Positions 1 through 60,292 of a stretch of 60,292 bases of DNA are shown piece after piece (positions within the stretch are counted from its first letter, which is position 1; the number at the start of each line of letters is the position of its first letter). The notes beneath the pieces are model-generated. The model was not told the origin of the DNA. It made no database searches and saw only the letters and a list, made by a program, of their open reading frames with translations. Source of the stretch: a virus (lineage: Duplodnaviria; Caudoviricetes). The stretch covers positions 1 through 60,292 of the IMG/VR virus record IMGVR_UViG_3300010158_000004. The stretch is one strand, 5' to 3'. The position numbers and the translations under genes were made by a program.

Positions 1-123
1 AAGAGATGTTCAATTGACTACCCTCGCAGAAAAGAAGCACATGTCCAAGGTCGCTGATCTTGGATGCTTAGTCTGCCGCAGGATGGGGCACTACGGTACC
101 CCAGCAGAACTACACCACAAGCG
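1..123. repeat. Terminal direct repeat (identical to 60170-60292); circular-assembly overlap
   Basis: Exact 123-bp identity between the two ends; ORF 59896-60186 runs into ORF 14-295 across the junction. Confidence 0.95.
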
Positions 124-295
124 GGCAGGCACCGGAGCGGGTAAGCGGGCAAGCCACTACGAGGTCATACCCTTATGCCCAGCCCACCATCGTGGCAATA
201 TGGGCTTACACGGTTTGGGCTCCAAGGGCTTTGTGAAGCACTACGGATACGATGAAGATGACCTCCTTGCGGAGGTCGCCCTGCTTATTCAGTAA
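14..295 (+). CDS. Ref-like (recombination enhancement) HNH/Zn nuclease
   Basis: LGCLVC...AELHH.R.G.G.G.RAS...IPLCP.HHR motif pattern. Confidence 0.7.
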   Translation: MTTLAEKKHMSKVADLGCLVCRRMGHYGTPAELHHKRAGTGAGKRASHYEVIPLCPAHHRGNMGLHGLGSKGFVKHYGYDEDDLLAEVALLIQ

Positions 296-3200
296 ACATC
301 TTCTTGGCCTGATACACATTGCGCAGAAGCTGATTTTGCGCCTTGGTTATCTCAGCCAGCTTGTCCCGCTTCTCATCTGCGGTCATTTCCTTTGAGCGGC
401 GGATTGCATTCGCCGCATCGGTAAACTCCTTCAGAGTAGAGTTAACGCCCTGCACGTATTCTTTTCCGGAAAGTTCCTTTTGGTGCTTCTGAATAAACTC
501 CGCGTACTCAGGGCTACCTTGCTTCTCCAACAAGCCTGCCGTGGCTACAGCCTTGTCTACCTCGTCCTTTAGTTCATAGAAGGCCGTTGTAGTTCCCTTG
601 GCGTTTGGATCAACCAAGAACCGTTTGATGACGGGCATCTGCTCCAATGGTAGGGATGGCTTCTTTACATCGCTGTATTGGTTAAATACCGCATCAGCCA
701 CATCCGCAAAGTACATACCCATTGTTCCGGTGTAACCCTGCAAAAGGTGGTCAATCAGCATCGGAGAAGTTCCCGAAAGCTTTCCTAGTTGCTCTGCAAC
801 CTTAGAGGTTCCCGCGTTCATCTGGTACTCAGGCTCCAATCTTTCCATGCCCGGCCCAACAATAGGACGCTGTGTAAACAGCGAATAGTTTGACTTGGCT
901 TCAAGCGCTGGCATGATTGCCTGCGGGATTGGGTTAAAGGACAAGGTATCCAATAGCGCCCGCTGGGATACGCGCTGCAGATCCTTGGCTGTATCGGTGC
1001 CGTAGTAGTAACGGTAGATGTGCTCAGGGATGGTCTTAAACAGGACACCCAACTCGAACGGGATCGGAAACTTTCCAACGCCCGGAATGATCCAGTTTAA
1101 ATCACGCACTTCTTCGTTTTGATTTTCGTACTCAGGGTTGCCCATGACCGCAGCAGCGTACATGCTGCTCAAACCTAGCAACATACCCATGCGTATTAGA
1201 GATGTCTTCTGCTGAAGCTTCTCTGCGTTGGTAGACATAGGATCCAGTGATGGACGAATGCCCGAACGGTACATGATATCCAAGCCCTGCAGCTTGGCGT
1301 TCAAGAATGGAACGGTCGCGGTGATAATCCGAACCAATGGGTTGTTACCCTTGCGGTTGAAGTTCAACACCTCCAAGGCTTGGTGCAATGCCTCAGCCTC
1401 GTTGCCGGTCTTCTTCATTACATCCTCGTACACAGAGATACGAACGGCGGCATCATGTGCCTCGCTGGCTTTCTCCAAGTAATGCCAAATTCCCGTAAAT
1501 GGGCTTGCAGCCATCTCCATCGCTGTCTTTGGTGCTCCACCCTTCTCCCCAATAGATTTCTCCAAGGCCTTACCGCTTGCCTCAATGCCGCGACCAAATT
1601 CGCCGGTGCTTAGTACACCTGCGTTTAAAAGCTTCTTGTAGGTTTCGGACTTATCGCCCATGACCGCAGCAAAGTTTTTAATGGTTCCGGTGATCGGTTT
1701 GATATCGCTACCGCTCAACATGTAGGAATACATCGAGTGCTTCATCATGTTGGCAATAATGAACGCAGGATCCTTGGTCACCATTGAGCGCAGGAAGTTT
1801 GCTGGCTTCGACAAGAAGCTCAACAGAGGCATCTCCGGAGTACTCAAGGAACGCATGGCATCCACCAGCAGTGGGTCTGCAACACGGTAGGAAACAGGTT
1901 GACCCTTCTCCAATATGGTCACAACATCCGGGCCGGAAGATACTGCATTTAAACGCTCCGCTTCACCCAAATCCATTACATCTCGAATAGCCCGTCGCCC
2001 TGCTTCGTTCTTCAATCCACCAGCAATTGCCGCCTGTGTGTTGCGGACAATGTTTTCCATGAAGTCGCCAAGAGGTGCTTCTCCACCCTTTAGGGTCTTG
2101 GGTGTTTTCACTCCGGCAATGTTTTGGAAGATCTTTGGCCCAACGGTGTTTTCACCGTCCATCTGACGGTAGAAGGGAAGGTAGTCCGAATGCTCTGTGA
2201 AGCGCTTTCCTTGTTCCTCGGAGATCTGGCCCGTATCCACCATGTACTTGACCAAGCCATCGCTGTACTTGATCCATTCCTTTTGAATGTCGTTGAACTC
2301 GGGGTACATCTTTTCCAAGGCCTTGCCATTGGCAATGTCTTGTGCACTGAAAAGCTTCTCGCGGTCTTCTTTGGAAAGACGCTCTGCGCGTTTAGCGCCC
2401 GCCCACAGTTGGTAAGCCTGATAGATCTTTGAATCACCGTACTTAGCCAAAGGAGCAAAGATAGCTACAGCGCCTTTAATCGTTCCGCCCTCATCGCTCA
2501 CGGTGGTAAATCCATTGCGGAAAACTGGGATGCCGCCCATGCGATTACCCACACCCAGTGCTGCTGCGGCGATGCCGGAAGCCTTATCGGATTCCAACGC
2601 AGCCGCTTCTGCGGACTGATCTGCCAAACGGTCAATACCACCCATCCGCTCTGCAATGCGGCGATCATTGACGCTCATCTGGTTGTACTTGTGTACAAAG
2701 GCCTGACGCAGCTTGGAGAAGGTGTCTGGTGCGATTGCGCTGGTAATGCGCTGCGCGTAGGTTTTCTCATCCCGCGCCGTAGATACTTTGTTTAAACTAT
2801 CAAGGATAGATTGCCCGTTGGGCATAGCTTGAATAGCGTCTGTAACTACCGTGCGCTTGCTTGCGCGGACATCAGGATTGAACCTGTCATAGGTACCAAT
2901 GTTGCCTGTGGCAGACTTCACCTGCGTGGGATCAAACACTGCAAGGTTTTTAACTCCGTGTTCTTTCACATAGAAGCTATCAAAGCCCGCAAACTTGATT
3001 GCATCCTGTACGGCCTCAGACTCAATGGTCTCCCAGCTTCCGCGCTGCAAATCTTTGCGCAGGTCTTCTCCATCGGTTAACTCAGCCAAAACGCGCTTAA
3101 TGTGCGCTGGGTTGGAGTAATCAAAGGGTCGTTCTGCGCGGACATACAGAGGCATGATATGCGGCCCAGTAGGCAGCATGTCTTTAAACTCAGAACGCAG

Positions 3201-6200
3201 GTACTCTTTGGCATCCGGCGTAGCGCTTTTGAGATCACCAGCCGAAATGCTTTTGATCATTTCTTGAGCATCTGCGCTGTTGCCGTAATCCTTCTTGATG
3301 GCTTTGATTGCCCGCTTGATGCCATCGTTCAGTTGCTCTTTGGTGAGGTACTTGGATGGGTCTCGCGCAACGTAATCAAAGCTGTCTTTGGCAAAACGAC
3401 CAGCAAAGTCTGCATCGTCCGTCAGGAAGATAGGAGCACCACGTTCGGTCTTGCGTGTGAAGTCCGTGGTGTCTTTAGCCAAGCCGTGGTACATGACCTT
3501 TGGCTGACCGCGCTCATCAACTATCGTGCTCTTGCCAAAGAACTGTTTAAACTCAGGTGTATCTGGAGCTGTACGCAAGCTCTTGCGAACATCTGGCGCA
3601 ATATTTGTGTTGGTTGCCCACTCAGGCATTAAACCAATCTTTTGATCTGCAAACTTAGTTTCCTCGCCGGAAGCCTTTCTGTTTGCCTCGGCATATGGGC
3701 CAAAGTTAACAACGGAGTTTTGGCCGCGCGTTCCAGCGGTCATTGCCCTTGCAGCTTCCGGAGAATACATGCGTACATGGGATTGGAATGCGTTTTCCTC
3801 TCCCTCTGCGCGGAATCCAAAGCCTTCCTTGATATGCCCAAAGAAATCATGCGTTGCGCGGAACACCTCCACTAGCCGTGCTGGGCGTCCGGAAATCATA
3901 ATGTCCGTTAAGGCCAGCGCAGGGTTGTGCTTGATTTGTTCCTCAGTAATGGCCTTGGAACCAAAGCCACCGTCTGCAGGGAAAACATACAGGTGGTTGT
4001 TGTTCAACACATCCAATATGGCGTTGCGTGGATTCCCGTAGGGATCCTTGTTGTTGGGCATAAACTCAATCTTGATGCCCGTCTTCATCATGGCCTTGTA
4101 CTGTGCAATGGTCTCATCGCCCCAAGCCTTGTAAGCCCTTGCCACCTCTGGGTTCAGAGGATCATCCGCCATTTGCAGATATGTGGCTGCAAGCTTTTTG
4201 GAAAAGTCAGGGTCTAGCTTGTGATAGCTTTCCTGCTGACGATAGGGTATACCGGACTCTTGGCCGTAAAAAATTGCAGCTTCCCGTGCGGGCGTGTAAG
4301 GGCCAAAGGTAACGTCTTTGCCGTCAACCTTTACCGTGGCTGGGAGCCCTTCAACCGGTTTCTCAAGATCTGGATACTTTGCCCTTGTCTCGTCATCCAG
4401 TAGCCGTATGCTTCTTCGTACTCCTCCCTGCTGTGGAAGTTGCCCTGCTTGGGTTTGGAGTTTTCCAGTTCCTTGAGCTTGGCTCTTAGTTCCATACCCT
4501 GTTCCTTCGTTAACATATTTTGTGACAGCATCATCTTGCGCCTTCGCTAAAGCATCGGGGTCATCGTAGTATTGATCGGGTGATATGACATCTGGAGTAC
4601 GAGACTCTTCGGGGTCATAGGCCATGTAAACAACATCGGGCTCACCCTTGTTGAACTCTTTAAACGTTTGCTTGTTCCATCCATCCGGGATGTAGTCCTC
4701 ATTCCACTTCATCCGTCCCACTACTTTAAATCCATTTTGGTAGTAGATATTTGGCAGCACCGTATCAAAAGCGTCCAGCTTGCGGCCACCTTCTTGCACT
4801 GCAAGTTGAAGCATGGATGAGGCAGCACCCTTGTGCTCCGGTGAAGAGAACACAGAAACAATGTCATTGCCTTTTAATGCAAAACCCGCCTTACCGTCCT
4901 GAGTCATAAACTTACGCATGTCTGCGTATGCTTCTTCAGGGTACACGTATACGGCAGCGCCGTATGGGCTATCTTCTTTTGATTTGGCTATGGCAGCTTG
5001 GAATACGTCCGCATCCTGTGGCTGCATTTCATAAAACGTTGGGGATCGGTGGCCAAATTCCCCAACCGTATTTTTGAAATCTTCTGTTGGCTTGTATGCC
5101 GCAACGGTCTCTCGACCTAGAACCCGAACGCCTGCGCCATCTCCAAAGCCTTCTCTCGTGTGAGAGTCGGGTGCTGCTTCATTGCGCTCTCGATAGGATC
5201 GTATGGCTGTTCTGAGGCTTGCTCTTGCCCCTTGGTCAGGTGCTTGACCATTTTGCTCAGTTCGTTGTACCTCTCCTGTGGGTTCATTCCCACGGTCAGG
5301 TTGTCTATTGAAGACCACAGAGGGTCTCGCTCGTCCATTACCATCCTTTGATTGAGCAATGATTGCTTCTTCGTATCCAATGTCATCGGCTTCTCTCCCA
5401 GTAAGTTTTGCATAGAGACGTTTTTCATAGTACCAAAGCGCGGCCTGAATATCTGCAAGACTTAAATTAACCCCTTTGTCAGAAAGGATATTCTGCGCTT
5501 TCCGCGCTGCCTCGTACATAAATTTGCGATCACCGGCACCAAATGGTGCCTCTTGCAACATTTCGTATTCATTCTTGTAGATGGTGTTTGCCATCTTCTC
5601 CATCTGGTGTTCGTACTCCAACTGAGGGTAAGCATCCCCAGCGGCGGCTTTGGCTTTTTTGAACCAAGCATCTTTACCTGCTTTGGTGTTTGGCTCTTTG
5701 GATTTTGCAAGATGCTCCAACTCGGTTTTGTAGCCGTATTCCTTGTACTTGTCGCGGAAAGGAATGGTTGCGGCAACAACTTCATCTCTTGAGGCGTCCG
5801 GTTTATCCATCATCTCGCGGAATCTGGAGATAGAAGATTCTGTTGCGTTGGTCATTAGTTGACCACGCATCCGGTTGATGGTACGTGACCACCACAAGTC
5901 CATCGTCAAGTATCCCTCTGAACCAGAAAGGTTGGAAAAGAATGCGCCAAGTTTTGGCCCAAAATAAATTGCCGCTGCCGGAATTTTTGTGTCCGCTGTA
6001 TAGCTGTTATCTGGCTTCTCACCCTTGCTGCGCAGATATGCATTTAAATCACGTACTGTGATCTCTCGCGTCATTTCTTTTTGGAAATTCTCTTTGTGAA
6101 CTGCGAGTAGGTTTTGCAACGCAAACAAATTATTGTGAAGAGCGGTAGCCCTGCGTACACCCATTGCCACCAATGGCTTCCCATCACGCAACTTGGCATA

Positions 6201-8972
6201 CAACTCAATTGCGTTTTTGATGTTCTTGTCTACGCGCTCACCGTTGGAGGTAATGGCAACCAACGCAGAAAACACTGAGCGGGCATGTTTGTTTTCCATG
6301 AGCTCAGGGAATCTATTTGCAAGACGTTGCAAAGCTTTGGGGTAGTTGCTGGAATACCAACCAGTGCCCGTGCCTGTAGCGCTGGTAGTGCCAAGCTGGT
6401 AAGCAACCTCATCAGCCATCGCATTAGCCAATTTGTCAGAGGCCTCTTGGCTCCTATCTTTAGGATCAATAGCCTCAAACTCACGCAGCGTTTTGTCGTT
6501 TAAAGCCTTGGCAACTTCGCGTACAGTGTTTTCGCCTGCTGCACCTTTTTTCTTTTTAATATTAAGACCAAGGTCATTTTGTGCAAATGTTTTATTGGAC
6601 TCCATGATCCTGCGGGTTGACAGAGGAACCTCATCGGTTAAAGTGCGCATGCTCTTGCGCATTTGCCCGGCGGCTTCTTGTCCTTCAGGAACCAACTTGC
6701 CAGCCTCAATCTTCCGGAATAAATCCTCTGAGGTTTGGAACCCTGCACCGTTGAATGCATTTTTGATGCGGGCAAAGAAGTTGCGCATGCCATTGAGCAT
6801 GGCACCAAAGACCCCGCTAGGTGCACCGTTTACATCAAAGTGGCGGAATGCATCAGCGATAGCCTCTTCACGCACCTTAGCCATATCGCCTTTGTAATCT
6901 TCGACGTAGGCGTCATAGCGCGATTGCTCACCGTCTTTGAGAGGCAATCCATCCACGTTGCGCTGTTTCAGGAACTGATCAATCCACTTAGTCTCCGCTT
7001 GGTGTTCCAAAAGCTTCCACTGCTGATCCGTGAAGAAGCCCAAAGCCTTCAGGCCGTGGATAACTTCATGGCGCAGAACACCAATAGGTTTGTTGGCATC
7101 GAGCGCAATCTGGATAACCTTGGAGCCATAGTTGCCCTCTTCCTGCAGACCTTTCACAATCTGCAAGTCAATATCACCCAGACCAAACTTCTTCAGGAAC
7201 GGAGCAAGCTTTGCATGAAGCTCTTCTGGAGTGATGCCTTGCTTTTCGACAACAGGAGTGACGGGCTTTACGGCATCTGGCAGTTCTGACAATGCCTTAA
7301 ACGCAGCATGAAGCTGCGGCTGAGACATGTTGTTTAAATCATTAGTACCCGTTGTTTTTGCTAGGAAATCTTTAAAGGCTTCGCTGCTGGGGTCAATCTT
7401 TTTATCATGCGCTGATGCCAGTAGGTCTGCAGCCTCAATGGGCTGACCATCAAAGCCCGTGCGTTCTGCAATGATGTCATGCAGTCCCGCATGAGACTCG
7501 GGCTTCTCCGCAAGCTCGTGGATGTCCTGCAAAGTGTAGGAGTTGGTCGGGTCACGATCCAAGTCTGCGGTCTTTTGCTCAAGCTCCTCCAAAAGGTCTG
7601 GAGCCTTGGTCTGCAGTTCATCTCGGGTGATCGGGCCGACTTGGTCGCTTACGGTGCCAAGCTTCTTTTCGGCTTCTTCACGCAAACCCTTGAGGCGGGT
7701 GTACTCAGTCGCAGCCTCATTGATCTGTGGCTTGAGTGCATCAATTTGCTTTTGAATAGCGCTGTTCGCCAAGTTGTCAGCCGCAGGGGTCTCTGCGCTA
7801 ACGGGGATCTTCTGAGCCTCTAGCTCCTTGCGCTGGCGCTCAAGTCCCAGATATTTATCAATAACTTGCTGTTCGTATTCCGGGCTTTGTTTAAATGCCT
7901 CAAGTTTCTCGGCTTCATGCGCTTCTGCTTCGCGCTGCAGCTTTGCAGCGGCTTGTTGTGCTTCACGCTTACGTCCTTCGACAGCGGCCACAGCCTCGGC
8001 TTGCTCGCCACGAGCACCCAAGATACCAAGAGGAGCACCAAGGAAGCCGCTTGTAGCCGCGCTTCCATATTGAGCCATTGCCTCATCACTCAGGAGATCT
8101 TGGCCCGCCTGAGCGCGGCTTAGAGCAGTTTGTGCAACCATCAAGGGCACACCAACTTTTGCACCCTCAACGGTTCCTTTGCCAATGGTTGCCCAAAATC
8201 CTTGTTGATCAAGTTTTTCTTGAGCGAGTTGTTGCACCTTGGATGCGGCCAATTTTTCTGCTGCGGACTTCTCGCCCTGACCCAGCAAAGCGGCAACCTC
8301 TGGGCCAAAGACCGTGGTCATAGCCTTAGCGCCCGTGGGAATCAGGTGTGCCACATCCAATGCGGTCTCGGGAACGGCAAAAGCCGCTGCCCGCGCTGTG
8401 CTGACATCGACTGGCTTGCCTTGTTTCTTCTGCTCTGCTGCTTGCTCTTCTACGTTAGAGCCAATATGAGAAAGATAACCCAATCCCAGACCCAATCCAC
8501 CGCCGATTTGTTGACCAATGGCGGCACCAGCGGGGCCAGCCAAGGCAGCGCCAGCAATACCGCCAGCAATGCGCGGTAAGCCGTATTCAGCCATGATAGG
8601 AACCGCACCAGCCAATGCCGTGGGAATCTCTCCAACAGCGGTTTTAGCGGCAGACAGCAACCCTCCGCCGGGTGCGTTGTAGGCGGCTTTGATCTTCTCT
8701 AAGCTGTCTTCAGTAGTGAACTGCTTGGCAATCTCTTGGCGGCGTTCTTCGCCCGCTTTTGCTGCCTCATTGGCATTGCCAAAAATAGCACCAAGACCGG
8801 TACGCATACCGGACAAAGCACCAAGGGTGCTGGCTCCCAACTCACCTATTACACCGCCCGTTGGGGCGGGAGCATTCATTTGCTGTATTTTTGCTTTGGC
8901 CTGCTCGGGAGTAACTTCGTCGGGAATGTTGGCAACCACAGTGCCATCAGGCATTCTTATTGAATACGCCAT
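285..8972 (-). CDS. Large polyvalent internal virion (ejection) protein: zincin peptidase, GWY/DLW domain, GNAT-like, HDFFGH domain, ADP-ribosyltransferase-like, LPD38-like C-terminus
   Basis: 2895 aa at the end of the podovirus late operon; LRHEVIH..EEAIADAF; LDAFDTVLP..Y...GF; MYHG...PFDY...GFDS...VFDPTQVKSATGNIGTYD; IPFELG...NPIPQ...NYSLF..RPIV. Confidence 0.85.
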   Translation of the reverse strand: MAYSIRMPDGTVVANIPDEVTPEQAKAKIQQMNAPAPTGGVIGELGASTLGALSGMRTGLGAIFGNANEAAKAGEERRQEIAKQFTTEDSLEKIKAAYNAPGGGLLSAAKTAVGEIPTALAGAVPIMAEYGLPRIAGGIAGAALAGPAGAAIGQQIGGGLGLGLGYLSHIGSNVEEQAAEQKKQGKPVDVSTARAAAFAVPETALDVAHLIPTGAKAMTTVFGPEVAALLGQGEKSAAEKLAASKVQQLAQEKLDQQGFWATIGKGTVEGAKVGVPLMVAQTALSRAQAGQDLLSDEAMAQYGSAATSGFLGAPLGILGARGEQAEAVAAVEGRKREAQQAAAKLQREAEAHEAEKLEAFKQSPEYEQQVIDKYLGLERQRKELEAQKIPVSAETPAADNLANSAIQKQIDALKPQINEAATEYTRLKGLREEAEKKLGTVSDQVGPITRDELQTKAPDLLEELEQKTADLDRDPTNSYTLQDIHELAEKPESHAGLHDIIAERTGFDGQPIEAADLLASAHDKKIDPSSEAFKDFLAKTTGTNDLNNMSQPQLHAAFKALSELPDAVKPVTPVVEKQGITPEELHAKLAPFLKKFGLGDIDLQIVKGLQEEGNYGSKVIQIALDANKPIGVLRHEVIHGLKALGFFTDQQWKLLEHQAETKWIDQFLKQRNVDGLPLKDGEQSRYDAYVEDYKGDMAKVREEAIADAFRHFDVNGAPSGVFGAMLNGMRNFFARIKNAFNGAGFQTSEDLFRKIEAGKLVPEGQEAAGQMRKSMRTLTDEVPLSTRRIMESNKTFAQNDLGLNIKKKKGAAGENTVREVAKALNDKTLREFEAIDPKDRSQEASDKLANAMADEVAYQLGTTSATGTGTGWYSSNYPKALQRLANRFPELMENKHARSVFSALVAITSNGERVDKNIKNAIELYAKLRDGKPLVAMGVRRATALHNNLFALQNLLAVHKENFQKEMTREITVRDLNAYLRSKGEKPDNSYTADTKIPAAAIYFGPKLGAFFSNLSGSEGYLTMDLWWSRTINRMRGQLMTNATESSISRFREMMDKPDASRDEVVAATIPFRDKYKEYGYKTELEHLAKSKEPNTKAGKDAWFKKAKAAAGDAYPQLEYEHQMEKMANTIYKNEYEMLQEAPFGAGDRKFMYEAARKAQNILSDKGVNLSLADIQAALWYYEKRLYAKLTGREADDIGYEEAIIAQSKDGNGRARPSVVFNRQPDRGNEPTGEVQRTEQNGQAPDQGARASLRTAIRSYRERNEAAPDSHTREGFGDGAGVRVLGRETVAAYKPTEDFKNTVGEFGHRSPTFYEMQPQDADVFQAAIAKSKEDSPYGAAVYVYPEEAYADMRKFMTQDGKAGFALKGNDIVSVFSSPEHKGAASSMLQLAVQEGGRKLDAFDTVLPNIYYQNGFKVVGRMKWNEDYIPDGWNKQTFKEFNKGEPDVVYMAYDPEESRTPDVISPDQYYDDPDALAKAQDDAVTKYVNEGTGYGTKSQAQGTGKLQTQAGQLPQQGGVRRSIRLLDDETRAKYPDLEKPVEGLPATVKVDGKDVTFGPYTPAREAAIFYGQESGIPYRQQESYHKLDPDFSKKLAATYLQMADDPLNPEVARAYKAWGDETIAQYKAMMKTGIKIEFMPNNKDPYGNPRNAILDVLNNNHLYVFPADGGFGSKAITEEQIKHNPALALTDIMISGRPARLVEVFRATHDFFGHIKEGFGFRAEGEENAFQSHVRMYSPEAARAMTAGTRGQNSVVNFGPYAEANRKASGEETKFADQKIGLMPEWATNTNIAPDVRKSLRTAPDTPEFKQFFGKSTIVDERGQPKVMYHGLAKDTTDFTRKTERGAPIFLTDDADFAGRFAKDSFDYVARDPSKYLTKEQLNDGIKRAIKAIKKDYGNSADAQEMIKSISAGDLKSATPDAKEYLRSEFKDMLPTGPHIMPLYVRAERPFDYSNPAHIKRVLAELTDGEDLRKDLQRGSWETIESEAVQDAIKFAGFDSFYVKEHGVKNLAVFDPTQVKSATGNIGTYDRFNPDVRASKRTVVTDAIQAMPNGQSILDSLNKVSTARDEKTYAQRITSAIAPDTFSKLRQAFVHKYNQMSVNDRRIAERMGGIDRLADQSAEAAALESDKASGIAAAALGVGNRMGGIPVFRNGFTTVSDEGGTIKGAVAIFAPLAKYGDSKIYQAYQLWAGAKRAERLSKEDREKLFSAQDIANGKALEKMYPEFNDIQKEWIKYSDGLVKYMVDTGQISEEQGKRFTEHSDYLPFYRQMDGENTVGPKIFQNIAGVKTPKTLKGGEAPLGDFMENIVRNTQAAIAGGLKNEAGRRAIRDVMDLGEAERLNAVSSGPDVVTILEKGQPVSYRVADPLLVDAMRSLSTPEMPLLSFLSKPANFLRSMVTKDPAFIIANMMKHSMYSYMLSGSDIKPITGTIKNFAAVMGDKSETYKKLLNAGVLSTGEFGRGIEASGKALEKSIGEKGGAPKTAMEMAASPFTGIWHYLEKASEAHDAAVRISVYEDVMKKTGNEAEALHQALEVLNFNRKGNNPLVRIITATVPFLNAKLQGLDIMYRSGIRPSLDPMSTNAEKLQQKTSLIRMGMLLGLSSMYAAAVMGNPEYENQNEEVRDLNWIIPGVGKFPIPFELGVLFKTIPEHIYRYYYGTDTAKDLQRVSQRALLDTLSFNPIPQAIMPALEAKSNYSLFTQRPIVGPGMERLEPEYQMNAGTSKVAEQLGKLSGTSPMLIDHLLQGYTGTMGMYFADVADAVFNQYSDVKKPSLPLEQMPVIKRFLVDPNAKGTTTAFYELKDEVDKAVATAGLLEKQGSPEYAEFIQKHQKELSGKEYVQGVNSTLKEFTDAANAIRRSKEMTADEKRDKLAEITKAQNQLLRNVYQAKKMFTE
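4331..4495 (-). CDS. Putative nested gene (54 aa, MELRAKLKEL...REEYEEAYGYW...) in the +1 frame of the polyvalent gene
   Basis: AAGGA 7 nt upstream of ATG; helical protein-like sequence; lies in a low-complexity linker of the host ORF. Confidence 0.55.
   Translation of the reverse strand: MELRAKLKELENSKPKQGNFHSREEYEEAYGYWMTRQGQSIQILRNRLKGSQPR
5117..5338 (-). CDS. Putative nested gene (73 aa, MDERDPLW...HPTLTREKALEMAQAFGF) in the +1 frame of the polyvalent gene
   Basis: AAAGGA 5 nt upstream of ATG; amphipathic helical C-terminus; lies in an R/G/Q-rich linker of the host ORF. Confidence 0.6.
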   Translation of the reverse strand: MDERDPLWSSIDNLTVGMNPQERYNELSKMVKHLTKGQEQASEQPYDPIESAMKQHPTLTREKALEMAQAFGF

Positions 8973-8996
8973 GTTTAAATCCCAGTTAAGCTGTTG

Positions 8997-10790
8997 TTAA
9001 CGTATTGAAGTGTAATCTATCACTTTTCCGGCGGCGACAGGTGCTGCGGGTTGAGTCCCTGCTAACGCAGCAAAACCGGCTCTGCGAGTTTGCAAAGCAG
9101 TAGCGAAGGCAGCAGCGCGAGCTTGTTCTCGTGCTTCTGGTGTGGCAAACGGTGTTGCAATATTGTTCTTCGTCCAATCAGCCATATCCTTGGTCGCCAA
9201 TTCTTGAGCTTTGGCTTCCGCAGCTTCCGTCAATTTGTTTTGACCCATGCCAAACTTTCCACTGTAAACGTTGGTCATCAACGTGTTGTGTAAGTTAGCA
9301 ATGCCGTAGTCCTTGGCAATATTTGCGTTGTTGATTGCTATTGCATTTGCGTTTCGGGCATCGGCTTCTGACATGCCAGCAGCCAAGGTGTTGGAGTTCT
9401 TGATTGCATCGTGATGCAATTCCGCGCCCTTGAGTTGATAATCTGCAGCCTTGCCAAACAAGCCAGCAGCCATTGCGTTCTTGGATTGCTCCAAAGCAAT
9501 GCGGGACTCTGCCAGCTTTTGCTGGGTAGCCTGCGATTGATCCAAGGCCTCCCCATAGGACTTGAGCCCTTGACCAGCACCAGCGGCGATGGCTTCAAAG
9601 GGATTGCCAGAACGAATCATTCCGAGACCAGCTTGGATGATGGCTAGGTTCTGTTTGCGGTCAAGCAACTCCGATGACTTGTCATCCAGTTTCTGCAATT
9701 GCGCAAACGCCTTGCTGTTCTCAAAGTCATAACCAGCAGCCTTGGCTGCTTCTTGTAGATTGCGAACGTTTGCCTGAATGTCGTTGTACTGAGTTTCTAC
9801 TGGGTCAGTGCTTGCCTCAAGCATCTTCTTTTTGTAGAAGTCAAAGTCATGGGTCTCCATTGGCTTGGTTGCTAGGGCTGGATTTAGGTTTTTAGCTGCT
9901 GGAGCATTAGCCAATAGCTTTAAACCTGTATCTGCAGTAGGCAACAAATTCTTTGGTACGGCTCCCGGATACGGAATATCCTTGCGAACTCGTCCTTCGC
10001 CACCAAACATTTCTGGTGCCACAGGTGCAGTATTTGCAGGCGCGGGACTAGGTGCGACAGGGGCTGGAGCCTGCCCTGCAACATTGGTAATTGCAGGCGT
10101 CATTAGCTTTTGCAGAATGCTGGGCGCAGCATTGCCAAAACGAGAATCTGCTTGCTGCATCATTTGATTACGCAAGGCTTCCTTTTGCTGGAAATACTGG
10201 TTAGCAGATTGTGGATCTCCAGACTGCAACGCTGCAATCCATTGATTATTTGCATCTTGAAACTGCTGCACCGTAGGCTGGAATTGCGCGATGCTTTGCT
10301 GTTGAATCTGATCAAGGCTACTGACGCTACCGCCCGGATCAAACCTGCGGACACCATTCTCCATATGCACCGGTTCGCCGGTAATGCCTCCACCGGCCAT
10401 GCTTTGCATGCTAGGGACAGGCAGTTGCCCAATACCAGTGTTTTCCGGCAATTGCGCTTGTGGCGGTTGCTGCATCGGTTGACCCTGTGGGGCCATTTGG
10501 GGTGCCTGTTGTGGCATTTGTTGCGGCATTTGTGCTCTTGGGGCCATTTGTGCAATAGCTTGCTGAGTCACACTGGGTTGAACTTGTTGTGGTTGCTGTT
10601 GCTGTTGAGCCCGCTTCATGGCGTTAGCAACGCCCGAGGCAATCCCTACAACGTTAATGTCGTTCTGGTGCTGTGCGGCGTAGGCCTGAACAGCCTCCGG
10701 GGTTTTTAAACCATACAGATAGCTTGTAAGCTGATTGGCCTGTGCGGGCGACATGGTCGCCGGTTGACCTTGTGGATTTGGAGCAATCAT
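8997..10790 (-). CDS. Internal virion / DNA-ejection protein
   Basis: 597 aa, Q/A-rich helical; AIIQAGLGM...AGAGQGLKSY segment; directly upstream of the giant protein. Confidence 0.6.
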   Translation of the reverse strand: MIAPNPQGQPATMSPAQANQLTSYLYGLKTPEAVQAYAAQHQNDINVVGIASGVANAMKRAQQQQQPQQVQPSVTQQAIAQMAPRAQMPQQMPQQAPQMAPQGQPMQQPPQAQLPENTGIGQLPVPSMQSMAGGGITGEPVHMENGVRRFDPGGSVSSLDQIQQQSIAQFQPTVQQFQDANNQWIAALQSGDPQSANQYFQQKEALRNQMMQQADSRFGNAAPSILQKLMTPAITNVAGQAPAPVAPSPAPANTAPVAPEMFGGEGRVRKDIPYPGAVPKNLLPTADTGLKLLANAPAAKNLNPALATKPMETHDFDFYKKKMLEASTDPVETQYNDIQANVRNLQEAAKAAGYDFENSKAFAQLQKLDDKSSELLDRKQNLAIIQAGLGMIRSGNPFEAIAAGAGQGLKSYGEALDQSQATQQKLAESRIALEQSKNAMAAGLFGKAADYQLKGAELHHDAIKNSNTLAAGMSEADARNANAIAINNANIAKDYGIANLHNTLMTNVYSGKFGMGQNKLTEAAEAKAQELATKDMADWTKNNIATPFATPEAREQARAAAFATALQTRRAGFAALAGTQPAAPVAAGKVIDYTSIR

Positions 10791-11804
10791 TTAAGCACCC
10801 ATTTTGTGAATAGACAGAGCTACCAGTCCGCCCTTGGCGTACTTGATTTCACCGCCCTTAGCCTTTAAAGCACCTGCACCAACAGCAGCGGTACCCAGAC
10901 CTGCCGCAATAGAAACCGGGCTAGGTGTGGAGTAAACGCTCTGCTGACTTCCGCTGATTGGCAGACCCTGCAAGATGTTGGACATGAAGCCAAGCTGCTG
11001 GTATGGGTACTGCTTCTGGTTCTGGAAGTTTTGATACGCAGCCGTATCCAGATTCTGCTGGTACTGCTGTTGTTGAGCGCCCAACTGATTCTGTTGGTTG
11101 ATGATGCCCATCTGCTGGCCATACTGCGTTTGCCCAATGTTTGCCAAGTTTGATGCCGCGCTATTTGCTGCGTTTACACCAGCAAGACCAACATTTGCTC
11201 CCTGCATACCCAAGGCCGCTGCTTGCTGCATGTTCTGATTAGCAGTGTTGAAGGCTTGGTTGTATCCCTGACCAACCAAGTTGCTCATTGCCAATTGGTT
11301 GGCTTGGTTCTGCTGTGCGTTTTGAACGCCCATTCGGGAACCGCCAAAGGCACCGGCTTGTACGGCTTGGCCTTGATTTGCCTGCTGCTGCATGCCTTGC
11401 TGCTCGTTAAGCATTTGCATCTGCGGAGCCAAAGAGGCTTGCAAATATGGGTTCATGTACGACTGAACCGCGCTTGGATTGGTTGCATTCATGCCGTAAC
11501 TCATGCCAGCCTGAGCGCCCATACCTCCAAATCCAAGAGCACCTTGTCCTGCGTTTTGAGCCATGTTACTAGCTGCACCCAATTGAGGTGCTGTGCTCAT
11601 GTTTCTGGATGCGTTAAAGGATTGGTTCTGTAGATCGGAGAACCCAGCAACTTGCTCACCACCAAAAGGCTGGTACGGATTTTTGTTAATGTCGGTCAAC
11701 GCACCAACTTGCCCCAAAAGATTCTGCGCGTAAGGCGCAGCATAAGGCGCAAGAATGCTAGTTGTTTGTGTTTGTGATGTAGGGTTAGATCCGCCGCCGC
11801 TCAT
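10791..11804 (-). CDS. DNA transfer / pilot-like internal virion protein
   Basis: N-terminal MSGGGS..TQT, Q/A/G-rich, AGAFGGSR, C-terminal hydrophobic Gly/Ala helix. Confidence 0.65.
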   Translation of the reverse strand: MSGGGSNPTSQTQTTSILAPYAAPYAQNLLGQVGALTDINKNPYQPFGGEQVAGFSDLQNQSFNASRNMSTAPQLGAASNMAQNAGQGALGFGGMGAQAGMSYGMNATNPSAVQSYMNPYLQASLAPQMQMLNEQQGMQQQANQGQAVQAGAFGGSRMGVQNAQQNQANQLAMSNLVGQGYNQAFNTANQNMQQAAALGMQGANVGLAGVNAANSAASNLANIGQTQYGQQMGIINQQNQLGAQQQQYQQNLDTAAYQNFQNQKQYPYQQLGFMSNILQGLPISGSQQSVYSTPSPVSIAAGLGTAAVGAGALKAKGGEIKYAKGGLVALSIHKMGA

Positions 11805-11813
11805 AATAAGCTC

Positions 11814-12221
11814 CTAAATTCGTTTTTCCACGATAACGTGGCGTTCTTCAAATCCGTACCGTTGCCATAAACGCGCAACAGATTCCCGTGCAGCGCCCTG
11901 AATTTTAGTTGCACCGTATGCCCGCAACAACTCAGATAGTTGTTTAAATGTATCTTTGTTTGATATTAACTTACCGCCAATGAAGGTAATAAACGCTACA
12001 CGGTCATTTGGCATGTTGTTAAAAGATACGGTTGCTGCACCGCACAATTTTTCTTCATCGCTTATAGCAACTAGCAACAACCAAGAACCATTGCTCACCA
12101 ACATACGAATTTGGTCTAGCGTGTAATCACCACCACCAAAAAGATTTGCGTCTTCCAGATAGCCAGCTACCGCAGGCCACGCCTGCTGCACCATATCTAC
12201 TGGAACGGATTGAATCTTCAT
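11814..12221 (-). CDS. GNAT-fold virion-assembly protein (T7 gp13-like position)
   Basis: FITFIGG...GATKIQGAAR..VARLW.RYGF GNAT pattern; precedes the ejection proteins. Confidence 0.55.
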   Translation of the reverse strand: MKIQSVPVDMVQQAWPAVAGYLEDANLFGGGDYTLDQIRMLVSNGSWLLLVAISDEEKLCGAATVSFNNMPNDRVAFITFIGGKLISNKDTFKQLSELLRAYGATKIQGAARESVARLWQRYGFEERHVIVEKRI

Positions 12222-13645
12222 GCCGGTAAGTGTTGTTCTGCGTTGGTGTCTTTGGCGTAAGCGCTCTTGCCACCCATTGTCTTTGCTCGCCCGGCTTGAA
12301 TACGGTTCATCATGTCATACAGGCGCTTTGCGCCAGCGTTGGTTGATCCGTTGCCTAGCTCAGAAACAATACGGGCTGGCACAACAAATTCGCCTTCCGC
12401 CAGACGGGCGGGTTGGTGCTGGCCGATCTGCGCAGGGATGTCATCGGAAACACCGTCACCGGGGCCACGGAGCAATTGACCGCCATCGGAGTAGCTTCCA
12501 AGATTAGACATTCCGCCTGCGGCGTAGGTCATCAAACGCTCAGTTCCATGCAGTGCACCCATAGTTCCGCGCAGGCTTTCACCGCGAGCAGGGCCATGAG
12601 CCAAACCACCGCCAGCATATGGAGCAACATAGCTTGGCAACGCCGTCATGGTTTGCGTAAAGTATGGAGTCCTCGAATTAATTGGCGCGTTAGGGTTGTG
12701 GTACTGCGTAAAGCTATATGGGCGGACGGTGTTTAAGTAATCAGATGCAGCCGTGTGACCAACAGGTTGAGAAGATATCTCCATCAATGCCGGTGCAGCA
12801 GCAGCGCCCAAATACTTCAAAGCGCCCATATTGCCGCCCAAACGGCTTGTTAGGTCTGCAAGACCGTTAGATTGCCCTAAGTTCCTAAAGCCCTGCATTA
12901 AAGATGCACCGGGGGTTTCTGTTAAACCAGCACGGTAACGAGCAGCATAATCTTGAGCGGCTTGCTCATAGGGGGTTCGCATAGCTGCTTCGGTAACCTG
13001 TTGTGCCGCCTGTGTTGGGGCAGTTGCCGCTTGTGCTAAAGCATTATTTGTCGCAATAGCTTGAGTTGTAGGTGGAGGCGTATATGCGGCGGCAGTTGCT
13101 TGCGCTGCCTGTACTCGATCCATTACCGGGGATGGTGTAAACGTTGGGTTTGTCACATCAGCAAAACCACCCTTCATTGCTGCGGTAGTTCCAGAGTCCA
13201 ACGCAACTGGAGTTGGTGCTGCGGAAATTGCATTCTGTGCGGCGGCTTCTTGCAGAGCCGCAGGGCCAGCCAAAGTATTGGCACCGCTCTCCATCAGGCC
13301 GCTTGCCAAGCCAGCACCACCATACGCACCCAGACCAGCCATCAAACCTTTTTGCAGGTTACCGCCAGACAGTAACGTAGTTCCACCGCCAACAATACCA
13401 GCGCTCATCAAGGGGGAAAGTTCAGGGAAGAACATCGACAAGCCAGCGCCAGCAATGGTGGGAAGGATGGAGTCCAAAACACCCGCCTCAAGTAATCCAG
13501 TAGTTGGGTTGCGGGTCAATTGTTTGCCATGTTGTTGCGCAAGCGCCTGCAGTCCAGCTACTTCTGGCTTGGACATGTGAACGAGTTCGGTGTCGTTATT
13601 GCGCCCGGTGGACGCCAAATGTTGTGCTGCTAGGGCTAAACTCAT
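12218..13645 (-). CDS. Internal virion protein with C-terminal GPGDGxSDxIPA...LxxGEFV domain
   Basis: RBS GAGGAAG before MSLAL; GR..DT.LVHM...NP.TGL.EA N-terminal motif; C-terminal motif also seen in tape-measure/ejection proteins. Confidence 0.6.
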   Translation of the reverse strand: MSLALAAQHLASTGRNNDTELVHMSKPEVAGLQALAQQHGKQLTRNPTTGLLEAGVLDSILPTIAGAGLSMFFPELSPLMSAGIVGGGTTLLSGGNLQKGLMAGLGAYGGAGLASGLMESGANTLAGPAALQEAAAQNAISAAPTPVALDSGTTAAMKGGFADVTNPTFTPSPVMDRVQAAQATAAAYTPPPTTQAIATNNALAQAATAPTQAAQQVTEAAMRTPYEQAAQDYAARYRAGLTETPGASLMQGFRNLGQSNGLADLTSRLGGNMGALKYLGAAAAPALMEISSQPVGHTAASDYLNTVRPYSFTQYHNPNAPINSRTPYFTQTMTALPSYVAPYAGGGLAHGPARGESLRGTMGALHGTERLMTYAAGGMSNLGSYSDGGQLLRGPGDGVSDDIPAQIGQHQPARLAEGEFVVPARIVSELGNGSTNAGAKRLYDMMNRIQAGRAKTMGGKSAYAKDTNAEQHLPA

Positions 13646-13686
13646 GGCTTCCTCGCGTGTAAATGGTTGATTGAGTTTATCATGGG

Positions 13687-14067
13687 TCAGCCAATTCTCC
13701 AATTAGTTCCGTCGGAGTAAATTGGCACGGGGTTTGTGCCGCCGCCCGAAACTATGGAGGCAAATGTGGTTGCCGTAGCATCGGAAACAAAAGACCTAAC
13801 ACCAACCCCGGAAATTGCCGCACTAGGTAAGTCCCCAACCTTATATATGTATGGGTTCTGCGGATTGGTATTATTTTGATTTGCTTGGCTCGCTGATAGC
13901 GTGGTTGCACTTAATTGATTAACCGTATTATTTATTTGGTTAAAGTAAAGGCGCAGAACGTTGGAATACATCTCTTGGGTTTGAGCGTTGTATTCTTCCG
14001 AAAACTGCGGAAGTCTTGGCACAGCCAAGCCCGCTGTTTTTGTTGATGCCGTTACGGTATTTGTCAT
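13687..14067 (-). CDS. Tail structural protein
   Basis: LP...EEY...LRLYFNQI N-terminus; [15 protein letters not shown]-terminus typical of fibre/needle-associated proteins. Confidence 0.5.
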
Positions 14068-16358
14068 GCTCTGCGCCCATCAGGTCGAACATCCACACGG
14101 GGAACACCAAGCTGCCAAGCCACACCGAGTGTATTGGAGGAAACCCGGAAGGCCATCTCTCTTCCACGCACCCGGATATTGACCTGCTGTGTAAACTGCT
14201 GTGTTCCGTAGTACGGAATGGTATTGGTATAGGCTTGCGAGCTAGTTACAGTTGGCTGTGTTACGTTTACCGTATAAGCGGAGCCGGGGTTCTGGCGCGG
14301 CCACAGGGTCATGGTAACCGATGGGTTACTTGCAGTTGAGCTATTGAACGTGATATCCGGAACCATGCGCCAAGCAAAGCCGTAGCGGTCACCGTCTTGA
14401 ATGTCCACATCTGCGGACTGAATGTAGGCATCAATGGCCGTTGGAACTCCGGGGCCACCGCCAGCCACATAGTTGGGGTACACCGTTGTACCATCATCAA
14501 CGCCGTTCTCTTGGTAAATAAGCAGGCCGTTGTTTTGCCCGTCTGCGGTGTAGCCAGCGGACAATGGATATCCACGCAGATGACCTCCAGACCAAGCTGT
14601 ACGCGCGGCAACATAACCCGCAGAGTTCTGGGCGGAAAGTCCGTTGGTATTGCCGTAGGCCCAAGACTGGTCAAGGTAATTAAAGATGACGTAGCTATCA
14701 ATGGTCTGCGAAGCTGCAGAGCAATAGAACCACCAGATTTCGCTAAAACCTTCGTTTACACCAGCAAAGCATTGCGATGCTTGGGATAGGTTAATGTTCT
14801 CATACACGTATTTACGCATTGCGCTTGGCAGTGTCTGCATTGTTCCGTTGTAGAAATAAAACTTATCCAGACCCATCCAGAAAACAGTATTATTTGCCGC
14901 AACCGCCGCGTTAGGACTGATGAGTGATGTTGCCGCCGATATGATTTGGAAACCCCATACATAAGGAGGGCCGATGTACTGTTGTACATACAGAGCTGTA
15001 TCCGTGAGAATAAATATCTCTTGGCGGGTTTGAAGCGCAGTTTTAATACCCGTTCCGTTACTGAGCCGGAAGTTACCCGCTTGATTGGTGGGTTGTGGAT
15101 TCCAAACGGTAATATTCTCTTGGTCAGACCAAGAAATAAGCATGGGGTCTTGCTGGCCGTCACCTTGGTTATCCGTGCCGTAGGCAATTACAAAACGAGA
15201 TGAGTCCGAAACAAGAACAAAGTTTGCAATGGTCGGGCAGGCTTCAGTACCTGCATCTGTGTACCAATACTGAATACCGTTTTGAGTGTTGGTGTTAGTC
15301 GGGCCTATCTGCTGTGCGCGGTTATAGGTTACGGCGTTAGTGTCCACAACCCAGTAATAAATAGGGCCACCGCGAGCATTAAATACTAAGTTTTGACCGT
15401 AGTTTGATTGGCTCCACAAACGAAGCTGATACGCATAGGCCAAACCCGCGCTACTGGATTGCCCCCATCCAGTTTGTGGTGTGGTTGTAATTGTGGTTGA
15501 CGCAACGGTCTGTGATATGGATACCGTATATGTTCCGGTTCCACCATTTCCGGTTCCAAGCGCAGTAATGACTGTGTTTGCAGTAACACCCGTGCCAGTT
15601 AGTACTTGGCCGACAACGATGGTTCCGCTGATTACTGATGTGACTGTGAGCGTGGTTGTACTTATGGAACCAACAAAAATAGCAGCAGTAACTCCGGGAT
15701 TGTATCCGCCCCACCCACCAGCACCCCAGCCCGTACCAATAGAGGCTGTATTTCCACCGGTTGCAACTTGGTATTGAGCAACCGTTGACCCGCCTCCGTT
15801 ACCCGTATCCGAAGCGTTGGCGTTTACCGATGCTTTTATAGTAAATGTACTTGTTGTAGGTACGGAAACCACTTGGAACTCTGCATTTAGGATGGCGGCG
15901 GTAATATTTCCACCCAAGCTCGCAGCGCCACTAAAGGTAACAAAGTCCCCGATGGTCACACCACTGTAGGTGTTTGTAACCGTAATAATATTGGAGCCAT
16001 TAGTTGCTGCAAAGGTGACAGCGCCAGCGGCAGTTGTTTTCCGGATTGGAGTTACGTCATAAAAATAACCACCGCTGCCGTTTTGAATGTAATACTTTAG
16101 CGTTGTTCCAATCCCCAAGTAAGAATACCCGGATATGGACGCCCATGTGAACAGCGATTTTGCAATGCCCCAGTAATTGCCCGAAGCGGGTTTGTACGCA
16201 GCAGCAACCGTACCCGAATCAAGTGTCCAGCCACCCAGCTTTTCAGGATATCCAGAACGGAAACGTATATTGTTTCCAGAATACCAGCCACCTTTACCCG
16301 CAAGAGAGGTTATCTCTTGGTTTATACCGGGTTTAAACTGGAACTTGATTAACGGCAT
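14064..16358 (-). CDS. Tail nozzle / tail tubular protein B (P22 gp10-like beta-propeller)
   Basis: 764 aa; FKPGIN...NIRFR.G.PEKLGGW start, WSDQE..W.P..TNQAG, EIWWFY; position in tail module. Confidence 0.75.
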
Positions 16359-16363
16359 GATTC

Positions 16364-16792
16364 TTACGCAAACGCGCGTGTGCCTGCTTTGTCAATAATA
16401 AGGGCTTGCCGACGGGGGAAGTGCCCAATGTCATTCACTACGCTGATGTGCGTCCAAGCATCAAACTCACGGATGATCTGGTCATAGGGAAGGTTGGCAG
16501 AAATGATGGCACGAACCACCTCATCGGGGGTCATTCCGGGAACGCGGATGTCTGCAGCGCAGCCCAAGCGATGCTGGCTGGTATCTTTTGAGCCTACCGC
16601 ATCATTGACTTGCTTGCTGCGAAACGCAGAGTTGACCATGATGGGCTTACCTCCGAGGGTGGCCTTGACCTGCTCAAGCAATCCAGCCACACGTACCAAG
16701 TTTGCTTTTTCATCTGCATTGGGTGTGTTATCAAACTCACGGTGGTCGGTATGGGTTAGTTCTTCGAGGGTGAAGTGTTCTGTGAGGTTCAT
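16364..16792 (-). CDS. Endolysin, peptidase M15A family
   Basis: [24 protein letters not shown]...SQH..GCAADI, DQIIREF..WTHIS. Confidence 0.9.
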
Positions 16793-17283
16793 ACTGTTGG
16801 GCTCGACTGATGAAGGAGTTGGTCTTTGTTTTGGCTGGAGGCGCTGGAGCCAAAGTAGAAGGCAATAATACCCGTCCAAGCCGTTCCAAGCGAGCCCAAC
16901 ATTAACATAAGCGCATCAGAGGTGGCAAACGTTTTGGTCATCAGTCCAATCAGGATCCCAAAGAAGCCAAGCGTAACCAATAGAGCCAGCACGGGCGGCA
17001 CAATAGAACGGGTTGTGGACTGCATATCACGGGCAGACTTGCGGTCATCAACGGCCAACTTGGCAAAGTCCAAGCCAAGTTCCTGAGCCCGAGCCTTGAT
17101 GGCAATCTCCGCCTGCTGGATAGATGCAATTTGTTCGCTGGTCAATTTGCCAGATTCAATGGTCTTCTGTGCATCATCGGCAGAAATACCGAGAGCGTTG
17201 GCAGCAATACCATACGCCATAGTGCCGAAAGGCCCCGCAATAGCGGTGGCCAATGTGGGTGCAATTGCTTTTAACCAGTCCAT
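16789..17283 (-). CDS. Holin (multi-TM)
   Basis: DRKSARDM followed by two hydrophobic helices and FYFGSS; adjacent to the endolysin. Confidence 0.75.
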   Translation of the reverse strand: MDWLKAIAPTLATAIAGPFGTMAYGIAANALGISADDAQKTIESGKLTSEQIASIQQAEIAIKARAQELGLDFAKLAVDDRKSARDMQSTTRSIVPPVLALLVTLGFFGILIGLMTKTFATSDALMLMLGSLGTAWTGIIAFYFGSSASSQNKDQLLHQSSPTV

Positions 17284-17284
17284 T

Positions 17285-17764
17285 TTATTTCCTTATGAAG
17301 TCAATGTATTCCATCGTACCCCACGCCAATAGGGTAATAAGCAGTGCACCGGCGGCTATCGCCAGTACCATTTCAATTGCTTCCGAAATTTCTTGTTTTC
17401 GCTTGGCTTTTGCCTTTTCCATAGCCACCTCCTCCGCTTTGCGTTTTTGCACAATCTTGTTGCGCTCCATCAGAATTGCCTGCCATACATCGGCTTGACC
17501 AGACCAGATCAGGTGCTGCTTCAGTTCATTCTCTGCGTCCTGCAACTGCTTGGCATGCAGTACCGTCTCAAACGCCTGCGCGGTGTCCGACTTACCAAAT
17601 CCTTTCTTTGGCTCAGATGCAGCTTTTGCAACAACGTCCTTGGCCTCAAAGAACTTCATCAGATCACCGGAAATAGCTCCGATGTCCTTGCCCATTTTAA
17701 TCGCGGCTTGGACTCCCTTAATGGCCGCTTGGGCCGTAGCAAAGGCGGTGATCGGGTCAATCAT
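17285..17764 (-). CDS. Lysis-module membrane-anchored protein
   Basis: MIDPITAFA start, coiled coil, C-terminal TM helix. Confidence 0.5.
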   Translation of the reverse strand: MIDPITAFATAQAAIKGVQAAIKMGKDIGAISGDLMKFFEAKDVVAKAASEPKKGFGKSDTAQAFETVLHAKQLQDAENELKQHLIWSGQADVWQAILMERNKIVQKRKAEEVAMEKAKAKRKQEISEAIEMVLAIAAGALLITLLAWGTMEYIDFIRK

Positions 17765-17787
17765 GTTTAATCCATTTGCGTCACTAA

Positions 17788-17967
17788 TTATGCGCTTACG
17801 TTGTCAGCGGGCAGCGGAGTATTGCCCCCTTCCAGCCACCTAAAATATTCTTGGTAGTCTGTGTTGGCGGGGTTCATTGGTATATCCCACCATTGTGTTT
17901 TATCTTCAGTCACATATTTTCTGACTGCTTTAGGCTCTTCGCCAGAATATGAAATTAATTTATACAT
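17788..17967 (-). CDS. Small tail-fibre assembly protein (59 aa; not in the supplied ORF track)
   Basis: Manual translation MYKLISY...IPMNPANTDYQEYFRWLEGGNTPLPAD; directly follows the fibre gene. Confidence 0.7.
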   Translation of the reverse strand: MYKLISYSGEEPKAVRKYVTEDKTQWWDIPMNPANTDYQEYFRWLEGGNTPLPADNVSA

Positions 17968-19800
17968 TTATAACTCCGCAGATGCAGCCGAACGATAACC
18001 ATATACAAAACAAGAACCCGCAGTATTCGAATATAATGCAGCTAATCCAGCAGAAACCCCCGAATATGTTGCACTAAAAGCATTTGAGCCATTATTTGTA
18101 ACTGTTTGAGCAACATTTGGGTCGGCTGATAAAGTTGCAAAAGATGGAACAGTTCTCATATCTACTTTATACGGAACAGAAGTTCCTAAACTTGCTCCTG
18201 CTCCTGTTGCAGTAAAACCAAGATTAAACGAAACCCATTGAAAATACCGCTGACACAAAGCTAACTCGGTGCCATAAGGACGGTAGTCAAAGCTAGTTGC
18301 TATTGAGCCTTTTTCTAGCTGAATATTATCAACAACCCAAGTGCCTGAGGTTTGCGCACCAACAGTAAATACAACCTCTATACCTGTTGTAGCGGCAGAG
18401 GGGATGCTAATTTGAGTGTTGTAGTTTGTTATAGTTGATGTAACAGTAAATGTACCGGTAGCAATTTGAGTACGTGTAGGGCTGGCCAATGTACCAAATG
18501 TATCTGCCGTGTTTGCGTAGTATGCAGTCCACGTCACTGTAGTCAACAAACTATTTGAAATATCAACAGATAACGTAGCCGTAGAACCAGCTAAATCATA
18601 ACTATTTAACTGTTCAATACGTTGTCCAATACCAACCGCAGTAACAGATGCTGCGCCCGTAATTTGCAACCTATTTTTTACTGCGCCAGTACCAGCAACT
18701 TGCGCAGCAGTGACGTTTGCACCAGTGCAATATACGTACCAACGGTCAACAGTTGAATAACCAGCAGCAATTGTGCTTCCCGCTGTAATTGTCGCAGAAG
18801 TAGCTCTTTGGGCAATTTGCATTGCCCCATTAAAGAAGCGATTTTTGAAACTAAAGGTGTTGGGGGTATTTATTTCGTTTACAAAAACAGCGTTTCCGCC
18901 GGAGTTAATACGCATCCGCTCTGTTGAGCCGCTTTTGATAATTAGAGCACCGTTGGTGCCGGGTGTTGTTCCGTAGGCTGCACCCGTGGTAATTGTTACG
19001 TTACCGCCGCTGGAGGTTGTTGTGCTGTTGTATCCGTCCGTGGCTGTGATTGTGATATTGCCGCCGTTTTGACCGGCAATTTGAGATGCACCGGCGGATA
19101 CGCTTGCTGAACCCGGAGTGCCTGCTGCGTTTAAACTATTACCAGCACCAGCGGTTAAAGAAACATTGCCGCCAACCCCCGACCCAGTTGCCAAGGTTCC
19201 CGCTGCGCCAGCGGTCAAAGATAAGGCACCGCCGGAGCCAGCCGATGTTGTCGAGCTTCCCTTACCTGCCGTAATGGCTACAGCGCTTCCTGCGGTTCCC
19301 GATGTTGTAGGTTGTGTGCCGGTTATAGCAGTAATATCTGTGTTTACACCTGCGCCTGTGATTGCGGGGGTAATTTTGACGTAGTCGGTTCCGTTGTACG
19401 CAACAACTGCGCGTTCCCCGTCTGCAAGGGTAAAAACACCAGAGCGTCCGCTTGCTGCAATGGTAAGTGCGAAGGGGCCTCCGGTACTTCCACCTGCGTT
19501 GTTGATAAAGTACCACTTACTAGATGCTGGCAGGGTCAGGGTTCGCGCGGCGGTCTTGTTACCGGTTATATTCAGAATGGCATACTGCGCGGTTGTGGAT
19601 CCAATATTGGTTGCCGATGATGTTCCAGCGGTGTTGGAAAGGGTTACGTTTGCCGTGGTGATAGAGACCGAAAGACCGCCAGCAATGGCAATGTCCAAAT
19701 ATTGCGTAAGTCCGTTGTCCACTACATCGCCCCAAGTTCCAGACTCGGTTCCCGTGGTGATAAGCGGCAAGCTAAGGTTGGTTGAAGGCGTATATGACAT
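17968..19800 (-). CDS. Tail fibre protein
   Basis: TGTESGTWG N-terminal anchor, Gly/Thr-rich shaft, FKNRFFNGAMQIAQR...QLEKGSIATSFDYRPYGTELALCQRYF tip. Confidence 0.85.
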   Translation of the reverse strand: MSYTPSTNLSLPLITTGTESGTWGDVVDNGLTQYLDIAIAGGLSVSITTANVTLSNTAGTSSATNIGSTTAQYAILNITGNKTAARTLTLPASSKWYFINNAGGSTGGPFALTIAASGRSGVFTLADGERAVVAYNGTDYVKITPAITGAGVNTDITAITGTQPTTSGTAGSAVAITAGKGSSTTSAGSGGALSLTAGAAGTLATGSGVGGNVSLTAGAGNSLNAAGTPGSASVSAGASQIAGQNGGNITITATDGYNSTTTSSGGNVTITTGAAYGTTPGTNGALIIKSGSTERMRINSGGNAVFVNEINTPNTFSFKNRFFNGAMQIAQRATSATITAGSTIAAGYSTVDRWYVYCTGANVTAAQVAGTGAVKNRLQITGAASVTAVGIGQRIEQLNSYDLAGSTATLSVDISNSLLTTVTWTAYYANTADTFGTLASPTRTQIATGTFTVTSTITNYNTQISIPSAATTGIEVVFTVGAQTSGTWVVDNIQLEKGSIATSFDYRPYGTELALCQRYFQWVSFNLGFTATGAGASLGTSVPYKVDMRTVPSFATLSADPNVAQTVTNNGSNAFSATYSGVSAGLAALYSNTAGSCFVYGYRSAASAEL

Positions 19801-19809
19801 GTGTTACCT

Positions 19810-22800
19810 CTAAGTATTAATAGGCGTCCATCCGGGCATTTGTGTTGTAATTACCGGAGTCCAGCCTGATGTTTGCGCATTTTCTACGCCACTCCAGTTT
19901 GCGCTCTGCGTAGTGTTAATTGGATTCCAAAGGAACGCCGCCTCAAAAACTGATTCACCTGTGCTGGATTCTACAACAGCTATGTTAAGAATGGCAGTTG
20001 TTGCAACTCCGTCCAACCCTGCTGCGTCTTCTAGGATAGTGTTGATTGCCTGTAGTTGAGTGGCTAGGGTGTCTTGGCCTGAGACGGCCTCCAAAATTGA
20101 TGCAACAAACACACTTCCCGCAACTGAAGAATCTACGCCCGATGCCGCTTCCGATATTGACAGGGATATTTGAACCTGTCGAGAAGTGGCATCCAGACCA
20201 GAAGCGGCCTCTGCAATTGCGGCGGATAGTGTCGCGGTTGACAGTATTGAGTCAAGTCCAGAAACGGCTTCCGCTACTGCTATATTAAGCGTAGCAGTTG
20301 TGGTTAAGGCATCAAGTCCAGAGGCTGCTTCAGAAAGGGCTAGATTCAGCGTGGCAGTGGTGGTCACCGTATCTAGGCCAGAAGAGGCTTCAGATACTGA
20401 GCTGGCTATCTGTAGTTGAGGGCTTACAGCATCAACTCCGGAAGATGCCTCGGATATGGTTCCTGCCGCCTGTAACTGGGCAGTGGTTGAATCAATCCCT
20501 GAAGAAGCTTCTACCACTGTGCTTGCTATTTGAAGATTGGGGACTATTGCGTCAAGACCAGATGCTGCCTCGGAGATTGTGCCCGTTGTTACTAGCTGCG
20601 TGGTTAATGAGTCAAGCCCTGCGGCGTTTTCATTTATAGCGCTTGCTGCAATTAGCTGTGCAAGTATGGAGTCAATGCCAGAAGATGCCTCAGTTATGGA
20701 AACGCTAAAGCTGCTTCCACCTGATGTATACGTTATAACGACAATGCCGGTAGAGCCCGAAGTGCCGCCTCCACCATAAACCCCAGTACCGGCAAGTTGA
20801 TAGTCAGTGGTACCTAGCGCAGAGCCGCCCCCGGCACCACTTCCGGGGCCGTATGAAGTGCCGCCAAGGCTCCACAATGGGACTGCAGCAACACTGCCAT
20901 TGCCACCTTGTTTAGCTAATCCTCCGGTGCCATCAAACCCGCCGCCCGCACCTCCGCCGCCATTAGTACCATTTGACCCAATATCAGCATATACACCAAA
21001 GCCCCCAATGATGCCCGCCGCAGAACTACCGCCGTTACCACCAGTACCGCTACCTGTAATGTCAGCACCAAATGAAACGAGTCCAGTACCCCCACCACCA
21101 AACGAACTAAAAGCTCCAGCGCCGCCACCGCCCCCGCCAAAGTTTGGTGCAGTGGTTGATGTAAAAGCGTCTCCGCCATTACCACCAGCACCATATGGCC
21201 CCGCAGCGCCACCGGAACCACCAAGGCCATAATATGAAGATATATTGTTTCTTTTGCTAGTGCCACCGTTTCCGCCGCTGTATTTAACATCGCCAATCGA
21301 CAAAGACGATTGACCACCAAGTCCCGTTGAAGACCCTGCCGTACCCGCCTTTGCTAAAACTGCTTGTGTTGTTGGCGTAACTCCTACTATTGGTGCGGAG
21401 TTTGTTGTGTTGGCCCAACTATCCGCTGAAGTGCCTATATTTATGTAAAATGTACTTCCGGGGGTTACCGAAATAGCATTTGATTTTGCATACGCTCCTC
21501 CACCAGCACCAAATCCATTATTAGCGGGGGAGTCAGCCCCACCGCCAATGGCCTCTACGGTAATTGACGTTACCCCAGACGGTACGGTAAAGGTTCCTGT
21601 GGCTGTATATACAGCAGTTGTTTTTGCAGTTACAAAATTCCAGCCGGTGTTGTTGCTGGTGTTTGTAGATACGTACGCATTCCAAGTAGCCCCGCCAGAA
21701 ACGGTGGAGTCTTGTATTGTCAAGTAAACTGAATCTATGGTGCCGCTTGCTTGGCTTATTGTTCTGGCTGTTCCAGCAGTGTCGCTGTTGATGGTAACAA
21801 CATTCCCAGAAGAACCTGTAACAGCAAAATTACCAACAACAAACGCTGTCGTGCAAGTATTAGTAATGGTGCAAGGTTGGCCGGGTGTATTACCAAGAGT
21901 GGTACAACGCGCTCCAGTTGCGGATGAATTCCCCAAATACAGCGTTCCGCCAGATGCGCCCATTACAACTGCGCCGACTTGGTTTCCAGAGATGGTGCTT
22001 CCGTTTGAGTACGCGCCTGTATTTGTAAACAACACAGTGGCGTTCAGCATACTGTAAGTTGTATTTGAGCTATTTCCAACAAATCCAGTGGTACTTGTTC
22101 CACCGGTAATAGTTATTACAGAATTTCCAAACGCAATAGATTTTGTATTTGTGTTATTGTAATTAAGAACGCCACAAGTTATATTGTAATTATTTGAGTT
22201 AAACGTCCCGCTTTGCAACGTTAGAGATCGTGTGCTACCTAGCGTAAGTGCGCTCAGTAGTTGGTAATTACCAAAACCACCAAATAAAAACGGAAAGTCT
22301 AATGTTAACCCTCCGGTATTAATTGTTCTTACGGTTGCACTTGTTGAACCAAAGTTTGTTACCGATGTTCCACCCGTTGTGGACATGTAAGATGGAAGAG
22401 TTAAATTCCCATAAATAGTCCTAGACCCATTTACTAAGGTTGCACTACTGCTCGTAAAATCTAAATTTAAAAAAGACCCGATAATTGAAACCAAACTACC
22501 TGCTGCGCCCGAAGAAATATATAAGCTAATTGCATTTGTTTCAGACCCGCCCGCTGTGTTTCCGTGGGCAAATGTTGCTGTATTAGAGGTGGATGTGCTA
22601 CCATTTGGCACATTAACCGTGGGTGTTCCTGTAAGCGTAAACCCTGTGGCTGTAGAAACCTGCCATAAAGTTAAACTACCTGCGTTAACATTTCCTGTTA
22701 TTGCTATGGAGCCACCATTAAATGCTATTGAGCGAGTATTTGAGTTAGTGCTGCTAAAGTTAAATGCGGAAAGAACAAAACCGCCGAGATTTAAAGCTCC

Positions 22801-23253
22801 GTTTGTTAATGTTGTAAGACTACCTGTGGTTAGGGCGTTTGATAGAGTCCACCCTCCGCCAACACCGTCAAAAACAACTGTGTTAAATGTTTTTCCATTT
22901 GCACTTATGGTTTTGCCGGTTGTAGTTGCTGCAAATGTTAATGTACCTGTAAATGACCGAGTGAATAATGTTGCGGGTAGCGCAAGACTTCCGTAGATAG
23001 TCAAGCCAACAGACCCGGCTAGGGTCATGGTTCCATCAACACCAGTTGCCGTGAAGTCGGCGCATACAGCAGTCACGGTAGCCATTGTTACCGTAAACGC
23101 ACCCGTTCCAGAATTGGAGTTGGCGTCAAAGATTACGTTGTCGGCAGAGGTGGGTACAGACGCGCCGCCAGCCCCGCCCGAAGTCGTAGACCAGTTTGTG
23201 GTATTTGTGCCGTTCCAAGTACCACTGCCGTTGCGCCAGTATCTATCCGCCAT
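19810..23253 (-). CDS. Long fibre/adhesin: beta-helix N-terminus, Gly-rich domain, 13 x 20-aa C-terminal repeats
   Basis: MADRYW...GGASVPT..DNVIFD start; GGGG-rich middle; repeated E-x-x-S-G-x-D every 20 aa. Confidence 0.75.
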   Translation of the reverse strand: MADRYWRNGSGTWNGTNTTNWSTTSGGAGGASVPTSADNVIFDANSNSGTGAFTVTMATVTAVCADFTATGVDGTMTLAGSVGLTIYGSLALPATLFTRSFTGTLTFAATTTGKTISANGKTFNTVVFDGVGGGWTLSNALTTGSLTTLTNGALNLGGFVLSAFNFSSTNSNTRSIAFNGGSIAITGNVNAGSLTLWQVSTATGFTLTGTPTVNVPNGSTSTSNTATFAHGNTAGGSETNAISLYISSGAAGSLVSIIGSFLNLDFTSSSATLVNGSRTIYGNLTLPSYMSTTGGTSVTNFGSTSATVRTINTGGLTLDFPFLFGGFGNYQLLSALTLGSTRSLTLQSGTFNSNNYNITCGVLNYNNTNTKSIAFGNSVITITGGTSTTGFVGNSSNTTYSMLNATVLFTNTGAYSNGSTISGNQVGAVVMGASGGTLYLGNSSATGARCTTLGNTPGQPCTITNTCTTAFVVGNFAVTGSSGNVVTINSDTAGTARTISQASGTIDSVYLTIQDSTVSGGATWNAYVSTNTSNNTGWNFVTAKTTAVYTATGTFTVPSGVTSITVEAIGGGADSPANNGFGAGGGAYAKSNAISVTPGSTFYINIGTSADSWANTTNSAPIVGVTPTTQAVLAKAGTAGSSTGLGGQSSLSIGDVKYSGGNGGTSKRNNISSYYGLGGSGGAAGPYGAGGNGGDAFTSTTAPNFGGGGGGAGAFSSFGGGGTGLVSFGADITGSGTGGNGGSSAAGIIGGFGVYADIGSNGTNGGGGAGGGFDGTGGLAKQGGNGSVAAVPLWSLGGTSYGPGSGAGGGSALGTTDYQLAGTGVYGGGGTSGSTGIVVITYTSGGSSFSVSITEASSGIDSILAQLIAASAINENAAGLDSLTTQLVTTGTISEAASGLDAIVPNLQIASTVVEASSGIDSTTAQLQAAGTISEASSGVDAVSPQLQIASSVSEASSGLDTVTTTATLNLALSEAASGLDALTTTATLNIAVAEAVSGLDSILSTATLSAAIAEAASGLDATSRQVQISLSISEAASGVDSSVAGSVFVASILEAVSGQDTLATQLQAINTILEDAAGLDGVATTAILNIAVVESSTGESVFEAAFLWNPINTTQSANWSGVENAQTSGWTPVITTQMPGWTPINT

Positions 23254-23474
23254 TATGCTGAGGGGACAGGGTTACCATCCTCATCGTAGACCACGTTGCC
23301 GTTTTCATCCCGCATGTACTCAGGTGCGGGCGCGGTAATAGCTTTGACCCAGTTATCAAAGCGCTCTTGTTTCATTGCCTCTAGCTCCGCATCTGTGAAG
23401 GTGTGGTCATCGTTCAACACAAGCGCGTCCCTAAAGGCAATGCCCTTATACGCAAACTCAAAAACAATTTGCAT
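23253..23474 (-). CDS. Small fibre-associated protein
   Basis: 73 aa, FRDALVL...ELEAMKQERFDNW; translationally coupled to the fibre gene. Confidence 0.55.
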   Translation of the reverse strand: MQIVFEFAYKGIAFRDALVLNDDHTFTDAELEAMKQERFDNWVKAITAPAPEYMRDENGNVVYDEDGNPVPSA

Positions 23475-23500
23475 GTTGCCCCCTGCAATGGGTAGGTACT

Positions 23501-24025
23501 TTAGGTCGCAGTCAAGCTGAAGGTGTAGGTCACGTTCAGAGTGTCGCCGCTCACAACGCTACGGTCACCGGCGGTGAAGGTATTAGCTGAGAACAGCGTA
23601 CCGGAAGTTCCAGAAGCTGCGCTGCACAAAAATGCGCCACCAAGAGTAGCCGTAGTATTCATAGTGAAGGATGCTCTAGAAGCAGAGTTGGTAGCTACAG
23701 ATGGATTGGCCGTAGTAGCGGCAGCAAAATTACAAGCAGGGCGATTACCTGCATAAGGAGTGCTTTCAGTCCATCCGGAATGGGATGACAATGTATCACC
23801 GGCTGCAATTGTTACGCCGGAACCGGGGCCGGTAATTAATCCCAAATACCAAGCGGTAATTTGAGTTACAGCTGTAGCGCCAGCGGTCAAAGCAACGCTT
23901 GCCATGTACTGTATACCGACGTTGACAACTTTATTTGGAACTTTTTCAGTCCATTTAACAACACCATCAGCACCAATACACTCAAATGTGTAAACGCCAG
24001 ATGCAAGAGTATTTTCTGTAGACAT
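23501..24025 (-). CDS. Tail/fibre baseplate-like structural protein
   Basis: KW.E...N.VVNVG, GAFL....SGTSGTLFS, GDTLNVTYTF. Confidence 0.55.
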   Translation of the reverse strand: MSTENTLASGVYTFECIGADGVVKWTEKVPNKVVNVGIQYMASVALTAGATAVTQITAWYLGLITGPGSGVTIAAGDTLSSHSGWTESTPYAGNRPACNFAAATTANPSVATNSASRASFTMNTTATLGGAFLCSAASGTSGTLFSANTFTAGDRSVVSGDTLNVTYTFSLTAT

Positions 24026-24034
24026 AGTATTTCC

Positions 24035-24457
24035 TTATGCGCTACGAATCAGCGCGGTGGTTGAAGTGTTAGCTGGCATAGTCACGGTGAACGTATTGGA
24101 GCAAGACTTATCTGAGCCAAAATCAATCACCGCAACGGATGCGTTGCTTGCGCTTGTATTGTAAATCAAAGCACAACGTGATGTAAACGCAGCCGGAGAC
24201 CAGACGGCGTTGTTAAAGTTAATATAGACCGTGCTAGTTGTTGGGTCTGTGTTGATTGTCACGCCCGTTAACGCAATACCGCCTGCGGTGTAACCTGTTC
24301 CAACAACCTCATTGGTTGTTGTATATACGGTAGTGCCTTGGTTTAGACTTGCGTTACCCGTATACAGAGCCATCTTGAACGTGTTGGTCTGGAAGTTGTG
24401 AACCGCAAGGTACAACTGCTGTTTAAAGCTTGTGGTCTGGCCTTGGACAATTGCCAT
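24035..24457 (-). CDS. Tail structural protein
   Basis: SFKQQL...HNF..NTFKMALYT...GTGYTAGG; ALIYN...VAVIDFG. Confidence 0.6.
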   Translation of the reverse strand: MAIVQGQTTSFKQQLYLAVHNFQTNTFKMALYTGNASLNQGTTVYTTTNEVVGTGYTAGGIALTGVTINTDPTTSTVYINFNNAVWSPAAFTSRCALIYNTSASNASVAVIDFGSDKSCSNTFTVTMPANTSTTALIRSA

Positions 24458-24458
24458 G

Positions 24459-25364
24459 TTAGGTCACCCTCTGCCGGTACTGGCCAGATCTGTAAGCATC
24501 CATTCTCTCAAGGCCATCACCCAGACGCTTGGCTTGCATGAGCGCTTCTTCGTACTTTTTATCCACAAGCGTGATGATATCAACCTCACCCTTCATAAAG
24601 GTGTAAGCCTCGACCAAAGTTCCGTAGAACAGAGCGGAGTCGTAGTTATCACCAAGCCAAGTTGTACCGGCTGCGTTAGCAACGGTAGATACAGACAAAG
24701 AAAAACTTGAGCCCGTGCCGCCAATATAGGTATTTGCTGCTGTCAGGGTATTCCCTACAACGTATTGGCAACCACCGGAAGTTAGTGTTACCGCTGTAAC
24801 AACACCGCCAGACACTGTAACCGTTGCGGTCGCACCAGAACCAGAACCGCCAGACAGCGGGACGTTGTAGTACGTACCACTTGCATACCCCGAACCGGCT
24901 GTAATAGTAACGCCAGTAATAATCCCCTGCACAATTGACTCAGGATTAAAGAAGTAGTGCATCTCCACGCCGTATGTAGTATCAGGAGTTGGGCCAAGCA
25001 GAAAAGCAAGTTCAGTTGGTGCTGTAGATTGCGGGCCGAAGATTGCGTAGTACTTGGGTGCGCCGGTAGCGTTGGGGCTTGGGTAAGCCTCTCGCATGAA
25101 GTTAACATCCTTGTTTATAAGGTACGTGTAGTTCCCGGAGGAGTCAATCGTTGCCAACGAATACGTGGATAGGAAGTCCGCCGGGGCGGACAGGTATGGA
25201 TTGCCCACCGTTACCGACCCAGTTTGATTCCTTCGCAGTGAAGGAAACTGGATGGTGTTAAAGATGCGCTGTTCAGCTTGTTGAATGAACGTATTGATAT
25301 CCGTCACAGAGAAAGTATTCTCCGTGTACTCGGCAACCGCAGTAACAAGCTGAGTGTAGTTCAT
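24459..25364 (-). CDS. Tail adaptor/ring protein with inserted beta-rich domain
   Basis: MNYTQL..AV.EY.E, FI.QAE.RI, G.PKYYA, PTPD..Y, LFYGTLVEAY.FMK. Confidence 0.7.
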   Translation of the reverse strand: MNYTQLVTAVAEYTENTFSVTDINTFIQQAEQRIFNTIQFPSLRRNQTGSVTVGNPYLSAPADFLSTYSLATIDSSGNYTYLINKDVNFMREAYPSPNATGAPKYYAIFGPQSTAPTELAFLLGPTPDTTYGVEMHYFFNPESIVQGIITGVTITAGSGYASGTYYNVPLSGGSGSGATATVTVSGGVVTAVTLTSGGCQYVVGNTLTAANTYIGGTGSSFSLSVSTVANAAGTTWLGDNYDSALFYGTLVEAYTFMKGEVDIITLVDKKYEEALMQAKRLGDGLERMDAYRSGQYRQRVT

Positions 25365-25367
25365 CGT

Positions 25368-25628
25368 TTATGCCATTGGGCCACGAGCAATACGACCCTT
25401 GGTGGCTGCACCATTGCCGCGAGTTTCAATACCGGTGGATTCCACATTGTCCATGTTGCCAATGGATACGGTGCCGTTCATAGGCGTCCAGTTTTTGCGC
25501 GTAGGCATTTCAACAGAGAAGCCAATGTCTTTATCTTCCAGCGCTTTTCCGCCGGACGTATGAGGCTTGGCATAAACGGAAGCAGAACCGTTTTCTTTGC
25601 CCATGCTTTTTGAACTAAATTTAGCCAT
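25368..25628 (-). CDS. Small basic virion-associated protein
   Basis: 86 aa; C-terminal TRGNGAATKG motif. Confidence 0.6.
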   Translation of the reverse strand: MAKFSSKSMGKENGSASVYAKPHTSGGKALEDKDIGFSVEMPTRKNWTPMNGTVSIGNMDNVESTGIETRGNGAATKGRIARGPMA

Positions 25629-25630
25629 GA

Positions 25631-25894
25631 TTAACCTTTGCTGCGTTGGTTGACAACGCGGGCCATGTTACGCCCCATAGACTTCAAGTTTGCGTTGGTA
25701 ACGCCACCTTTAGCCATCTTCTTGGTGTCCAAGCCGCCTTTTTTCAAAACAATCTTGGTGCCTTTGCCGCCTTTGTGTTCTTGGGCGTCATGCTCTTTGA
25801 ACGCTTTTTTAATCATGGCAACGTCCTGCTTTTTGTCAGCGGCCATTTCTTTGCGTTGTTCAGCTTTGGACTCACCCATTTCTTTCTTAGCCAT
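25631..25894 (-). CDS. Small basic protein with LKKGG/MAKGG motifs
   Basis: 87 aa, Lys-rich, GGAG RBS. Confidence 0.65.
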   Translation of the reverse strand: MAKKEMGESKAEQRKEMAADKKQDVAMIKKAFKEHDAQEHKGGKGTKIVLKKGGLDTKKMAKGGVTNANLKSMGRNMARVVNQRSKG

Positions 25895-25903
25895 AATTAA
25901 CTC

Positions 25904-26293
25904 CTATGTTACGTTTACACTGACTGTACCAACATACGTGGTTTGTGCCAAGTAGTTAGGTGTTAGCTTTGCATCAAAACCGCTGGCTCCGCCAATTGGA
26001 TTCCAGCCCCATTGTAAATCCCTTGAACCACCGCTAGGGTAACCCAAAACGTTTAAACCAGATACTTCATACGTAGTATCACGGCGCGGATCTCGTACAC
26101 CTTGCGGATCATCCACCGGGTACATGCCCAATTGCAACTGAGGCTGATCAGGATCCCAGCATGTTGGGCAAACCAACAGGTTGTAGGTCTTGGTCTTAAT
26201 GACCTCTTTTTTGAGTTCAGTAAGCTTGTACTGAAACCCGCACCGATCACATTCAGCAATCGAGTTTTTGCCGGATGAAAACCTATTGCCCAT
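25904..26293 (-). CDS. Conserved Zn-ribbon head-tail region protein
   Basis: CDRCGF...VCPTCWD..QPQL. Confidence 0.65.
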   Translation of the reverse strand: MGNRFSSGKNSIAECDRCGFQYKLTELKKEVIKTKTYNLLVCPTCWDPDQPQLQLGMYPVDDPQGVRDPRRDTTYEVSGLNVLGYPSGGSRDLQWGWNPIGGASGFDAKLTPNYLAQTTYVGTVSVNVT

Positions 26294-27234
26294 CAGTAAC
26301 TACGGCCAATGAACATCTGACGGGGTACAAACCGTACAGCGGCTTTCTCCCGATCTTCCTCCGATGCTAATTGCCATGCCTCATCGTATTGCTGCTTGAG
26401 CAGCAAAACCCGGTCACGAGTATCTGCCTGCACCGGAAGCTTGACCACGAGATGATAAGCCAGTCCAGCAACCATGCAAGGCAGGAAACGAAACGGTACA
26501 TCCATAACGTTTACACCATCACCCGCATCCTGAGAACGGCGCAAGCGCCAATAAGCGAAGGTATAGGTCTGGCTTCCATCTGGAATAGGCCAAACGGTCA
26601 CCGCAGGAAGACGCTGAACCGTAACGGAAGCTCCGACGCTGTGCGTGGCCGCTGTGGTGTTGTTCTGTCCACGAGCACAGGTGTTCAGGGTATTCCCTGA
26701 TATGTACTGATAGAAGATGGTTTCATTGTCAATCAAGATGAAGCCCGAAGCGGACAAGCCAACGGTCGAACTAAGCGTGATGGTTGTATCTGTAGCGCTT
26801 ACAGCGCTTGCCACTGTAAAACCTGTAGGAGAGTTCTGCGCGTCTTGGCGCTGAATCCAAACTTGAATAGGGCGACCTTGCGTCAGCTTATTTGGCAGCG
26901 TGGCATAGGTAGAAACACTAATACGGGTGATGGTCAGGTCAGACTGGTTGGATGTGCTGTTGGCCTGAGTGCGGATTACATGTTCCAGCAGATCTACCGT
27001 GTCTGAGGGAAGCGCATACGTGGATTGGCCTTGAGCGAGGGTAATGGTACCCTGATCCATAGTCCACATGTTTACACCGCGATTTGCCCAATCCGCAAAC
27101 ATAAGATTGAGCGACCGACGGGCGGTGCGCAAGTCATAACCAGTACGCAATTCACTACCGGCGCGTTCAAACGCTTCTTCCACGATCTCGGTGAGATCTG
27201 GGTTGTAAATAGCAGAGCCGGATGTATTAGCCAT
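26293..27234 (-). CDS. Tail tubular protein A / head-tail adaptor
   Basis: IVEEAFER.G...GYD..TARRSLN.MFA.W.NRG.N.W; VWP.PD; P.RF.PC..AGLAY. Confidence 0.75.
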   Translation of the reverse strand: MANTSGSAIYNPDLTEIVEEAFERAGSELRTGYDLRTARRSLNLMFADWANRGVNMWTMDQGTITLAQGQSTYALPSDTVDLLEHVIRTQANSTSNQSDLTITRISVSTYATLPNKLTQGRPIQVWIQRQDAQNSPTGFTVASAVSATDTTITLSSTVGLSASGFILIDNETIFYQYISGNTLNTCARGQNNTTAATHSVGASVTVQRLPAVTVWPIPDGSQTYTFAYWRLRRSQDAGDGVNVMDVPFRFLPCMVAGLAYHLVVKLPVQADTRDRVLLLKQQYDEAWQLASEEDREKAAVRFVPRQMFIGRSY

Positions 27235-27239
27235 TTTGT

Positions 27240-28052
27240 TTACCGCAGAAGAGATGTAATTCCGCCATAAGCATAGCCCGTTGGCTGGTTAAATTGACCA
27301 TTCGCGTAATAGCCACCAACAGCATCAGATGCGCGACCACCATCACCGCCTGCGGCGGATTCACTTCCATAGCCATTGACACCAATCACGCCTTGCCTAG
27401 TATCCCCAACACCGCCATCACTTTCTGGGTGCAAAGCTGGTTTATCTTCTACGGCTGGGTTTGTGAGTGTGTAGCCGCGAAAGGCATTGTTGTATGCTTC
27501 TGCGCCGGGCTGTCCAACCATCATTCCCAAAGAGCTTAAAAACTGTCCGGGTATGGCAAGAAATGGGTGTGCACGAGCCCACACGCTTGTTTCAACGGGA
27601 GACATTGCGGGTGCGGGAGAGCCATCTAAACGGGCATCATATCTTCCCGAAGCTTGCCCACCAGTCATTGGGTTGGGCGCATATACATTTTGTGCACCTT
27701 GCGCTGCTTGCGCCGCTTTGGCTTTTGCCAATTCATCTGCAGCGGCTTGATCTGCCGCAGCTTTTGCTTGTTGGTCTGCTAGTTGTTTGGCGTAATCCAC
27801 GACCGGCTGTTGGCCGTAGCCATAGTTCACTATACCGTCTTGAGTGCCGTATGCATTTTGCGCAGTCAATTGACTGGGAGCAAAACCACCAAAATCTTGG
27901 GGCTGGTATGACGGTGTCGGGCTCATGCTGAACATGCCGGGGAAATATGGGTTACCCCCAAAAGACGGCTGCTGACCGGGGTTCATTCCTTGCGAAATGT
28001 TACCGTAGTTTGCCATCAATGAGGACAAGCCAGCGTCTTGAGGGTAGGCCAT
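27240..28052 (-). CDS. Low-complexity virion cargo-like protein
   Basis: 270 aa G/Q/P-rich; ends YAYGGITSLLR. Confidence 0.55.
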   Translation of the reverse strand: MAYPQDAGLSSLMANYGNISQGMNPGQQPSFGGNPYFPGMFSMSPTPSYQPQDFGGFAPSQLTAQNAYGTQDGIVNYGYGQQPVVDYAKQLADQQAKAAADQAAADELAKAKAAQAAQGAQNVYAPNPMTGGQASGRYDARLDGSPAPAMSPVETSVWARAHPFLAIPGQFLSSLGMMVGQPGAEAYNNAFRGYTLTNPAVEDKPALHPESDGGVGDTRQGVIGVNGYGSESAAGGDGGRASDAVGGYYANGQFNQPTGYAYGGITSLLR

Positions 28053-28055
28053 GAT

Positions 28056-28244
28056 TTACTCCGCAGCTTTTGGTGTTTCTGCAGCAGTCTCCTCTACAGG
28101 AGACAGGTGAGCACGAAGGGTTGCAACAATGTCAACCAAACGTTGCTCTGCACCGCCAAAAGCTGCAATTTGATGTTGCATGCGTTCATGGATTGCTTCC
28201 AAAAAAAGTTCTGCATGCTCTTCGAGGGAATGGAACAAATTCAT
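28056..28244 (-). CDS. Hypothetical protein
   Basis: 62 aa in tight operon spacing. Confidence 0.55.
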   Translation of the reverse strand: MNLFHSLEEHAELFLEAIHERMQHQIAAFGGAEQRLVDIVATLRAHLSPVEETAAETPKAAE

Positions 28245-28246
28245 TT

Positions 28247-28495
28247 TTAACCTTTCGCTGTTTTAGCCGAGTTGATAAATGCTTGCTCGGTAGGAGCACC
28301 TTTGCTACCTACCTTGCGCATTTTTTCTTTGGAGCCATTGGCAATACGCTTGCGCTTGGCGTTGATGTTGTCATACAGACCCACTTTTCCGCCTTCGGCG
28401 TACTGCGTGAAGTTGGTATCGTCGCGTCGAGCCTTTTTGGTGCCTTTAGGCATCTTAGAGGAATCTACCGCACCCATGCCGCGCGATGCCATCAT
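28247..28495 (-). CDS. Small basic protein (YAEGG; GLYDNINAKRKR...KMRK.G.KGAPT)
   Basis: Basic, operon-coupled, motif typical of the head-region small proteins in this phage type. Confidence 0.65.
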   Translation of the reverse strand: MMASRGMGAVDSSKMPKGTKKARRDDTNFTQYAEGGKVGLYDNINAKRKRIANGSKEKMRKVGSKGAPTEQAFINSAKTAKG

Positions 28496-28496
28496 A

Positions 28497-29051
28497 TTAG
28501 ACCTTTTTGGCAATACCGTAACCACGGTAACCGGTTGCACGTTGAGGGGCGGATTTAGTTATTCCGCCTTTTGCCATCTTGGTGATTTTGCCGCCACGCT
28601 TGCGGCTAACAAAATCGGGAACAATGTATTCGCTGCCGGGTTGCGATGCGTCCGCATCAGGAGACTCTTTGTTATCCATTCCGCGCAGAGCGCCAGCGGC
28701 AATACGAGCTTTTGCTTCTGGGGTAAGAGTAGCACGAGGGCCACTTACCGCAGCGCGAGCCGCAGCATCACCCAAGCCAGACTCGTCTACCATGCGTTTG
28801 CCAATGCCGGTTTGCTCATCAATAGCGCGGCCAAGGTCATAGCCACCCTGTAGAGCAGCCAAAGGCGCATAAGCACGGCCCGCCAAACGAGCAGCGCCAC
28901 GTTCACCAGCCTCAATGACGGCTTGCTTTGCACCACCGCGCAAGGCAGAAGAGCCTACATTCTTAGCCTTAATGGCTTTTTTGTAGTCCTCTACGCTACG
29001 ACCAACGTAATCATCGTTTAAACCCGGAAGATAGTCCCAACGTGTTGCCAT
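28497..29051 (-). CDS. Cargo-like protein with RKRGG/MAKGG motifs
   Basis: 184 aa; C-terminal RGYGIAKK. Confidence 0.6.
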   Translation of the reverse strand: MATRWDYLPGLNDDYVGRSVEDYKKAIKAKNVGSSALRGGAKQAVIEAGERGAARLAGRAYAPLAALQGGYDLGRAIDEQTGIGKRMVDESGLGDAAARAAVSGPRATLTPEAKARIAAGALRGMDNKESPDADASQPGSEYIVPDFVSRKRGGKITKMAKGGITKSAPQRATGYRGYGIAKKV

Positions 29052-29060
29052 GATTGCACC

Positions 29061-29474
29061 TTAGCAGTATTTACCCACGGTCTTGCCGCGCTGGGCAATA
29101 CCATCACCACGGCTGGAAGCAGAGCTCACCTTGCCACCACGGGCATAGCCCATTGCAGCAATCTTGGCACGGTCTTTAGCATCTTTAGCCTCTTGCACCA
29201 TCTCTTGTTCGCCAACCGTAGGCTTGGGCGGAACGCCACGAGTACCTTGACCAGCACCAGCACCAGCAGATCCGCCATCAGCCATACGCTTAACACCACC
29301 GCCGCGTTTCATTCCAGCGGGGCCACCGGGCATACCACCAGTTGGAGCACCACCGGGCACTCCTGCATCAGGAGCACCGCCGGGGATACCAGCCACTGGG
29401 CCAGCGCCAGCGCCTTGAGCACGAGCAGCCAAAGCAGCCAGCATGGCCGGATTCATTTTGCGTCGGGTTGCCAT
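29061..29474 (-). CDS. Small G/P-rich basic protein (MKRGG, MADGG, YARGG)
   Basis: C-terminal SRGDGIAQRGKT motif. Confidence 0.6.
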   Translation of the reverse strand: MATRRKMNPAMLAALAARAQGAGAGPVAGIPGGAPDAGVPGGAPTGGMPGGPAGMKRGGGVKRMADGGSAGAGAGQGTRGVPPKPTVGEQEMVQEAKDAKDRAKIAAMGYARGGKVSSASSRGDGIAQRGKTVGKYC

Positions 29475-29476
29475 AA

Positions 29477-29674
29477 TTAACGTCCTTTGGACATACCACC
29501 GCCGCACATTGCCATCACGTGCTCGTGATGTTTTTTGTGACCGGCTTGATGGGGAGTGTGAAACTCATGCGCAGCTTTGTGACCATCGCCACCATATGTT
29601 TTTTCAACATGGTGAATGTTGTGCACATGCTTAGGAGTTTCTTCCTTCATGTTCTTCATGTCTTCGTGTTTCAT
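29477..29674 (-). CDS. His-rich small protein
   Basis: 65 aa, many His, ends MCGGGMSKGR; AAGGA RBS. Confidence 0.6.
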   Translation of the reverse strand: MKHEDMKNMKEETPKHVHNIHHVEKTYGGDGHKAAHEFHTPHQAGHKKHHEHVMAMCGGGMSKGR

Positions 29675-29683
29675 AATAAGTCC

Positions 29684-30034
29684 TTATTTGGTTTTGCCGC
29701 CGCGCTTCATACCGGTAGTGCTACCGGCCATCTTTGGCATCATGCCACGGGTTTTACCGCGCTCAGCCAAACCATCGCGGCTAGGAGCCGCAGTTTTAAC
29801 TTTACCCATCTTTTCGGTGGTCATGCCCTTCTTTTCAGAGGTACCTGTTTTACCGATAGTACTTCCACCGCTTGCCATTTTTTTCATATCGCCACCTTTA
29901 GAGAATTTACGGCCTTTGTCTGCCGCGTTAAAGTCTTTGCCCACGGACTGTGGGACTCCTGCTTTCTTAGCAAACGATGGCGAATGTGCTATCGCAGCCA
30001 TGAAATCGTGTTGTTTTTTACTGGTTGAAGGCAT
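29684..30034 (-). CDS. Small basic protein (MPSTSKKQH.FMAA.AH.P.FAKK)
   Basis: FSKGG, MASGG, MKRGG and DGLAERGKTRG motifs. Confidence 0.65.
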   Translation of the reverse strand: MPSTSKKQHDFMAAIAHSPSFAKKAGVPQSVGKDFNAADKGRKFSKGGDMKKMASGGSTIGKTGTSEKKGMTTEKMGKVKTAAPSRDGLAERGKTRGMMPKMAGSTTGMKRGGKTK

Positions 30035-30215
30035 TATCTTCCCCAAACAATATCTTTTGCACCGTCTGTGTTTCGTAAATACGGATACACATCCAGATGA
30101 TACCAAGAATGCTGCTAACAAAAGCAACAACAGGTGTTAACCAACCCATAATTCCAGTGAAGGTTAGGGATATTACCGCACCATCGGCAATTGCTTTTGC
30201 TTCGTGTCCGTTCAT
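30018..30215 (-). CDS. Small membrane protein (holin-like, 2 TM)
   Basis: 65 aa with two hydrophobic stretches, W..IRIYET. Confidence 0.5.
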   Translation of the reverse strand: MNGHEAKAIADGAVISLTFTGIMGWLTPVVAFVSSILGIIWMCIRIYETQTVQKILFGEDNAFNQ

Positions 30216-30216
30216 A

Positions 30217-30462
30217 TTAACACTTCCAAGCTCTTAGGGCTTTGTTAATCCGGCTGTTTGGGTCTTTCGCCGTTTTTTCTGAAGTCAACTTCTTCTTGGC
30301 CCCACCCATTCTCGCGCAAAAGGAGTCGCGCCTGCTTCCGCCTTCCGGCTGGGGAGGCTTCAAATTCATCCCTTGTTTTTTGGCTGACGCGCGCCCCTTG
30401 GCGTTCAAGCCACCCTTGGGGTTTTTGCCTTCTTTGCGAGTCCATGCTGGTGTATTAGCCAT
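30217..30462 (-). CDS. Conserved basic phage protein (DUF6321-like)
   Basis: W.RKEGKNP.GGLN.KGR...RR.SFCARM.G...DPNSRINKALR.W.C. Confidence 0.7.
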   Translation of the reverse strand: MANTPAWTRKEGKNPKGGLNAKGRASAKKQGMNLKPPQPEGGSRRDSFCARMGGAKKKLTSEKTAKDPNSRINKALRAWKC

Positions 30463-30742
30463 ATGTAATCGAAATTGCGCTGAGCGTGGTGCCTACAACA
30501 TAAATGCCGTTAGAGCACAAAATGCCTTCGCCGGGTAAAAGAATTTGGAATGGCTGTACTGCGGTAGCAAATTTAAACTGATACACAACTGTTCCGCTAG
30601 TATCCGTTCCATCATAAATGGTGAACGTTCCGCTGGTGCCATTGCCAAGAAACACAATTGACTTCAGGCGTGTTCTGCCCGTATAAAGCTGTGCGGGCAA
30701 TGTCCCGGCATAGGCTGACTTAACGTCATATTGCATCGTCAT
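30455..30742 (-). CDS. Small beta-rich head-associated protein
   Basis: R.RLK.I, PGEGILC.NGIYV; AGGAG RBS. Confidence 0.6.
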   Translation of the reverse strand: MTMQYDVKSAYAGTLPAQLYTGRTRLKSIVFLGNGTSGTFTIYDGTDTSGTVVYQFKFATAVQPFQILLPGEGILCSNGIYVVGTTLSAISITYG

Positions 30743-30788
30743 AATTGATCTCCTGTGAATTGGGGGCCGAAGCCCCCGTAGCAATCAA

Positions 30789-31493
30789 TTAATCGAAGTT
30801 ACCGTAGGGGTAAGTGGTCAACGTTCCAATGTTTCCATCGGGCTGTGTATAGCGAACGGTGAAATAGAACTTGCCGGTTGCCAACACACCGGTTGCCACG
30901 GTAAACGGAATCAAAACCGTAAACACAACCTGAGAGAAGAAGGTTGGCTGCGCACCAAGGTTTGGATTCTGAATATCAGAAGATGTGGACGTTTGAGCAA
31001 TAAACTGCGCATCGGTGAATGTTGACAATGCCTGACGGCCAACTGCAGAAATTGTTCCGGTGGCTGCGTAGGTGGACGTATTAAATGCATTACCAACCTT
31101 AACGGAAACGTTTCCGATTGTTCCTGCGGAAAGGGTTGGAACAACTCCGCAATCAATGAAGATGTCATTGATTTCGCAGCCTACTGGCAAATACATCACA
31201 ACACCACGATAGATTGTTCCGCTTGTGCCCGTAGGATCTGCGGTGGGGGTTGTGGTGGTTGGGCCGCTTGTGCTGTAAGAGCTAGAGGGCGTGTAAAGCT
31301 GGCCGGGTAAGTTGGGGATACCGTTGCCCCAAACAAACTGACCGGAGCCTCCGGAGTAATAAGCCGTGCCAGCAGTAGTGACGGTAAAGTCAATGTCTGC
31401 AGCCTGCACCAAGTCGACATAACCAACATTACGCAGGGGGCCAAAACGGTTATCGCCCGAAAGAATCGGGCCTTCAAAAGTAGAACGTGCCAT
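30789..31493 (-). CDS. Head decoration / head fibre protein
   Basis: MARSTFEGPI.SG N-terminus, LP.G..I.DI jelly-roll-like pattern; downstream of the capsid gene. Confidence 0.55.
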   Translation of the reverse strand: MARSTFEGPILSGDNRFGPLRNVGYVDLVQAADIDFTVTTAGTAYYSGGSGQFVWGNGIPNLPGQLYTPSSSYSTSGPTTTTPTADPTGTSGTIYRGVVMYLPVGCEINDIFIDCGVVPTLSAGTIGNVSVKVGNAFNTSTYAATGTISAVGRQALSTFTDAQFIAQTSTSSDIQNPNLGAQPTFFSQVVFTVLIPFTVATGVLATGKFYFTVRYTQPDGNIGTLTTYPYGNFD

Positions 31494-31499
31494 GACAAA

Positions 31500-31575
31500 A
31501 GTCCTTATGCAAAAGAACCCTTACCAATCGTTGCATCGTCTGCTGGGGCAGTGGCGGTAAGGGCAATCACCCAGA
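31500..31575 (-). ncRNA. Pseudoknotted 5' leader RNA (Polynucleobacter-1-motif-like candidate)
   Basis: Interleaved pairings CTGGG/CCCAG and CCCTTACC/GGTAAGGG, plus ATGCAA/TTGCAT next to the RBS; family match from memory only. Confidence 0.45.
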
Positions 31576-31582
31576 TGTGTGC

Positions 31583-31611
31583 AATATACACCCATTTACA
31601 CGCTCAGTCAA
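31583..31611 (-). promoter_or_regulatory. Sigma70 promoter
   Basis: TTGACT-N17-TATATT on the minus strand, upstream of the leader and gene 31493. Confidence 0.7.
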
Positions 31612-31620
31612 CAAATAAGT

Positions 31621-31878
31621 AGTTAGTGGCTCACATAAAGCAGTGTTTATGAAACTACCCCTTGGAGAGCAGAGCTTACCGGCGCTAACCCGATATACCA
31701 CCAACACGGCTGGAGACTGTGCGTGGTAACGGGCTTATCGTTCCTGCCCACGCCTACCTTGTTTGCCGAGATCAATCCCCATGCGTGTTAGTAGTTGGTG
31801 GCTCACATAAAGCAGTGTGTTCTTTAACAACTTCACGAATGCCCTGTACCGGCGCTAACCCGGTACACCACCAACTGT
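31621..31878 (-). ncRNA. Tandem cluster of three structured small RNAs (A-B-A arrangement)
   Basis: Two copies of GTTGGTGG-[hairpin, loop GTTAGCG]-variable-ACACTGCTTTATGTGAG-CCACYAAC flank an AACACGCATGGGGATTG...CAGTCTCCAGCCGTGTT stem; strand is inferred. Confidence 0.6.
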
Positions 31879-31895
31879 TCGTATTGTACAACAGA

Positions 31896-32480
31896 TCAAA
31901 CAAGTTTGTTTGACTTTGCCAAATTTTCTTCGCGGGTGATGACCCGCAGGTTCCACGGCACGTGTAAACCGCAAACGGCGTCAGAGCGCAGCGGGATAAT
32001 GTGATCTACCACGTACTGCTCCCCCGTTAACTTGGTTAACGTCATAGCTGTTTTGTACATCTCTCGAATTTGCGCTTTTTGCGTCTGCGTTAGCCAAGGA
32101 GGTGTGGCTTGGCGGTGTTTGCGGCGACGAGCTTTGGTGTCTGCTTTGACCCATAAAGGATTGCGTTCTTTCCATGCCTTTTGGTACTCTTGCTTCACAT
32201 GGGCAGGCCGCGTAGCGGCAGCTTGTATTACTTGCTCCTTATGTCGCAAATACCATTCATGTTTTTTATCTTGCACCGCTTCTGTTTGGTTGTACTGTTG
32301 AAAGTAGTCCGCACGTTTTGCGTTGTTTAATGCCCACTCCACTTTTAAGCACTCAACGCATGCTCCCTTTACTTTTCGGGGTGCAATATGGCCGTGTTTA
32401 CACGGCTCCCCTGTGAAGTAATGCGTTGCACCTATTGCTTTTGCTTCAGCCCGTGTTTTGGGTAGGGTAGTTGTATCCAT
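31896..32480 (-). CDS. HNH endonuclease (free-standing, homing-like)
   Basis: YFTGEPCKHGH...CVEC N-terminus; VDHIIPL....VCGLHVPWNL.VI...EN..K.N. Confidence 0.9.
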   Translation of the reverse strand: MDTTTLPKTRAEAKAIGATHYFTGEPCKHGHIAPRKVKGACVECLKVEWALNNAKRADYFQQYNQTEAVQDKKHEWYLRHKEQVIQAAATRPAHVKQEYQKAWKERNPLWVKADTKARRRKHRQATPPWLTQTQKAQIREMYKTAMTLTKLTGEQYVVDHIIPLRSDAVCGLHVPWNLRVITREENLAKSNKLV

Positions 32481-32510
32481 ATGATCTCCTGAGACTTAGT
32501 TACAGGTAAT

Positions 32511-32519
32511 ATCATAGCA
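32511..32519 (-). promoter_or_regulatory. Extended -10 promoter for the HNH gene
   Basis: TGCTATGAT (TGn-TATGAT) just past the capsid terminator, upstream of AGGAG RBS. Confidence 0.45.
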
Positions 32520-32530
32520 TACAACAGGCA

Positions 32531-32554
32531 AAGAAAAAGGCCCCGAAGGGCCTT
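32531..32554 (-). terminator. Intrinsic terminator after the major capsid gene
   Basis: AAGGCCC-TTCG-GGGCCTT followed by a T-run on the minus strand. Confidence 0.85.
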
Positions 32555-32578
32555 AAAAGTAGGGGTAAACCCTTGCTT

Positions 32579-33481
32579 TTAGTACGAACCGTACACGCCC
32601 AGTGGATCGCTGTAGCCGAAGCTATAACGTTCACGAGACTTGTAACGCACGTTTCCGGTGTCGAAGTCTCCATCCATCGAGTTCTGCAGAGCCACACGCT
32701 CAAAGTGCTTCAAACCATTTGGAACGTCAGTGGTCAAGAACCATGCGTTGGTAGCGGTCAAGAAGTGATTGACGGTGTAGCCTTCAGGGATAGAACCGTT
32801 GTTCTTGATGGCGTTGATATCGTTATTGTTGGTGCCGACACGGAGTTCAGTTTCCAGCAAACGGGTAGCAACGAACATCAAAGCAGGCGGAACCACCAGC
32901 TTACGGGGTTTAGCAGCGATCAACAGACCACGCTCGTCAGTCCAAGCAGCGATTGCAATAACGGCGGCTTCCAAGGAAGTCTCGTTCAAATCTGCTGGGG
33001 TAACGGGAGTGTTGCCGTTGGTGCCACCGTTAACCAAGGGGTGAGCCGAGTTAAACAAAGACACGCCATCACCACCGGTGATTGCTGCGTTGAAACCGTT
33101 GTTCAGAACGGAAGCAGCTTTTACTTGCTTAGTGTAAGCCATAGCACGAGCCAGACCTTTGGTGTAGCGAGCAGACAGGCTGTCGTACAGGTTATCTTCA
33201 ATCGCCTCTTCGGTGATGGAGAAACCCAAAGCAATGGTTTCGTGGTTGTAGCGAGCAGTCCAAGCTTCTTGCGCGTTGTCATACTGGATCGCGGAACCCT
33301 CGTTCTTCGTGGGAGCAGCGGAGAAGCCGGAGAGTTTGGTCTCCTCTTCAAAGCTACGCTCAGAAGTTTCGGTTTCGTAGATCTCTTTATGCTCTTCGCC
33401 GTAGCGGGCATATTCCAGACCGAACAAAGCATTCAGACCGGGGAGCAACTCTTTAAGTAGTTGTGCACGTGAAATAGCCAT
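32579..33481 (-). CDS. Major capsid protein (HK97 fold)
   Basis: 300 aa, MAISRAQLLKELLPGLNALFG; K.EG.AI.YD; DFDTGNVRYK.RERYSFG..DP; strong codon bias; followed by terminator. Confidence 0.9.
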   Translation of the reverse strand: MAISRAQLLKELLPGLNALFGLEYARYGEEHKEIYETETSERSFEEETKLSGFSAAPTKNEGSAIQYDNAQEAWTARYNHETIALGFSITEEAIEDNLYDSLSARYTKGLARAMAYTKQVKAASVLNNGFNAAITGGDGVSLFNSAHPLVNGGTNGNTPVTPADLNETSLEAAVIAIAAWTDERGLLIAAKPRKLVVPPALMFVATRLLETELRVGTNNNDINAIKNNGSIPEGYTVNHFLTATNAWFLTTDVPNGLKHFERVALQNSMDGDFDTGNVRYKSRERYSFGYSDPLGVYGSY

Positions 33482-33494
33482 TTTATGTTACTCC

Positions 33495-34388
33495 TTAAAC
33501 AGCGACTGGGTAGTAGTAACCATGAGTGCCTTGGTTAAACTTAACCAAAACTTCAGGGTACATAGTGAACACGATGGTCGAACCGCTAGGAATAGCAGTT
33601 ACGGAACCGGGCACAGCAATAGCTGCATTGATCGTGATGGAGGTAGTACCAGCGGTCAGACCGGCGGTAACAAACGAACCAGTTTCAATCAATTGACCAT
33701 TGGGGGCCAAGTAACCAACGTCAGCGCCATACAAGATAGCGCTTGGCAAACCAGAGCCCGTCAGGGTAATGGTGGTGGAGCTAGAAGATCCGGTAGCAGA
33801 CACAGCATAAGCGGTATCAGTTTGAACACCAACAACGCGCAGAGGGGTCTGAGCGGTAGTACCCAAAGTAGATGCCAAAGCTGCCAAGTACGAGTTACCA
33901 GTGTTGGCGTTGCCAGCAACAGCAGAACCCGTACCAGCTTGCCACAAACGGCTCAACTGAATGTTTTGACCAACCAAAGGCAAAGCAGCAGAACCCAGAG
34001 CCGTACCGGACTGGATCATTGCCATTTTGAACACTTGATCAGGATCATCCGCAACAATAGCTACGGCATCACCAGCCAAAGTCGAAGCGGGCCAGTATTG
34101 GCTGAACGTCTTTTGCTTGGTAACGGGGTTGGTGAAAGAGCAACCCAAGAAAACACCAACAATCGAATCGGTTGGAGCGGTGCTACCGGGGGTAGCTTCG
34201 CCGTTATCCGAGGTGATTGTGGATTGAACCACAAAACCGCGAACCAACTTAACGATGTCGCCATAGTAAATGTTACTTGCGTAACCATATTGAATAGCAA
34301 CGCTGCGGGTAGAACCTGCAAACAGTTGCCCGCCGATCAAATTGACCGGCTTTAGGCCGTAGGGGGCCGAGACCGTAGGATATGCCAT
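33495..34388 (-). CDS. Capsid auxiliary/cement protein
   Basis: PYGLKPV, IYYGDIV, GVFLGCSFT, V.DDP..VF; directly upstream of the capsid gene. Confidence 0.65.
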   Translation of the reverse strand: MAYPTVSAPYGLKPVNLIGGQLFAGSTRSVAIQYGYASNIYYGDIVKLVRGFVVQSTITSDNGEATPGSTAPTDSIVGVFLGCSFTNPVTKQKTFSQYWPASTLAGDAVAIVADDPDQVFKMAMIQSGTALGSAALPLVGQNIQLSRLWQAGTGSAVAGNANTGNSYLAALASTLGTTAQTPLRVVGVQTDTAYAVSATGSSSSTTITLTGSGLPSAILYGADVGYLAPNGQLIETGSFVTAGLTAGTTSITINAAIAVPGSVTAIPSGSTIVFTMYPEVLVKFNQGTHGYYYPVAV

Positions 34389-34404
34389 AAAAAACTCCTA
34401 AGTA

Positions 34405-34854
34405 TTAAGAACCGGAACCAAAACTCACGCCTTTAGAAGATGTAGATTGACGTTCTGCAAACTTCTTCATACGTGGGTCGCTGTCCCTCATAAAGTTATT
34501 GTCCACTGATTCCATCTGGGCTTGGTTTTGGCTGGCGTAATAACGATCCATTGCTTCGACACGTTCTGTGGGCATAGCGCAAAGCATAAGTCCACCGATC
34601 TCCACATTACCGTTAGTAGCTCCATCCAACATCAATTCCGGATAATCAACTGCCTTTACTGGCTCCCAGCCATCGCGGCGCTTACGCGACACGTTTGTTG
34701 GATCTCCAACCGAGAGGATATGCGTGGCAACCCAACGGTGTGAGAGACCCGGACGGGGATTCGGATCGGGTAGGGTGCTAGAGGGTTTGTACTCATAGCG
34801 CATTTCTTTATCGCGTGACTCAAGTTCACGAGGGGTGCGGGTATCTGCTTTCAT
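34405..34854 (-). CDS. Conserved head-module protein
   Basis: LP.P...G..HRWV, R.GWEPV, IGGLMLC.MP. Confidence 0.65.
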   Translation of the reverse strand: MKADTRTPRELESRDKEMRYEYKPSSTLPDPNPRPGLSHRWVATHILSVGDPTNVSRKRRDGWEPVKAVDYPELMLDGATNGNVEIGGLMLCAMPTERVEAMDRYYASQNQAQMESVDNNFMRDSDPRMKKFAERQSTSSKGVSFGSGS

Positions 34855-34855
34855 A

Positions 34856-35782
34856 TTAATTCTCCAATTTCAAAACTTGTTCAGCGTACTGTTGATTCGT
34901 GAGTCCAAACTTCCGTGCAAGCGCTACTTGCGTCTGCGTCAGAGTCATAACCTTCTTCCCAGTAGACCGTGCGGCGGGAGCCACAACACTTACAGTTCTT
35001 TTTGGAGAACTTTCTGCGGCAGATTGCCGATTTGCATCACCGAATAACTCGGGGAAAGCAGACTTAACGCGAGCGTCAATGCGCTCGAAGTACTCAGGGT
35101 GATCAGAACTGATACCTTGAGCCACTAGTTTTTGATGCAACCCTAGTGCGTAGTTGGAGTATTCTTCAAATCCCGGCGCACCAAACCACTGGTTTTTTGC
35201 TTGCCAGCGCAAGGTAGCCTCATCAGGCTGGTTAGTTTGCGGAACCTGTTGCGTTTGTACCACATTATTTTCAATCGGTAAAGTGGCCGGTCGAAAATTA
35301 TTTGCAGCAGCCAATCGCATTTTGGCGTCGGTAAGGGCTTCCTGAGCGGCAAGCATCTTTTCTGCGTCAAAGGCTTCTTGAGCGGCCCGGAATTTCTGGC
35401 GGGCCATTTCAATTTCTTGCTCTGCAGCGGACTTAATGGTGTCTCCATATTGCTTGGAGCCCTCATTAACATACTGCTTGAGTTGTTTGTTTTCGTTCAA
35501 AAGCTGTTGCGCCAAGCGCTCCAACTCTTGTTTTTCACGCAACGTAGCTTCTTTTACGCGGCGCTCATCATGGCGAGCATGTGTTAAATCCTTGATGCGT
35601 TTTTTAACGCTTTCGGAGTATGAGTTAATCTCATCATCCGTAGGATCTGCCACCTCTTTATCAAGGGGCTTACGGCCACGGTCTTGAATTGGGGTGTCAT
35701 CTATGACGTTAATCTCAATGCCATCATCTGCTGGCGCTTTGATTTCTGCGTCGATTTCATCGGGGAATTTAAACTCTTCCAT
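34856..35782 (-). CDS. Capsid scaffolding protein
   Basis: Acidic N-terminus, long coiled coil, W..KN.WF, C-terminal LT..QVALA.K.G....YA. Confidence 0.7.
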   Translation of the reverse strand: MEEFKFPDEIDAEIKAPADDGIEINVIDDTPIQDRGRKPLDKEVADPTDDEINSYSESVKKRIKDLTHARHDERRVKEATLREKQELERLAQQLLNENKQLKQYVNEGSKQYGDTIKSAAEQEIEMARQKFRAAQEAFDAEKMLAAQEALTDAKMRLAAANNFRPATLPIENNVVQTQQVPQTNQPDEATLRWQAKNQWFGAPGFEEYSNYALGLHQKLVAQGISSDHPEYFERIDARVKSAFPELFGDANRQSAAESSPKRTVSVVAPAARSTGKKVMTLTQTQVALARKFGLTNQQYAEQVLKLEN

Positions 35783-35793
35783 GCTTACTCCAT

Positions 35794-36228
35794 TTAAGCG
35801 CGGCTGATGCCACGGGGATCGTCCACCACACCTTCGACTTGATCGTCGTTAATGAAGCGGAACTCTTTGCCGTAAATTTTGAAACGTGTACCGGCATAAG
35901 CCCGCACAATTACAAAATCTCCGGGTTTGCTCCAAGCTCCGCTTGGGAACTTGGTTGTATCTTTATACGCATCGGGGCCAACCTTCATAACAAACAACAC
36001 GGTTGTTGAATGCTCTTCCTTACGAGCCCACTCGGATGGTTTAACCAAATCGAGTTCCGTGCCATCAATCTTGTCAGAAACATCTGGAACCATGCAAAGC
36101 AATTTAAACCCAGTGGGTTCTGGCAGCATGGTGCCTTTTTCTTCTGGTGTATCAACCTCCTCCGGAGCGGATTTGGGTTGAATTTGCGGTGGCAAAATCA
36201 TGCCGGGTGGCAAAATAATATCAGTCAT
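35794..36228 (-). CDS. GroES-like co-chaperonin
   Basis: P.PTG.KLL, V.KVGPDAY, GDFV....YAGTR.KI.G.E.R.INDD.V. Confidence 0.85.
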   Translation of the reverse strand: MTDIILPPGMILPPQIQPKSAPEEVDTPEEKGTMLPEPTGFKLLCMVPDVSDKIDGTELDLVKPSEWARKEEHSTTVLFVMKVGPDAYKDTTKFPSGAWSKPGDFVIVRAYAGTRFKIYGKEFRFINDDQVEGVVDDPRGISRA

Positions 36229-36415
36229 CGGATTCCTCTATCTGTTTAGCAAGGTCAAGTAAGTAACCCTCTGCGATGGCTAGACCCTGAATCACCCCGC
36301 AAAGTTTTTGATATTGGTCGAATGTTCCGCATTGCCCAGTGGCAACATCATCTGCGTAATTATTCATGTCATCCCGTATTTTCTTGCGCAGTACGGCTGC
36401 GAATTGATCAATCAT
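36221..36415 (-). CDS. Small portal-proximal protein
   Basis: F.QY..LCG.I.GL motif; lies between portal and GroES. Confidence 0.65.
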   Translation of the reverse strand: MIDQFAAVLRKKIRDDMNNYADDVATGQCGTFDQYQKLCGVIQGLAIAEGYLLDLAKQIEESDD

Positions 36416-38943
36416 TCTTCATCCTGAGTTGGTTGCGCCTCTTGCTGATTAGCTTGCATTTGGCGTTCGCGCATTGCTGCGTCGCGTTTGTGTTTTGCAA
36501 TTTCCAAACCTGTACGCATTCCGGTTTGTTGTTCCGTAGATTGAATGTTGCGTTTGTGTTTTTGCACATCCACACCAACCTTCATACTTTCTAATTGCAG
36601 CGTTCCATCTACCTTTTCTTTCTCTAAGGCAAACTTCATTTCGTGGTTCTTTTGATTTAACTGCAGTTTCATTTGCTCAAGCTGCGCTTGGGCCTGAGCC
36701 TGCTGTTGTTTCAGTTGAACTTCTTGTTGTTTAATCTGCAGTTCCTGCTGTTTAATTTGCAGTTCCTGTTGTTGCATTTGAACCAATGGATCTTGGTTCG
36801 CCTGTTGGTTTTGTTGTTGTTGAGCTTGCTGCTGTTTCTGTTGCAAAACGCGCTGCGCAGCTTGCGCCATTAAAGAGGAAACGGCAACTTCAACCTGTGG
36901 TGGCATTTTTTCATTCTGCGCGGGCAATGCGGTACCCAGTTGTGCCTCTACTTGTTTGCGGTATGAGAATCCAACGTGCTCCGCAATATGAGCTTGCATT
37001 GCAGCCATAATCATTGGGGCCTTTGGGTTTTGCCCGACAAGCTGCATGATCTGTGGATCCTGCATTGCAGATGTGTGCACAGCAATGTGTGCATCATGGT
37101 CTTGGAAAGCAAAAGCTTTCAAAGGAGAACCCCTGAGCGCATTGACATTTTCTGAAACCGGGTCGGTCGGGAACTGATCGTCTGGCAGAGGAACCAACTT
37201 ATCTGCATGCTTAATACCAAGCACCTCAAGCATACGGCGATGCAGTTGAGGCAAGTCATAGATATCCGGAGCCATCTGCGCCATTTGGATAACGGCTTGG
37301 TACTGCACCACACGCTGGCTCATTGTGGCTGCGTTGGGGTCGCTGACGGGGATGATGTCTACGTGAGAGAAATCAGAATGCTTGGACTTGCGGCCACCCT
37401 TCTCTGGGTCAAAGTCGTATTCGCTTGGGCAGTCATCACGAATGATTGCTGCAAGCAATTGAAGTTCTTGTTTAAACGAGTAATGCACACGGGCCTGTAC
37501 GGCGGTCATTACTTTAAGCTGGCGCTCAAGCAGTGCTAACGTTGTACCCACGGGAGCTTGGCTGGACATGTCGCTAATCTGCATGTCTGCGGTAGCGGCA
37601 AAGCGTCGTCCCTCTTCAACAATGTTGTTGAGCAGGTTATAGAGAACTTGGCTTGGCTCTTTATATGGCAGCGGAAGAATGTTGTCCCGCAGAGCGCCCG
37701 AACCAATATCTACGTCTCTAAACTCTCCCGGCGCGATTGGCGTATCATCTCCCTTAATGCGCAATCCACGAGATTTAAGGCCTCCCGGTAGGTTTGAGAG
37801 CGTACCAGCATCGACAAGCTGCCGCATGATTGAGGTTGCTGATTTAGCAAATCCTCCAATGAGGTGGAACAAACCAAACCCGTAAGCCCCGAATCCGGGG
37901 ATATATTGGTAGTGGACAAAGTGTTGGAGCTTGAGCTTGAGTTTGTCATCTTCTTTCCAGTTGCGGCGAACAGATAGAACCTGATTGGTTCCTTTGATGA
38001 TAGTGACTACATAAGGCAGCGCAATGCCCGTCTCCTCGCCCTCATCATCCAAATCTTCAAATCCCTCAAGATCCAAGTCCACCATCATTTCATAAAGGGT
38101 GTAACGGTCATCGTTTAAATCACTAAAACCAGTCTCTTGGTCTTTGGCTTTTTGAATTTCATCCGACTGGCGCAAAGGTTCTGCAAGTTCAACATCTGCG
38201 TAAAAACCGCTTGCCTGCAGCTTCAAAATATCGTTTTTGTGCATACGCATAACATGCGTAACACGGGGAGATGTGCGGATTTCGGTGCAGCCATAAGGCA
38301 AAAGAACGTCTTCTGCGGGCACAAAAGCGGAAACTTGGCGTCCCAAATTGGAATCTTTGTACACCTTTTTGAATGAGGAACCTGCCGCAGGCAGACTCCA
38401 CAGCATTCGTTCCATTTCAGGGCGGAACTCAGGCATTTTTTCAATCAGCTCGTAGTTCATGTCCTCTTGGACATTGGCTGCGGCCTGTTTTTTTTCCGGA
38501 GTCTCTGCGCCCCAGATGGTTGTACGTACTGGGCCTGCTGCGGGGAACATTTCGGTGATGGTTTCGGACTGAAAACGCACCACCGCCTCGGTAATCATTG
38601 GGTGAAACACCCCGGAAGCACCGTTCCAAGGCTCTGTGCGCTCCTCATACTGCAGTCCAAGCAGCTTTAAACCCGTGATATAGGCTTTTTCCCAGTCTTT
38701 ACGGCTGTTTTTGTCATTGTCAGCCTCGCTTGCAAGCTCTGATGCCAAACTTTGGAGCATTGCATCATCTAAAACATCAACCAAGTTAGCAGAGAAGTCA
38801 TCCCCGCTATCCGGAACAATATCAATATCGGTGTTTCCTGCGTGGATGTGTAGTTCTTTTGGATCTACGACCTCAATTTGGATCTCTTCTGCCTCTGGGG
38901 CATCTCCGCGTCCGGGCATAACCTTATCAATGTTTGTAGCCAT
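36412..38943 (-). CDS. Portal protein (P22-like, Gln-rich C-terminal barrel)
   Basis: 843 aa after TerL; SR.DWE, HP...EA...FQ, FV.Y..IPG.G.YG.G; poly-Q coiled coil. Confidence 0.85.
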   Translation of the reverse strand: MATNIDKVMPGRGDAPEAEEIQIEVVDPKELHIHAGNTDIDIVPDSGDDFSANLVDVLDDAMLQSLASELASEADNDKNSRKDWEKAYITGLKLLGLQYEERTEPWNGASGVFHPMITEAVVRFQSETITEMFPAAGPVRTTIWGAETPEKKQAAANVQEDMNYELIEKMPEFRPEMERMLWSLPAAGSSFKKVYKDSNLGRQVSAFVPAEDVLLPYGCTEIRTSPRVTHVMRMHKNDILKLQASGFYADVELAEPLRQSDEIQKAKDQETGFSDLNDDRYTLYEMMVDLDLEGFEDLDDEGEETGIALPYVVTIIKGTNQVLSVRRNWKEDDKLKLKLQHFVHYQYIPGFGAYGFGLFHLIGGFAKSATSIMRQLVDAGTLSNLPGGLKSRGLRIKGDDTPIAPGEFRDVDIGSGALRDNILPLPYKEPSQVLYNLLNNIVEEGRRFAATADMQISDMSSQAPVGTTLALLERQLKVMTAVQARVHYSFKQELQLLAAIIRDDCPSEYDFDPEKGGRKSKHSDFSHVDIIPVSDPNAATMSQRVVQYQAVIQMAQMAPDIYDLPQLHRRMLEVLGIKHADKLVPLPDDQFPTDPVSENVNALRGSPLKAFAFQDHDAHIAVHTSAMQDPQIMQLVGQNPKAPMIMAAMQAHIAEHVGFSYRKQVEAQLGTALPAQNEKMPPQVEVAVSSLMAQAAQRVLQQKQQQAQQQQNQQANQDPLVQMQQQELQIKQQELQIKQQEVQLKQQQAQAQAQLEQMKLQLNQKNHEMKFALEKEKVDGTLQLESMKVGVDVQKHKRNIQSTEQQTGMRTGLEIAKHKRDAAMRERQMQANQQEAQPTQDEE

Positions 38944-38951
38944 AGCAATCC

Positions 38952-40454
38952 TTAGTAATAGGCGGCTGATCTGCGCCTGAAAATAATTGGTTCATCTTCT
39001 TCATCGGATGCAATTTGAATAAATCCGCCTTGGCGGAACTTCATCAGGGCTTGGCTGCTTGAGTCAACCAAGTCATCGTGGTCTCCATTTGGAAATGAAG
39101 CCAACTCATCCATAACTTCTTCTGCCCACCTTGTTTCAGGGCACCAAACAACCCCGGAAGCAAATAAATCCGCTATAGAGTTTACACGGCTAATTTTGTC
39201 ATTGCCTTTGCTTGGTGTAAACCCTTGCAGAGGTATCCCCATTTTGCGTAACTCATAGATAAGCGGAGCACCAGCGGCGCGTTGCTCAATAATCAAGGAG
39301 TCAGGCTGGAACTCTTGATAAAGCTCATAAGCCTTAGCTTTTAGTTCTGGAAACTCCATACGCTGTTTAAATGCATCAAGGAGAATGATGTTTGTCTTCA
39401 TGTCTCCATGCTGATTGGGATGGTCAAAAACACCCCAAGTTGTACAGGCGGAGTAGTCTGCGCGGTTGTTCTTTTCAAAGGCGGTGTCCCATGACTGAAT
39501 GATGTAGTCACACTGCGGTGGATGACGGTCTTCCCACATTCTCCAGTCGCTGCGTTTGATAATTGCGCCTTCATTACCCGTAGGGTTCTGCTGGTATTGA
39601 GCTTCCCATTTGGCTACGGGGATTTCAGCCTTGATGGCTTCAAGCTCTTCCTTCTTCCAAAAGGCAGGCCACAGCGGGGTTCCAGATGGAAGCAATGCGG
39701 GGAACTCAATTACTTCCCATTCATCTACCCCATCCCCCGCAGACTTTTTCATTATCTGCCCGGTCAAGTCGCGCTTGGCCCAGCGGGTCATCACAATAAT
39801 AATGGCACCACCCGGCTGTAAACGCTGACGCGGGCCAGATGTGTACCACTCATACACATTATCAAAGACCGCCGGATTGTTCTGTTTTGCTTCCTGCTCG
39901 GAGTGAGGATCGTCAATGATCAATAGATCAGCGCCCTTGCCAGTAACAGCACCACCAACACCAATAGCAAAGTAGTCACCGCCCTTATCCGTGTTCCATC
40001 GTCCTGCAGCCTTGCTGTCGGTAGACAGCTTGGTATCAAACACCTTTGTGTAGGCTTCAGAAGAAACAAGGTTCCTAACTTTCCGGCCAAAGCCGGTTGC
40101 AAGTTCTGCGGTGTGGGCAGTCTGGATGATCTTTTTCTCAGGGAACTTACCCAAGAACCAACTTGGCAAGAGGTAAGAGGCAAACTCAGATTTGGTATGC
40201 CGTGGAGGCATGTTGATGATCAATCTCTTTAGCGATCCATTGGCAACACGCTCAAAGGCATCAGCCATGATTGCGTGGTGTCTGCCCGAAATAAATACGG
40301 GCCACATCTGTTTGGCAAAGAACAGGAACGACTCTTTGCATCGTTCAACCCGATCCATCTCCAGCAAAGCGGTAATCTTTGCTCTTTCTGTTTCCGGCAC
40401 TTTGTCCACAATTTGCAAAAAGCTGGAAACTTCTGTCTGCGTGAGGAGACTCAT
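38952..40454 (-). CDS. terL: Terminase large subunit
   Basis: INMPPRHTKS (Walker A), LLIIDDPH (Walker B), MTRW, SWDTA and HDDLVDS RNase H motifs. Confidence 0.95.
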   Translation of the reverse strand: MSLLTQTEVSSFLQIVDKVPETERAKITALLEMDRVERCKESFLFFAKQMWPVFISGRHHAIMADAFERVANGSLKRLIINMPPRHTKSEFASYLLPSWFLGKFPEKKIIQTAHTAELATGFGRKVRNLVSSEAYTKVFDTKLSTDSKAAGRWNTDKGGDYFAIGVGGAVTGKGADLLIIDDPHSEQEAKQNNPAVFDNVYEWYTSGPRQRLQPGGAIIIVMTRWAKRDLTGQIMKKSAGDGVDEWEVIEFPALLPSGTPLWPAFWKKEELEAIKAEIPVAKWEAQYQQNPTGNEGAIIKRSDWRMWEDRHPPQCDYIIQSWDTAFEKNNRADYSACTTWGVFDHPNQHGDMKTNIILLDAFKQRMEFPELKAKAYELYQEFQPDSLIIEQRAAGAPLIYELRKMGIPLQGFTPSKGNDKISRVNSIADLFASGVVWCPETRWAEEVMDELASFPNGDHDDLVDSSSQALMKFRQGGFIQIASDEEDEPIIFRRRSAAYY

Positions 40455-40681
40455 AGCTTTCCAATCTCCTTTACGGAGCGGTCTTTAAGAACCACAGAAC
40501 GAAACTTGTACGGGCGGTTCTCAAGGTGTCCTTGTTCTTTTAGTTTATGGATGATCCTGTGGATGTTTGACTTTGAGCTCAGGCCTATGCCTTTAGCAAT
40601 AACGTCATAGCTAGGCGACACACCGTGTAAACGGGTGTACACCTTTATGAAGTCATAGACAAGCTTTCCTTTTTCAGTCAT
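40451..40681 (-). CDS. LexA N-terminal-like winged-helix DNA-binding protein (76 aa, no peptidase domain)
   Basis: MT.K...VYDFI......HG.SPSY..IA.G.GL.SKS.IHR.I..L...G.L. Confidence 0.8.
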   Translation of the reverse strand: MTEKGKLVYDFIKVYTRLHGVSPSYDVIAKGIGLSSKSNIHRIIHKLKEQGHLENRPYKFRSVVLKDRSVKEIGKL

Positions 40682-41031
40682 ACCACTAGTGTAAACGCAA
40701 ATACGAACGTTCGCATTAGTTTTTAAAAATTTTATATAGGGGTGGGGGGTGTTGTAAGAAAACAACAGGGGGTGGGTGGCTAGGATTTGAATGAGTGGAA
40801 TAGAGCGTAACGTCCGAGCATGCGACACGGCCAAAAGAGGGGGGTGGGGGCACGGTGGGGTCAGCCATACTCGGTATCCGCGCACCGCGAAACCCAGCAA
40901 AATAGTATCGAGATAATACTTAATACCCTCCGACATACTCAGCGTTTAAACATACTCTGATGCGTTTAAACATACTGCTGCAAAGCAGGGATCACATACC
41001 GCCAAAGTATCTGCAGAGTATCTGCGGAGTA

Positions 41032-41628
41032 TCAGGTAATACCCTTTGAGTTGATTAACTGGAGGTGACCGGACAATTCTTTTTTGAGTTGTGCGGCAGA
41101 GGGAGCGGCTTTTGTAGTGTCTTCCTCCTTCACCGTGAACAGTCCCGATGCCTTCCCCATCAACTCCAAGGCCTTCAGCCTTGAGCTTTCTTGCTTTGCA
41201 CCTTGTGCCATAGCCAAGAGGCTTTTGAGTACGTACCGCTTTGTGGCAACCACATCATCAGAGAGGTGCTCGATGGTCTCGCCCCACGCCTCCTCTAGCA
41301 TCTTGCTTATGACTGGGTGCTTTGTCAGCCTATACGCTGAGGCGCTGAGCGCCCTGTCATTTGAGGTGTCGTTTGGGTATGCCTCTCTGTAGGCTTCGAT
41401 GTTGGTCTTCCCTGCGGTCTTCGCCGCTACAAAGGCTAGTTGGTTGGTGGTGAGCTTCCTCATAGGTGTTACTGCCCCTACGGGTTTTCCGTCACTGCGT
41501 AATGGTGGTGCAGGGGAGTCAAGGGCAGCCTGTTCCGCTTCGCTCAGGGGTTCGGCGGGGTTTTCATCTGAAGGCGCGCTGATGGCGTTCAGCATCTTGA
41601 GGTAGTCACTGTCGGTCTTCATGGTCAT
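41032..41628 (-). CDS. terS: Terminase small subunit
   Basis: LT.NQ..F.....G....EAYR.AY...SA.RL...P.I HTH and RLKALELMGK..GLF; upstream of TerL. Confidence 0.75.
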   Translation of the reverse strand: MTMKTDSDYLKMLNAISAPSDENPAEPLSEAEQAALDSPAPPLRSDGKPVGAVTPMRKLTTNQLAFVAAKTAGKTNIEAYREAYPNDTSNDRALSASAYRLTKHPVISKMLEEAWGETIEHLSDDVVATKRYVLKSLLAMAQGAKQESSRLKALELMGKASGLFTVKEEDTTKAAPSAAQLKKELSGHLQLINSKGIT

Positions 41629-41706
41629 GTGCCTTTGCTGTCGGGCTGTCGCCCTGCTGACGTTGCCCTGCCCAAGCGGGGCAAGACTGTTCGCACCCAT
41701 TGTAAG

Positions 41707-41755
41707 TTATCCACAGGCTGTGGACAAGTCAAAAGTTATCCACAGCTTATACCCA
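41707..41755. promoter_or_regulatory. DnaA-box cluster
   Basis: TTATCCACA at 41707 and 41736, inverted TGTGGACAA at 41719, degenerate TTATACCCA at 41747. Confidence 0.7.
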
Positions 41756-41761
41756 AATGCT

Positions 41762-41810
41762 GTAAGTTCCACGTAAGTTTCACGTAAGTTCCACGTCAGT
41801 TTCACGTAAG
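41762..41810. repeat. 11-bp tandem repeat GTMAGTTYCAC x4.5 (parS half-site-like / iteron-like)
   Basis: Read directly from the sequence. Confidence 0.85.
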
Positions 41811-41932
41811 AAAGGCGATAGAGCCACGATCTCGAGGCAGGTAAGGGGGTAGGTGCATGAACCCCTTAAAGTCGCTCAGATCCGTTCAAAATCTGACAAG
41901 TGCCACTTTTTTAAGCACATTTTGAGCGTAGT

Positions 41933-41948
41933 TGGCACGGCTTGTGCT
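41933..41948 (+). promoter_or_regulatory. Sigma54 -24/-12-like site
   Basis: TGGCACGGCTTGTGCT, GG-N10-GC. Confidence 0.45.
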
Positions 41949-42055
41949 ACGCGCGTATCGCGCGATCTTATGGTTGCCTCATTGCCCTGATGAGTGCCTT
42001 TGGCACGGGTCAAATGAATAACCCTACGGTTTAGTCAACCAAATACAGATAGTTG

Positions 42056-42083
42056 TTGACAGGCTATATCGTTCAGGCAGAAT
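42056..42083 (+). promoter_or_regulatory. Early sigma70 promoter
   Basis: TTGACA-N16-CAGAAT at the start of the plus-strand region. Confidence 0.5.
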
Positions 42084-42480
42084 TCATTCCGTGGTCAGGA
42101 AACGGGGTTGATGAGATTGCTCTCCCCCAGCCAACGAGCTTCCCACCACTAGCTGCTCAGGGCGACACACTGAGACAGCCGCGCAGGGCTCCAAGTACTA
42201 CGCAAATGCGCTTTGATCCGCTCTGTCCAGCGAGCGGGGAGTTATATGGAATGAATGGGAGGGCTCGCAACGCCCCTTAGCCGTCTAAATGACCGCACCT
42301 GAGGTGATCTGATGCACCAAGAAAAGAAAACAGCATCAGCCCTGTAATGGGCTTTCCAAAGAGAGTCCATCACAGGGTGCTATTACCCTGCTACCGAAAG
42401 GCAAACCATGTTCCATATCCCTGCTCATCTCAATACCCAAAACCCTCCCGCTCAATTCACCCCCTCGAAAGGCTAAGACC

Positions 42481-42669
42481 ATGAACAGCCTCAACATCAG
42501 CCCCAAGGCGTGGCTACTGCTACGCAGTATCGGTGCGATCCAGCCTGACGGCTCTGTGCGCGTCCCTGATGGGATGTCAGACCTGTTTGAGTACCGATGG
42601 GGAGACGGTTTGGTCACCACACCCAAGGGTCAGTCCACACTGGATAGGCTCAGGGGATGGGTCGCCTGA
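42481..42669 (+). CDS. Early hypothetical protein
   Basis: 62 aa, AAGG RBS. Confidence 0.45.
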   Translation: MNSLNISPKAWLLLRSIGAIQPDGSVRVPDGMSDLFEYRWGDGLVTTPKGQSTLDRLRGWVA

Positions 42670-42736
42670 CATTTCAGCCACTTGCCCCGCTGGTCGGGGC
42701 TTGTGAGTGCAATGTCGCACTATCACTGGAGAGACC

Positions 42737-42868
42737 ATGAAAATCCGCTACGTATGGCAAGCCCACGGCATGACCTTCAAGACCCTCAAAGCCGCCCGCG
42801 CTTGGTGTGCCCTCAACCGTGATGGCATGAGCATCATTGCCCGTGTCAAGGTGGGAGCACCAGCATGA
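42737..42868 (+). CDS. Early small protein (43 aa, MKIRYVWQAHGMTFKTLKAARAWC; not in track)
   Basis: GGAG RBS; F.TLKAA..W pattern; overlapping ATGA coupling to the next ORF. Confidence 0.55.
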   Translation: MKIRYVWQAHGMTFKTLKAARAWCALNRDGMSIIARVKVGAPA

Positions 42869-42962
42869 TCAACGCCATTGCTGAATACTTTGACTCCCTC
42901 ACTGACGCCGAGGCTCTCGCTGAGGCTCAAGCCCTGATTGACCAACTCACTGGAGAATGACC

Positions 42963-43097
42963 ATGTATACCGCTCAAGTAAATGCCTTTGGCAACGTGAT
43001 TGTCTGCAAGGGTGATACCGTTCGCAATTCCTACCGCATCGTTTACACGGGTTCTTATGCGGAGTGCCTCGACATCAAGGCGAGGGGATGGAAATGA
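42963..43097 (+). CDS. Early small protein (44 aa, MYTAQVNAFGNVIVCKG; not in track)
   Basis: GGAG RBS; host-like codon bias. Confidence 0.55.
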   Translation: MYTAQVNAFGNVIVCKGDTVRNSYRIVYTGSYAECLDIKARGWK

Positions 43098-43266
43098 AGC
43101 CAGTAGCCCTTTTTTTGCGTGACTTGCTGGGCGCGGTTTTCATTGCCGCGCTTATCGGTTGGCCTTTTTTGGTGTGGCTTTGGAGGCAATAAAGTACAGC
43201 CCCGCCGTGCGGGGTTGTGCTGTGGTGCCTTACCACGTTGGCGCTTTTGCCATATTTTTGGAGATG

Positions 43267-43872
43267 ATGATGGACGATGTTCAATTTGCCACCCGCGAGG
43301 AGTGGTTGTGTGCGGCGGTCGAAGAGTTTCGCGCCGTGTTTGAGGCTGAGGGTTTCCCCATTGCACAGCGCATTCGCGTGTCGTGCGGGTTCCCTTCCAA
43401 TGCCCGCCGTTCGGGCGCAATCGGTGAGTGCTGGGCTGACACCGCCTCCGCCGATAAGACGATGGAGATCCTGATATCCCCCGCCATTGCGGACACCCAC
43501 AAGGTGGTCGAGACGCTGGTGCATGAGTTGTGCCACACCACCGCTGGCGCGATGAACCACGGGGTGACCTTCAAACGGGTTGCCGATGCCTTGGGGCTGT
43601 TGCCCTCTGCGACCAAGGGTTACAAGGCCACCTACGGTGGTGACACGTTTAAACAACGATTCACCCCGATGATTGCAAGCTTGGGCGCTTACCCTCACGC
43701 CGAGTTGTCCCTGACAACCCGCAAGACTCAGGCTACCCGAATGCTCAAGGCTATCTGCCCCGCCTGTGGATACACCGTGCGCCTCACTGCTAAGTGGGCA
43801 TACAAGGCTAACGGATCGACACCGAACCTGCCCTACTGCCCCAACGATCAAGTCACCCTCACCCTCGCATAA
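43267..43872 (+). CDS. SprT-like zinc metalloprotease
   Basis: TLVHELCH, HG..FK..A..LGL, C-terminal CPACGY. Confidence 0.8.
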   Translation: MMDDVQFATREEWLCAAVEEFRAVFEAEGFPIAQRIRVSCGFPSNARRSGAIGECWADTASADKTMEILISPAIADTHKVVETLVHELCHTTAGAMNHGVTFKRVADALGLLPSATKGYKATYGGDTFKQRFTPMIASLGAYPHAELSLTTRKTQATRMLKAICPACGYTVRLTAKWAYKANGSTPNLPYCPNDQVTLTLA

Positions 43873-43881
43873 GGACTCACC

Positions 43882-45402
43882 ATGAACAAGCAAGAACTTT
43901 TCTCCCACATTGCCGCTCTCCCCATGTCTGCCGTCAAGGCCGCATACGCCGACTTGATCGGTGGCTTCTTCAACGGCAAGACCGCCGCCGCTGGTGAGTT
44001 GGCTGGGCTCATTGCCCGTGGCGACATCACACTGGATGCGGTGATGGCTCACGCACCGCAGACCTCTGCCCCAGCACCTGCCAAGGGTGCACCGGAGGTT
44101 GCCGCAATGCAAAACCAACTGCTCCAGCACGGCTCCGCCCTGTCCAACATCAGCACAGGAATGGATGATTTACGGGTGTATCACAAGCGTTTGGAAAGCA
44201 CTGTCGCTAGTCAAATGAACCAGCTTGGCAATGACCAGCAACTGCTCAAGGGCTACATCGACAAGCTGGACACGTTCGCTGGTCAGGCTATCACCGAGAT
44301 GACCAAGCGCACCGACCTGCTCAAGGATATGGTCGATGACCTGTCCAAGACCCAGCGTGTGACTGATCCCGCCGAGGTTGCCTCCGAGGTTCGCGCCGCT
44401 GTCGCGCAAGCGTTTAAACCTTTTGCATTGCAGGTGGCTCTCGCTGGTGCCGAGTCTGTGGTTGGCGAGATGGTTGCGGTCTCCCGTGTGGATCGCAAAC
44501 CTGCGGTCGAGGTGTTCGGTGTCGAGGTCAAGGACGCCAAGGGCAATGACCTGATGGTTGATATCTACGATGATGTCAACGCACCTGCGGTCGATCCCAA
44601 CTTTGTGTGGTCTGAGTCGATCCTCAAACACCTGCTGCTGTCGCAGACTACGGGAGAGAACCTGTGGTTCGGTGGCGAGAAGGGCACGGGCAAGAGCGAG
44701 ACCGTGCGACAGTTTGCGGCCAAGACTGGGCGCGGCTACTGCCGCATCAACTTCCACAAGTACACCACGTCCGAGGACTACATCGGTTCGGTGGGCTTGG
44801 AGAACGGTCAGACCGTGTTCAAGGAAGGCGACTTCCTGCGGGCGTTCACTCACCCTGCCACGCTGATCCTGCTGGATGAGATCACCAACGCAGACCCTGC
44901 CGCTCTCGCTACGCTCAACGGTTTCTTGGAGCCCAACAGCGCGGTGTCGTTCGGTGGTGCTGTTCGCCGCCGTGCCTCGGATGTGCTGGTGTTCGCCGCT
45001 GACAACACGTTGACCAACGGTGATGAGACCGGACGGTACTCGGGTACCCGCTCCATGAACAGCGCGTTGGCTGACCGCTTCTCGCGTGTGATTGCGTTTA
45101 AACACATGACCCTCGACAAAGAGGTTGAGGCTGTCATGCGTCACACGGGTTGCAAGGATGGCTTGGCTCGACTGGTGCTCAAGGCGGTTCACGCCTGCCG
45201 CGCCAAGGTCGAGACGGGCGACATCATTGACGCACCATCTATTCGCAGTGTGCTGGCATTTATCCGGTCTGTAGGTGTGCTGGGTGTGGATGAGGCGTGG
45301 GCAACGTCCATTGGCAACCGTCAACCCTCCGAGTCGGCAACGGCAATCGAGGGCATCAAGGCCGCATACATCAGTGCGGAAAAGATCAATCAATACCTGT
45401 GA
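43882..45402 (+). CDS. MoxR/CobS-like AAA+ ATPase
   Basis: GEKGTGKS, ILLDEI, FAADNT..NGD..G.Y.G...MN.ALADRF. Confidence 0.9.
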   Translation: MNKQELFSHIAALPMSAVKAAYADLIGGFFNGKTAAAGELAGLIARGDITLDAVMAHAPQTSAPAPAKGAPEVAAMQNQLLQHGSALSNISTGMDDLRVYHKRLESTVASQMNQLGNDQQLLKGYIDKLDTFAGQAITEMTKRTDLLKDMVDDLSKTQRVTDPAEVASEVRAAVAQAFKPFALQVALAGAESVVGEMVAVSRVDRKPAVEVFGVEVKDAKGNDLMVDIYDDVNAPAVDPNFVWSESILKHLLLSQTTGENLWFGGEKGTGKSETVRQFAAKTGRGYCRINFHKYTTSEDYIGSVGLENGQTVFKEGDFLRAFTHPATLILLDEITNADPAALATLNGFLEPNSAVSFGGAVRRRASDVLVFAADNTLTNGDETGRYSGTRSMNSALADRFSRVIAFKHMTLDKEVEAVMRHTGCKDGLARLVLKAVHACRAKVETGDIIDAPSIRSVLAFIRSVGVLGVDEAWATSIGNRQPSESATAIEGIKAAYISAEKINQYL

Positions 45403-45409
45403 GGTTTAT

Positions 45410-47017
45410 ATGCGCCGCATGAATGGAATTCAATTCCGCGAAGGTGTCGAGAAGGCTATCTACAAGATCGCCTCTGACCTTGGCTCCCGTGTCACCATCT
45501 ACTGGACTTACGGTTTGGCAACCGCTGGTATCAATCACCACGGCAATATGCACCTGTCCAACGTACCGGACGATGCAGTGGTTACTCAAGCCCTGCTTGA
45601 GAAGTACATCGGGTACGGTGTGCATGAGTTGTTGCACCGCCTGTACACCGACTTCTCTGTCCGCGACAGCCACGAGTACGTTGACGCTCTGCACAACGCG
45701 GTCGAAGATGCATGGATCGAAGGCAAGGGCATTGACCTGAACCTGACGGGCAACATCAAGGGCTTGCTGACCACGCTGTGCAACGGCATGGTGGCGGAGG
45801 CAATGGTCAAGGTGCAGGACTGGTCGAACCCAGCCCAGTACCCCTTTGCCTTGGCCGTGTACTGCCGTGATCACGCCGACAAGGTGCCATTGGCTCAGGG
45901 CTTGGAACCTATCTTTGCCGAGGCCAAGAAACGCATTGCCACCTGCAAGAACAGCGATGACACCTTGGGCGTTGCCCAGTGGGTTTTCAGTCAGCTTGGA
46001 CAGCTACCTCAGTCAGCCCCCAAGAAGGGGTCTCAGAAGCCCGCAAAGGGGGCAAATCAAGCCTCCGGCAATGCGGGTGAGGGTGAGGGTGCGGAAGACG
46101 GTTCGGACGGTTCTAGCGAGGGTGGTCAGGCGGGTGGTCAGGATGAGGGGCAGCAAGCAGGCGCCGCAACCCGTCCATCAACCCGCAAGGCAATGGAGGT
46201 CGAGCCCAGCGTGGGTGATCCCCAGCAGAGCAATGGCAGTGGCGACACCTACAGCAGTTCTCATGTTCGGGTCAAGCCTCACATCAACAGCAAGCACAAG
46301 CCCCGTGACCTGACGGTCAACGTGCCTGCACGGTTGCGCTATGAGGTCAAGAAGTTGTTTGAGAATTCTGCCAATGAGGAGTTCCAAACCAACCGCCGCG
46401 CTGGTTCGGTCAACGTCAAAGCCTTGCACAAGGTCGGTCTGTCTGATGCATTATTTAAACGCCGTCTTGAGACAGAGGGCGTTGACTCTGCGGTTGTGAT
46501 CCTGCTGGATGTTTCGGGCTCCATGTTCTACAGCAACCAAGTCTACAAGGAGGACGGTTCAGGTGTGGAGTTAATGGCGGCAATCGACCCCAGCATCAAG
46601 GTGTGCGCCGCCCTGTCTGACAGCCTCAAGAAGGCGGGGGCAAAGGTGTCCATCCTGACGTTCGGTGACACGGTCTCTGTGCTCAAGGCGTTCGATGATC
46701 CGGAGGCCAAGATGCGTGAGCGTCTCGGCTTGGTGTGTGACGGTGGTAGCACCAACGACTACACCGCCATCCGGTACAGCCATCAATTGCTGATGGGTCG
46801 GCCTGAGCAACGCAAGGTGCTGTTCGTTCTGACTGACGGTGTGGGTGACCAGCAGTCCGCGCGTCAGCAGTGCATTGCAGGTGACAACTTGGGCATCACC
46901 ACCATCGGTGTCGGCATCCTTGAGAACGTCTCGCAGACGTACCCTCAGTCGATCCGCATCAACAACCTACATGACTTGGGCACTGCTTCATTCAAGCAGA
47001 TCAAGTTGGCGGCATAA
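45410..47017 (+). CDS. CobT-like vWA protein with N-terminal HExxH domain
   Basis: HELLH...NAVED; G/E-rich linker; MIDAS DVSGS, GGST, VLTDG. Confidence 0.9.
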   Translation: MRRMNGIQFREGVEKAIYKIASDLGSRVTIYWTYGLATAGINHHGNMHLSNVPDDAVVTQALLEKYIGYGVHELLHRLYTDFSVRDSHEYVDALHNAVEDAWIEGKGIDLNLTGNIKGLLTTLCNGMVAEAMVKVQDWSNPAQYPFALAVYCRDHADKVPLAQGLEPIFAEAKKRIATCKNSDDTLGVAQWVFSQLGQLPQSAPKKGSQKPAKGANQASGNAGEGEGAEDGSDGSSEGGQAGGQDEGQQAGAATRPSTRKAMEVEPSVGDPQQSNGSGDTYSSSHVRVKPHINSKHKPRDLTVNVPARLRYEVKKLFENSANEEFQTNRRAGSVNVKALHKVGLSDALFKRRLETEGVDSAVVILLDVSGSMFYSNQVYKEDGSGVELMAAIDPSIKVCAALSDSLKKAGAKVSILTFGDTVSVLKAFDDPEAKMRERLGLVCDGGSTNDYTAIRYSHQLLMGRPEQRKVLFVLTDGVGDQQSARQQCIAGDNLGITTIGVGILENVSQTYPQSIRINNLHDLGTASFKQIKLAA

Positions 47018-47053
47018 CACAACGGGGGCTCAGTCCCCCATGAAAGGTACAAC

Positions 47054-47389
47054 ATGAAAGTAAGTGACATGACAGGAGCCGCTCTCGACTGGGCGGTGGC
47101 TAAATGCGAAGGCATCGAGAACGGTTACGGTATGTGGCTTGGCACCCAGTGGCTTGGCATCCCATACAGCACCGAGTGGGTGGATGGCGGGCCACTCATG
47201 GAGGGTGCGGGTATAGGTGTGTGGATGTATGAATGGAACGACCAAGGGGAGCCCGAGAAAGGGTGGTATGCAGAGGACGCAGAGGGCAACCATGTGCGCC
47301 GAGGGGATACCCCACTTATTGCAGCCATGCGCTGCTACGTTGCGTCCAAGCTGGGCGAGGACATTGACCTACCGGAGGAACTGCAATGA
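47054..47389 (+). CDS. NinX/DUF2591-like protein
   Basis: GAALDWAVAKCEG, YST.W..GGPL, G.TPLIAAMRCYVASKLG. Confidence 0.8.
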   Translation: MKVSDMTGAALDWAVAKCEGIENGYGMWLGTQWLGIPYSTEWVDGGPLMEGAGIGVWMYEWNDQGEPEKGWYAEDAEGNHVRRGDTPLIAAMRCYVASKLGEDIDLPEELQ

Positions 47390-47652
47390 TTGATACCAGT
47401 ACCTTCATGTGGTACACACGCGACAAGACCGCAACCGTTTGGGCTCACGCCGAATCGGGCGAAGTACTTATTGCCGATTGCTACAACAAGAACCTGACCA
47501 CAAGTAGTCAACGTTTAAACGCACGTTTGATTGCGGAGGCACCCGTCATGTTTGCGTTGCTACAGGAGGCATCAAGCACTATGGACTACGACCAATTTGA
47601 AGTGTTTGCTGGGATCTTGCACCGTGTTAGCGGTAAAAGCGATCCGCAGTGA
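47386..47652 (+). CDS. Hypothetical protein (NARLIA.AP motif)
   Basis: IADC...NARLIAEAP.M..LL common phage motif. Confidence 0.65.
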   Translation: MIDTSTFMWYTRDKTATVWAHAESGEVLIADCYNKNLTTSSQRLNARLIAEAPVMFALLQEASSTMDYDQFEVFAGILHRVSGKSDPQ

Positions 47653-47851
47653 TGAGTGGGACTTTGTAGTCGCCGTCAGGAAGTACCCCGCGCTGGTGGA
47701 GTTGATAGATCAACCCCCCAGTGTGGGTGCCTACATCGAGTATGACGGGGCTTGGAGGGTGTACCGGACGGGCTATGACGGGTTCAGGAAGTACAGGGGT
47801 AGATTCAAAAGTTTGATCGGGGCTGTATTCAACGCCCGAAATGCTGTATAG
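47531..47851 (+). CDS. Hypothetical protein (true start likely downstream)
   Basis: C-terminal half looks protein-like (YIEYDGAWRVY...GRFKSL..AVF). Confidence 0.45.
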   Translation: MRRHPSCLRCYRRHQALWTTTNLKCLLGSCTVLAVKAIRSDEWDFVVAVRKYPALVELIDQPPSVGAYIEYDGAWRVYRTGYDGFRKYRGRFKSLIGAVFNARNAV

Positions 47852-47859
47852 TCGCCCCC

Positions 47860-48200
47860 GTTGAGGTCGCGCTCGACAGTTGAAAGCCGTTAATCATGCA
47901 TTGGCTCTCGGGGATTCTCGGGAGGCGCGACCCAGTGCATGGCTAACGGCTTTTTTCGTTTGCGACCGAAACCGTACTCCGCACGATAGCAAGCACCCCA
48001 GTCGTGGTGGCGCGGAAGGAAAGCGTACACGGTATGCCGAAAGGCTAGGGGGCAGTTCCCGAACAATCCGTGCGGCTGGTCGAATATGCAAGCCGAGGGG
48101 TGCAGCTAACGCTGCCATGCATATGCCGTGAGGCGGTGAAACCAATCTCCCACTTACTTCATTCGCTTGGGGTAGGGGGGTCTTTGGGTGAAATTTATTA
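47860..48200 (+). ncRNA. Structured non-coding region with terminator/antiterminator-like leader
   Basis: 22-bp stem 47883-47904/47932-47953 with T-run; GGTCGCGC (47865) complementary to GCGCGACC (47925); further hairpins downstream. Confidence 0.5.
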
Positions 48201-48224
48201 TGCCCGCAGGGCAAGAAGGGTTAC

Positions 48225-48659
48225 ATGAGACCGATATACGAATCAGAGGAAGACCTTAAAAGGGAAGGCGGCGTTGCCGCCATCATTGAGGCTCAATGGA
48301 ACTGCAAGCTGGTAAAGCTTCCCATCAGCTATCACTTGGACTTTGCTGCAACTAGGGGTGCCAAGTGTGTTGCATTCTGCGAGGTGAAGACCCGCAACTA
48401 CAGCATGGATAGCATAGGACAAATGGGCGGGTACCTGCTGAGTCTGCGAAAATGGACTGCCGCGAGGGATATATGTTTGGCCTCGCAGGTGCCGTTCATT
48501 TTGGTTGTCAAGACCTTGGACGGCGTGTACTATGCCTCCTTTGCGACCGACTTTCTACCGGACAACCTGCTGGTGCGGGGCAGAAAAGATAGGGACGATT
48601 GGCAGGACATTGAGCCCTGCGTCCTCTTAAAAACAAACAGATTTACTAAGATTGCATGA
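48225..48659 (+). CDS. PD-(D/E)XK nuclease-fold protein
   Basis: Y.LDF.......AF.EVK.R; GR.DR.D..DIEP. Confidence 0.65.
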   Translation: MRPIYESEEDLKREGGVAAIIEAQWNCKLVKLPISYHLDFAATRGAKCVAFCEVKTRNYSMDSIGQMGGYLLSLRKWTAARDICLASQVPFILVVKTLDGVYYASFATDFLPDNLLVRGRKDRDDWQDIEPCVLLKTNRFTKIA

Positions 48660-48889
48660 TGCAAAAATCTAAAGTTTATGTGAACGAGACAGAAGACGAA
48701 GAAGACCTGTGTCCAAAGTGCAACGTGCAGAGGATGGAGTCCGAACCCTCTAAGCCAAACCGAAATGGTTTCCGCACCATTAAATGGAAATGCATGGCTT
48801 GCCAAGAGACGGGCTCCTACAAGTTTGATGCACACGCAGGGTGTGTTAATTGGCCCAACTGCGATGAGTTTGGTTGCGGCTCTTATTAA
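48656..48889 (+). CDS. Small Zn-ribbon protein
   Basis: CPKC...CMAC, C.NWPNCD..GC. Confidence 0.5.
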   Translation: MMQKSKVYVNETEDEEDLCPKCNVQRMESEPSKPNRNGFRTIKWKCMACQETGSYKFDAHAGCVNWPNCDEFGCGSY

Positions 48890-48911
48890 TAGTTTAAACG
48901 CAGAGGAATAA

Positions 48912-49154
48912 ATGATGGCACGGGATTACAAGCGTGAATATGAAACGCAGAAAGCAAGGGGTGAACACCCCGACCGCATGGAACGCCAACGGGCGCGTAG
49001 AAAGCTGGACGCAGAGGGCGTAAGCCGCAAAGGCAAGGACGTTGCCCATGTCAAAGCCCTGAGCAAGGGCGGATCAAACAAGGACGGTGTTCGCTTGGAG
49101 CCAGCATCCAAGAACCGCTCCTTTAAAAGACGCTCTGACGGTTCAATGAAGTGA
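48912..49154 (+). CDS. Small HNH-like basic protein
   Basis: RDYKREY, GKDVAHVK.LSKGG.N......S.NRS. Confidence 0.65.
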   Translation: MMARDYKREYETQKARGEHPDRMERQRARRKLDAEGVSRKGKDVAHVKALSKGGSNKDGVRLEPASKNRSFKRRSDGSMK

Positions 49155-50803
49155 TCGAAGAAGCGATTGCTCATGCCCGTGGGGGCAGGATTGCTTGCCC
49201 CTACTGTTCCCCCGAACGCAGAAAATCAAACGCCAAAGACATGACGATTAGCCACCGTGCAGACGGGGCTGTTGTCTATCACTGCCACCACTGCTCCGCC
49301 AGTGGGTCTATTCAACCAACCAAGCCGGAGAAATATATGCCCCCTGTAATTTCTGTAGAACAGAAAAACCTTGAGCCCTTCCACTACGATTACCTGATGA
49401 CAAGGGGTATATCGCCCGAGGTGGCAGACAGCATGGGGCTGTTCGGGGCAAACAAGTTCTTCTCAAAGCTGGACAAGCACTCAGACGCCATCGGCTTCCC
49501 CTACTACTTGGATGGCAACTTGGTCGCGGTCAAGTACCGCAGCGTTCCGGACAAGGCGTTTACACAAGATGCCGGAGGCGCTCAGACATTCTTTGGTATC
49601 GACCTTGTGAAGAAGGGTAAGCCCATCATCATTGTTGAGGGTGAGATTGACTGCCTGACCCTGATGCAAGCTGGGGTTGAGAACGTGGTATCTGTTCCAT
49701 CGGGCGCACCTATGACCGTTGCTGCGGTGGGATCTGAGGACAAACGGTTTGGCTACGTTCGATCCGCCGAGGCGGTTCTAAAGGCCGCTCCCTACGTTGT
49801 GATTGCAACCGACCAAGACACCGCAGGCCAAGCCCTCGCAGAGGAACTATCCCGCCGTATTGGTAAGTCAAAGTGCCGCCTTGCAACCTTCCCCACCAAG
49901 GACTTGAACGAGTACTACATGACCAAGAGCCAAGACATTCAAGCGGTGATTGCTACGGCAAAGCCGTACCCAGTGGCGGGTTTGAATTCTGCATCGTCCT
50001 ACGCAGAGCGGGTGAATGCATTACACGACTTGGGAGACGGCAGGGGGCAGAGTACTGGGTACCACTCCTTGGATCAGATATTCACGGTTGCGCCATCTCA
50101 ATTGACAGTGGTTACGGGGTACCCATCATCGGGTAAGTCCAACTTTGTGGATCAGTTGATGTGCAACATTGCAGACAACAGCGGATGGAAGTTTGCCGTC
50201 TGTAGCTTTGAGAATCAACCGGAGGTGCACATCACCCGCCTGATGGAGATTCATACCCGCAAGCGGTTCCGCGAAGGTCAGAACCAAATGTCAGATGCAG
50301 AGCGTGATGATGCGTTTAAATGGGTAGATGATCACTTTGTTTTCATTGACCACAGCGGAGATGAACCCTCCACCTTGGAATCCATACTGGAAAGAACCAA
50401 GGCCGCGATTGACCAAATGCAGATCAACGGAATTGTGATTGACCCCTACAACTACATTGACCTGACCCGCGATGGACTGACCGAGACCGAGGCCATCTCT
50501 GCGATGCTGACCAAGGTACAGCGGTTCATTAAGTCAACGGGCGTTCATGTGTTCTTTGTGGCTCACCCTGCGAAGATCAACCGTTCGGGCGTGGATCAAC
50601 CCCGACCTGACGGCATGAGCATCAGCGGGTCAATGGCTTGGTGGGCGAAGACCGACAACGGCTTGACCGTGCACCGCAAGGAAGGCTACGTTGAGATTGC
50701 GGTATGGAAGTGCCGCTACCGCTGGGTTGGAACTCAGGGCGAGGTGGCCTTGATATACAACAAGACCGCAGGTAATTACACCGAGGCGATTGACGCTTTT
50801 TGA
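49151..50803 (+). CDS. Twinkle/T7 gp4-like primase-helicase
   Basis: Zn finger CPYC..HCHHC, TOPRIM EGEID/D.D.AG, SF4 GYPSSGKS, IDPYN, FVAHP, ISGS..W. Confidence 0.93.
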   Translation: MIEEAIAHARGGRIACPYCSPERRKSNAKDMTISHRADGAVVYHCHHCSASGSIQPTKPEKYMPPVISVEQKNLEPFHYDYLMTRGISPEVADSMGLFGANKFFSKLDKHSDAIGFPYYLDGNLVAVKYRSVPDKAFTQDAGGAQTFFGIDLVKKGKPIIIVEGEIDCLTLMQAGVENVVSVPSGAPMTVAAVGSEDKRFGYVRSAEAVLKAAPYVVIATDQDTAGQALAEELSRRIGKSKCRLATFPTKDLNEYYMTKSQDIQAVIATAKPYPVAGLNSASSYAERVNALHDLGDGRGQSTGYHSLDQIFTVAPSQLTVVTGYPSSGKSNFVDQLMCNIADNSGWKFAVCSFENQPEVHITRLMEIHTRKRFREGQNQMSDAERDDAFKWVDDHFVFIDHSGDEPSTLESILERTKAAIDQMQINGIVIDPYNYIDLTRDGLTETEAISAMLTKVQRFIKSTGVHVFFVAHPAKINRSGVDQPRPDGMSISGSMAWWAKTDNGLTVHRKEGYVEIAVWKCRYRWVGTQGEVALIYNKTAGNYTEAIDAF

Positions 50804-50832
50804 CGTAGAATCATCCCGCGTTCTCTCCTTGA

Positions 50833-51270
50833 TCACCCCGTTCGGCTTGCCTTGCGGGGTGTTTTTTTTGGTGCCACCTCCGGTATGCAACGCACGGTAA
50901 TCTCAGCCCTTGGGTTATCCGGATCAAGGTGCCAATAGCAATGCCGCTCCTTGACCTGTCGGTCGTTCGCATAGATGTGGCCTTGCAGTAAGTCCAGTAT
51001 CAGCGTCTCATCCAAGTCAGGTCTACGCGAAGCGTAGTAGATATGCAGAGTCATGCACAAGTCGCCCTCAAGCAACTGATCAAGTGTTTGAATTTGCTGT
51101 TTAAACGCATCACTATAACTAAGCGCCTTCTCGGACTTGATCAGTCTAGACATGCCGCCGAAGCGAACCATCCTGCGACTGTTGCTTTTTGATGCGGGTT
51201 CACCGTAAATAATTAGCGATATATCTTGCACACTGTTCGGTATAGCGATATACTCTTCATTGTCTTCCAT
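50833..51270 (-). CDS. rusA: RusA-like Holliday junction resolvase
   Basis: GEPASKSN, RRPDLD..LILD.LQ..IY.NDRQV, D.DNPR.EI. Confidence 0.85.
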   Translation of the reverse strand: MEDNEEYIAIPNSVQDISLIIYGEPASKSNSRRMVRFGGMSRLIKSEKALSYSDAFKQQIQTLDQLLEGDLCMTLHIYYASRRPDLDETLILDLLQGHIYANDRQVKERHCYWHLDPDNPRAEITVRCIPEVAPKKTPRKASRTG

Positions 51271-51293
51271 TTGCCAACCTTTCTGCCAACATT

Positions 51294-52175
51294 ATGAAAC
51301 TTACCAACATCTACGACCTCCCCCCTGCGCTGGTCAACGCAATGACCAAGGACTCCTACACCAAGGGTGCCTCTGAGTATAGTGTCACTGGGCTATTACA
51401 GCCACCTAAAGTTGCCTTGCTACGCAAGAAATACGATGACCAAATGGTGCAGGACATTTCGGAGAAGGCGTACACCTTCTTGGGAACGGCCTTGCACAAG
51501 GTGCTGGAGGATACCTTGCCAACCGAGGGTTACATCTTTGAAGAACGACTGTTCGCAGAACTTGATGGCACGACCATCAGCGGTGCCATTGATATCCAAG
51601 AGGAAACGCCGTTCGGCGTGACCATTTGGGACTACAAGACTACCTCCGTATGGGCGGTGATGAACGAGAAGATGGACTGGACTTGGCAACTGAACATGTA
51701 CAAGTGGTTTGTTGAAAAGACCAAGGGCAAGAAGGTTGTGTCTCTGAAGATTTGCGCGTTCCTGCGTGACTGGAGCAAGAACGGCAAGGGGGAGAACTAC
51801 CCCAAGGCCTCCATTGTGGTTGTTGATTTGCCTGTGTGGTCACACGCAGAGACCGAAGAATTTATGCGTAAGCGTTTAAATGCTCATAAGTTGGCCAAAG
51901 ATTTATCTGTGCTGGGCGAAGAGTTTATTCCCCCGTGCACAAACGAAGAACGTTGGATGTCGGAAACGACATTTGCCGTGAAGAGAGAGGGTCGCAAGAC
52001 TGCGATCCGTGTTTTAACCGATGCAAAAGAAGCCGAAGAAATGGCAGTAAAGGAAAACGGATATGTCGAAATCAGATCAGGAGAGCCACGCCGATGTGCA
52101 GGCAATTACTGCGGAGTCGCAAAGTGGTGCACCCAGTACCAACCAACCGAAGGAGAGTTTCGTGAAATTGCATGA
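51294..52175 (+). CDS. PD-(D/E)XK (Cas4/RecB-like) exonuclease
   Basis: GTALH, E.R, ISG.ID, DYKTT, QLN.Y, C-terminal RC..YC.V..WC. Confidence 0.85.
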   Translation: MKLTNIYDLPPALVNAMTKDSYTKGASEYSVTGLLQPPKVALLRKKYDDQMVQDISEKAYTFLGTALHKVLEDTLPTEGYIFEERLFAELDGTTISGAIDIQEETPFGVTIWDYKTTSVWAVMNEKMDWTWQLNMYKWFVEKTKGKKVVSLKICAFLRDWSKNGKGENYPKASIVVVDLPVWSHAETEEFMRKRLNAHKLAKDLSVLGEEFIPPCTNEERWMSETTFAVKREGRKTAIRVLTDAKEAEEMAVKENGYVEIRSGEPRRCAGNYCGVAKWCTQYQPTEGEFREIA

Positions 52176-52908
52176 TGACCGCTGGGACTCATTAATTGAG
52201 ACTAATGTCAACGCACATACTGAAAAGAAGAATGGCTTGACATATTTGTCATGGGCTTGGGCGTGGACTCAGGTTCTCCGCGCAGACCCACAGGCCAACT
52301 TCAAGGTGGAGATGTTCAACGAAAGCCCGTTGATGGCTATCGGAGACAGCTTCATGGTGTGGGTGACCGTGACTCTGTACGGCAAGCCTGTGACCTGCAT
52401 GTTGCCCGTGCTGGACTACCGCAACAAGCCCATCACCAACCCCAACGCCTTTGATGTAAACACATCCATCATGCGCTGCCTTACCAAGGCAATTGCAATG
52501 CATGGACTTGGTCTGTACATATACAGCGGAGAAGACTTGCCCCCTGATGCAGACGCAGCCAGTGAGCAGGTGATTGACTACGGCAAAGCAATCCCCAAAG
52601 TCGAGGGAGCGCCAGCGCCAAAACACGGCGTTGAGACACCTGCCAAGGCTACCCCCAAGGCGGCTCCTAAAGCCGCTCCAAAGGAACTGCGCCCACAGCC
52701 CACCGAGTGGGACAACAGCGATGCAAGTCGCAAGCTATTCGCAGACGGCGTAATCAAGTACGCCTCTATCTGTACCAGTGTTTCGGACTTGAGCAACTAT
52801 TGGTTGAACAACCAACTGCAGCTTGAGTCTTTGAAGCAAACCCATCCCGCTTTGTATGCGGCGGTGGTCAGCAGTTTCGCTGAGATGAAGAAAACTCTAC
52901 AAGGATAA
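52162..52908 (+). CDS. Sak/Rad52-like single-strand annealing protein (DUF1071)
   Basis: EKKNGLTYLSWAWAW, LPVLD.RN, N.SIMRCL.KAIA.HGLGLYIY.GED; GTG start after AGGAG. Confidence 0.88.
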   Translation: MKLHDDRWDSLIETNVNAHTEKKNGLTYLSWAWAWTQVLRADPQANFKVEMFNESPLMAIGDSFMVWVTVTLYGKPVTCMLPVLDYRNKPITNPNAFDVNTSIMRCLTKAIAMHGLGLYIYSGEDLPPDADAASEQVIDYGKAIPKVEGAPAPKHGVETPAKATPKAAPKAAPKELRPQPTEWDNSDASRKLFADGVIKYASICTSVSDLSNYWLNNQLQLESLKQTHPALYAAVVSSFAEMKKTLQG

Positions 52909-52911
52909 ATC

Positions 52912-53208
52912 ATGGCCTACGATCAACCATTTAAACCAAATCCCGATACCGGAAGCCTCAACGCTAACACGAAGAAGGCCAAAGATATTCAGCCCGACTA
53001 CTGGGGTGAGATTCGCGTCAACCTCAAGGACATGACCGCCATCAAGGTTGAGGACGGTTGCCACGTTATCAAACTGAGCGGCTGGAAGAAGCTGAACAGG
53101 AGCGGTCACACCTACCTGCAACTGAAGGTTAACCGCTGGACGCCCGAGGCGTCTGCTCCTGAGCCACAGCGTCAGCAGTTTGCAGATGATGCAGACATCC
53201 CCTTCTGA
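52912..53208 (+). CDS. SSB-like protein
   Basis: PDYWG.I, LSGWK, YL.L, acidic DIPF tail. Confidence 0.7.
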   Translation: MAYDQPFKPNPDTGSLNANTKKAKDIQPDYWGEIRVNLKDMTAIKVEDGCHVIKLSGWKKLNRSGHTYLQLKVNRWTPEASAPEPQRQQFADDADIPF

Positions 53209-53216
53209 GGTGATCA

Positions 53217-53627
53217 ATGCCCCTTCAATTTGAAGCAAGGAAGGTGGCGTTGAAGCAAGACCGTACCGGTTTTGTTTTGACGCTCGCCATACACCCCGAT
53301 GAAACGCCCGAAGAACTGCTGCGTGACTTTGTTGGGTCTAGGTATGCGTGTGTGATGGTACGCATCAAGGACGATGAGACCGCTACACCGTACAGCAATC
53401 GTGTGATGACCGCAGGCATCTTATGCAGAACACCAAAGTTCCATGAGTTCCTGAGTGACGTTTACACGTTCGCCAAAGCTGACGAGTCCATATCCGCTCA
53501 GTTGGTTTGCGACCTGTGCGGCATTGAGTCACGCTCAGAACTTAACGGCAACAAAGAAGCAATGGAAAAATTTGATGAGTTGCTGAAGGAATTTGAAGAT
53601 TGGAAAACCAATGGCTCTACCAGCTAA
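53217..53627 (+). CDS. Conserved hypothetical protein
   Basis: AG.LCR...F..FL, CGI.SRSEL.N. Confidence 0.65.
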   Translation: MPLQFEARKVALKQDRTGFVLTLAIHPDETPEELLRDFVGSRYACVMVRIKDDETATPYSNRVMTAGILCRTPKFHEFLSDVYTFAKADESISAQLVCDLCGIESRSELNGNKEAMEKFDELLKEFEDWKTNGSTS

Positions 53628-53931
53628 AAAACTAAAACCGTTCCTTACCCATCTAAATGAAAGCGAACATGTTGCCCTAAAGAAGTTTGCCCGAGTCCAC
53701 AAGACAACGATGGCAAAGTTAATCCGCGAAGCGATCCTAATGCGTCTTGCCCCTAACGGCTCTTATATTGACGGGTACAACGCCGCCATTAATGACTGCG
53801 CGGAGGCTATCAAAGGAACTCAGGCGGGGTCAATGACCTTCCCTAGCGGGCTCTCCTTTGCCGAGCACTTCTGCGATGAGATTTACAAACTAACCATGAA
53901 AGGAAACCAAAATGAAAATGCTGTCGGGTGA
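53611..53931 (+). CDS. Ribbon-helix-helix-like DNA-binding protein
   Basis: L...EH..LK.FA......MA.LIREAI. Confidence 0.55.
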   Translation: MALPAKKLKPFLTHLNESEHVALKKFARVHKTTMAKLIREAILMRLAPNGSYIDGYNAAINDCAEAIKGTQAGSMTFPSGLSFAEHFCDEIYKLTMKGNQNENAVG

Positions 53932-54142
53932 CCGCAACCAGTGTCAGGGTTGCAAGGGCTACTTCAACAGTAGCTACGCCTTTGACAAACACCGCAGGGG
54001 TGAGCATGGACACGACCGCAGATGCCTGACGCCGGAAGAAATGCTGGCCAAGGGAATGAGTGTAAACGCAGATGGCTACTGGATAACCAAAGCGATGCCA
54101 GTAGCTGCTCTTGAAAAGAAACAAGTAAAGGTAACCCAATGA
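53912..54142 (+). CDS. Zn-binding protein (FDxHR type)
   Basis: C..C..YF.S..AFDKHR.G....RRCL. Confidence 0.7.
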   Translation: MKMLSGDRNQCQGCKGYFNSSYAFDKHRRGEHGHDRRCLTPEEMLAKGMSVNADGYWITKAMPVAALEKKQVKVTQ

Positions 54143-54543
54143 AATATGTAGTTGCAATTTTGACGGCCTGCCTGTTGGCGGCTTGCGGTAAACAAGAAGT
54201 TAGCTTTGCCTCACTGGAAGAGGCCAAGGGAACCGCGCGTGAGAACGCTATGTGGAACGCACAGCGCTATCGCCAAGAGAACGTCCTATATAAGGGATGG
54301 GACATTGTTGGTCGCGGCGATTCCTCGCAGGACAATGCATGCCCTCAAGGTGATGGCTGGGCTACGATGGACTTTGTTCGCCCCGACAAGACCGCCCTTG
54401 TAAAGGTTAAGTGCTCCACCGTATCCGCTAACACCGGATGCTTGGAAGACGGTGACTTCAAAACCAAACCTTTTGCCTCTGATGATGGGCACTGCCAGCC
54501 CACCAACAAGGTGCCATACCCTCTGCCGAAGATTGCCAAATGA
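54139..54543 (+). CDS. Lipoprotein
   Basis: Signal peptide with lipobox LLAAC; four further Cys in the mature part. Confidence 0.75.
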   Translation: MKYVVAILTACLLAACGKQEVSFASLEEAKGTARENAMWNAQRYRQENVLYKGWDIVGRGDSSQDNACPQGDGWATMDFVRPDKTALVKVKCSTVSANTGCLEDGDFKTKPFASDDGHCQPTNKVPYPLPKIAK

Positions 54544-54639
54544 TGATCCTCGACATCCTCATTGGACTGGGCATGCTGGTGTACGGCTGTCTGTGCTGGG
54601 CGGCTGGCTACAAGCTGGGACGCATGAGTAAATGATTTA

Positions 54640-54714
54640 TGGGGGGAAAGCGGATGCTGGTAATAGACCTAAGTGCAACTTAGTCCCACTAAACCAGTGC
54701 AGCGAGTACCCCCA
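54640..54714 (+). ncRNA. Small hairpin RNA with loop-E (GAA/AGUA)-like motif
   Basis: TGGGGG-GAAAGCGGATGCTGG...CCAGTGCAGCGAGTA-CCCCCA enclosing a CTAAG/CTTAG hairpin. Confidence 0.5.
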
Positions 54715-54729
54715 CCTTCAAGGAAATAT

Positions 54730-54927
54730 ATGTTTCAAAAAATAAAACAGTTGTTTCGTCAAAGAACACCTTTAGAGATGATCACCAAGGAACTAGCGTT
54801 TGCTCATCTCGAAAAGCTGGATGCAGAAACCGCCGTTGACTACGCGCAAAGTATTGTTGACTACAACACCGCACGCATTAACCGTTTAAACCAACACATC
54901 TTAAACTCACAGGAGAAATCAAAATGA
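54730..54927 (+). CDS. Conserved hypothetical protein
   Basis: AGGA RBS; TPLE...EL..A....L.AE...YA..IV.Y...RI.RL. Confidence 0.65.
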   Translation: MFQKIKQLFRQRTPLEMITKELAFAHLEKLDAETAVDYAQSIVDYNTARINRLNQHILNSQEKSK

Positions 54928-55301
54928 ACTGGAATATTTTTAAGCGCATCGCAGAACTTGAGGCTCGTGTCTCCAGCTTGACCCTAAGATCGCTTGAGTA
55001 TGCTGTAGCGATTGCGGATCTACAAGAAGAGCAGGCAGAGGATGAGAAAATCTTCAAAGCCACTGTTGATGCCATGAGTGCTGAAATAGCCAAAAAAGCC
55101 ACACTGGCTCAAGATGAAAAAAGGCAGCGTGTTTTGGAATCAAAGCGTAGGTACTATGAGCGCAACAAGGAGAAGCTGCTCAAACAGCGCAAGGAGAAGT
55201 ACCGCGAAGAACGGCGCAAAGAGAAAGGCCGCGAGTACGCCCGTCAGTACTACGCAAAGAAGAAGGCTGACATGCTCAATCAAAGCGCGTTGCCCGCATG
55301 A
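54924..55301 (+). CDS. Basic coiled-coil protein
   Basis: R.YYE.NKE / REYARQYY.KK repeats. Confidence 0.6.
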   Translation: MNWNIFKRIAELEARVSSLTLRSLEYAVAIADLQEEQAEDEKIFKATVDAMSAEIAKKATLAQDEKRQRVLESKRRYYERNKEKLLKQRKEKYREERRKEKGREYARQYYAKKKADMLNQSALPA

Positions 55302-55443
55302 AAGCAGTCTACGACCTCGCCATAAGGGGTCTGTCTGCACTAGGGATGTTTGCCGCAGTTATGTTCCTCTTGGGGTATACCTACGCGCAAACTCCCTTAG
55401 TTGAGAAGACCTGCACACCATCATTCATTGATCGGATTTTGAA

Positions 55444-55665
55444 ATGAAAGTAAAAGAACTAATTGAGAAACTGCAAATGTTTGACCCCGAGCTTATGGTG
55501 GTTCGACAAGGCTACGAAGGCGGTATGACTGAGGTGAAATACGCCACAAAAACGCTGCTTGCGCTTAACGTCCACGAAGAATGGTATTACGGGGAGCACG
55601 ATCAAGTGGAAGACACGACCGACTGGCCTGAACACGAACACACGCAAGCATTGGAGATTGAATGA
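55444..55665 (+). CDS. Hypothetical protein
   Basis: MKVKELIEKL..FDPE..V...GYEGG. Confidence 0.65.
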   Translation: MKVKELIEKLQMFDPELMVVRQGYEGGMTEVKYATKTLLALNVHEEWYYGEHDQVEDTTDWPEHEHTQALEIE

Positions 55666-55809
55666 CCTACGATGAGTTTAGGGCATACGTCCACCGCACG
55701 GAAATGTATGAAACCGTCTTTGTTGACAGCGAAGGCAGGGAGATTCTTGTCATCCGGCTGCTGGATGCGTACAGCTTGATGAATGATATTCAAAAACTGG
55801 AGAAACAAA

Positions 55810-55995
55810 ATGAAGCTTTATAACGTTCCACGTAATAAGAAAATTAAGCTAAGTGATGGCGTGGTTCTTATGTTCCACCGCCTTGATGGGATGTACAGTG
55901 TGTGTACAGACGAGAACGGCGACATATTCCACATCAGCGCAGACGAAGAGGTGGAAATGGTGAAGGACAAAGATGAAGACCATCATCCACGTTAA
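55810..55995 (+). CDS. Hypothetical protein
   Basis: MKLY.VPR...I, F..LDGMYS.C; GGAG RBS. Confidence 0.6.
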   Translation: MKLYNVPRNKKIKLSDGVVLMFHRLDGMYSVCTDENGDIFHISADEEVEMVKDKDEDHHPR

Positions 55996-56188
55996 CCAGC
56001 ACAACGTTAAAGCAAACGCCAAGGGGGCGGGGCTTCCCGTCCTCACGGTCAAGACATACAAATCAAACACCAAATGCAACGCAGTTGAGATACAGGGGCC
56101 TAGTAAGGTTGTGTATTCTCCCAACGACCCTCTATCCTGCGGTGCAAAAGTTTGGATTGAAACACAATCGGAGGTTACATGCGTGTAA
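55973..56188 (+). CDS. Conserved hypothetical protein
   Basis: IHVNQH..KAN, V.I.GPS.VVY....PLSCGAKVWIET. Confidence 0.65.
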   Translation: MKTIIHVNQHNVKANAKGAGLPVLTVKTYKSNTKCNAVEIQGPSKVVYSPNDPLSCGAKVWIETQSEVTCV

Positions 56189-56415
56189 ACAAAACTACAC
56201 CGCTCGGTGCATTTGCCAACACAATAGGTGATAAAGCATCAAAAAAGATGCGAACGGGAAATGTAACATTAGCTTTACATAAAGCCCCTGATGCACCATT
56301 AACAGTACCACCGCCGCAGATGAACCTATGGGAACGCCCCGTGTACGTACCAAACAATGACTACGTGCGCCCCGGAGCCAATGACCATCAACGCATCAAG
56401 AGCAGGGGGTTGTGA
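56179..56415 (+). CDS. Hypothetical protein
   Basis: C-terminal RPGA.D...I.SRG. Confidence 0.55.
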   Translation: MRVNKTTPLGAFANTIGDKASKKMRTGNVTLALHKAPDAPLTVPPPQMNLWERPVYVPNNDYVRPGANDHQRIKSRGL

Positions 56416-56663
56416 TGACCGGATACGCAAGCAAGCGCCAAGCGGCGTGGGACAAGTTTGCCGAACCTTGGAACGGGACTGGGCTGTGGCAAGAGATTGA
56501 AAGCGCGTCGTACACCATTGCAACATTACCTAAGCCCGTGGGCTACTGGGTGCTGTATGAAGGCGCACCAGTCAAAACAAAATTCGCCATGTACCACAAG
56601 CCAGCCCGTCATTTAATATTCAACACCGAGCAGCTACTTGGCTGGAAGTGGGAGGACGCATGA
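56412..56663 (+). CDS. Hypothetical protein
   Basis: Operon coupling; LLGWKWED end. Confidence 0.5.
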   Translation: MMTGYASKRQAAWDKFAEPWNGTGLWQEIESASYTIATLPKPVGYWVLYEGAPVKTKFAMYHKPARHLIFNTEQLLGWKWEDA

Positions 56664-56751
56664 CTTGGCCCTTCCCACCATACCCGAGGCCGGTGCCGAC
56701 CAAAGCACCGCCGCTTAAACCTAACCCCGACAACTATGAGGACGCATTGAT

Positions 56752-57258
56752 ATGAAGCACGAAAAAACATTTGCCGCAATTGAAAAACTCAAGGATGTTG
56801 AACTGGAACTGCACCGACTAAAAAACGCACTGGAGCTGGCAAACAAAGCCCTAGCACAGCCAGCGCAGGAGCCTGACCGACAGGCATTGCAAGCGAATGG
56901 AACACACCCAGCACCATGCGCTCGACATTGCGAAGCAACGGCTTTTAACATCGTAATACGGAATTTGAAGGCGCAGTTAGCACAGCCAGCGCAGAGTCCC
57001 AATTACACTGACTGTTTTAATGCAAAAAACTACTCGGCAGAAGAGCGCGAGCGGATGTGCCTAATTCTGCTGGCTGAGGCGCAGTACTGGGACGCCGCAA
57101 GGTACATCCGCCAGATGAATACGCATAAGCGCCCGTGGGTAGGGCTGACGGATGAGGAGGTGAAGCATATGCTTGAGTTGTTTGTCATTCCACCTCACCA
57201 CGTTGAAATGGTTGTTCAAGCCATTGAAGCCAAACTCAAGGAGAAGAACACATCATGA
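56752..57258 (+). CDS. Mosaic hypothetical protein (LAQPAQ repeats; WVGLTDEE...AIEAKLKEKN)
   Basis: Direct repeat CACAGCCAGCGCAG; common phage C-terminal motif. Confidence 0.6.
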   Translation: MKHEKTFAAIEKLKDVELELHRLKNALELANKALAQPAQEPDRQALQANGTHPAPCARHCEATAFNIVIRNLKAQLAQPAQSPNYTDCFNAKNYSAEERERMCLILLAEAQYWDAARYIRQMNTHKRPWVGLTDEEVKHMLELFVIPPHHVEMVVQAIEAKLKEKNTS

Positions 57259-57479
57259 ACGAACGAGACATGGAACTTGCAAAGCAAGTGTATGGAACTG
57301 CGGCAACCAAACAAGAGTTGCAATTCGCCGCCCTCATCCGTGCCGATGAGCGTGAGGCTTGTGCAAAGGTGTGTGAGCAATTCCAAAAAGATTATGTTTA
57401 CACAGCAGACCTTGCTGGCGCTGTTGCTGCAATCAAGCGCCGCATGGCTGACGCAATCCGAGCAAGGGGGAACACATGA
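57255..57479 (+). CDS. Hypothetical protein (EREACAKVCE...AIRARG)
   Basis: Common phage motif. Confidence 0.65.
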   Translation: MNERDMELAKQVYGTAATKQELQFAALIRADEREACAKVCEQFQKDYVYTADLAGAVAAIKRRMADAIRARGNT

Positions 57480-57715
57480 ACGACCAATACCTTGTACCCG
57501 ATGCCAAGCCGTGCCCATTCTGCGGTGATCGAGGGGTGACCGTAGTAGAAGGCGATACCTACCGATGGAGAGTGGCCGTCTGTAACTCCTGCGGGGCACA
57601 CGCGCCTGATGTGCGGTACTCCATCCTTGAAGGACAGACGCGAGAGCAGGCCTTTGATGACGCCAACAAACGAGCTATTGAAGCGTGGAATGACCGATGG
57701 GGAAATAATGTATAG
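57476..57715 (+). CDS. Lar-family restriction alleviation protein
   Basis: KPCPFCG...V.C.SCGA..P...AI.AWN.R. Confidence 0.75.
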   Translation: MNDQYLVPDAKPCPFCGDRGVTVVEGDTYRWRVAVCNSCGAHAPDVRYSILEGQTREQAFDDANKRAIEAWNDRWGNNV

Positions 57716-57968
57716 CTATAACAAACAGGTGCGGCAAGCACTACGTGACAACCCCGATGGCCTGACCGTGGCGCAGATAGTTGCTTTAATAGAGGCACCG
57801 GAGAACACCGTCAACCGATTGCTGCGCAACATGCCTGATGTTTACATCGACAGGTGGATATATCGCGGAACAAAGAAATACGTGAGCGCAATTTGGTGCG
57901 CTGTAGTGCCTCCTCCTGATTGCCCGAGGCCGGAAAGAGCGGGTAATTTGACACAAAAAGTGCCTTAA
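57708..57968 (+). CDS. HTH-like hypothetical protein
   Basis: PDGLTV..I, MPD.YIDRW, A.WC.V.PP..CP.P. Confidence 0.6.
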   Translation: MYSYNKQVRQALRDNPDGLTVAQIVALIEAPENTVNRLLRNMPDVYIDRWIYRGTKKYVSAIWCAVVPPPDCPRPERAGNLTQKVP

Positions 57969-58026
57969 AAGATGTGTAAGATGGCTTTGCAGCAAGCCCG
58001 CTGCAACTTATTTTTTGGAGAACCTT

Positions 58027-58329
58027 ATGTTTTTTACCGTAGCTGTTGACCTGCCCGAAGGCGGTTTTTTTGAGTATTCCACCGAGTCCATTCTGCAGTT
58101 CCTGCAAGCTGTGCAGATGTTTGGTAACACCGACATCCAAGAAGTTGAGGACGATGAGTTTGAGATTGGCGAAGATCTGGAGCACTACTTTGATGATGGC
58201 GAAGAGTACTTCTACGACGAAGACTCTGAGTGCTTCTGCTGGTACGATGAAGAGCACGATGCTTGGTACTGGCTGGACGAAGAGTCCGGCGAGTGGCTGC
58301 TCGTAGAAGAAGAGGCTGAAGAAGCCTAA
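58027..58329 (+). CDS. Highly acidic aromatic-rich protein (DNA-mimic candidate)
   Basis: 100 aa, about 35 D/E, no K/R; GGAG RBS; followed by a hairpin. Confidence 0.7.
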   Translation: MFFTVAVDLPEGGFFEYSTESILQFLQAVQMFGNTDIQEVEDDEFEIGEDLEHYFDDGEEYFYDEDSECFCWYDEEHDAWYWLDEESGEWLLVEEEAEEA

Positions 58330-58352
58330 TTTGGGTACTATCCTACCCAATA

Positions 58353-58383
58353 CGGGGGGGGCTTAGGCCCCCTTCTTCTTTTA
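58353..58383. terminator. Terminator between convergent genes
   Basis: GGGGC-TTAG-GCCCC hairpin followed by TTCTTCTTTT. Confidence 0.6.
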
Positions 58384-59331
58384 CAGGTCGCTAACGTCTA
58401 TCACTTCACCGCGAAACTGGATGTGACCCTCAGACCACTTGCTCACAATCTCAGGCCAAAGAAGCTTTCCGTCCTTGATGGTGCAGACAGCGAAGCCTGA
58501 GCGGTGGTTTAAGGGGTTACCCTCTGAGTAGGCAAACTGCGGGCCGTATGGCTCCGCCAAGGTTCCGGTGTCAACGCCAAACCTTGTTCCGTTGTAATCA
58601 TCAAAGGGGGTTACCTTTAGGCTGTGCAGGTGTCCGGTTGCAATGGACTTTCCAGCGCCAACGGTGTTGTTGTGGGCTGCATGAACGCCACCCTTATAGC
58701 GGTGCTTGGCTAGGAAGTCATCCGTAACCCAAGCCATCATGCAGAACTCCCAGTCATCGAAGTGATCGGAGAGTTTAAATCCGGGGGTTTGAAAATATTG
58801 CGGGGCGTTTGCTGCAAGGCGCATTTCAAACCTTGCATCGTGATTGCCCATTGTGTAAATGAGCTTCACGTTATGGCGGGCCTTCTTGGCCGCATCAGAG
58901 ATCTCTCCAAGCATTTCTTTGCAGGTGTTCAGTTCCTCAATCAAGCTTGGTGTACGATCCCATCCCAAAGGTGGATGGCGAGAGATAGATGCACCGTCAA
59001 AAGCATCGCCATTGCAAATAACTGCTTTTGGCTGTAGCTTTTCAATTGCATGCAGTAGGCCCTGAAAAGCAGTAGTCCGTATAGTAGGCCAGAAATGAGC
59101 GTCAGAAAAAATAATGACAGTTCCATTTTCAATTCCAAGTTCCAATTTAGGATTTGGCGGAGCCCAAGTGCGAACCTCTCTGTGGGAGCTAAGATCAATG
59201 TTGTGTTTCTTTTCAACGTTGGCTCTTCGGCGGTAGACGTTCCTTAAATTGACCCCCGTAATCTTAGAGATTTTTTCAGGTGACTTATGCGTGTTCCAAA
59301 GCTCAATAAACTCTTGATCGGAAACTACCAT
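58381..59331 (-). CDS. Calcineurin-like metallophosphoesterase with N-terminal HTH
   Basis: SDAH, NGD..D, GNHD, GHLH motifs. Confidence 0.88.
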   Translation of the reverse strand: MVVSDQEFIELWNTHKSPEKISKITGVNLRNVYRRRANVEKKHNIDLSSHREVRTWAPPNPKLELGIENGTVIIFSDAHFWPTIRTTAFQGLLHAIEKLQPKAVICNGDAFDGASISRHPPLGWDRTPSLIEELNTCKEMLGEISDAAKKARHNVKLIYTMGNHDARFEMRLAANAPQYFQTPGFKLSDHFDDWEFCMMAWVTDDFLAKHRYKGGVHAAHNNTVGAGKSIATGHLHSLKVTPFDDYNGTRFGVDTGTLAEPYGPQFAYSEGNPLNHRSGFAVCTIKDGKLLWPEIVSKWSEGHIQFRGEVIDVSDL

Positions 59332-59399
59332 AGGGGGCTCCTTATTTAAACCTTCTGAACATAACACACTTCTGTTACATCAATCAACGAGAGGAAAAA

Positions 59400-59579
59400 A
59401 TGGAATCAAAAAAAAGCGTACCCAACTTTGCCGCGTGGAGCAATCAGAACCTAGCCAACTTTGCGGTCGAGGCATACATTAAGATGGAGGAGCTTGCCTA
59501 TGACCTAGAGCAAGAGAGGCTTAACAGTAAAGCCGCGCTGGAGGCGGCACGTAAACTTATGAAGGAGAGCGACAAATGA
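59400..59579 (+). CDS. Hypothetical protein (59 aa; not in track)
   Basis: GAGGA RBS; PNFAAWS.QNLA.FA.EAY. Confidence 0.6.
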   Translation: MESKKSVPNFAAWSNQNLANFAVEAYIKMEELAYDLEQERLNSKAALEAARKLMKESDK

Positions 59580-59899
59580 ATGGAATCAATGAATCAGATT
59601 GGGTTGGCGTGCGCATGGTTTATCTGTTGCTGGCATACGATCCATCGGCGGCATCGCATCCCGAGGTCAAGCGGGCAATGGACTACTATGAGCACAAATA
59701 CGTTATACAGGATGAGAAGACCGGTACGCATCTCCCAAGCTACAACGGGATGTTTTGGCCGGAGGTGTTTGATCTGCTCCGCAAGGACAACGGCTGGCGC
59801 AACACCTTCAATGAAACTGGATCTGATTTAAACAGACGCCTTGCGAGCAGCGTAACAATCAACTACCAGACCGACGATGTATGGAGTAAAAAGATATGA
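59576..59899 (+). CDS. Hypothetical protein
   Basis: ATGA-coupled ORF, 107 aa. Confidence 0.55.
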   Translation: MNGINESDWVGVRMVYLLLAYDPSAASHPEVKRAMDYYEHKYVIQDEKTGTHLPSYNGMFWPEVFDLLRKDNGWRNTFNETGSDLNRRLASSVTINYQTDDVWSKKI

Positions 59900-60186
59900 G
59901 CGATCACAAACTACTTATGACACTTCTTTCTGATTCTTTGGAGAAGCTGCAGAATCTTCATCCGGAATCAAAGCAGCACTACCTGTCAATGATGCTCATG
60001 CTTACCGAGTCTTTTGTAAAGGACTCCGGCGCTAATTGTGTAATGTTGTACAGAAACAACGAACGTTTCTCCGTAGCCGCTGCGGGCGTTAATGAAGCGG
60101 AAACGGTTGAGATGATTCAAGAGGGGCTGGAGGGCGTCTTTGAAAGAGCGACCGCTGGTGCCCCGCCAAAAGAGATGTTCAATTGA
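59896..60186 (+). CDS. Hypothetical protein
   Basis: ATGA-coupled; ends APPKEMFN. Confidence 0.6.
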   Translation: MSDHKLLMTLLSDSLEKLQNLHPESKQHYLSMMLMLTESFVKDSGANCVMLYRNNERFSVAAAGVNEAETVEMIQEGLEGVFERATAGAPPKEMFN

Positions 60187-60292
60187 CTACCCTCGCAGAA
60201 AAGAAGCACATGTCCAAGGTCGCTGATCTTGGATGCTTAGTCTGCCGCAGGATGGGGCACTACGGTACCCCAGCAGAACTACACCACAAGCG

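What the first reader, a model, noticed from the sequence alone, without database searches (positions are those of the whole stretch)
4331..5338. Small genes overprinted in the linkers of a polyvalent effector protein: possible built-in inhibitor/immunity system
Seen: two ORFs (5338-5117, 73 aa; 4495-4331, 54 aa) lie on the same strand as the 2895-aa gene, both in its +1 frame. Each has an AAGGA Shine-Dalgarno 5-7 nt before its ATG and encodes an amphipathic helical peptide (..SAMKQHPTLTREKALEMAQAFGF; ..REEYEEAYGYWMTRQG..). They sit where the host frame becomes an R/G/Q-rich linker, on either side of the GNAT-like domain. Known: polyvalent proteins carry toxic or host-modifying enzymes (ART, GNAT, peptidases) delivered with the DNA. 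Inference: each nested peptide may be a cognate inhibitor or chaperone that keeps the adjacent domain inactive while the protein is made in the producing cell. It would not be packaged, and it would move with its domain during shuffling.
Basis: partly seen in the sequence, partly recalled or inferred. Interest (0 to 1): 0.85.

Follow-up and report, generated by a model that had tools for sequence, protein, structure and literature searches.

The report
Hidden genes inside giant phage protein
Two small genes really are written in a second reading frame inside the linkers of a giant phage effector protein, they are conserved in about a hundred related phages, and one of them is predicted to clamp onto the enzyme domain that follows it, like a built-in antidote.

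Summary
Both +1-frame ORFs are conserved, selected coding genes. In six full-length homologous genes, host-frame third-position variability collapses (about 0.5 to 0.1), with first positions most variable, only at these two places. pN/pS flips: +1 frame 0.37-0.42 against host frame 1.0-1.5 (both about 0.36 in the second half of ORF2). Control stretches give host 0.16-0.27 and +1 1.2-1.8.

ORF1 starts at the conserved ATG 5386, not 5338, giving 89 aa. ORF2 is 4495..4331. ATG, Shine-Dalgarno and stop are conserved. Of 96 distinct related loci, 93 carry a +1 ATG-ORF at the ORF1 site. A free-standing homologue exists in Roseateles violae.

ORF1's C-terminal hairpin accompanies the GNAT-like domain in 12 of 15 distinct loci, including cultured Limnohabitans phage DC33. 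It is predicted to bind that domain: ipSAE 0.82, best control 0.01.

The inhibitor role is plausible (AtaR-AtaT-like) but unproven. ORF2 probably belongs to the next domain, not the GNAT-like one. No translation evidence exists. My searches found no report of nested genes in polyvalent proteins.

The parts
285..8972 (-). Host gene: a 2895-aa polyvalent protein read in frame 0
   Evidence: ORF seen. Pfam LPD38 (E 1.2e-35, residues 2613-2782) and ART-PolyVal (E 1.9e-16). The upstream neighbour 10791..11804 matches phrog_4287, 'DNA ejection protein'.
5117..5386 (-). Nested gene 1 (ORF1): +1 frame, 89 aa plus stop
   Evidence: ATG is conserved in 51 of 55 distinct homologues, and all 55 are embedded in an open host frame. 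The stop sits at the same place in close homologues. pN/pS: +1 frame 0.40-0.42, host frame 1.03-1.48.
5393..5399 (-). Shine-Dalgarno-like GGGAGAG, 6 nt before ATG 5386
   Evidence: Read. The homologues carry a purine-rich GGAAGGA or GGGAGA at the same place.
5222..5386 (-). ORF1 N-module (about 55 aa). It overlaps the C-terminal end of domain X and the linker.
   Evidence: HMM hits in the +1 frame in 78 of 156 loci, giving 55 distinct peptides. Selection test on 46 sequences: +1 frame 0.59, host frame 1.54. AF2 models helices at 22-31 and 36-55 with block pLDDT 82-90.
5120..5203 (-). ORF1 C-module (residues 62-89). It ends in FGF and stops at the first codon of the GNAT-like domain.
   Evidence: Present in the +1 frame, ending at the same place, in 12 of 15 distinct loci that carry the GNAT-like domain. 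These include Limnohabitans phage DC33. These residues form the predicted interface.
4331..4495 (-). Nested gene 2 (ORF2): +1 frame, 54 aa plus stop
   Evidence: The ATG lies inside host codons TAT GGA and is kept in the window and all 6 full-coverage homologues (5 distinct ORF2 peptides). The stop is within a few codons of the same place. pN/pS in the first half: +1 frame 0.38, host 1.07. In the second half both are about 0.36.
4503..4507 (-). Shine-Dalgarno AAGGA, 7 nt before ATG 4495
   Evidence: Read. GAAGGA is kept in 6 of 7 aligned sequences; the seventh has GAGGG.
4503..5117 (-). GNAT-like domain of the host protein (residues 1286-1490), the predicted partner of the ORF1 C-module
   Evidence: tblastn finds Streptomyces phage genes annotated 'acetyltransferase' at 28-32% identity, E 1e-6 to 8e-8. 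Weak Foldseek hits are mostly GNAT enzymes, best E 0.085, from a poor model of pLDDT 48. No Pfam or PDB sequence hit. Complex prediction.
5343..6485 (-). Domain X of the host protein (about residues 830-1210, family unknown). Its last helix is dual-coded with the start of ORF1. Boundaries are approximate.
   Evidence: Conserved in homologues. No Pfam family. The anchor YYEKRLY...YEEA is present in 96 distinct loci.
3603..4367 (-). Domain Y of the host protein (about residues 1536-1790, family unknown), the domain that ORF2-like peptides precede. Boundaries are approximate.
   Evidence: tblastn finds it in 28 loci. The +1 peptides upstream of it are shown. Only PHROGs of unknown function match.

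Best explanation
The window holds two genuine nested genes. They are read in the +1 frame from their own Shine-Dalgarno and ATG signals, inside inter-domain linkers of a virion-delivered polyvalent protein gene.

In these stretches the small-protein frame carries the purifying selection. The host frame mostly only has to stay open as a flexible R/G/Q-rich linker.

ORF1 (5386..5117, 89 aa) is a fusion of two modules:
- an N-module that always sits at the end of domain X;
- a C-terminal helical hairpin that ends exactly where the GNAT-like domain begins.

I propose that the hairpin binds the cofactor/substrate face of the GNAT-like domain. This would hold the domain inactive, or fold it, in the producing cell, much as AtaR-type antitoxins neutralise GNAT toxins through their C-terminal region. 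Because guardian and domain share one piece of DNA, they would shuffle together.

ORF2 (4495..4331, 54 aa) is proposed to play the equivalent role for the following domain Y.

Status of each step:
- Shown: conservation, selection in the +1 frame, conserved start signals, co-occurrence with domains.
- Predicted in silico: binding of ORF1 to the GNAT-like domain.
- Inferred only: inhibition, timing, exclusion from the capsid, and the role of ORF2.

My odds: real coding genes 0.9; independent initiation 0.8; the C-module binds the GNAT-like domain 0.55; it acts as a neutraliser 0.35.
For: Selection:
- Host third-position variability falls from about 0.5 to about 0.1, and first positions become the most variable. 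Such a clear, sustained inversion is seen only at residues about 1184-1290 and 1486-1545, in a 4122-column codon alignment of 6 full genes.
- Nei-Gojobori pN/pS in control stretches: host 0.16-0.27, +1 frame 1.12-1.76.
- ORF1 N part: +1 0.40-0.59, host 1.48-1.54.
- C-module: +1 0.42, host 1.03.
- ORF2 first half: +1 0.38, host 1.07.

Start signals:
- ATG in 51 of 55 distinct ORF1 homologues, with a purine-rich SD 6-8 nt upstream.
- The codons that create the ATGs are fixed at synonymous sites: GAT rather than GAC in 11 of 11 sequences, TAT rather than TAC in 7 of 7.
- Where an insertion splits ORF1, a new SD and ATG follow 0-4 codons after the stop, in 5 of 5 distinct cases found.

Breadth:
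- 93 of 96 distinct loci with the domain X anchor have a +1 ATG-ORF there, 90 of them 40 codons or longer (median 65).
- Among 1112 control +1 ORFs in the same loci, 24.5% are that long (median 19). Mann-Whitney p = 4e-39, but the sequences are related, so this p is not exact.

Family outside the nest:
- A profile search of 1.84 billion representatives found 58 proteins at E <= 1e-3 and 23 at E <= 1e-10. Most are 44-170 aa and start at the same Met.
- One of them, WP_290357426.1 of Roseateles violae, is free-standing, with AAGGA 6 nt before its ATG.

Domain coupling:
- The C-module is present and ends at the same position in 12 of 15 distinct loci with the GNAT-like domain. This includes one locus with a different upstream domain (L091) and the cultured Limnohabitans phage DC33.

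Binding:
- Complex prediction gave ipSAE 0.82 in 3 of 3 runs. The best of 3 controls scored 0.01.
- Partner pLDDT was 56-58, and the runs agree in at least 70% of contacts.
- The tool's mark was reached by 58 of 80 solved complexes and by 2 of 110 mismatched pairs. These counts hold only roughly, because my own alignments were used.
- The interface joins ORF1 residues 62-89 to domain residues 89-100, 118-127, 153-156 and 174-178.
- Neither chain has a sequence relative in the PDB at E <= 0.3 apart from spurious designed barrels. A pass from memory of a like complex is therefore unlikely.

Precedent:
- AtaR neutralises the GNAT toxin AtaT through its C-terminal region (PMC7758455, section 5, passages read).
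Against: - There is no evidence of translation: no RNA run is listed, and no proteomics or ribosome profiling is at hand.
- The GNAT identity of the domain is unproven. There is no Pfam acetyltransferase hit even at E <= 10, no PDB sequence hit, and the AF2 model is poor (pLDDT 48).
- The ART domain has no nested ORF, so 'every toxic domain has a guardian' fails.
- 3 of 15 distinct loci with more distant GNAT-like domains (33-41% identity) lack the C-module.
- The free-standing Roseateles homologue has no polyvalent-protein relative within 10 kb either side (tblastn, E <= 1). The N-module therefore does not need domain X in cis.
- For the distant variant upstream of domain Y, the selection signal is weak: +1 frame 0.83, host 1.05, 6 sequences, 23 codons.
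- The small proteins match no Pfam, PHROG or PDB fold.
- The complex score is a model's confidence, not a measurement. By the tool's own text, 7 of 44 blindly picked neighbours passed.
Confidence: 0.5

Rival explanations
1. The nested ORFs are real genes, but their products have nothing specific to do with the flanking domains. They would be older small phage or mobile-element proteins (assembly, packaging or regulatory). Their genes were swallowed when neighbouring effector genes fused into one polyvalent ORF by reading through them in another frame.
For: - A free-standing homologue sits in a Roseateles violae island beside an integrase and a type I R-M system, with no polyvalent protein nearby.
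- A Rhodoferax MAG protein fuses the N-module to an unrelated beta-rich domain.
- The host linker frame has pN/pS 1.0-1.5, as expected of a young overprinted frame.
- In L044 the host frame stops 4 codons after the domain X anchor. The +1 ORF that begins with an N-module-like peptide runs on for at least 533 aa.
- The modules occur in varying combinations.
Against: - The C-module ends at exactly the same position before the GNAT-like domain in 12 of 15 distinct loci. It follows that domain into a different upstream context.
- The predicted interface is strong and specific: 0.82 against 0.01.
Confidence: 0.33
2. The +1 stretches are reached by programmed ribosomal frameshifting from the host frame. 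This would give truncated isoforms of the polyvalent protein that end at domain boundaries with alternative tails, rather than separate small proteins.
For: - Each +1 ORF ends at a domain boundary.
- A purine-rich SD-like element just upstream could also stimulate a +1 shift, as in prfB (recalled, not tested).
Against: - +1-frame stops lie 5-9 codons before the conserved ATGs in most homologues. That leaves about 15-27 nt for a shift site, and no slippery sequence is conserved there; the bases differ between homologues.
- ATG is kept in 51 of 55 homologues.
- Relatives in the databases begin at the same Met.
- Split variants restart with SD plus ATG.
Confidence: 0.07
3. There is no second protein. 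The ORFs are chance open frames, kept similar by nucleotide-level constraint such as a recombination cassette between modules or an RNA structure.
For: - In the window alone the ORFs and their SD motifs are unremarkable: 22 alternative-frame ORFs, and 8 SD-plus-ATG sites in the +1 frame.
- Short contigs of other freshwater runs match just these stretches, with unlike flanks.
Against: - The constraint is periodic and in phase with the +1 frame. Host first positions vary at 0.3-0.5 while third positions vary at about 0.1.
- +1 pN/pS is 0.37-0.59.
- The amino-acid replacements are conservative, and start and stop are conserved.
- No Rfam match at E <= 1.
- A free-standing protein homologue exists.
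Confidence: 0.05

Closest known systems
Type II GNAT toxin / antitoxin pairs (AtaR-AtaT, KacA-KacT and relatives)
   Same: A small protein is encoded immediately upstream of a GNAT-type domain. Its C-terminal region is the part that contacts the enzyme. In AtaR this region blocks substrate binding and misaligns acetyl-CoA (PMC7758455, passages read). Here ORF1 residues 62-89 are predicted to cover domain residues 89-100 and 118-127.
   Different: - There is no sequence similarity to any PDB chain.
- ORF1 has no Pfam match, so none to a ribbon-helix-helix family either.
- The gene is nested out of frame inside a polyprotein rather than being a separate cistron.
- The 'toxin' is one domain of a virion protein.
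- GNAT identity and toxicity are unproven.
Embedded phage genes such as Rz1 inside Rz (+1 frame) and the overlapping genes of phiX174 (recalled, not fetched here)
   Same: A complete small cistron with its own start signals lies inside a larger gene on the same strand in another frame, and both products are used.
   Different: - ORF1 and ORF2 contain no cysteine, so they cannot be lipoproteins like Rz1 (sequences).
- The host is a multidomain effector protein, and the nests sit in its linkers.
- There are two to three nests per gene, and they shuffle with the domains.
Polyvalent proteins of phages (Iyer et al. 2017, PMC5512222)
   Same: The host gene has LPD38 and ART-PolyVal domains, a zincin HEVIH motif and many effector-like domains. 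It lies beside an ejection-protein gene. The paper proposes processing by a metallopeptidase domain (passages read).
   Different: The paper's main text has 0 occurrences of 'overlap' or 'frameshift'. Dual coding of linkers is not part of the described architecture.
Polymorphic toxin / immunity cassettes and CdiA-CdiI (recalled; the cassette analogy is mentioned in PMC5512222, passage read)
   Same: A variable toxic module is kept next to its cognate small protective protein, so that the two recombine as one unit.
   Different: There the immunity gene follows the toxin as a separate gene and protects kin cells. Here the candidate guardian precedes the domain. It shares its DNA with the linker and would protect the producing cell only.

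Membership tests
Overlapping (dual-coding) protein genes | The alternative frame stays open across diverged homologues | tested here: met
   ORF1 site: 93 of 96 distinct loci have a +1 ATG-ORF, 90 of them 40 codons or longer. ORF2: open in the window and all 6 full-coverage homologues. Other alternative-frame ORFs of the gene mostly carry stops in homologues.
Overlapping (dual-coding) protein genes | Purifying selection in the alternative frame, with suppressed synonymous change in the host frame | tested here: met
   Host third-position variability falls from 0.5 to 0.1, clearly and over a sustained stretch only at the two ORFs. pN/pS is 0.37-0.59 in the +1 frame against 1.0-1.5 in the host frame. 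Control stretches give the reverse. The signal is weak for a distant variant.
Overlapping (dual-coding) protein genes | Own conserved start codon and ribosome-binding site | tested here: met
   ATG in 51 of 55 homologues with a purine-rich SD. ORF2's ATG is kept in all 7 aligned sequences and GAAGGA in 6 of 7. Split variants restart with SD plus ATG in 5 of 5 cases.
Overlapping (dual-coding) protein genes | The second product is detected (Ribo-seq, mass spectrometry, genetics) | not testable with these tools
   No RNA holder was listed. No proteomic data are at hand.
Type II GNAT toxin-antitoxin (AtaRT-like) | The toxin partner has the GNAT acetyltransferase fold | tested here: inconclusive
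   No Pfam hit at E <= 10 and none in PDB sequences. The AF2 model has pLDDT 48; its weak Foldseek hits are mostly GNATs, best E 0.085. Streptomyces phage homologues are annotated 'acetyltransferase' at 28-32% identity.
Type II GNAT toxin-antitoxin (AtaRT-like) | The antitoxin carries an N-terminal ribbon-helix-helix (DUF1778-type) DNA-binding domain | tested here: not met
   No Pfam family at E <= 0.01 for the 113-aa frame that contains ORF1. AF2 models a disordered N-terminus and then helices, with no strand.
Type II GNAT toxin-antitoxin (AtaRT-like) | The C-terminal region of the small protein binds the enzyme | tested here: inconclusive
   Prediction only: ipSAE 0.82 against a best control of 0.01, with ORF1 residues 62-89 in the interface. 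No measurement.
Type II GNAT toxin-antitoxin (AtaRT-like) | The enzyme is toxic, and co-expression of the small protein rescues | not testable with these tools
   This needs an experiment.
Phage polyvalent protein (host gene) | A giant multidomain protein with LPD and effector domains in a virion-gene neighbourhood | tested here: met
   LPD38 (E 1.2e-35) and ART-PolyVal (E 1.9e-16). The neighbouring gene matches phrog_4287, 'DNA ejection protein'.
Programmed ribosomal frameshift site | A conserved slippery sequence at the frame junction, and no own start codon | tested here: not met
   The bases between the upstream +1 stop and the ATG vary among homologues, while the ATG is conserved.
Rz/Rz1-type embedded spanin | The embedded product is a lipoprotein with a lipobox cysteine | tested here: not met
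   ORF1 and ORF2 have no cysteine (sequences).

The most novel reading that the evidence does not exclude
The inter-domain linkers of this class of phage polyvalent proteins are systematically dual-coding. Each linker would carry, in the +1 frame, a small cistron whose product is the cognate guardian (neutraliser or folding/packaging chaperone) of the effector domain beside it. Effector and guardian would then form one indivisible DNA cassette that shuffles between phages. The same internal start sites would let a polyvalent gene split into separate genes after a single indel, as L044 may show. This would be a new way of organising toxin-antidote pairs, and a general rule for reading giant phage proteins.
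Probability: 0.35. Interest if true: 0.9.

Novelty: new variant of a known kind. Interest (0 to 1): 0.8.

Why it matters
Gene callers cannot see same-strand nested genes. A family of small proteins present in about a hundred freshwater phage contigs, and in a cultured Limnohabitans phage, is therefore missing from annotation. The DC33 record lists only the giant gene at that place.

If the guardian reading holds, three things follow:
- It explains how a phage can make a packaged cocktail of toxic enzymes without poisoning its own late translation.
- It gives a rule for finding the dangerous domains in polyvalent proteins: look for the nests.
- It adds a compact toxin-antidote architecture in which linkage is absolute.

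Even if only the coding claim holds, this is one of the clearest comparative cases of dual coding in a tailed phage. It also suggests that 'disordered linkers' of giant proteins can be the shadow of another gene.

Tried and rejected
Context look-ups that failed:
- The search for related loci with P0124, P0126 and P0138 in viral contigs found only nested relatives or nothing. Whether the 21-member P0124 cluster (contigs up to 15.6 kb) is free-standing therefore stays open.
- The search for related loci with A2 in genome contigs found nothing.

Similarity searches that gave nothing:
- blastn of the region against GenBank phages.
- tblastn of P0126 against phages.
- Pfam and PHROGs for the small ORFs.
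- Rfam at E <= 1.
- Foldseek of the ORF1 model against the PDB, best E 3.4.
- ESM Atlas, best score 0.88 and unnamed clusters only.
- PDB sequence profiles for both chains; the hits were spurious.

Weak or uninformative results:
- AF2 of the GNAT-like domain from 10 sequences was poor, so its fold search is only a weak pointer.
- A strict regex for the host-frame 'shadow' of the C-module matched only 27 of 119 stored homologues. More distant ones show a looser version, and I could not read their DNA.
- The SD motifs as evidence on their own were rejected: 8 such +1 ATGs exist in the gene.
- Three long repeat proteins among the profile hits (P0169, P0180, P0181) were judged spurious by eye.
- Microbacterium phages Caron, UtzChips and Barnstormer have a +1 ORF before their GNAT-like domain with a similar ending. 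They are 93-98% identical to each other, and the HMM gives E about 2, so there is no verdict.
- The distant 'EALRR' peptides before domain Y gave only a weak selection signal.
- No RNA holder was listed.
- Read laying on 4 DNA runs gave short contigs of relatives. Their differences inside ORF1 fall 6/9/9 on +1 codon positions 1/2/3 by my own count, which is uninformative.
- ORF2 with domain Y, and the N-module with domain X, could not be sent to complex prediction because the cap is one job.

Supplementary files of papers were not opened. Those of PMC5512222 could list architectures relevant to this gene.
Full report
WHAT IS THERE

The window is a complete viral contig of 60,292 bases with direct terminal repeats. 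Its largest gene, 285..8972 on the minus strand, encodes a 2895-aa protein. Pfam finds LPD38 (E 1.2e-35) and ART-PolyVal (E 1.9e-16). The protein has a zincin-type HEVIH motif (read). The neighbouring gene matches a PHROG named 'DNA ejection protein'. It is a phage polyvalent protein in the sense of Iyer et al. 2017 (PMC5512222).

IS IT MORE THAN CHANCE?

Not from this sequence alone. The gene has 22 same-strand alternative-frame ORFs of 40 aa or more. It has 105 ATGs in the +1 frame, 8 of them with an SD-like pentamer. The answer comes from relatives.

A search with residues 1150-1600 found 672 homologues at E <= 1e-3. Two collection scans gave 155 loci. In ten close homologues the +1 frame of both ORFs is open and reads as a recognisably conserved peptide with conservative replacements. 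The stop of ORF1 is at the same codon.

In a codon alignment the host frame behaves normally over domain X, the GNAT-like domain and domain Y: third positions vary at about 0.5 and first positions at 0.1-0.3. Across the two ORFs this inverts. Third positions fall to about 0.1 and first positions become the most variable. Host first positions are the +1 wobble positions.

I fetched five complete homologous genes. I repeated the scan over all 4122 alignment columns. Apart from a few windows with near-equal values, the only clear, sustained inversions are residues about 1184-1290 and 1486-1545, which are exactly the two ORFs.

Nei-Gojobori estimates agree:
- Control stretches: host pN/pS 0.16-0.27, +1 frame 1.12-1.76.
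- ORF1 N part: +1 0.40, host 1.48.
- ORF1 C part: +1 0.42, host 1.03.
- ORF2 first half: +1 0.38, host 1.07.
- ORF2 second half: both about 0.36, which indicates true dual constraint.

A set of 46 distinct sequences gives +1 0.59 against host 1.54 for ORF1 codons 17-50. Upstream of ORF1 the values are host 0.21 and +1 1.12. No Rfam family matches, and the periodicity rules out a plain nucleotide-level constraint.

CORRECTED ANATOMY

Constraint on host synonymous sites begins about 16 codons earlier. There an ATG at 5386-5384 lies inside the invariant host codons GAT GAC. It is preceded by GGGAGAG, or by GGAAGGA in most relatives. In most homologues a +1 stop lies five codons upstream. ORF1 is therefore 5386..5117, 89 aa.

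ORF2 starts at ATG 4495 inside host TAT GGA. GAAGGA lies upstream in 6 of 7 sequences, and there is a +1 stop a few codons before.

BREADTH

An HMM of ORF1 finds its first ~55 residues in the +1 frame in 78 of 156 loci. This gives 55 distinct peptides, 51 of which start with ATG. All 55 are embedded in a host frame that is open across the whole locus.

Many loci missed by the HMM show diverged versions that start MKKQ inside host Tyr-Glu-Glu. I counted without the HMM:
- 93 of 96 distinct loci with the domain X anchor have a +1 ATG-ORF running past it. 90 of these are 40 codons or longer, with a median of 65.
- Among 1112 control +1 ORFs in the same loci, 24.5% are that long, with a median of 19.
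- Three loci lack the ORF.
- In one locus (L044) the host frame stops and the +1 frame continues for at least 533 aa.

ORF1 is modular. In L005, L009, L084, L093 and L095 an insertion brings +1 stops. A second cistron then restarts 0-4 codons later with its own AGGA/AAGG and ATG.

A PROTEIN FAMILY BEYOND THE NEST

A profile of 36 nested peptides was searched against 1.84 billion representatives. It found 58 proteins at E <= 1e-3 and 23 at E <= 1e-10. Most are 44-170 aa, and many align from their first Met.

One is WP_290357426.1 of Roseateles violae. Its locus shows a free-standing 89-aa gene with AAGGA 6 nt before the ATG. It lies in an island with an integrase and a type I restriction-modification system. 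No relative of the polyvalent protein lies within 10 kb on either side. A Rhodoferax MAG protein joins the N-module to another domain.

Taken together with a host linker frame that is low in complexity and shows no purifying selection of its own, this suggests the following. The small-protein frame is at least as old as the overlap, and the linker is the overprinted reading.

WHICH DOMAIN DOES EACH MODULE FOLLOW?

- The N-module always sits at the end of domain X. This is partly forced, because the loci were found through that domain.
- The C-module (ORF1 residues 62-89) ends at the first codon of the GNAT-like domain in 12 of 15 distinct loci that carry that domain. This includes L091, where the upstream domain is different. 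It also includes the cultured Limnohabitans phage DC33, whose 3125-aa gene is annotated only as one hypothetical protein. The three loci without the C-module have the most distant GNAT-like domains (33-41% identity).
- ORF2-like peptides lie before domain Y in the close group (5 distinct peptides besides the window's) and, weakly, in four distant loci. Twelve other loci with domain Y gave no HMM hit. Several of them show another recurrent +1 peptide, for which the selection signal is weak: +1 0.83 against host 0.83-vs-1.05, that is +1 0.83 and host 1.05.

FUNCTION

The small proteins match no Pfam, PHROG, Atlas cluster with a name, or PDB fold. AF2 models ORF1 as a disordered basic N-terminus followed by four helices, with pLDDT 77 and pTM 0.37.

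ORF1 was folded with the GNAT-like domain (residues 1286-1490):
- ipSAE was 0.82 in 3 of 3 runs, against 0.01 for the best of 3 controls.
- Partner pLDDT was 56-58, and the runs agree in at least 70% of contacts.
- The tool's mark was reached by 58 of 80 solved complexes and by 2 of 110 mismatched pairs. These counts hold only roughly, because my own alignments were used.
- The interface uses only the C-module. On the domain it covers residues 89-100, 118-127, 153-156 and 174-178.

From recalled knowledge of the GNAT fold, these segments would be the beta4-alpha3 and beta5-alpha4 elements around the acetyl-CoA site. That the domain is a GNAT remains only likely:
- Streptomyces phage homologues are annotated 'acetyltransferase'.
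- Weak Foldseek hits are mostly GNATs.
- There is no Pfam or PDB sequence hit, and the model is poor.

The nearest precedent is the AtaR-AtaT class. There a small protein encoded just upstream neutralises a GNAT toxin through its C-terminal region (PMC7758455, section 5, passages read; listings and abstract starts of PMC7470980 and PMC7595197 seen). ORF1 is not a member of that family. It has no Pfam match, hence none to a ribbon-helix-helix family, and no sequence similarity to solved chains.

VERDICT

- Nested, selected, domain-linked small genes: yes.
- A binding partner of the GNAT-like domain: predicted for ORF1.
- Inhibitor role, exclusion from the capsid, and a GNAT link for ORF2: open or unlikely.

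The main points against the guardian reading are:
- the lack of any nested ORF at the ART domain;
- the free-standing Roseateles homologue.

NOVELTY

Three checks found no report of nested genes in polyvalent proteins:
- a full-text search for 'polyvalent protein' with 'overlapping gene' and 'phage' (listing and abstract starts seen);
- a term search inside PMC5512222, with 0 occurrences of 'overlap' and 0 of 'frameshift';
- a search on embedded, nested and overprinted phage genes.

Supplements were not opened. I class the finding as a new variant of known kinds: overlapping phage genes and toxin-antidote pairs.

Noticed in passing
L044:1565-3163 (viral contig locus), host frame ends at 1674: In this one relative the domain X reading frame stops 4 codons after the anchor. 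The +1 ORF that begins with an N-module-like peptide continues for at least 533 aa. This is either a natural fission of the polyvalent gene that reuses the nested start site, or an assembly frameshift.
   Followed up: partly
L178:1436-3013 and the same gene in L180 and L181 (Microbacterium phages Caron, UtzChips, Barnstormer, gene 4 'minor capsid protein'): These MuF-type proteins end in a GNAT-like domain 42-49% identical to the window's. A +1 ORF of about 47 aa stops about 30 codons before the domain core, and its last residues resemble the C-module ending. The three phages are 93-98% identical and the HMM gives E about 2, so this is only a lead.
   Followed up: partly
window host-protein residues about 795, 1251, 1517, 1788 and 2090 (roughly 6590, 5220, 4420, 3610 and 2700), plus the HEVIH motif near residue 640: A basic-x-Ser-[Leu/Met/Ile/Lys]-Arg motif recurs at five domain boundaries of the giant protein, which also carries a zincin motif. 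These are candidate autoprocessing sites. Two of the five lie inside the nested genes.
   Followed up: partly
L177 (PQ492659.1, Limnohabitans phage DC33): The record's taxonomy line places this 39-kb phage, which has a 3125-aa polyvalent gene, in Inoviridae. That looks like a mis-assignment. The phage is a cultured relative in which the nested C-module could be tested.
   Followed up: no
L176:9668-10270 (Roseateles violae): The free-standing homologue sits between a type I R-M operon with a DUF3293 gene and an integrase. Just upstream, a short ORF contains a motif that also forms the N-terminal extension of the database protein P0131. A 491-aa gene with no family lies opposite.
   Followed up: partly
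window 285-8972, minus strand: 21 of the 22 same-strand alternative-frame ORFs of 40 aa or more are in the +1 frame. The +2 frame holds only 2 ATGs against 105 in the +1 frame. This strong frame asymmetry is probably due to codon usage.
   Followed up: no
window 4339-4440, 5110-5171 and 5284-5387: Short contigs from other freshwater metagenome runs match only these dual-coded stretches and then run on into unlike sequence. This fits linker cassettes shared among mosaic relatives.
   Followed up: no
L102, L092, L081, L077, L061 and L018, the 70 nt before domain Y: A second recurrent +1 peptide (an acidic run followed by a basic helix) lies upstream of a domain Y subtype, where the host frame is Gly/Arg-rich. 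The selection test was weak: +1 frame 0.83, host 1.05.
   Followed up: partly

What the first reader, a model, noticed from the sequence alone, without database searches (positions are those of the whole stretch)
31621..31878. Constant-scaffold, variable-core small RNA array immediately downstream of an HNH nuclease
Seen (minus strand): two ~85-nt units (about 31793-31876 and 31621-31706) share a closing stem GTTGGTGG/CCACYAAC, a hairpin with invariant loop GTTAGCG whose stem variants stay paired via G-U, and ACACTGCTTTATGTGAG. They differ completely in a ~26-30-nt core (GGGCATTCGTGAAGTTGTTAAAGAAC vs GCTCTGCTCTCCAAGGGGTAGTTTCATA). The cluster begins about 20 nt after the HNH stop codon. One core is antisense to an ATG AAA CTA start-like sequence and has a 10-nt match to the exonuclease start at 51292, which is chance-level on its own. 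Inference: programmable antisense or guide RNAs, either modular sRNAs silencing host (defence) mRNAs or, more speculatively, guides for the adjacent HNH.
Basis: partly seen in the sequence, partly recalled or inferred. Interest (0 to 1): 0.75.

Follow-up and report, generated by a model that had tools for sequence, protein, structure and literature searches.

The report
Modular small-RNA cassettes in a phage
Two copies of a widespread but uncatalogued phage small RNA, with a fixed folded frame around a fast-changing middle segment, lie beside a nuclease gene that turns out to be an unrelated insertion.

Summary
Window 31875-31794 and 31705-31622 (minus strand) are two units sharing a closing stem, a hairpin with loop GUUAGCG and the box ACACUGCUUUAUGUGAG, around unrelated 26- and 30-nt cores. 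They belong to a large RNA family. It has no Rfam or tRNA match. Covariation supports three helices. The 87 nt between the units are a second conserved stem module, and in relatives such modules form arrays with interchangeable interiors.

The HNH link is not supported. The closest relative (L149) has the same array without the gene, a clean 638-nt insertion in the window. A homologue of this HNH occurs in 1 of 148 loci, 8.3 kb from the unit.

Cores diverge far faster than their flanks and are enriched in anti-Shine-Dalgarno-like CUCCU/UCCUU. No target was found in phage DNA. Units are mostly promoter-proximal leaders.

Best reading, about 0.4: a C4-like scaffolded base-pairing RNA. A cis-acting leader element is a close rival. 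First readers of this scan noted the same family on at least six other genomes.

The parts
31794..31875 (-). Unit A of the RNA family. Closing stem 31875-31868 with 31801-31794. Hairpin 1 31867-31845, with loop GUUAGCG at 31859-31853. Variable core 31844-31819. Box ACACUGCUUUAUGUGAG 31818-31802, holding mini-hairpin 3 (CAC/GUG).
   Evidence: (81.1 bits)
31703..31789 (-). Spacer module X. A long stem AACACG-CA-UGGGGAUUG / CAGUCUCCA-GC-CGUGUU with a 2x2 internal loop encloses a 53-nt interior. Its last 3 nt overlap the closing stem of unit B. Nearly the same interior recurs in locus L039.
31622..31705 (-). Unit B of the RNA family. Closing stem 31705-31698 with 31629-31622 (one G-U pair). Hairpin 1 about 31697-31677, with its loop at 31689-31683. 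Variable core 31676-31647. Box 31646-31630.
   Evidence: (77.7 bits)
31883..31888 (-). -10-like hexamer TACAAT, 7 nt before the first base of unit A. It is TATAAT in relative L149. No -35 element was recognised.
   Evidence: It was not called by the two-hexamer scan.
31583..31611 (-). Sigma-70-like promoter TTGACT-N17-TATATT, starting 11 nt after unit B. It drives the leader and the 234-aa ORF 30789-31493.
   Evidence: conserved in L149
31896..32480 (-). HNH / endonuclease VII-like ORF (194 aa). It is not part of the RNA system and lies within a 638-nt insertion (about 31901-32538) relative to L149.
   Evidence: (phrog_26577 at 8.1e-25, phrog_1035 at 3.2e-18); no Pfam hit at E<=0.01
32537..32554 (-). 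Terminator-like hairpin after the major head protein gene (32579-33481). In L149 the array's -10 element follows it directly.

Best explanation
The locus is a promoter-proximal array of three stem-closed small-RNA modules, in the order unit A, spacer module X, unit B. It lies between the major head protein gene and the promoter of the next late operon.

Units A and B belong to a large, so far uncatalogued family carried mainly by phages of freshwater Burkholderiales. The fold is cloverleaf-like: a terminal closing stem, hairpin 1 with the invariant loop GUUAGCG, a variable region of about 12-45 nt, and mini-hairpin 3 with the invariant CUGCUUUAUG. All of this is shown.

Inferred: the constant part is a folding, processing or protein-binding frame. 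The variable region is the specificity element that base-pairs with other RNAs, often at Shine-Dalgarno regions, to repress translation. This is how the P1/P7 C4 immunity RNA uses its loops. Different phages carry different cores and so have different targets, in the host or in competing phages.

The adjacent HNH gene is a free-standing homing-type endonuclease that inserted next to the array. It plays no part in the RNA system.

My confidence that this is a real, HNH-independent structured RNA family is about 0.95. The 0.4 given below is for the base-pairing mechanism.
For: Structure:
- On 99 units, 93.9% of cells pair, against 68.4% in shuffles, and 17 of 19 pairs change on both sides. No shuffle out of 500 and no slid control comes near. 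The alignment was fitted to the model, which favours the structure.
- The hairpin-3 pair is AU in 80 units, GC in 10, UA in 7 and CG in 2.
- An independent MAFFT alignment of 26 units gives 96.4% paired, with 10 of 16 pairs covarying.
- The G-U pairs fit the minus strand only.

Spread:
- 39 IMG/VR loci hold the exact 21-mer.

The core is functional and specific:
- Recurrent classes have conserved words, for example a hairpin loop UUGUGCAAAUAC on a covarying stem.
- In 68 locus pairs whose upstream flank is at least 90% identical, median identity is 0.96 for the flank, 0.955 and 0.96 for the two scaffold halves, and 0.79 for the core. The core falls as low as 0.39.
- Between the window and L149 the flanks are nearly identical, core A differs at about a third of its positions, and unit B is replaced by another cargo.
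- CUCC/CCUC/UCCU occurs in 35.8% of 67 core clusters, against 13.7% (sd 4.0) in shuffles, reached by 0 of 500 shuffles. The complementary SD-like words are flat, 16.4% against 16.7%.

Stand-alone genes: the copies in bacterial genome G122 start next to a -10-like hexamer and end at intrinsic terminators. One lies in a prophage-like region.

Independence from HNH.

The C4 mechanism, with a closing stem, two hairpins, processing out of a longer transcript and a loop that occludes the ribosome-binding site, is taken from passages of PMC5320573.
Against: No target was found:
- On the phage's own genome, core matches score 11-12.5, against shuffled maxima of 10.8-17.3.
- Of 133 cores tested against their held loci, 3.8% reach p<=0.05.
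- For the 90 nt downstream of the unit the figure is 7.2%, against 8.4% for an upstream control.
- Complements of five class motifs and of the two window cores occur 0 times in 1.34 Mb of phage loci.
- For the window's 74 start regions, core A is beaten by 117 of 150 shuffles and core B by 7 of 150.
- The complement of one class loop was found in 9 of 101 host-family genomes, in unrelated contexts.

Most units look like parts of mRNA leaders rather than separate genes:
- A -10-like hexamer lies 4-10 nt upstream in 36 of 99 units, against 6 of 99 at a shifted control position.
- An ORF start with an SD lies within 40 nt downstream in 38 of 99, against 5 of 99 for the control.
- Few units have terminators.

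Anti-SD words are not linked to an adjacent ORF (17 of 40 against 21 of 59, p 0.53).

In C4 the loops vary, whereas here the loops are invariant and the inter-hairpin segment varies. Transcription, processing and ends were not observed.
Confidence: 0.4

Rival explanations
1. It is a cis-acting leader element. The folded frame, transcribed first from a phage promoter, acts on the complex that makes or reads the same transcript. One form is processive antitermination like HK022 put RNA. Another is protection of the 5' end or recruitment of ribosomes. Under this reading the variable region is a tolerated insertion or an accessory hairpin.
For: - The units are promoter-proximal: a -10-like hexamer precedes 36 of 99 units against 6 of 99 for the control, and others sit in arrays that start at promoters.
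- An SD and ORF start lie within 40 nt downstream in 38 of 99 units against 5 of 99.
- The downstream genes are diverse early and late operon heads, including Sak-like, helicase, replication and cro-like genes and a phrog_13900 'minor head protein' family; the window's own 234-aa late ORF 30789-31493 has no family.
- No phage protein partner is conserved nearby, which fits use of a host machine.
- Some copies are followed directly by an intrinsic terminator and then by genes.
- put RNA is about 70 nt, has two stem-loops and lies just downstream of the early promoters (passages of PMC9378689).
Against: - A passive insertion would not diverge faster than the neighbouring non-coding flanks.
- It would not fall into classes with conserved words.
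- It would not be enriched in anti-SD words on one strand only.
- In the window a separate strong promoter lies between unit B and the next gene, so polymerases from that promoter never transcribe the units.
- The closing stem and the variable length differ from put.
Confidence: 0.3
2. It is a tRNA-like or other decoy. The cloverleaf-like fold and its invariant loops would bind and titrate a host protein, such as an RNase, an RNA chaperone or a defence nuclease, or would serve as a substrate for tRNA-processing enzymes.
For: - The fold is a four-way cloverleaf-like shape when the core forms a hairpin.
- One unit lies inside a phage tRNA gene cluster (L021).
- The invariant loops across very different phages suggest a conserved host partner.
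- The arrays resemble tRNA clusters.
Against: - ARAGORN finds no tRNA or tmRNA in the window or in any of 99 units.
- There is no Rfam tRNA or Y-RNA-like match even at E<=10.
- A decoy does not explain the rapidly diverging, class-structured core.
Confidence: 0.12
3. It is a metabolite- or ion-sensing riboswitch in phage 5' leaders.
For: The units lie in 5' UTRs. They combine invariant loop nucleotides with covarying stems and a variable-length insertion. Some copies are followed by terminators.
Against: The downstream genes share no function. Units occur in tandem arrays far from any ORF, and in the window they lie upstream of another promoter. No alternative pairing with the SD is enriched: 10% of 40 units reach p<=0.05, with median z +0.24.
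Confidence: 0.04
4. It is a DNA-level element. The conserved inverted repeats would serve as recombination or cassette-exchange sites, or as Chi-like sequences. That GTTGGTGG is one base from the E. coli Chi sequence is recalled, not tested.
For: Interiors are exchanged between identical closing stems in close relatives. The closing-stem sequences recur across phages.
Against: - The closing stems covary through many sequences with pairing kept, 98.5% of cells across all 8 pairs.
- The G-U pairs would be A-C mismatches on the other strand.
- Orientation relative to promoters and genes is consistent.
Recombination at the shared stems may still be the way cores are exchanged.
Confidence: 0.03
5. 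They are guide RNAs for the adjacent HNH nuclease.
For: Only the 20-nt spacing between the HNH stop codon and unit A.
Against: - The closest relative keeps the array and lacks the HNH gene, whose presence in the window is a clean 638-nt insertion.
- This HNH family occurs in 1 of 148 loci, 8.3 kb away from the unit.
- A different HNH family (phrog_131) occurs in 20 of 149 loci. In the one locus whose coordinates I compared (L080) it lies about 4.3 kb from the unit.
- The protein has 194 aa and matches only ordinary free-standing phage endonuclease families.
Confidence: 0.01

Closest known systems
C4 antisense RNA of phages P1/P7 (Rfam C4 family; accession RF01695 is recalled)
   Same: It is a phage-borne RNA of about 77 nt with a terminal stem closing two hairpins. 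It is cut out of a longer leader transcript, and variable segments in a constant frame set target specificity. One of those segments occludes a ribosome-binding site (passages of PMC5320573). The family here has the same overall fold, the leader position and anti-SD-like words.
   Different: No Rfam family matches, even at E<=10. In C4 the hairpin loops vary, whereas here both loops are invariant and the segment between the hairpins varies. C4 targets lie in its own operon, and none was found here. RNase P processing was not tested.
HK022 put antiterminator RNA
   Same: It is a structured RNA of about 70 nt with two stem-loops, placed just downstream of phage promoters. It acts without a phage protein (passages of PMC9378689).
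   Different: Here there is a closing stem, a variable middle of 12-45 nt, tandem arrays with spacer modules, and stand-alone copies. No put model was at hand to test sequence or structure similarity.
Phage tRNA gene clusters and tRNA-like small RNAs
   Same: Both are arrays of stem-closed cloverleaf-like RNAs in one transcription unit. One family member lies among phage tRNA genes.
   Different: No tRNA or tmRNA features are detected. The loops are unlike D, anticodon or T loops.
Prophage-encoded base-pairing sRNAs of enterobacteria (for example the Pas sRNAs)
   Same: They are mobile-element-borne regulators that vary in sequence and copy number (abstract of 10.64898/2026.05.13.724894).
   Different: There is no sequence or structural relation. 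Whether those sRNAs stand alone or sit in leaders, and what 3' ends they have, I did not read (abstract and outline only). The family here mostly lacks terminators and sits in leaders or arrays.

Membership tests
C4 antisense RNA (Rfam) | Match to the Rfam covariance model | tested here: not met
   No Rfam 15 family matches at gathering score over the window or at E<=10 over 31400-32000. There is also none in the related phage or bacterial loci.
C4 antisense RNA (Rfam) | Terminal stem closing two hairpins in an RNA of about 80 nt | tested here: met
   Three helices are supported by covariation on 99 units.
C4 antisense RNA (Rfam) | Variable hairpin loops (a', b') complementary to sites in the same operon, one at a ribosome-binding site | tested here: not met
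   The loops are invariant. The variable part lies between the hairpins. No excess complementarity to downstream or neighbouring sequence was found.
C4 antisense RNA (Rfam) | 5' end made by RNase P from a longer transcript | not testable with these tools
   Needs RNA end mapping or an in-vitro RNase P assay.
tRNA / tmRNA | Cloverleaf with canonical D, anticodon and T arms, detectable by ARAGORN or the Rfam tRNA model | tested here: not met
   0 genes in the window, 0 of 99 units and no Rfam match.
RNA-guided nuclease system (guide plus HNH effector) | Guide RNA and effector gene co-occur across genomes | tested here: not met
   The HNH homologue is in 1 of 148 loci, 8,290 nt from the unit. The closest relative has the array without the HNH gene. 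The top neighbour protein cluster is in 27 of 149 loci.
HK022 put-type antiterminator RNA | Promoter-proximal position in the transcription unit | tested here: met
   A -10-like hexamer lies 4-10 nt upstream in 36 of 99 units, against 6 of 99 for the control. Arrays start at promoters.
HK022 put-type antiterminator RNA | Two-stem-loop fold that binds RNA polymerase and suppresses termination | not testable with these tools
   No put model or sequence was at hand. The function needs a transcription assay.
Terminator-ended trans-acting sRNA gene | Own promoter and intrinsic terminator with a U tail | tested here: not met
   The window has no terminator after either unit. A crude scan finds a T-run downstream of 11 of 99 units. 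The feature is met only in some bacterial copies (G122).
Riboswitch | Consistent association with genes of one pathway and an expression platform overlapping the aptamer | tested here: not met
   The downstream genes are diverse. There is no enriched pairing with the adjacent ribosome-binding site.

The most novel reading that the evidence does not exclude
Phages of freshwater Burkholderiales carry a natural plug-in RNA cassette system. Two standard adaptor stems, GUUGGUGG/CCACCAAC and the ACACG-CA-UGGGGAUUG type, present interchangeable RNA cargos in arrays. One cargo frame, the GUUAGCG / CUGCUUUAUG cloverleaf, displays a rapidly diversifying targeting segment of 12-45 nt. That would be a scaffolded, reprogrammable antisense platform, used in phage-host or phage-phage conflict to silence defence or competitor mRNAs at their ribosome-binding sites, and exchanged between phages by recombination at the shared stems.
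Probability: 0.2. Interest if true: 0.85.

Novelty: new variant of a known kind. Interest (0 to 1): 0.66.

Why it matters
If the variable segment really sets target specificity, this is a large natural family of scaffolded antisense RNAs. It is abundant in uncultured freshwater phages, absent from Rfam 15, and not found in my five literature searches. It would be a new route by which phages reprogram hosts or exclude rivals, and a ready-made frame for designed RNA regulators.

Even if the function differs, three things stand. The family has three covarying helices. The array architecture uses two adaptor stems with interchangeable interiors. The family is also large enough for a proper Rfam entry and for experiments.

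The work also removes a tempting but false lead, an RNA-guided HNH. The catalogue of about 8,500 candidate structured RNAs from IMG/VR (PMC10690425) may already list the motif. Its supplementary tables could not be opened.

Tried and rejected
HNH guide idea. Rejected on distribution.

Known families. Rfam at gathering score and at E<=10, ARAGORN, and Rfam on 12 related and 4 bacterial loci gave nothing for the units.

Targets.
- Own genome, held loci, the 90 nt downstream, adjacent ribosome-binding sites and class-motif complements in 1.34 Mb of phage DNA all stayed at chance.
- One phage group with the ribosome-binding site UUAGGAG has CUCCUA-type cores in 4 of 13 units, against 8 of 126 elsewhere (Fisher p 0.015). 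The units are related to one another, so I treat this only as a lead.
- The core of the G122 copies has no extended target in that genome (3+5 hits against 7+6 control hits).
- The complement of the class-i loop was found in 9 of 101 family genomes, 11 hits against 2 control hits. The contexts are unrelated and none lies in a family member.
- The exonuclease start match is real but at chance level. It has p 0.02 on a start region picked afterwards, is not among the top five of 74 start regions, and homologous genes in L020 and L022 show nothing.
- The best start-region duplex of core B, at 14067, is loose and marginal, being matched by 7 of 150 shuffles.

Protein partner. Clustering 2,199 ORFs from 149 loci gave no family in more than 27 loci.

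Second array elsewhere in the window. None was found.

Expression. The one RNA run offered (X1, lake-water metatranscriptome, contigs only) covers 31077-31423 and part of a relative's leader but not the units. This says nothing either way.

Loop-loop kissing between AGC and GCU, and a resemblance of the hairpin-3 loop to boxA, were considered from recall. Both loops are invariant, so neither idea could be tested. CRISPR-like, TIGR-like and type III antitoxin arrays were considered from recall and dropped, because the units are not short tandem repeats.

Literature. Five searches found no description of this family. I read only passages or abstracts of PMC5320573, PMC9378689, PMC10690425 and 10.64898/2026.05.13.724894.

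Full report
WHAT IS THERE. The window is a complete 60,292-bp virus record with direct terminal repeats. On the minus strand the order is:
- portal gene 36412-38943 and major head protein gene 32579-33481;
- a terminator-like hairpin at 32554-32537;
- a 194-aa HNH / endonuclease VII-like ORF at 31896-32480 (no Pfam hit);
- after 20 nt, unit A (31875-31794), a spacer module (31789-31703) and unit B (31705-31622);
- a sigma-70-like promoter TTGACT-N17-TATATT at 31611-31583;
- a leader and a 234-aa ORF (30789-31493).

The two units share the closing stem, hairpin 1 with loop GUUAGCG, and the box ACACUGCUUUAUGUGAG. They differ completely in a core of 26 or 30 nt. The shared words occur twice in the window, against about 0 expected. 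The two sequence differences inside stems both give G-U pairs on the minus strand. Alone, unit A folds with z = -3.4 and unit B with z = -1.7.

IT IS A FAMILY. The exact 21-mer of the box occurs in 39 IMG/VR loci. That gave 148 viral loci and 139 distinct units.

A MAFFT alignment of 26 units gave 96.4% pairing, with 10 of 16 pairs changed on both sides. A model-based alignment of 99 units gave 93.9% pairing against 68.4% in shuffles, with 17 of 19 pairs covarying, and slid controls reached at most 45.7%. That alignment was fitted to the structure, which favours it. A third small hairpin is shown by one fully covarying pair that flanks the invariant CUGCUUUAUG (AU 80, GC 10, UA 7, CG 2). The closing stems differ widely in sequence and length and still pair in 98.5% of cells.

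No tRNA, tmRNA or Rfam family matches the units. With the refined model and filters off, the window holds exactly two copies.

WHERE IT LIVES. A scan of one genome per prokaryote species found the motif pair in four records, all Burkholderiales. They are Curvibacter sp. CHRR-16 and three MAGs: one Rhodoferax, one labelled Burkholderiales and one labelled uncultured beta proteobacterium. The models found it in 2 of 121 genomes sampled from that family and in 2 of 151 sampled from the order. The family is therefore sporadic in cells and common in phage contigs.

Genome G122 has three copies. Each starts next to a -10-like hexamer and ends at an intrinsic terminator. One lies beside an S24 repressor and a RecT gene. 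The Curvibacter copy lies between gyrA and an ORF with no known family.

ARRAYS. In related loci the unit is one module in chains of stem-closed RNAs. There are two kinds of closing stem:
- the GUUGG(UGG)/(CCA)CCAAC type;
- the type seen in the window's spacer, ACACG-CA-UGGGGAUUG / CAGUCCCCA-GC-CGUGU, with a 2x2 internal loop.

The second type occurs in 54 of 149 sources. Its stem shows compensatory changes, namely GGGG/CCCC to GAGG/CCUC, UAGG/CCUA and GUGG/CCAC. Both kinds of stem enclose many different interiors, some of which recur between phages. The interior of the window's spacer is nearly the same as one in L039. The family's frame can sit inside either kind of stem (L073, L078, L125). 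One unit lies in a phage tRNA cluster, and one locus also has the Rfam motif Betaproteobacteria-1.

THE HNH GENE IS AN INSERTION. L149 is the closest relative: its head protein is 98.7% identical, and its copy of the 234-aa ORF is 82% identical. The aligned flanks are nearly identical. L149 goes straight from the head-gene terminator to the -10 element and unit A, whereas the window has 638 extra nucleotides holding the HNH ORF. A homologue of this HNH is present in 1 of 148 loci (L009). There it sits after the head gene, 8,290 nt from the unit. No protein cluster from the flanks is shared by more than 27 of 149 loci. The guide-for-HNH idea is therefore rejected.

WHAT THE CORE LOOKS LIKE. Core length runs from about 12 to 45 nt. 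Three recurring classes stand out:
- a hairpin with a covarying stem and the conserved loop UUGUGCAAAUAC;
- a class with AGUGUUGUUC;
- a class with CCUCCUAA or UCCUUUC followed by GUUUUGAAA or GGACGAAA.

After clustering 138 cores into 67 groups, anti-SD-like four-letter words occur in 35.8% of groups, against 13.7% (sd 4.0) in shuffles, reached by 0 of 500 shuffles. The complementary words are not enriched (16.4% against 16.7%). The most enriched five-letter words are CUCCU (10 against 1.0) and UCCUU (12 against 2.1).

In 68 locus pairs whose 120-nt upstream flank is at least 90% identical, median identity is 0.96 for the flank, 0.955 and 0.96 for the two scaffold halves, 0.79 for the core and 0.835 for the downstream flank. 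In 34 of these pairs the core is below 0.8. Between the window and L149, core A differs at about one position in three, the spacer interior is different, and unit B is replaced by another cargo, all between nearly identical flanks. The core is thus constrained within classes and exchanged or diversified between close relatives.

TARGET SEARCHES. All were negative or marginal; details are under Tried and rejected. Short seeds of 6-8 nt and host targets could not be tested, because the host is not known.

CONTEXT.
- A -10-like TANNNT lies 4-10 nt before the closing stem in 36 of 99 units, against 6 of 99 at a control position.
- An SD plus the start of an ORF of at least 50 aa lies within 40 nt after the stem in 38 of 99, against 5 of 99 for a divergent control.
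- The downstream genes are heads of early and late operons of many kinds.
- Anti-SD words are not more frequent in units with an adjacent ORF.

This context fits a leader element at least as well as a separate sRNA gene.

READING. Shown:
- a real, widespread, HNH-independent structured RNA family in modular arrays;
- an invariant frame;
- a fast-diverging core that falls into classes and is rich in anti-SD words;
- a promoter-proximal position.

Inferred: the mechanism. I favour a C4-like scaffolded base-pairing RNA at 0.4, because only a recognition role explains the behaviour of the core. The description of C4 comes from passages of PMC5320573. A cis-acting leader function such as put-like antitermination stands at 0.3 (passages of PMC9378689). 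It explains the position better and the core worse. The other rivals are a decoy (0.12), a riboswitch (0.04), a DNA-level element (0.03) and an HNH guide (0.01).

NOVELTY. The family is not in Rfam 15 and did not turn up in five literature searches. First readers of this scan had noted the same frame or arrays on at least six other genomes, and none of those notes had been followed up.

Noticed in passing
window 31901-32538: The HNH / endonuclease VII-like gene is a clean 638-nt insertion relative to L149, placed exactly between the head-gene terminator and the array's -10 element. In L009 a 56% identical homologue also follows the head gene. This looks like a homing endonuclease with a preferred site after the major head protein gene.
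   Followed up: partly
window 31500-31611; L149, L012, L028: The leader between the TTGACT-N17-TATATT promoter and the 234-aa ORF is nearly identical in L149. A related leader precedes the homologous ORF in L012 and L028. Rfam gives no match there.
   Followed up: partly
L003, L005, L006, L010, L013, L037, L039 (arrays next to the unit): At least eight other stem-closed cargo RNAs of 55-130 nt share the same adaptor stems. Some recur between phages, for example the cargo beginning GGUAGCGUAAUAGGAAACC in L003 and L009. None has an Rfam match at gathering score.
   Followed up: no
L005 1481-1598 (-): A Betaproteobacteria-1 RNA (RF02932, 101 bits) lies about 580 nt downstream of the unit on the same strand of a phage contig. 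An orphan Rfam motif is therefore phage-borne here.
   Followed up: no
L043/L049 (Curvibacter sp. CHRR-16 contig, G001:C4:187258-187356): A family member with a completely different 15-bp closing stem sits in the gap between a divergent gyrA and a 781-aa ORF that has no Pfam family. This appears to be outside any obvious prophage.
   Followed up: partly
window 31868-31875 and 31698-31705, and many loci: The commonest closing-stem word GTTGGTGG differs by one base from the E. coli Chi sequence as I recall it. The stems covary, so this is probably coincidence.
   Followed up: no
window 31077-31423: A lake-water metatranscriptome run (X1, contigs) holds a 347-nt contig identical to part of the 234-aa ORF. 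Either this phage or a near-identical one was present in that sample, or the gene was transcribed there.
   Followed up: no
window 51268-51296: The start codons of the divergent ORFs 50833-51270 (-) and 51294-52175 (+) are only 23 nt apart. That leaves little room for two promoters, so one start may be mis-called.
   Followed up: no
window 31719-31913 (+): A 64-aa GTG ORF on the opposite strand overlaps unit A and the spacer. The indel-rich variation of these segments between relatives argues against it being coding.
   Followed up: no
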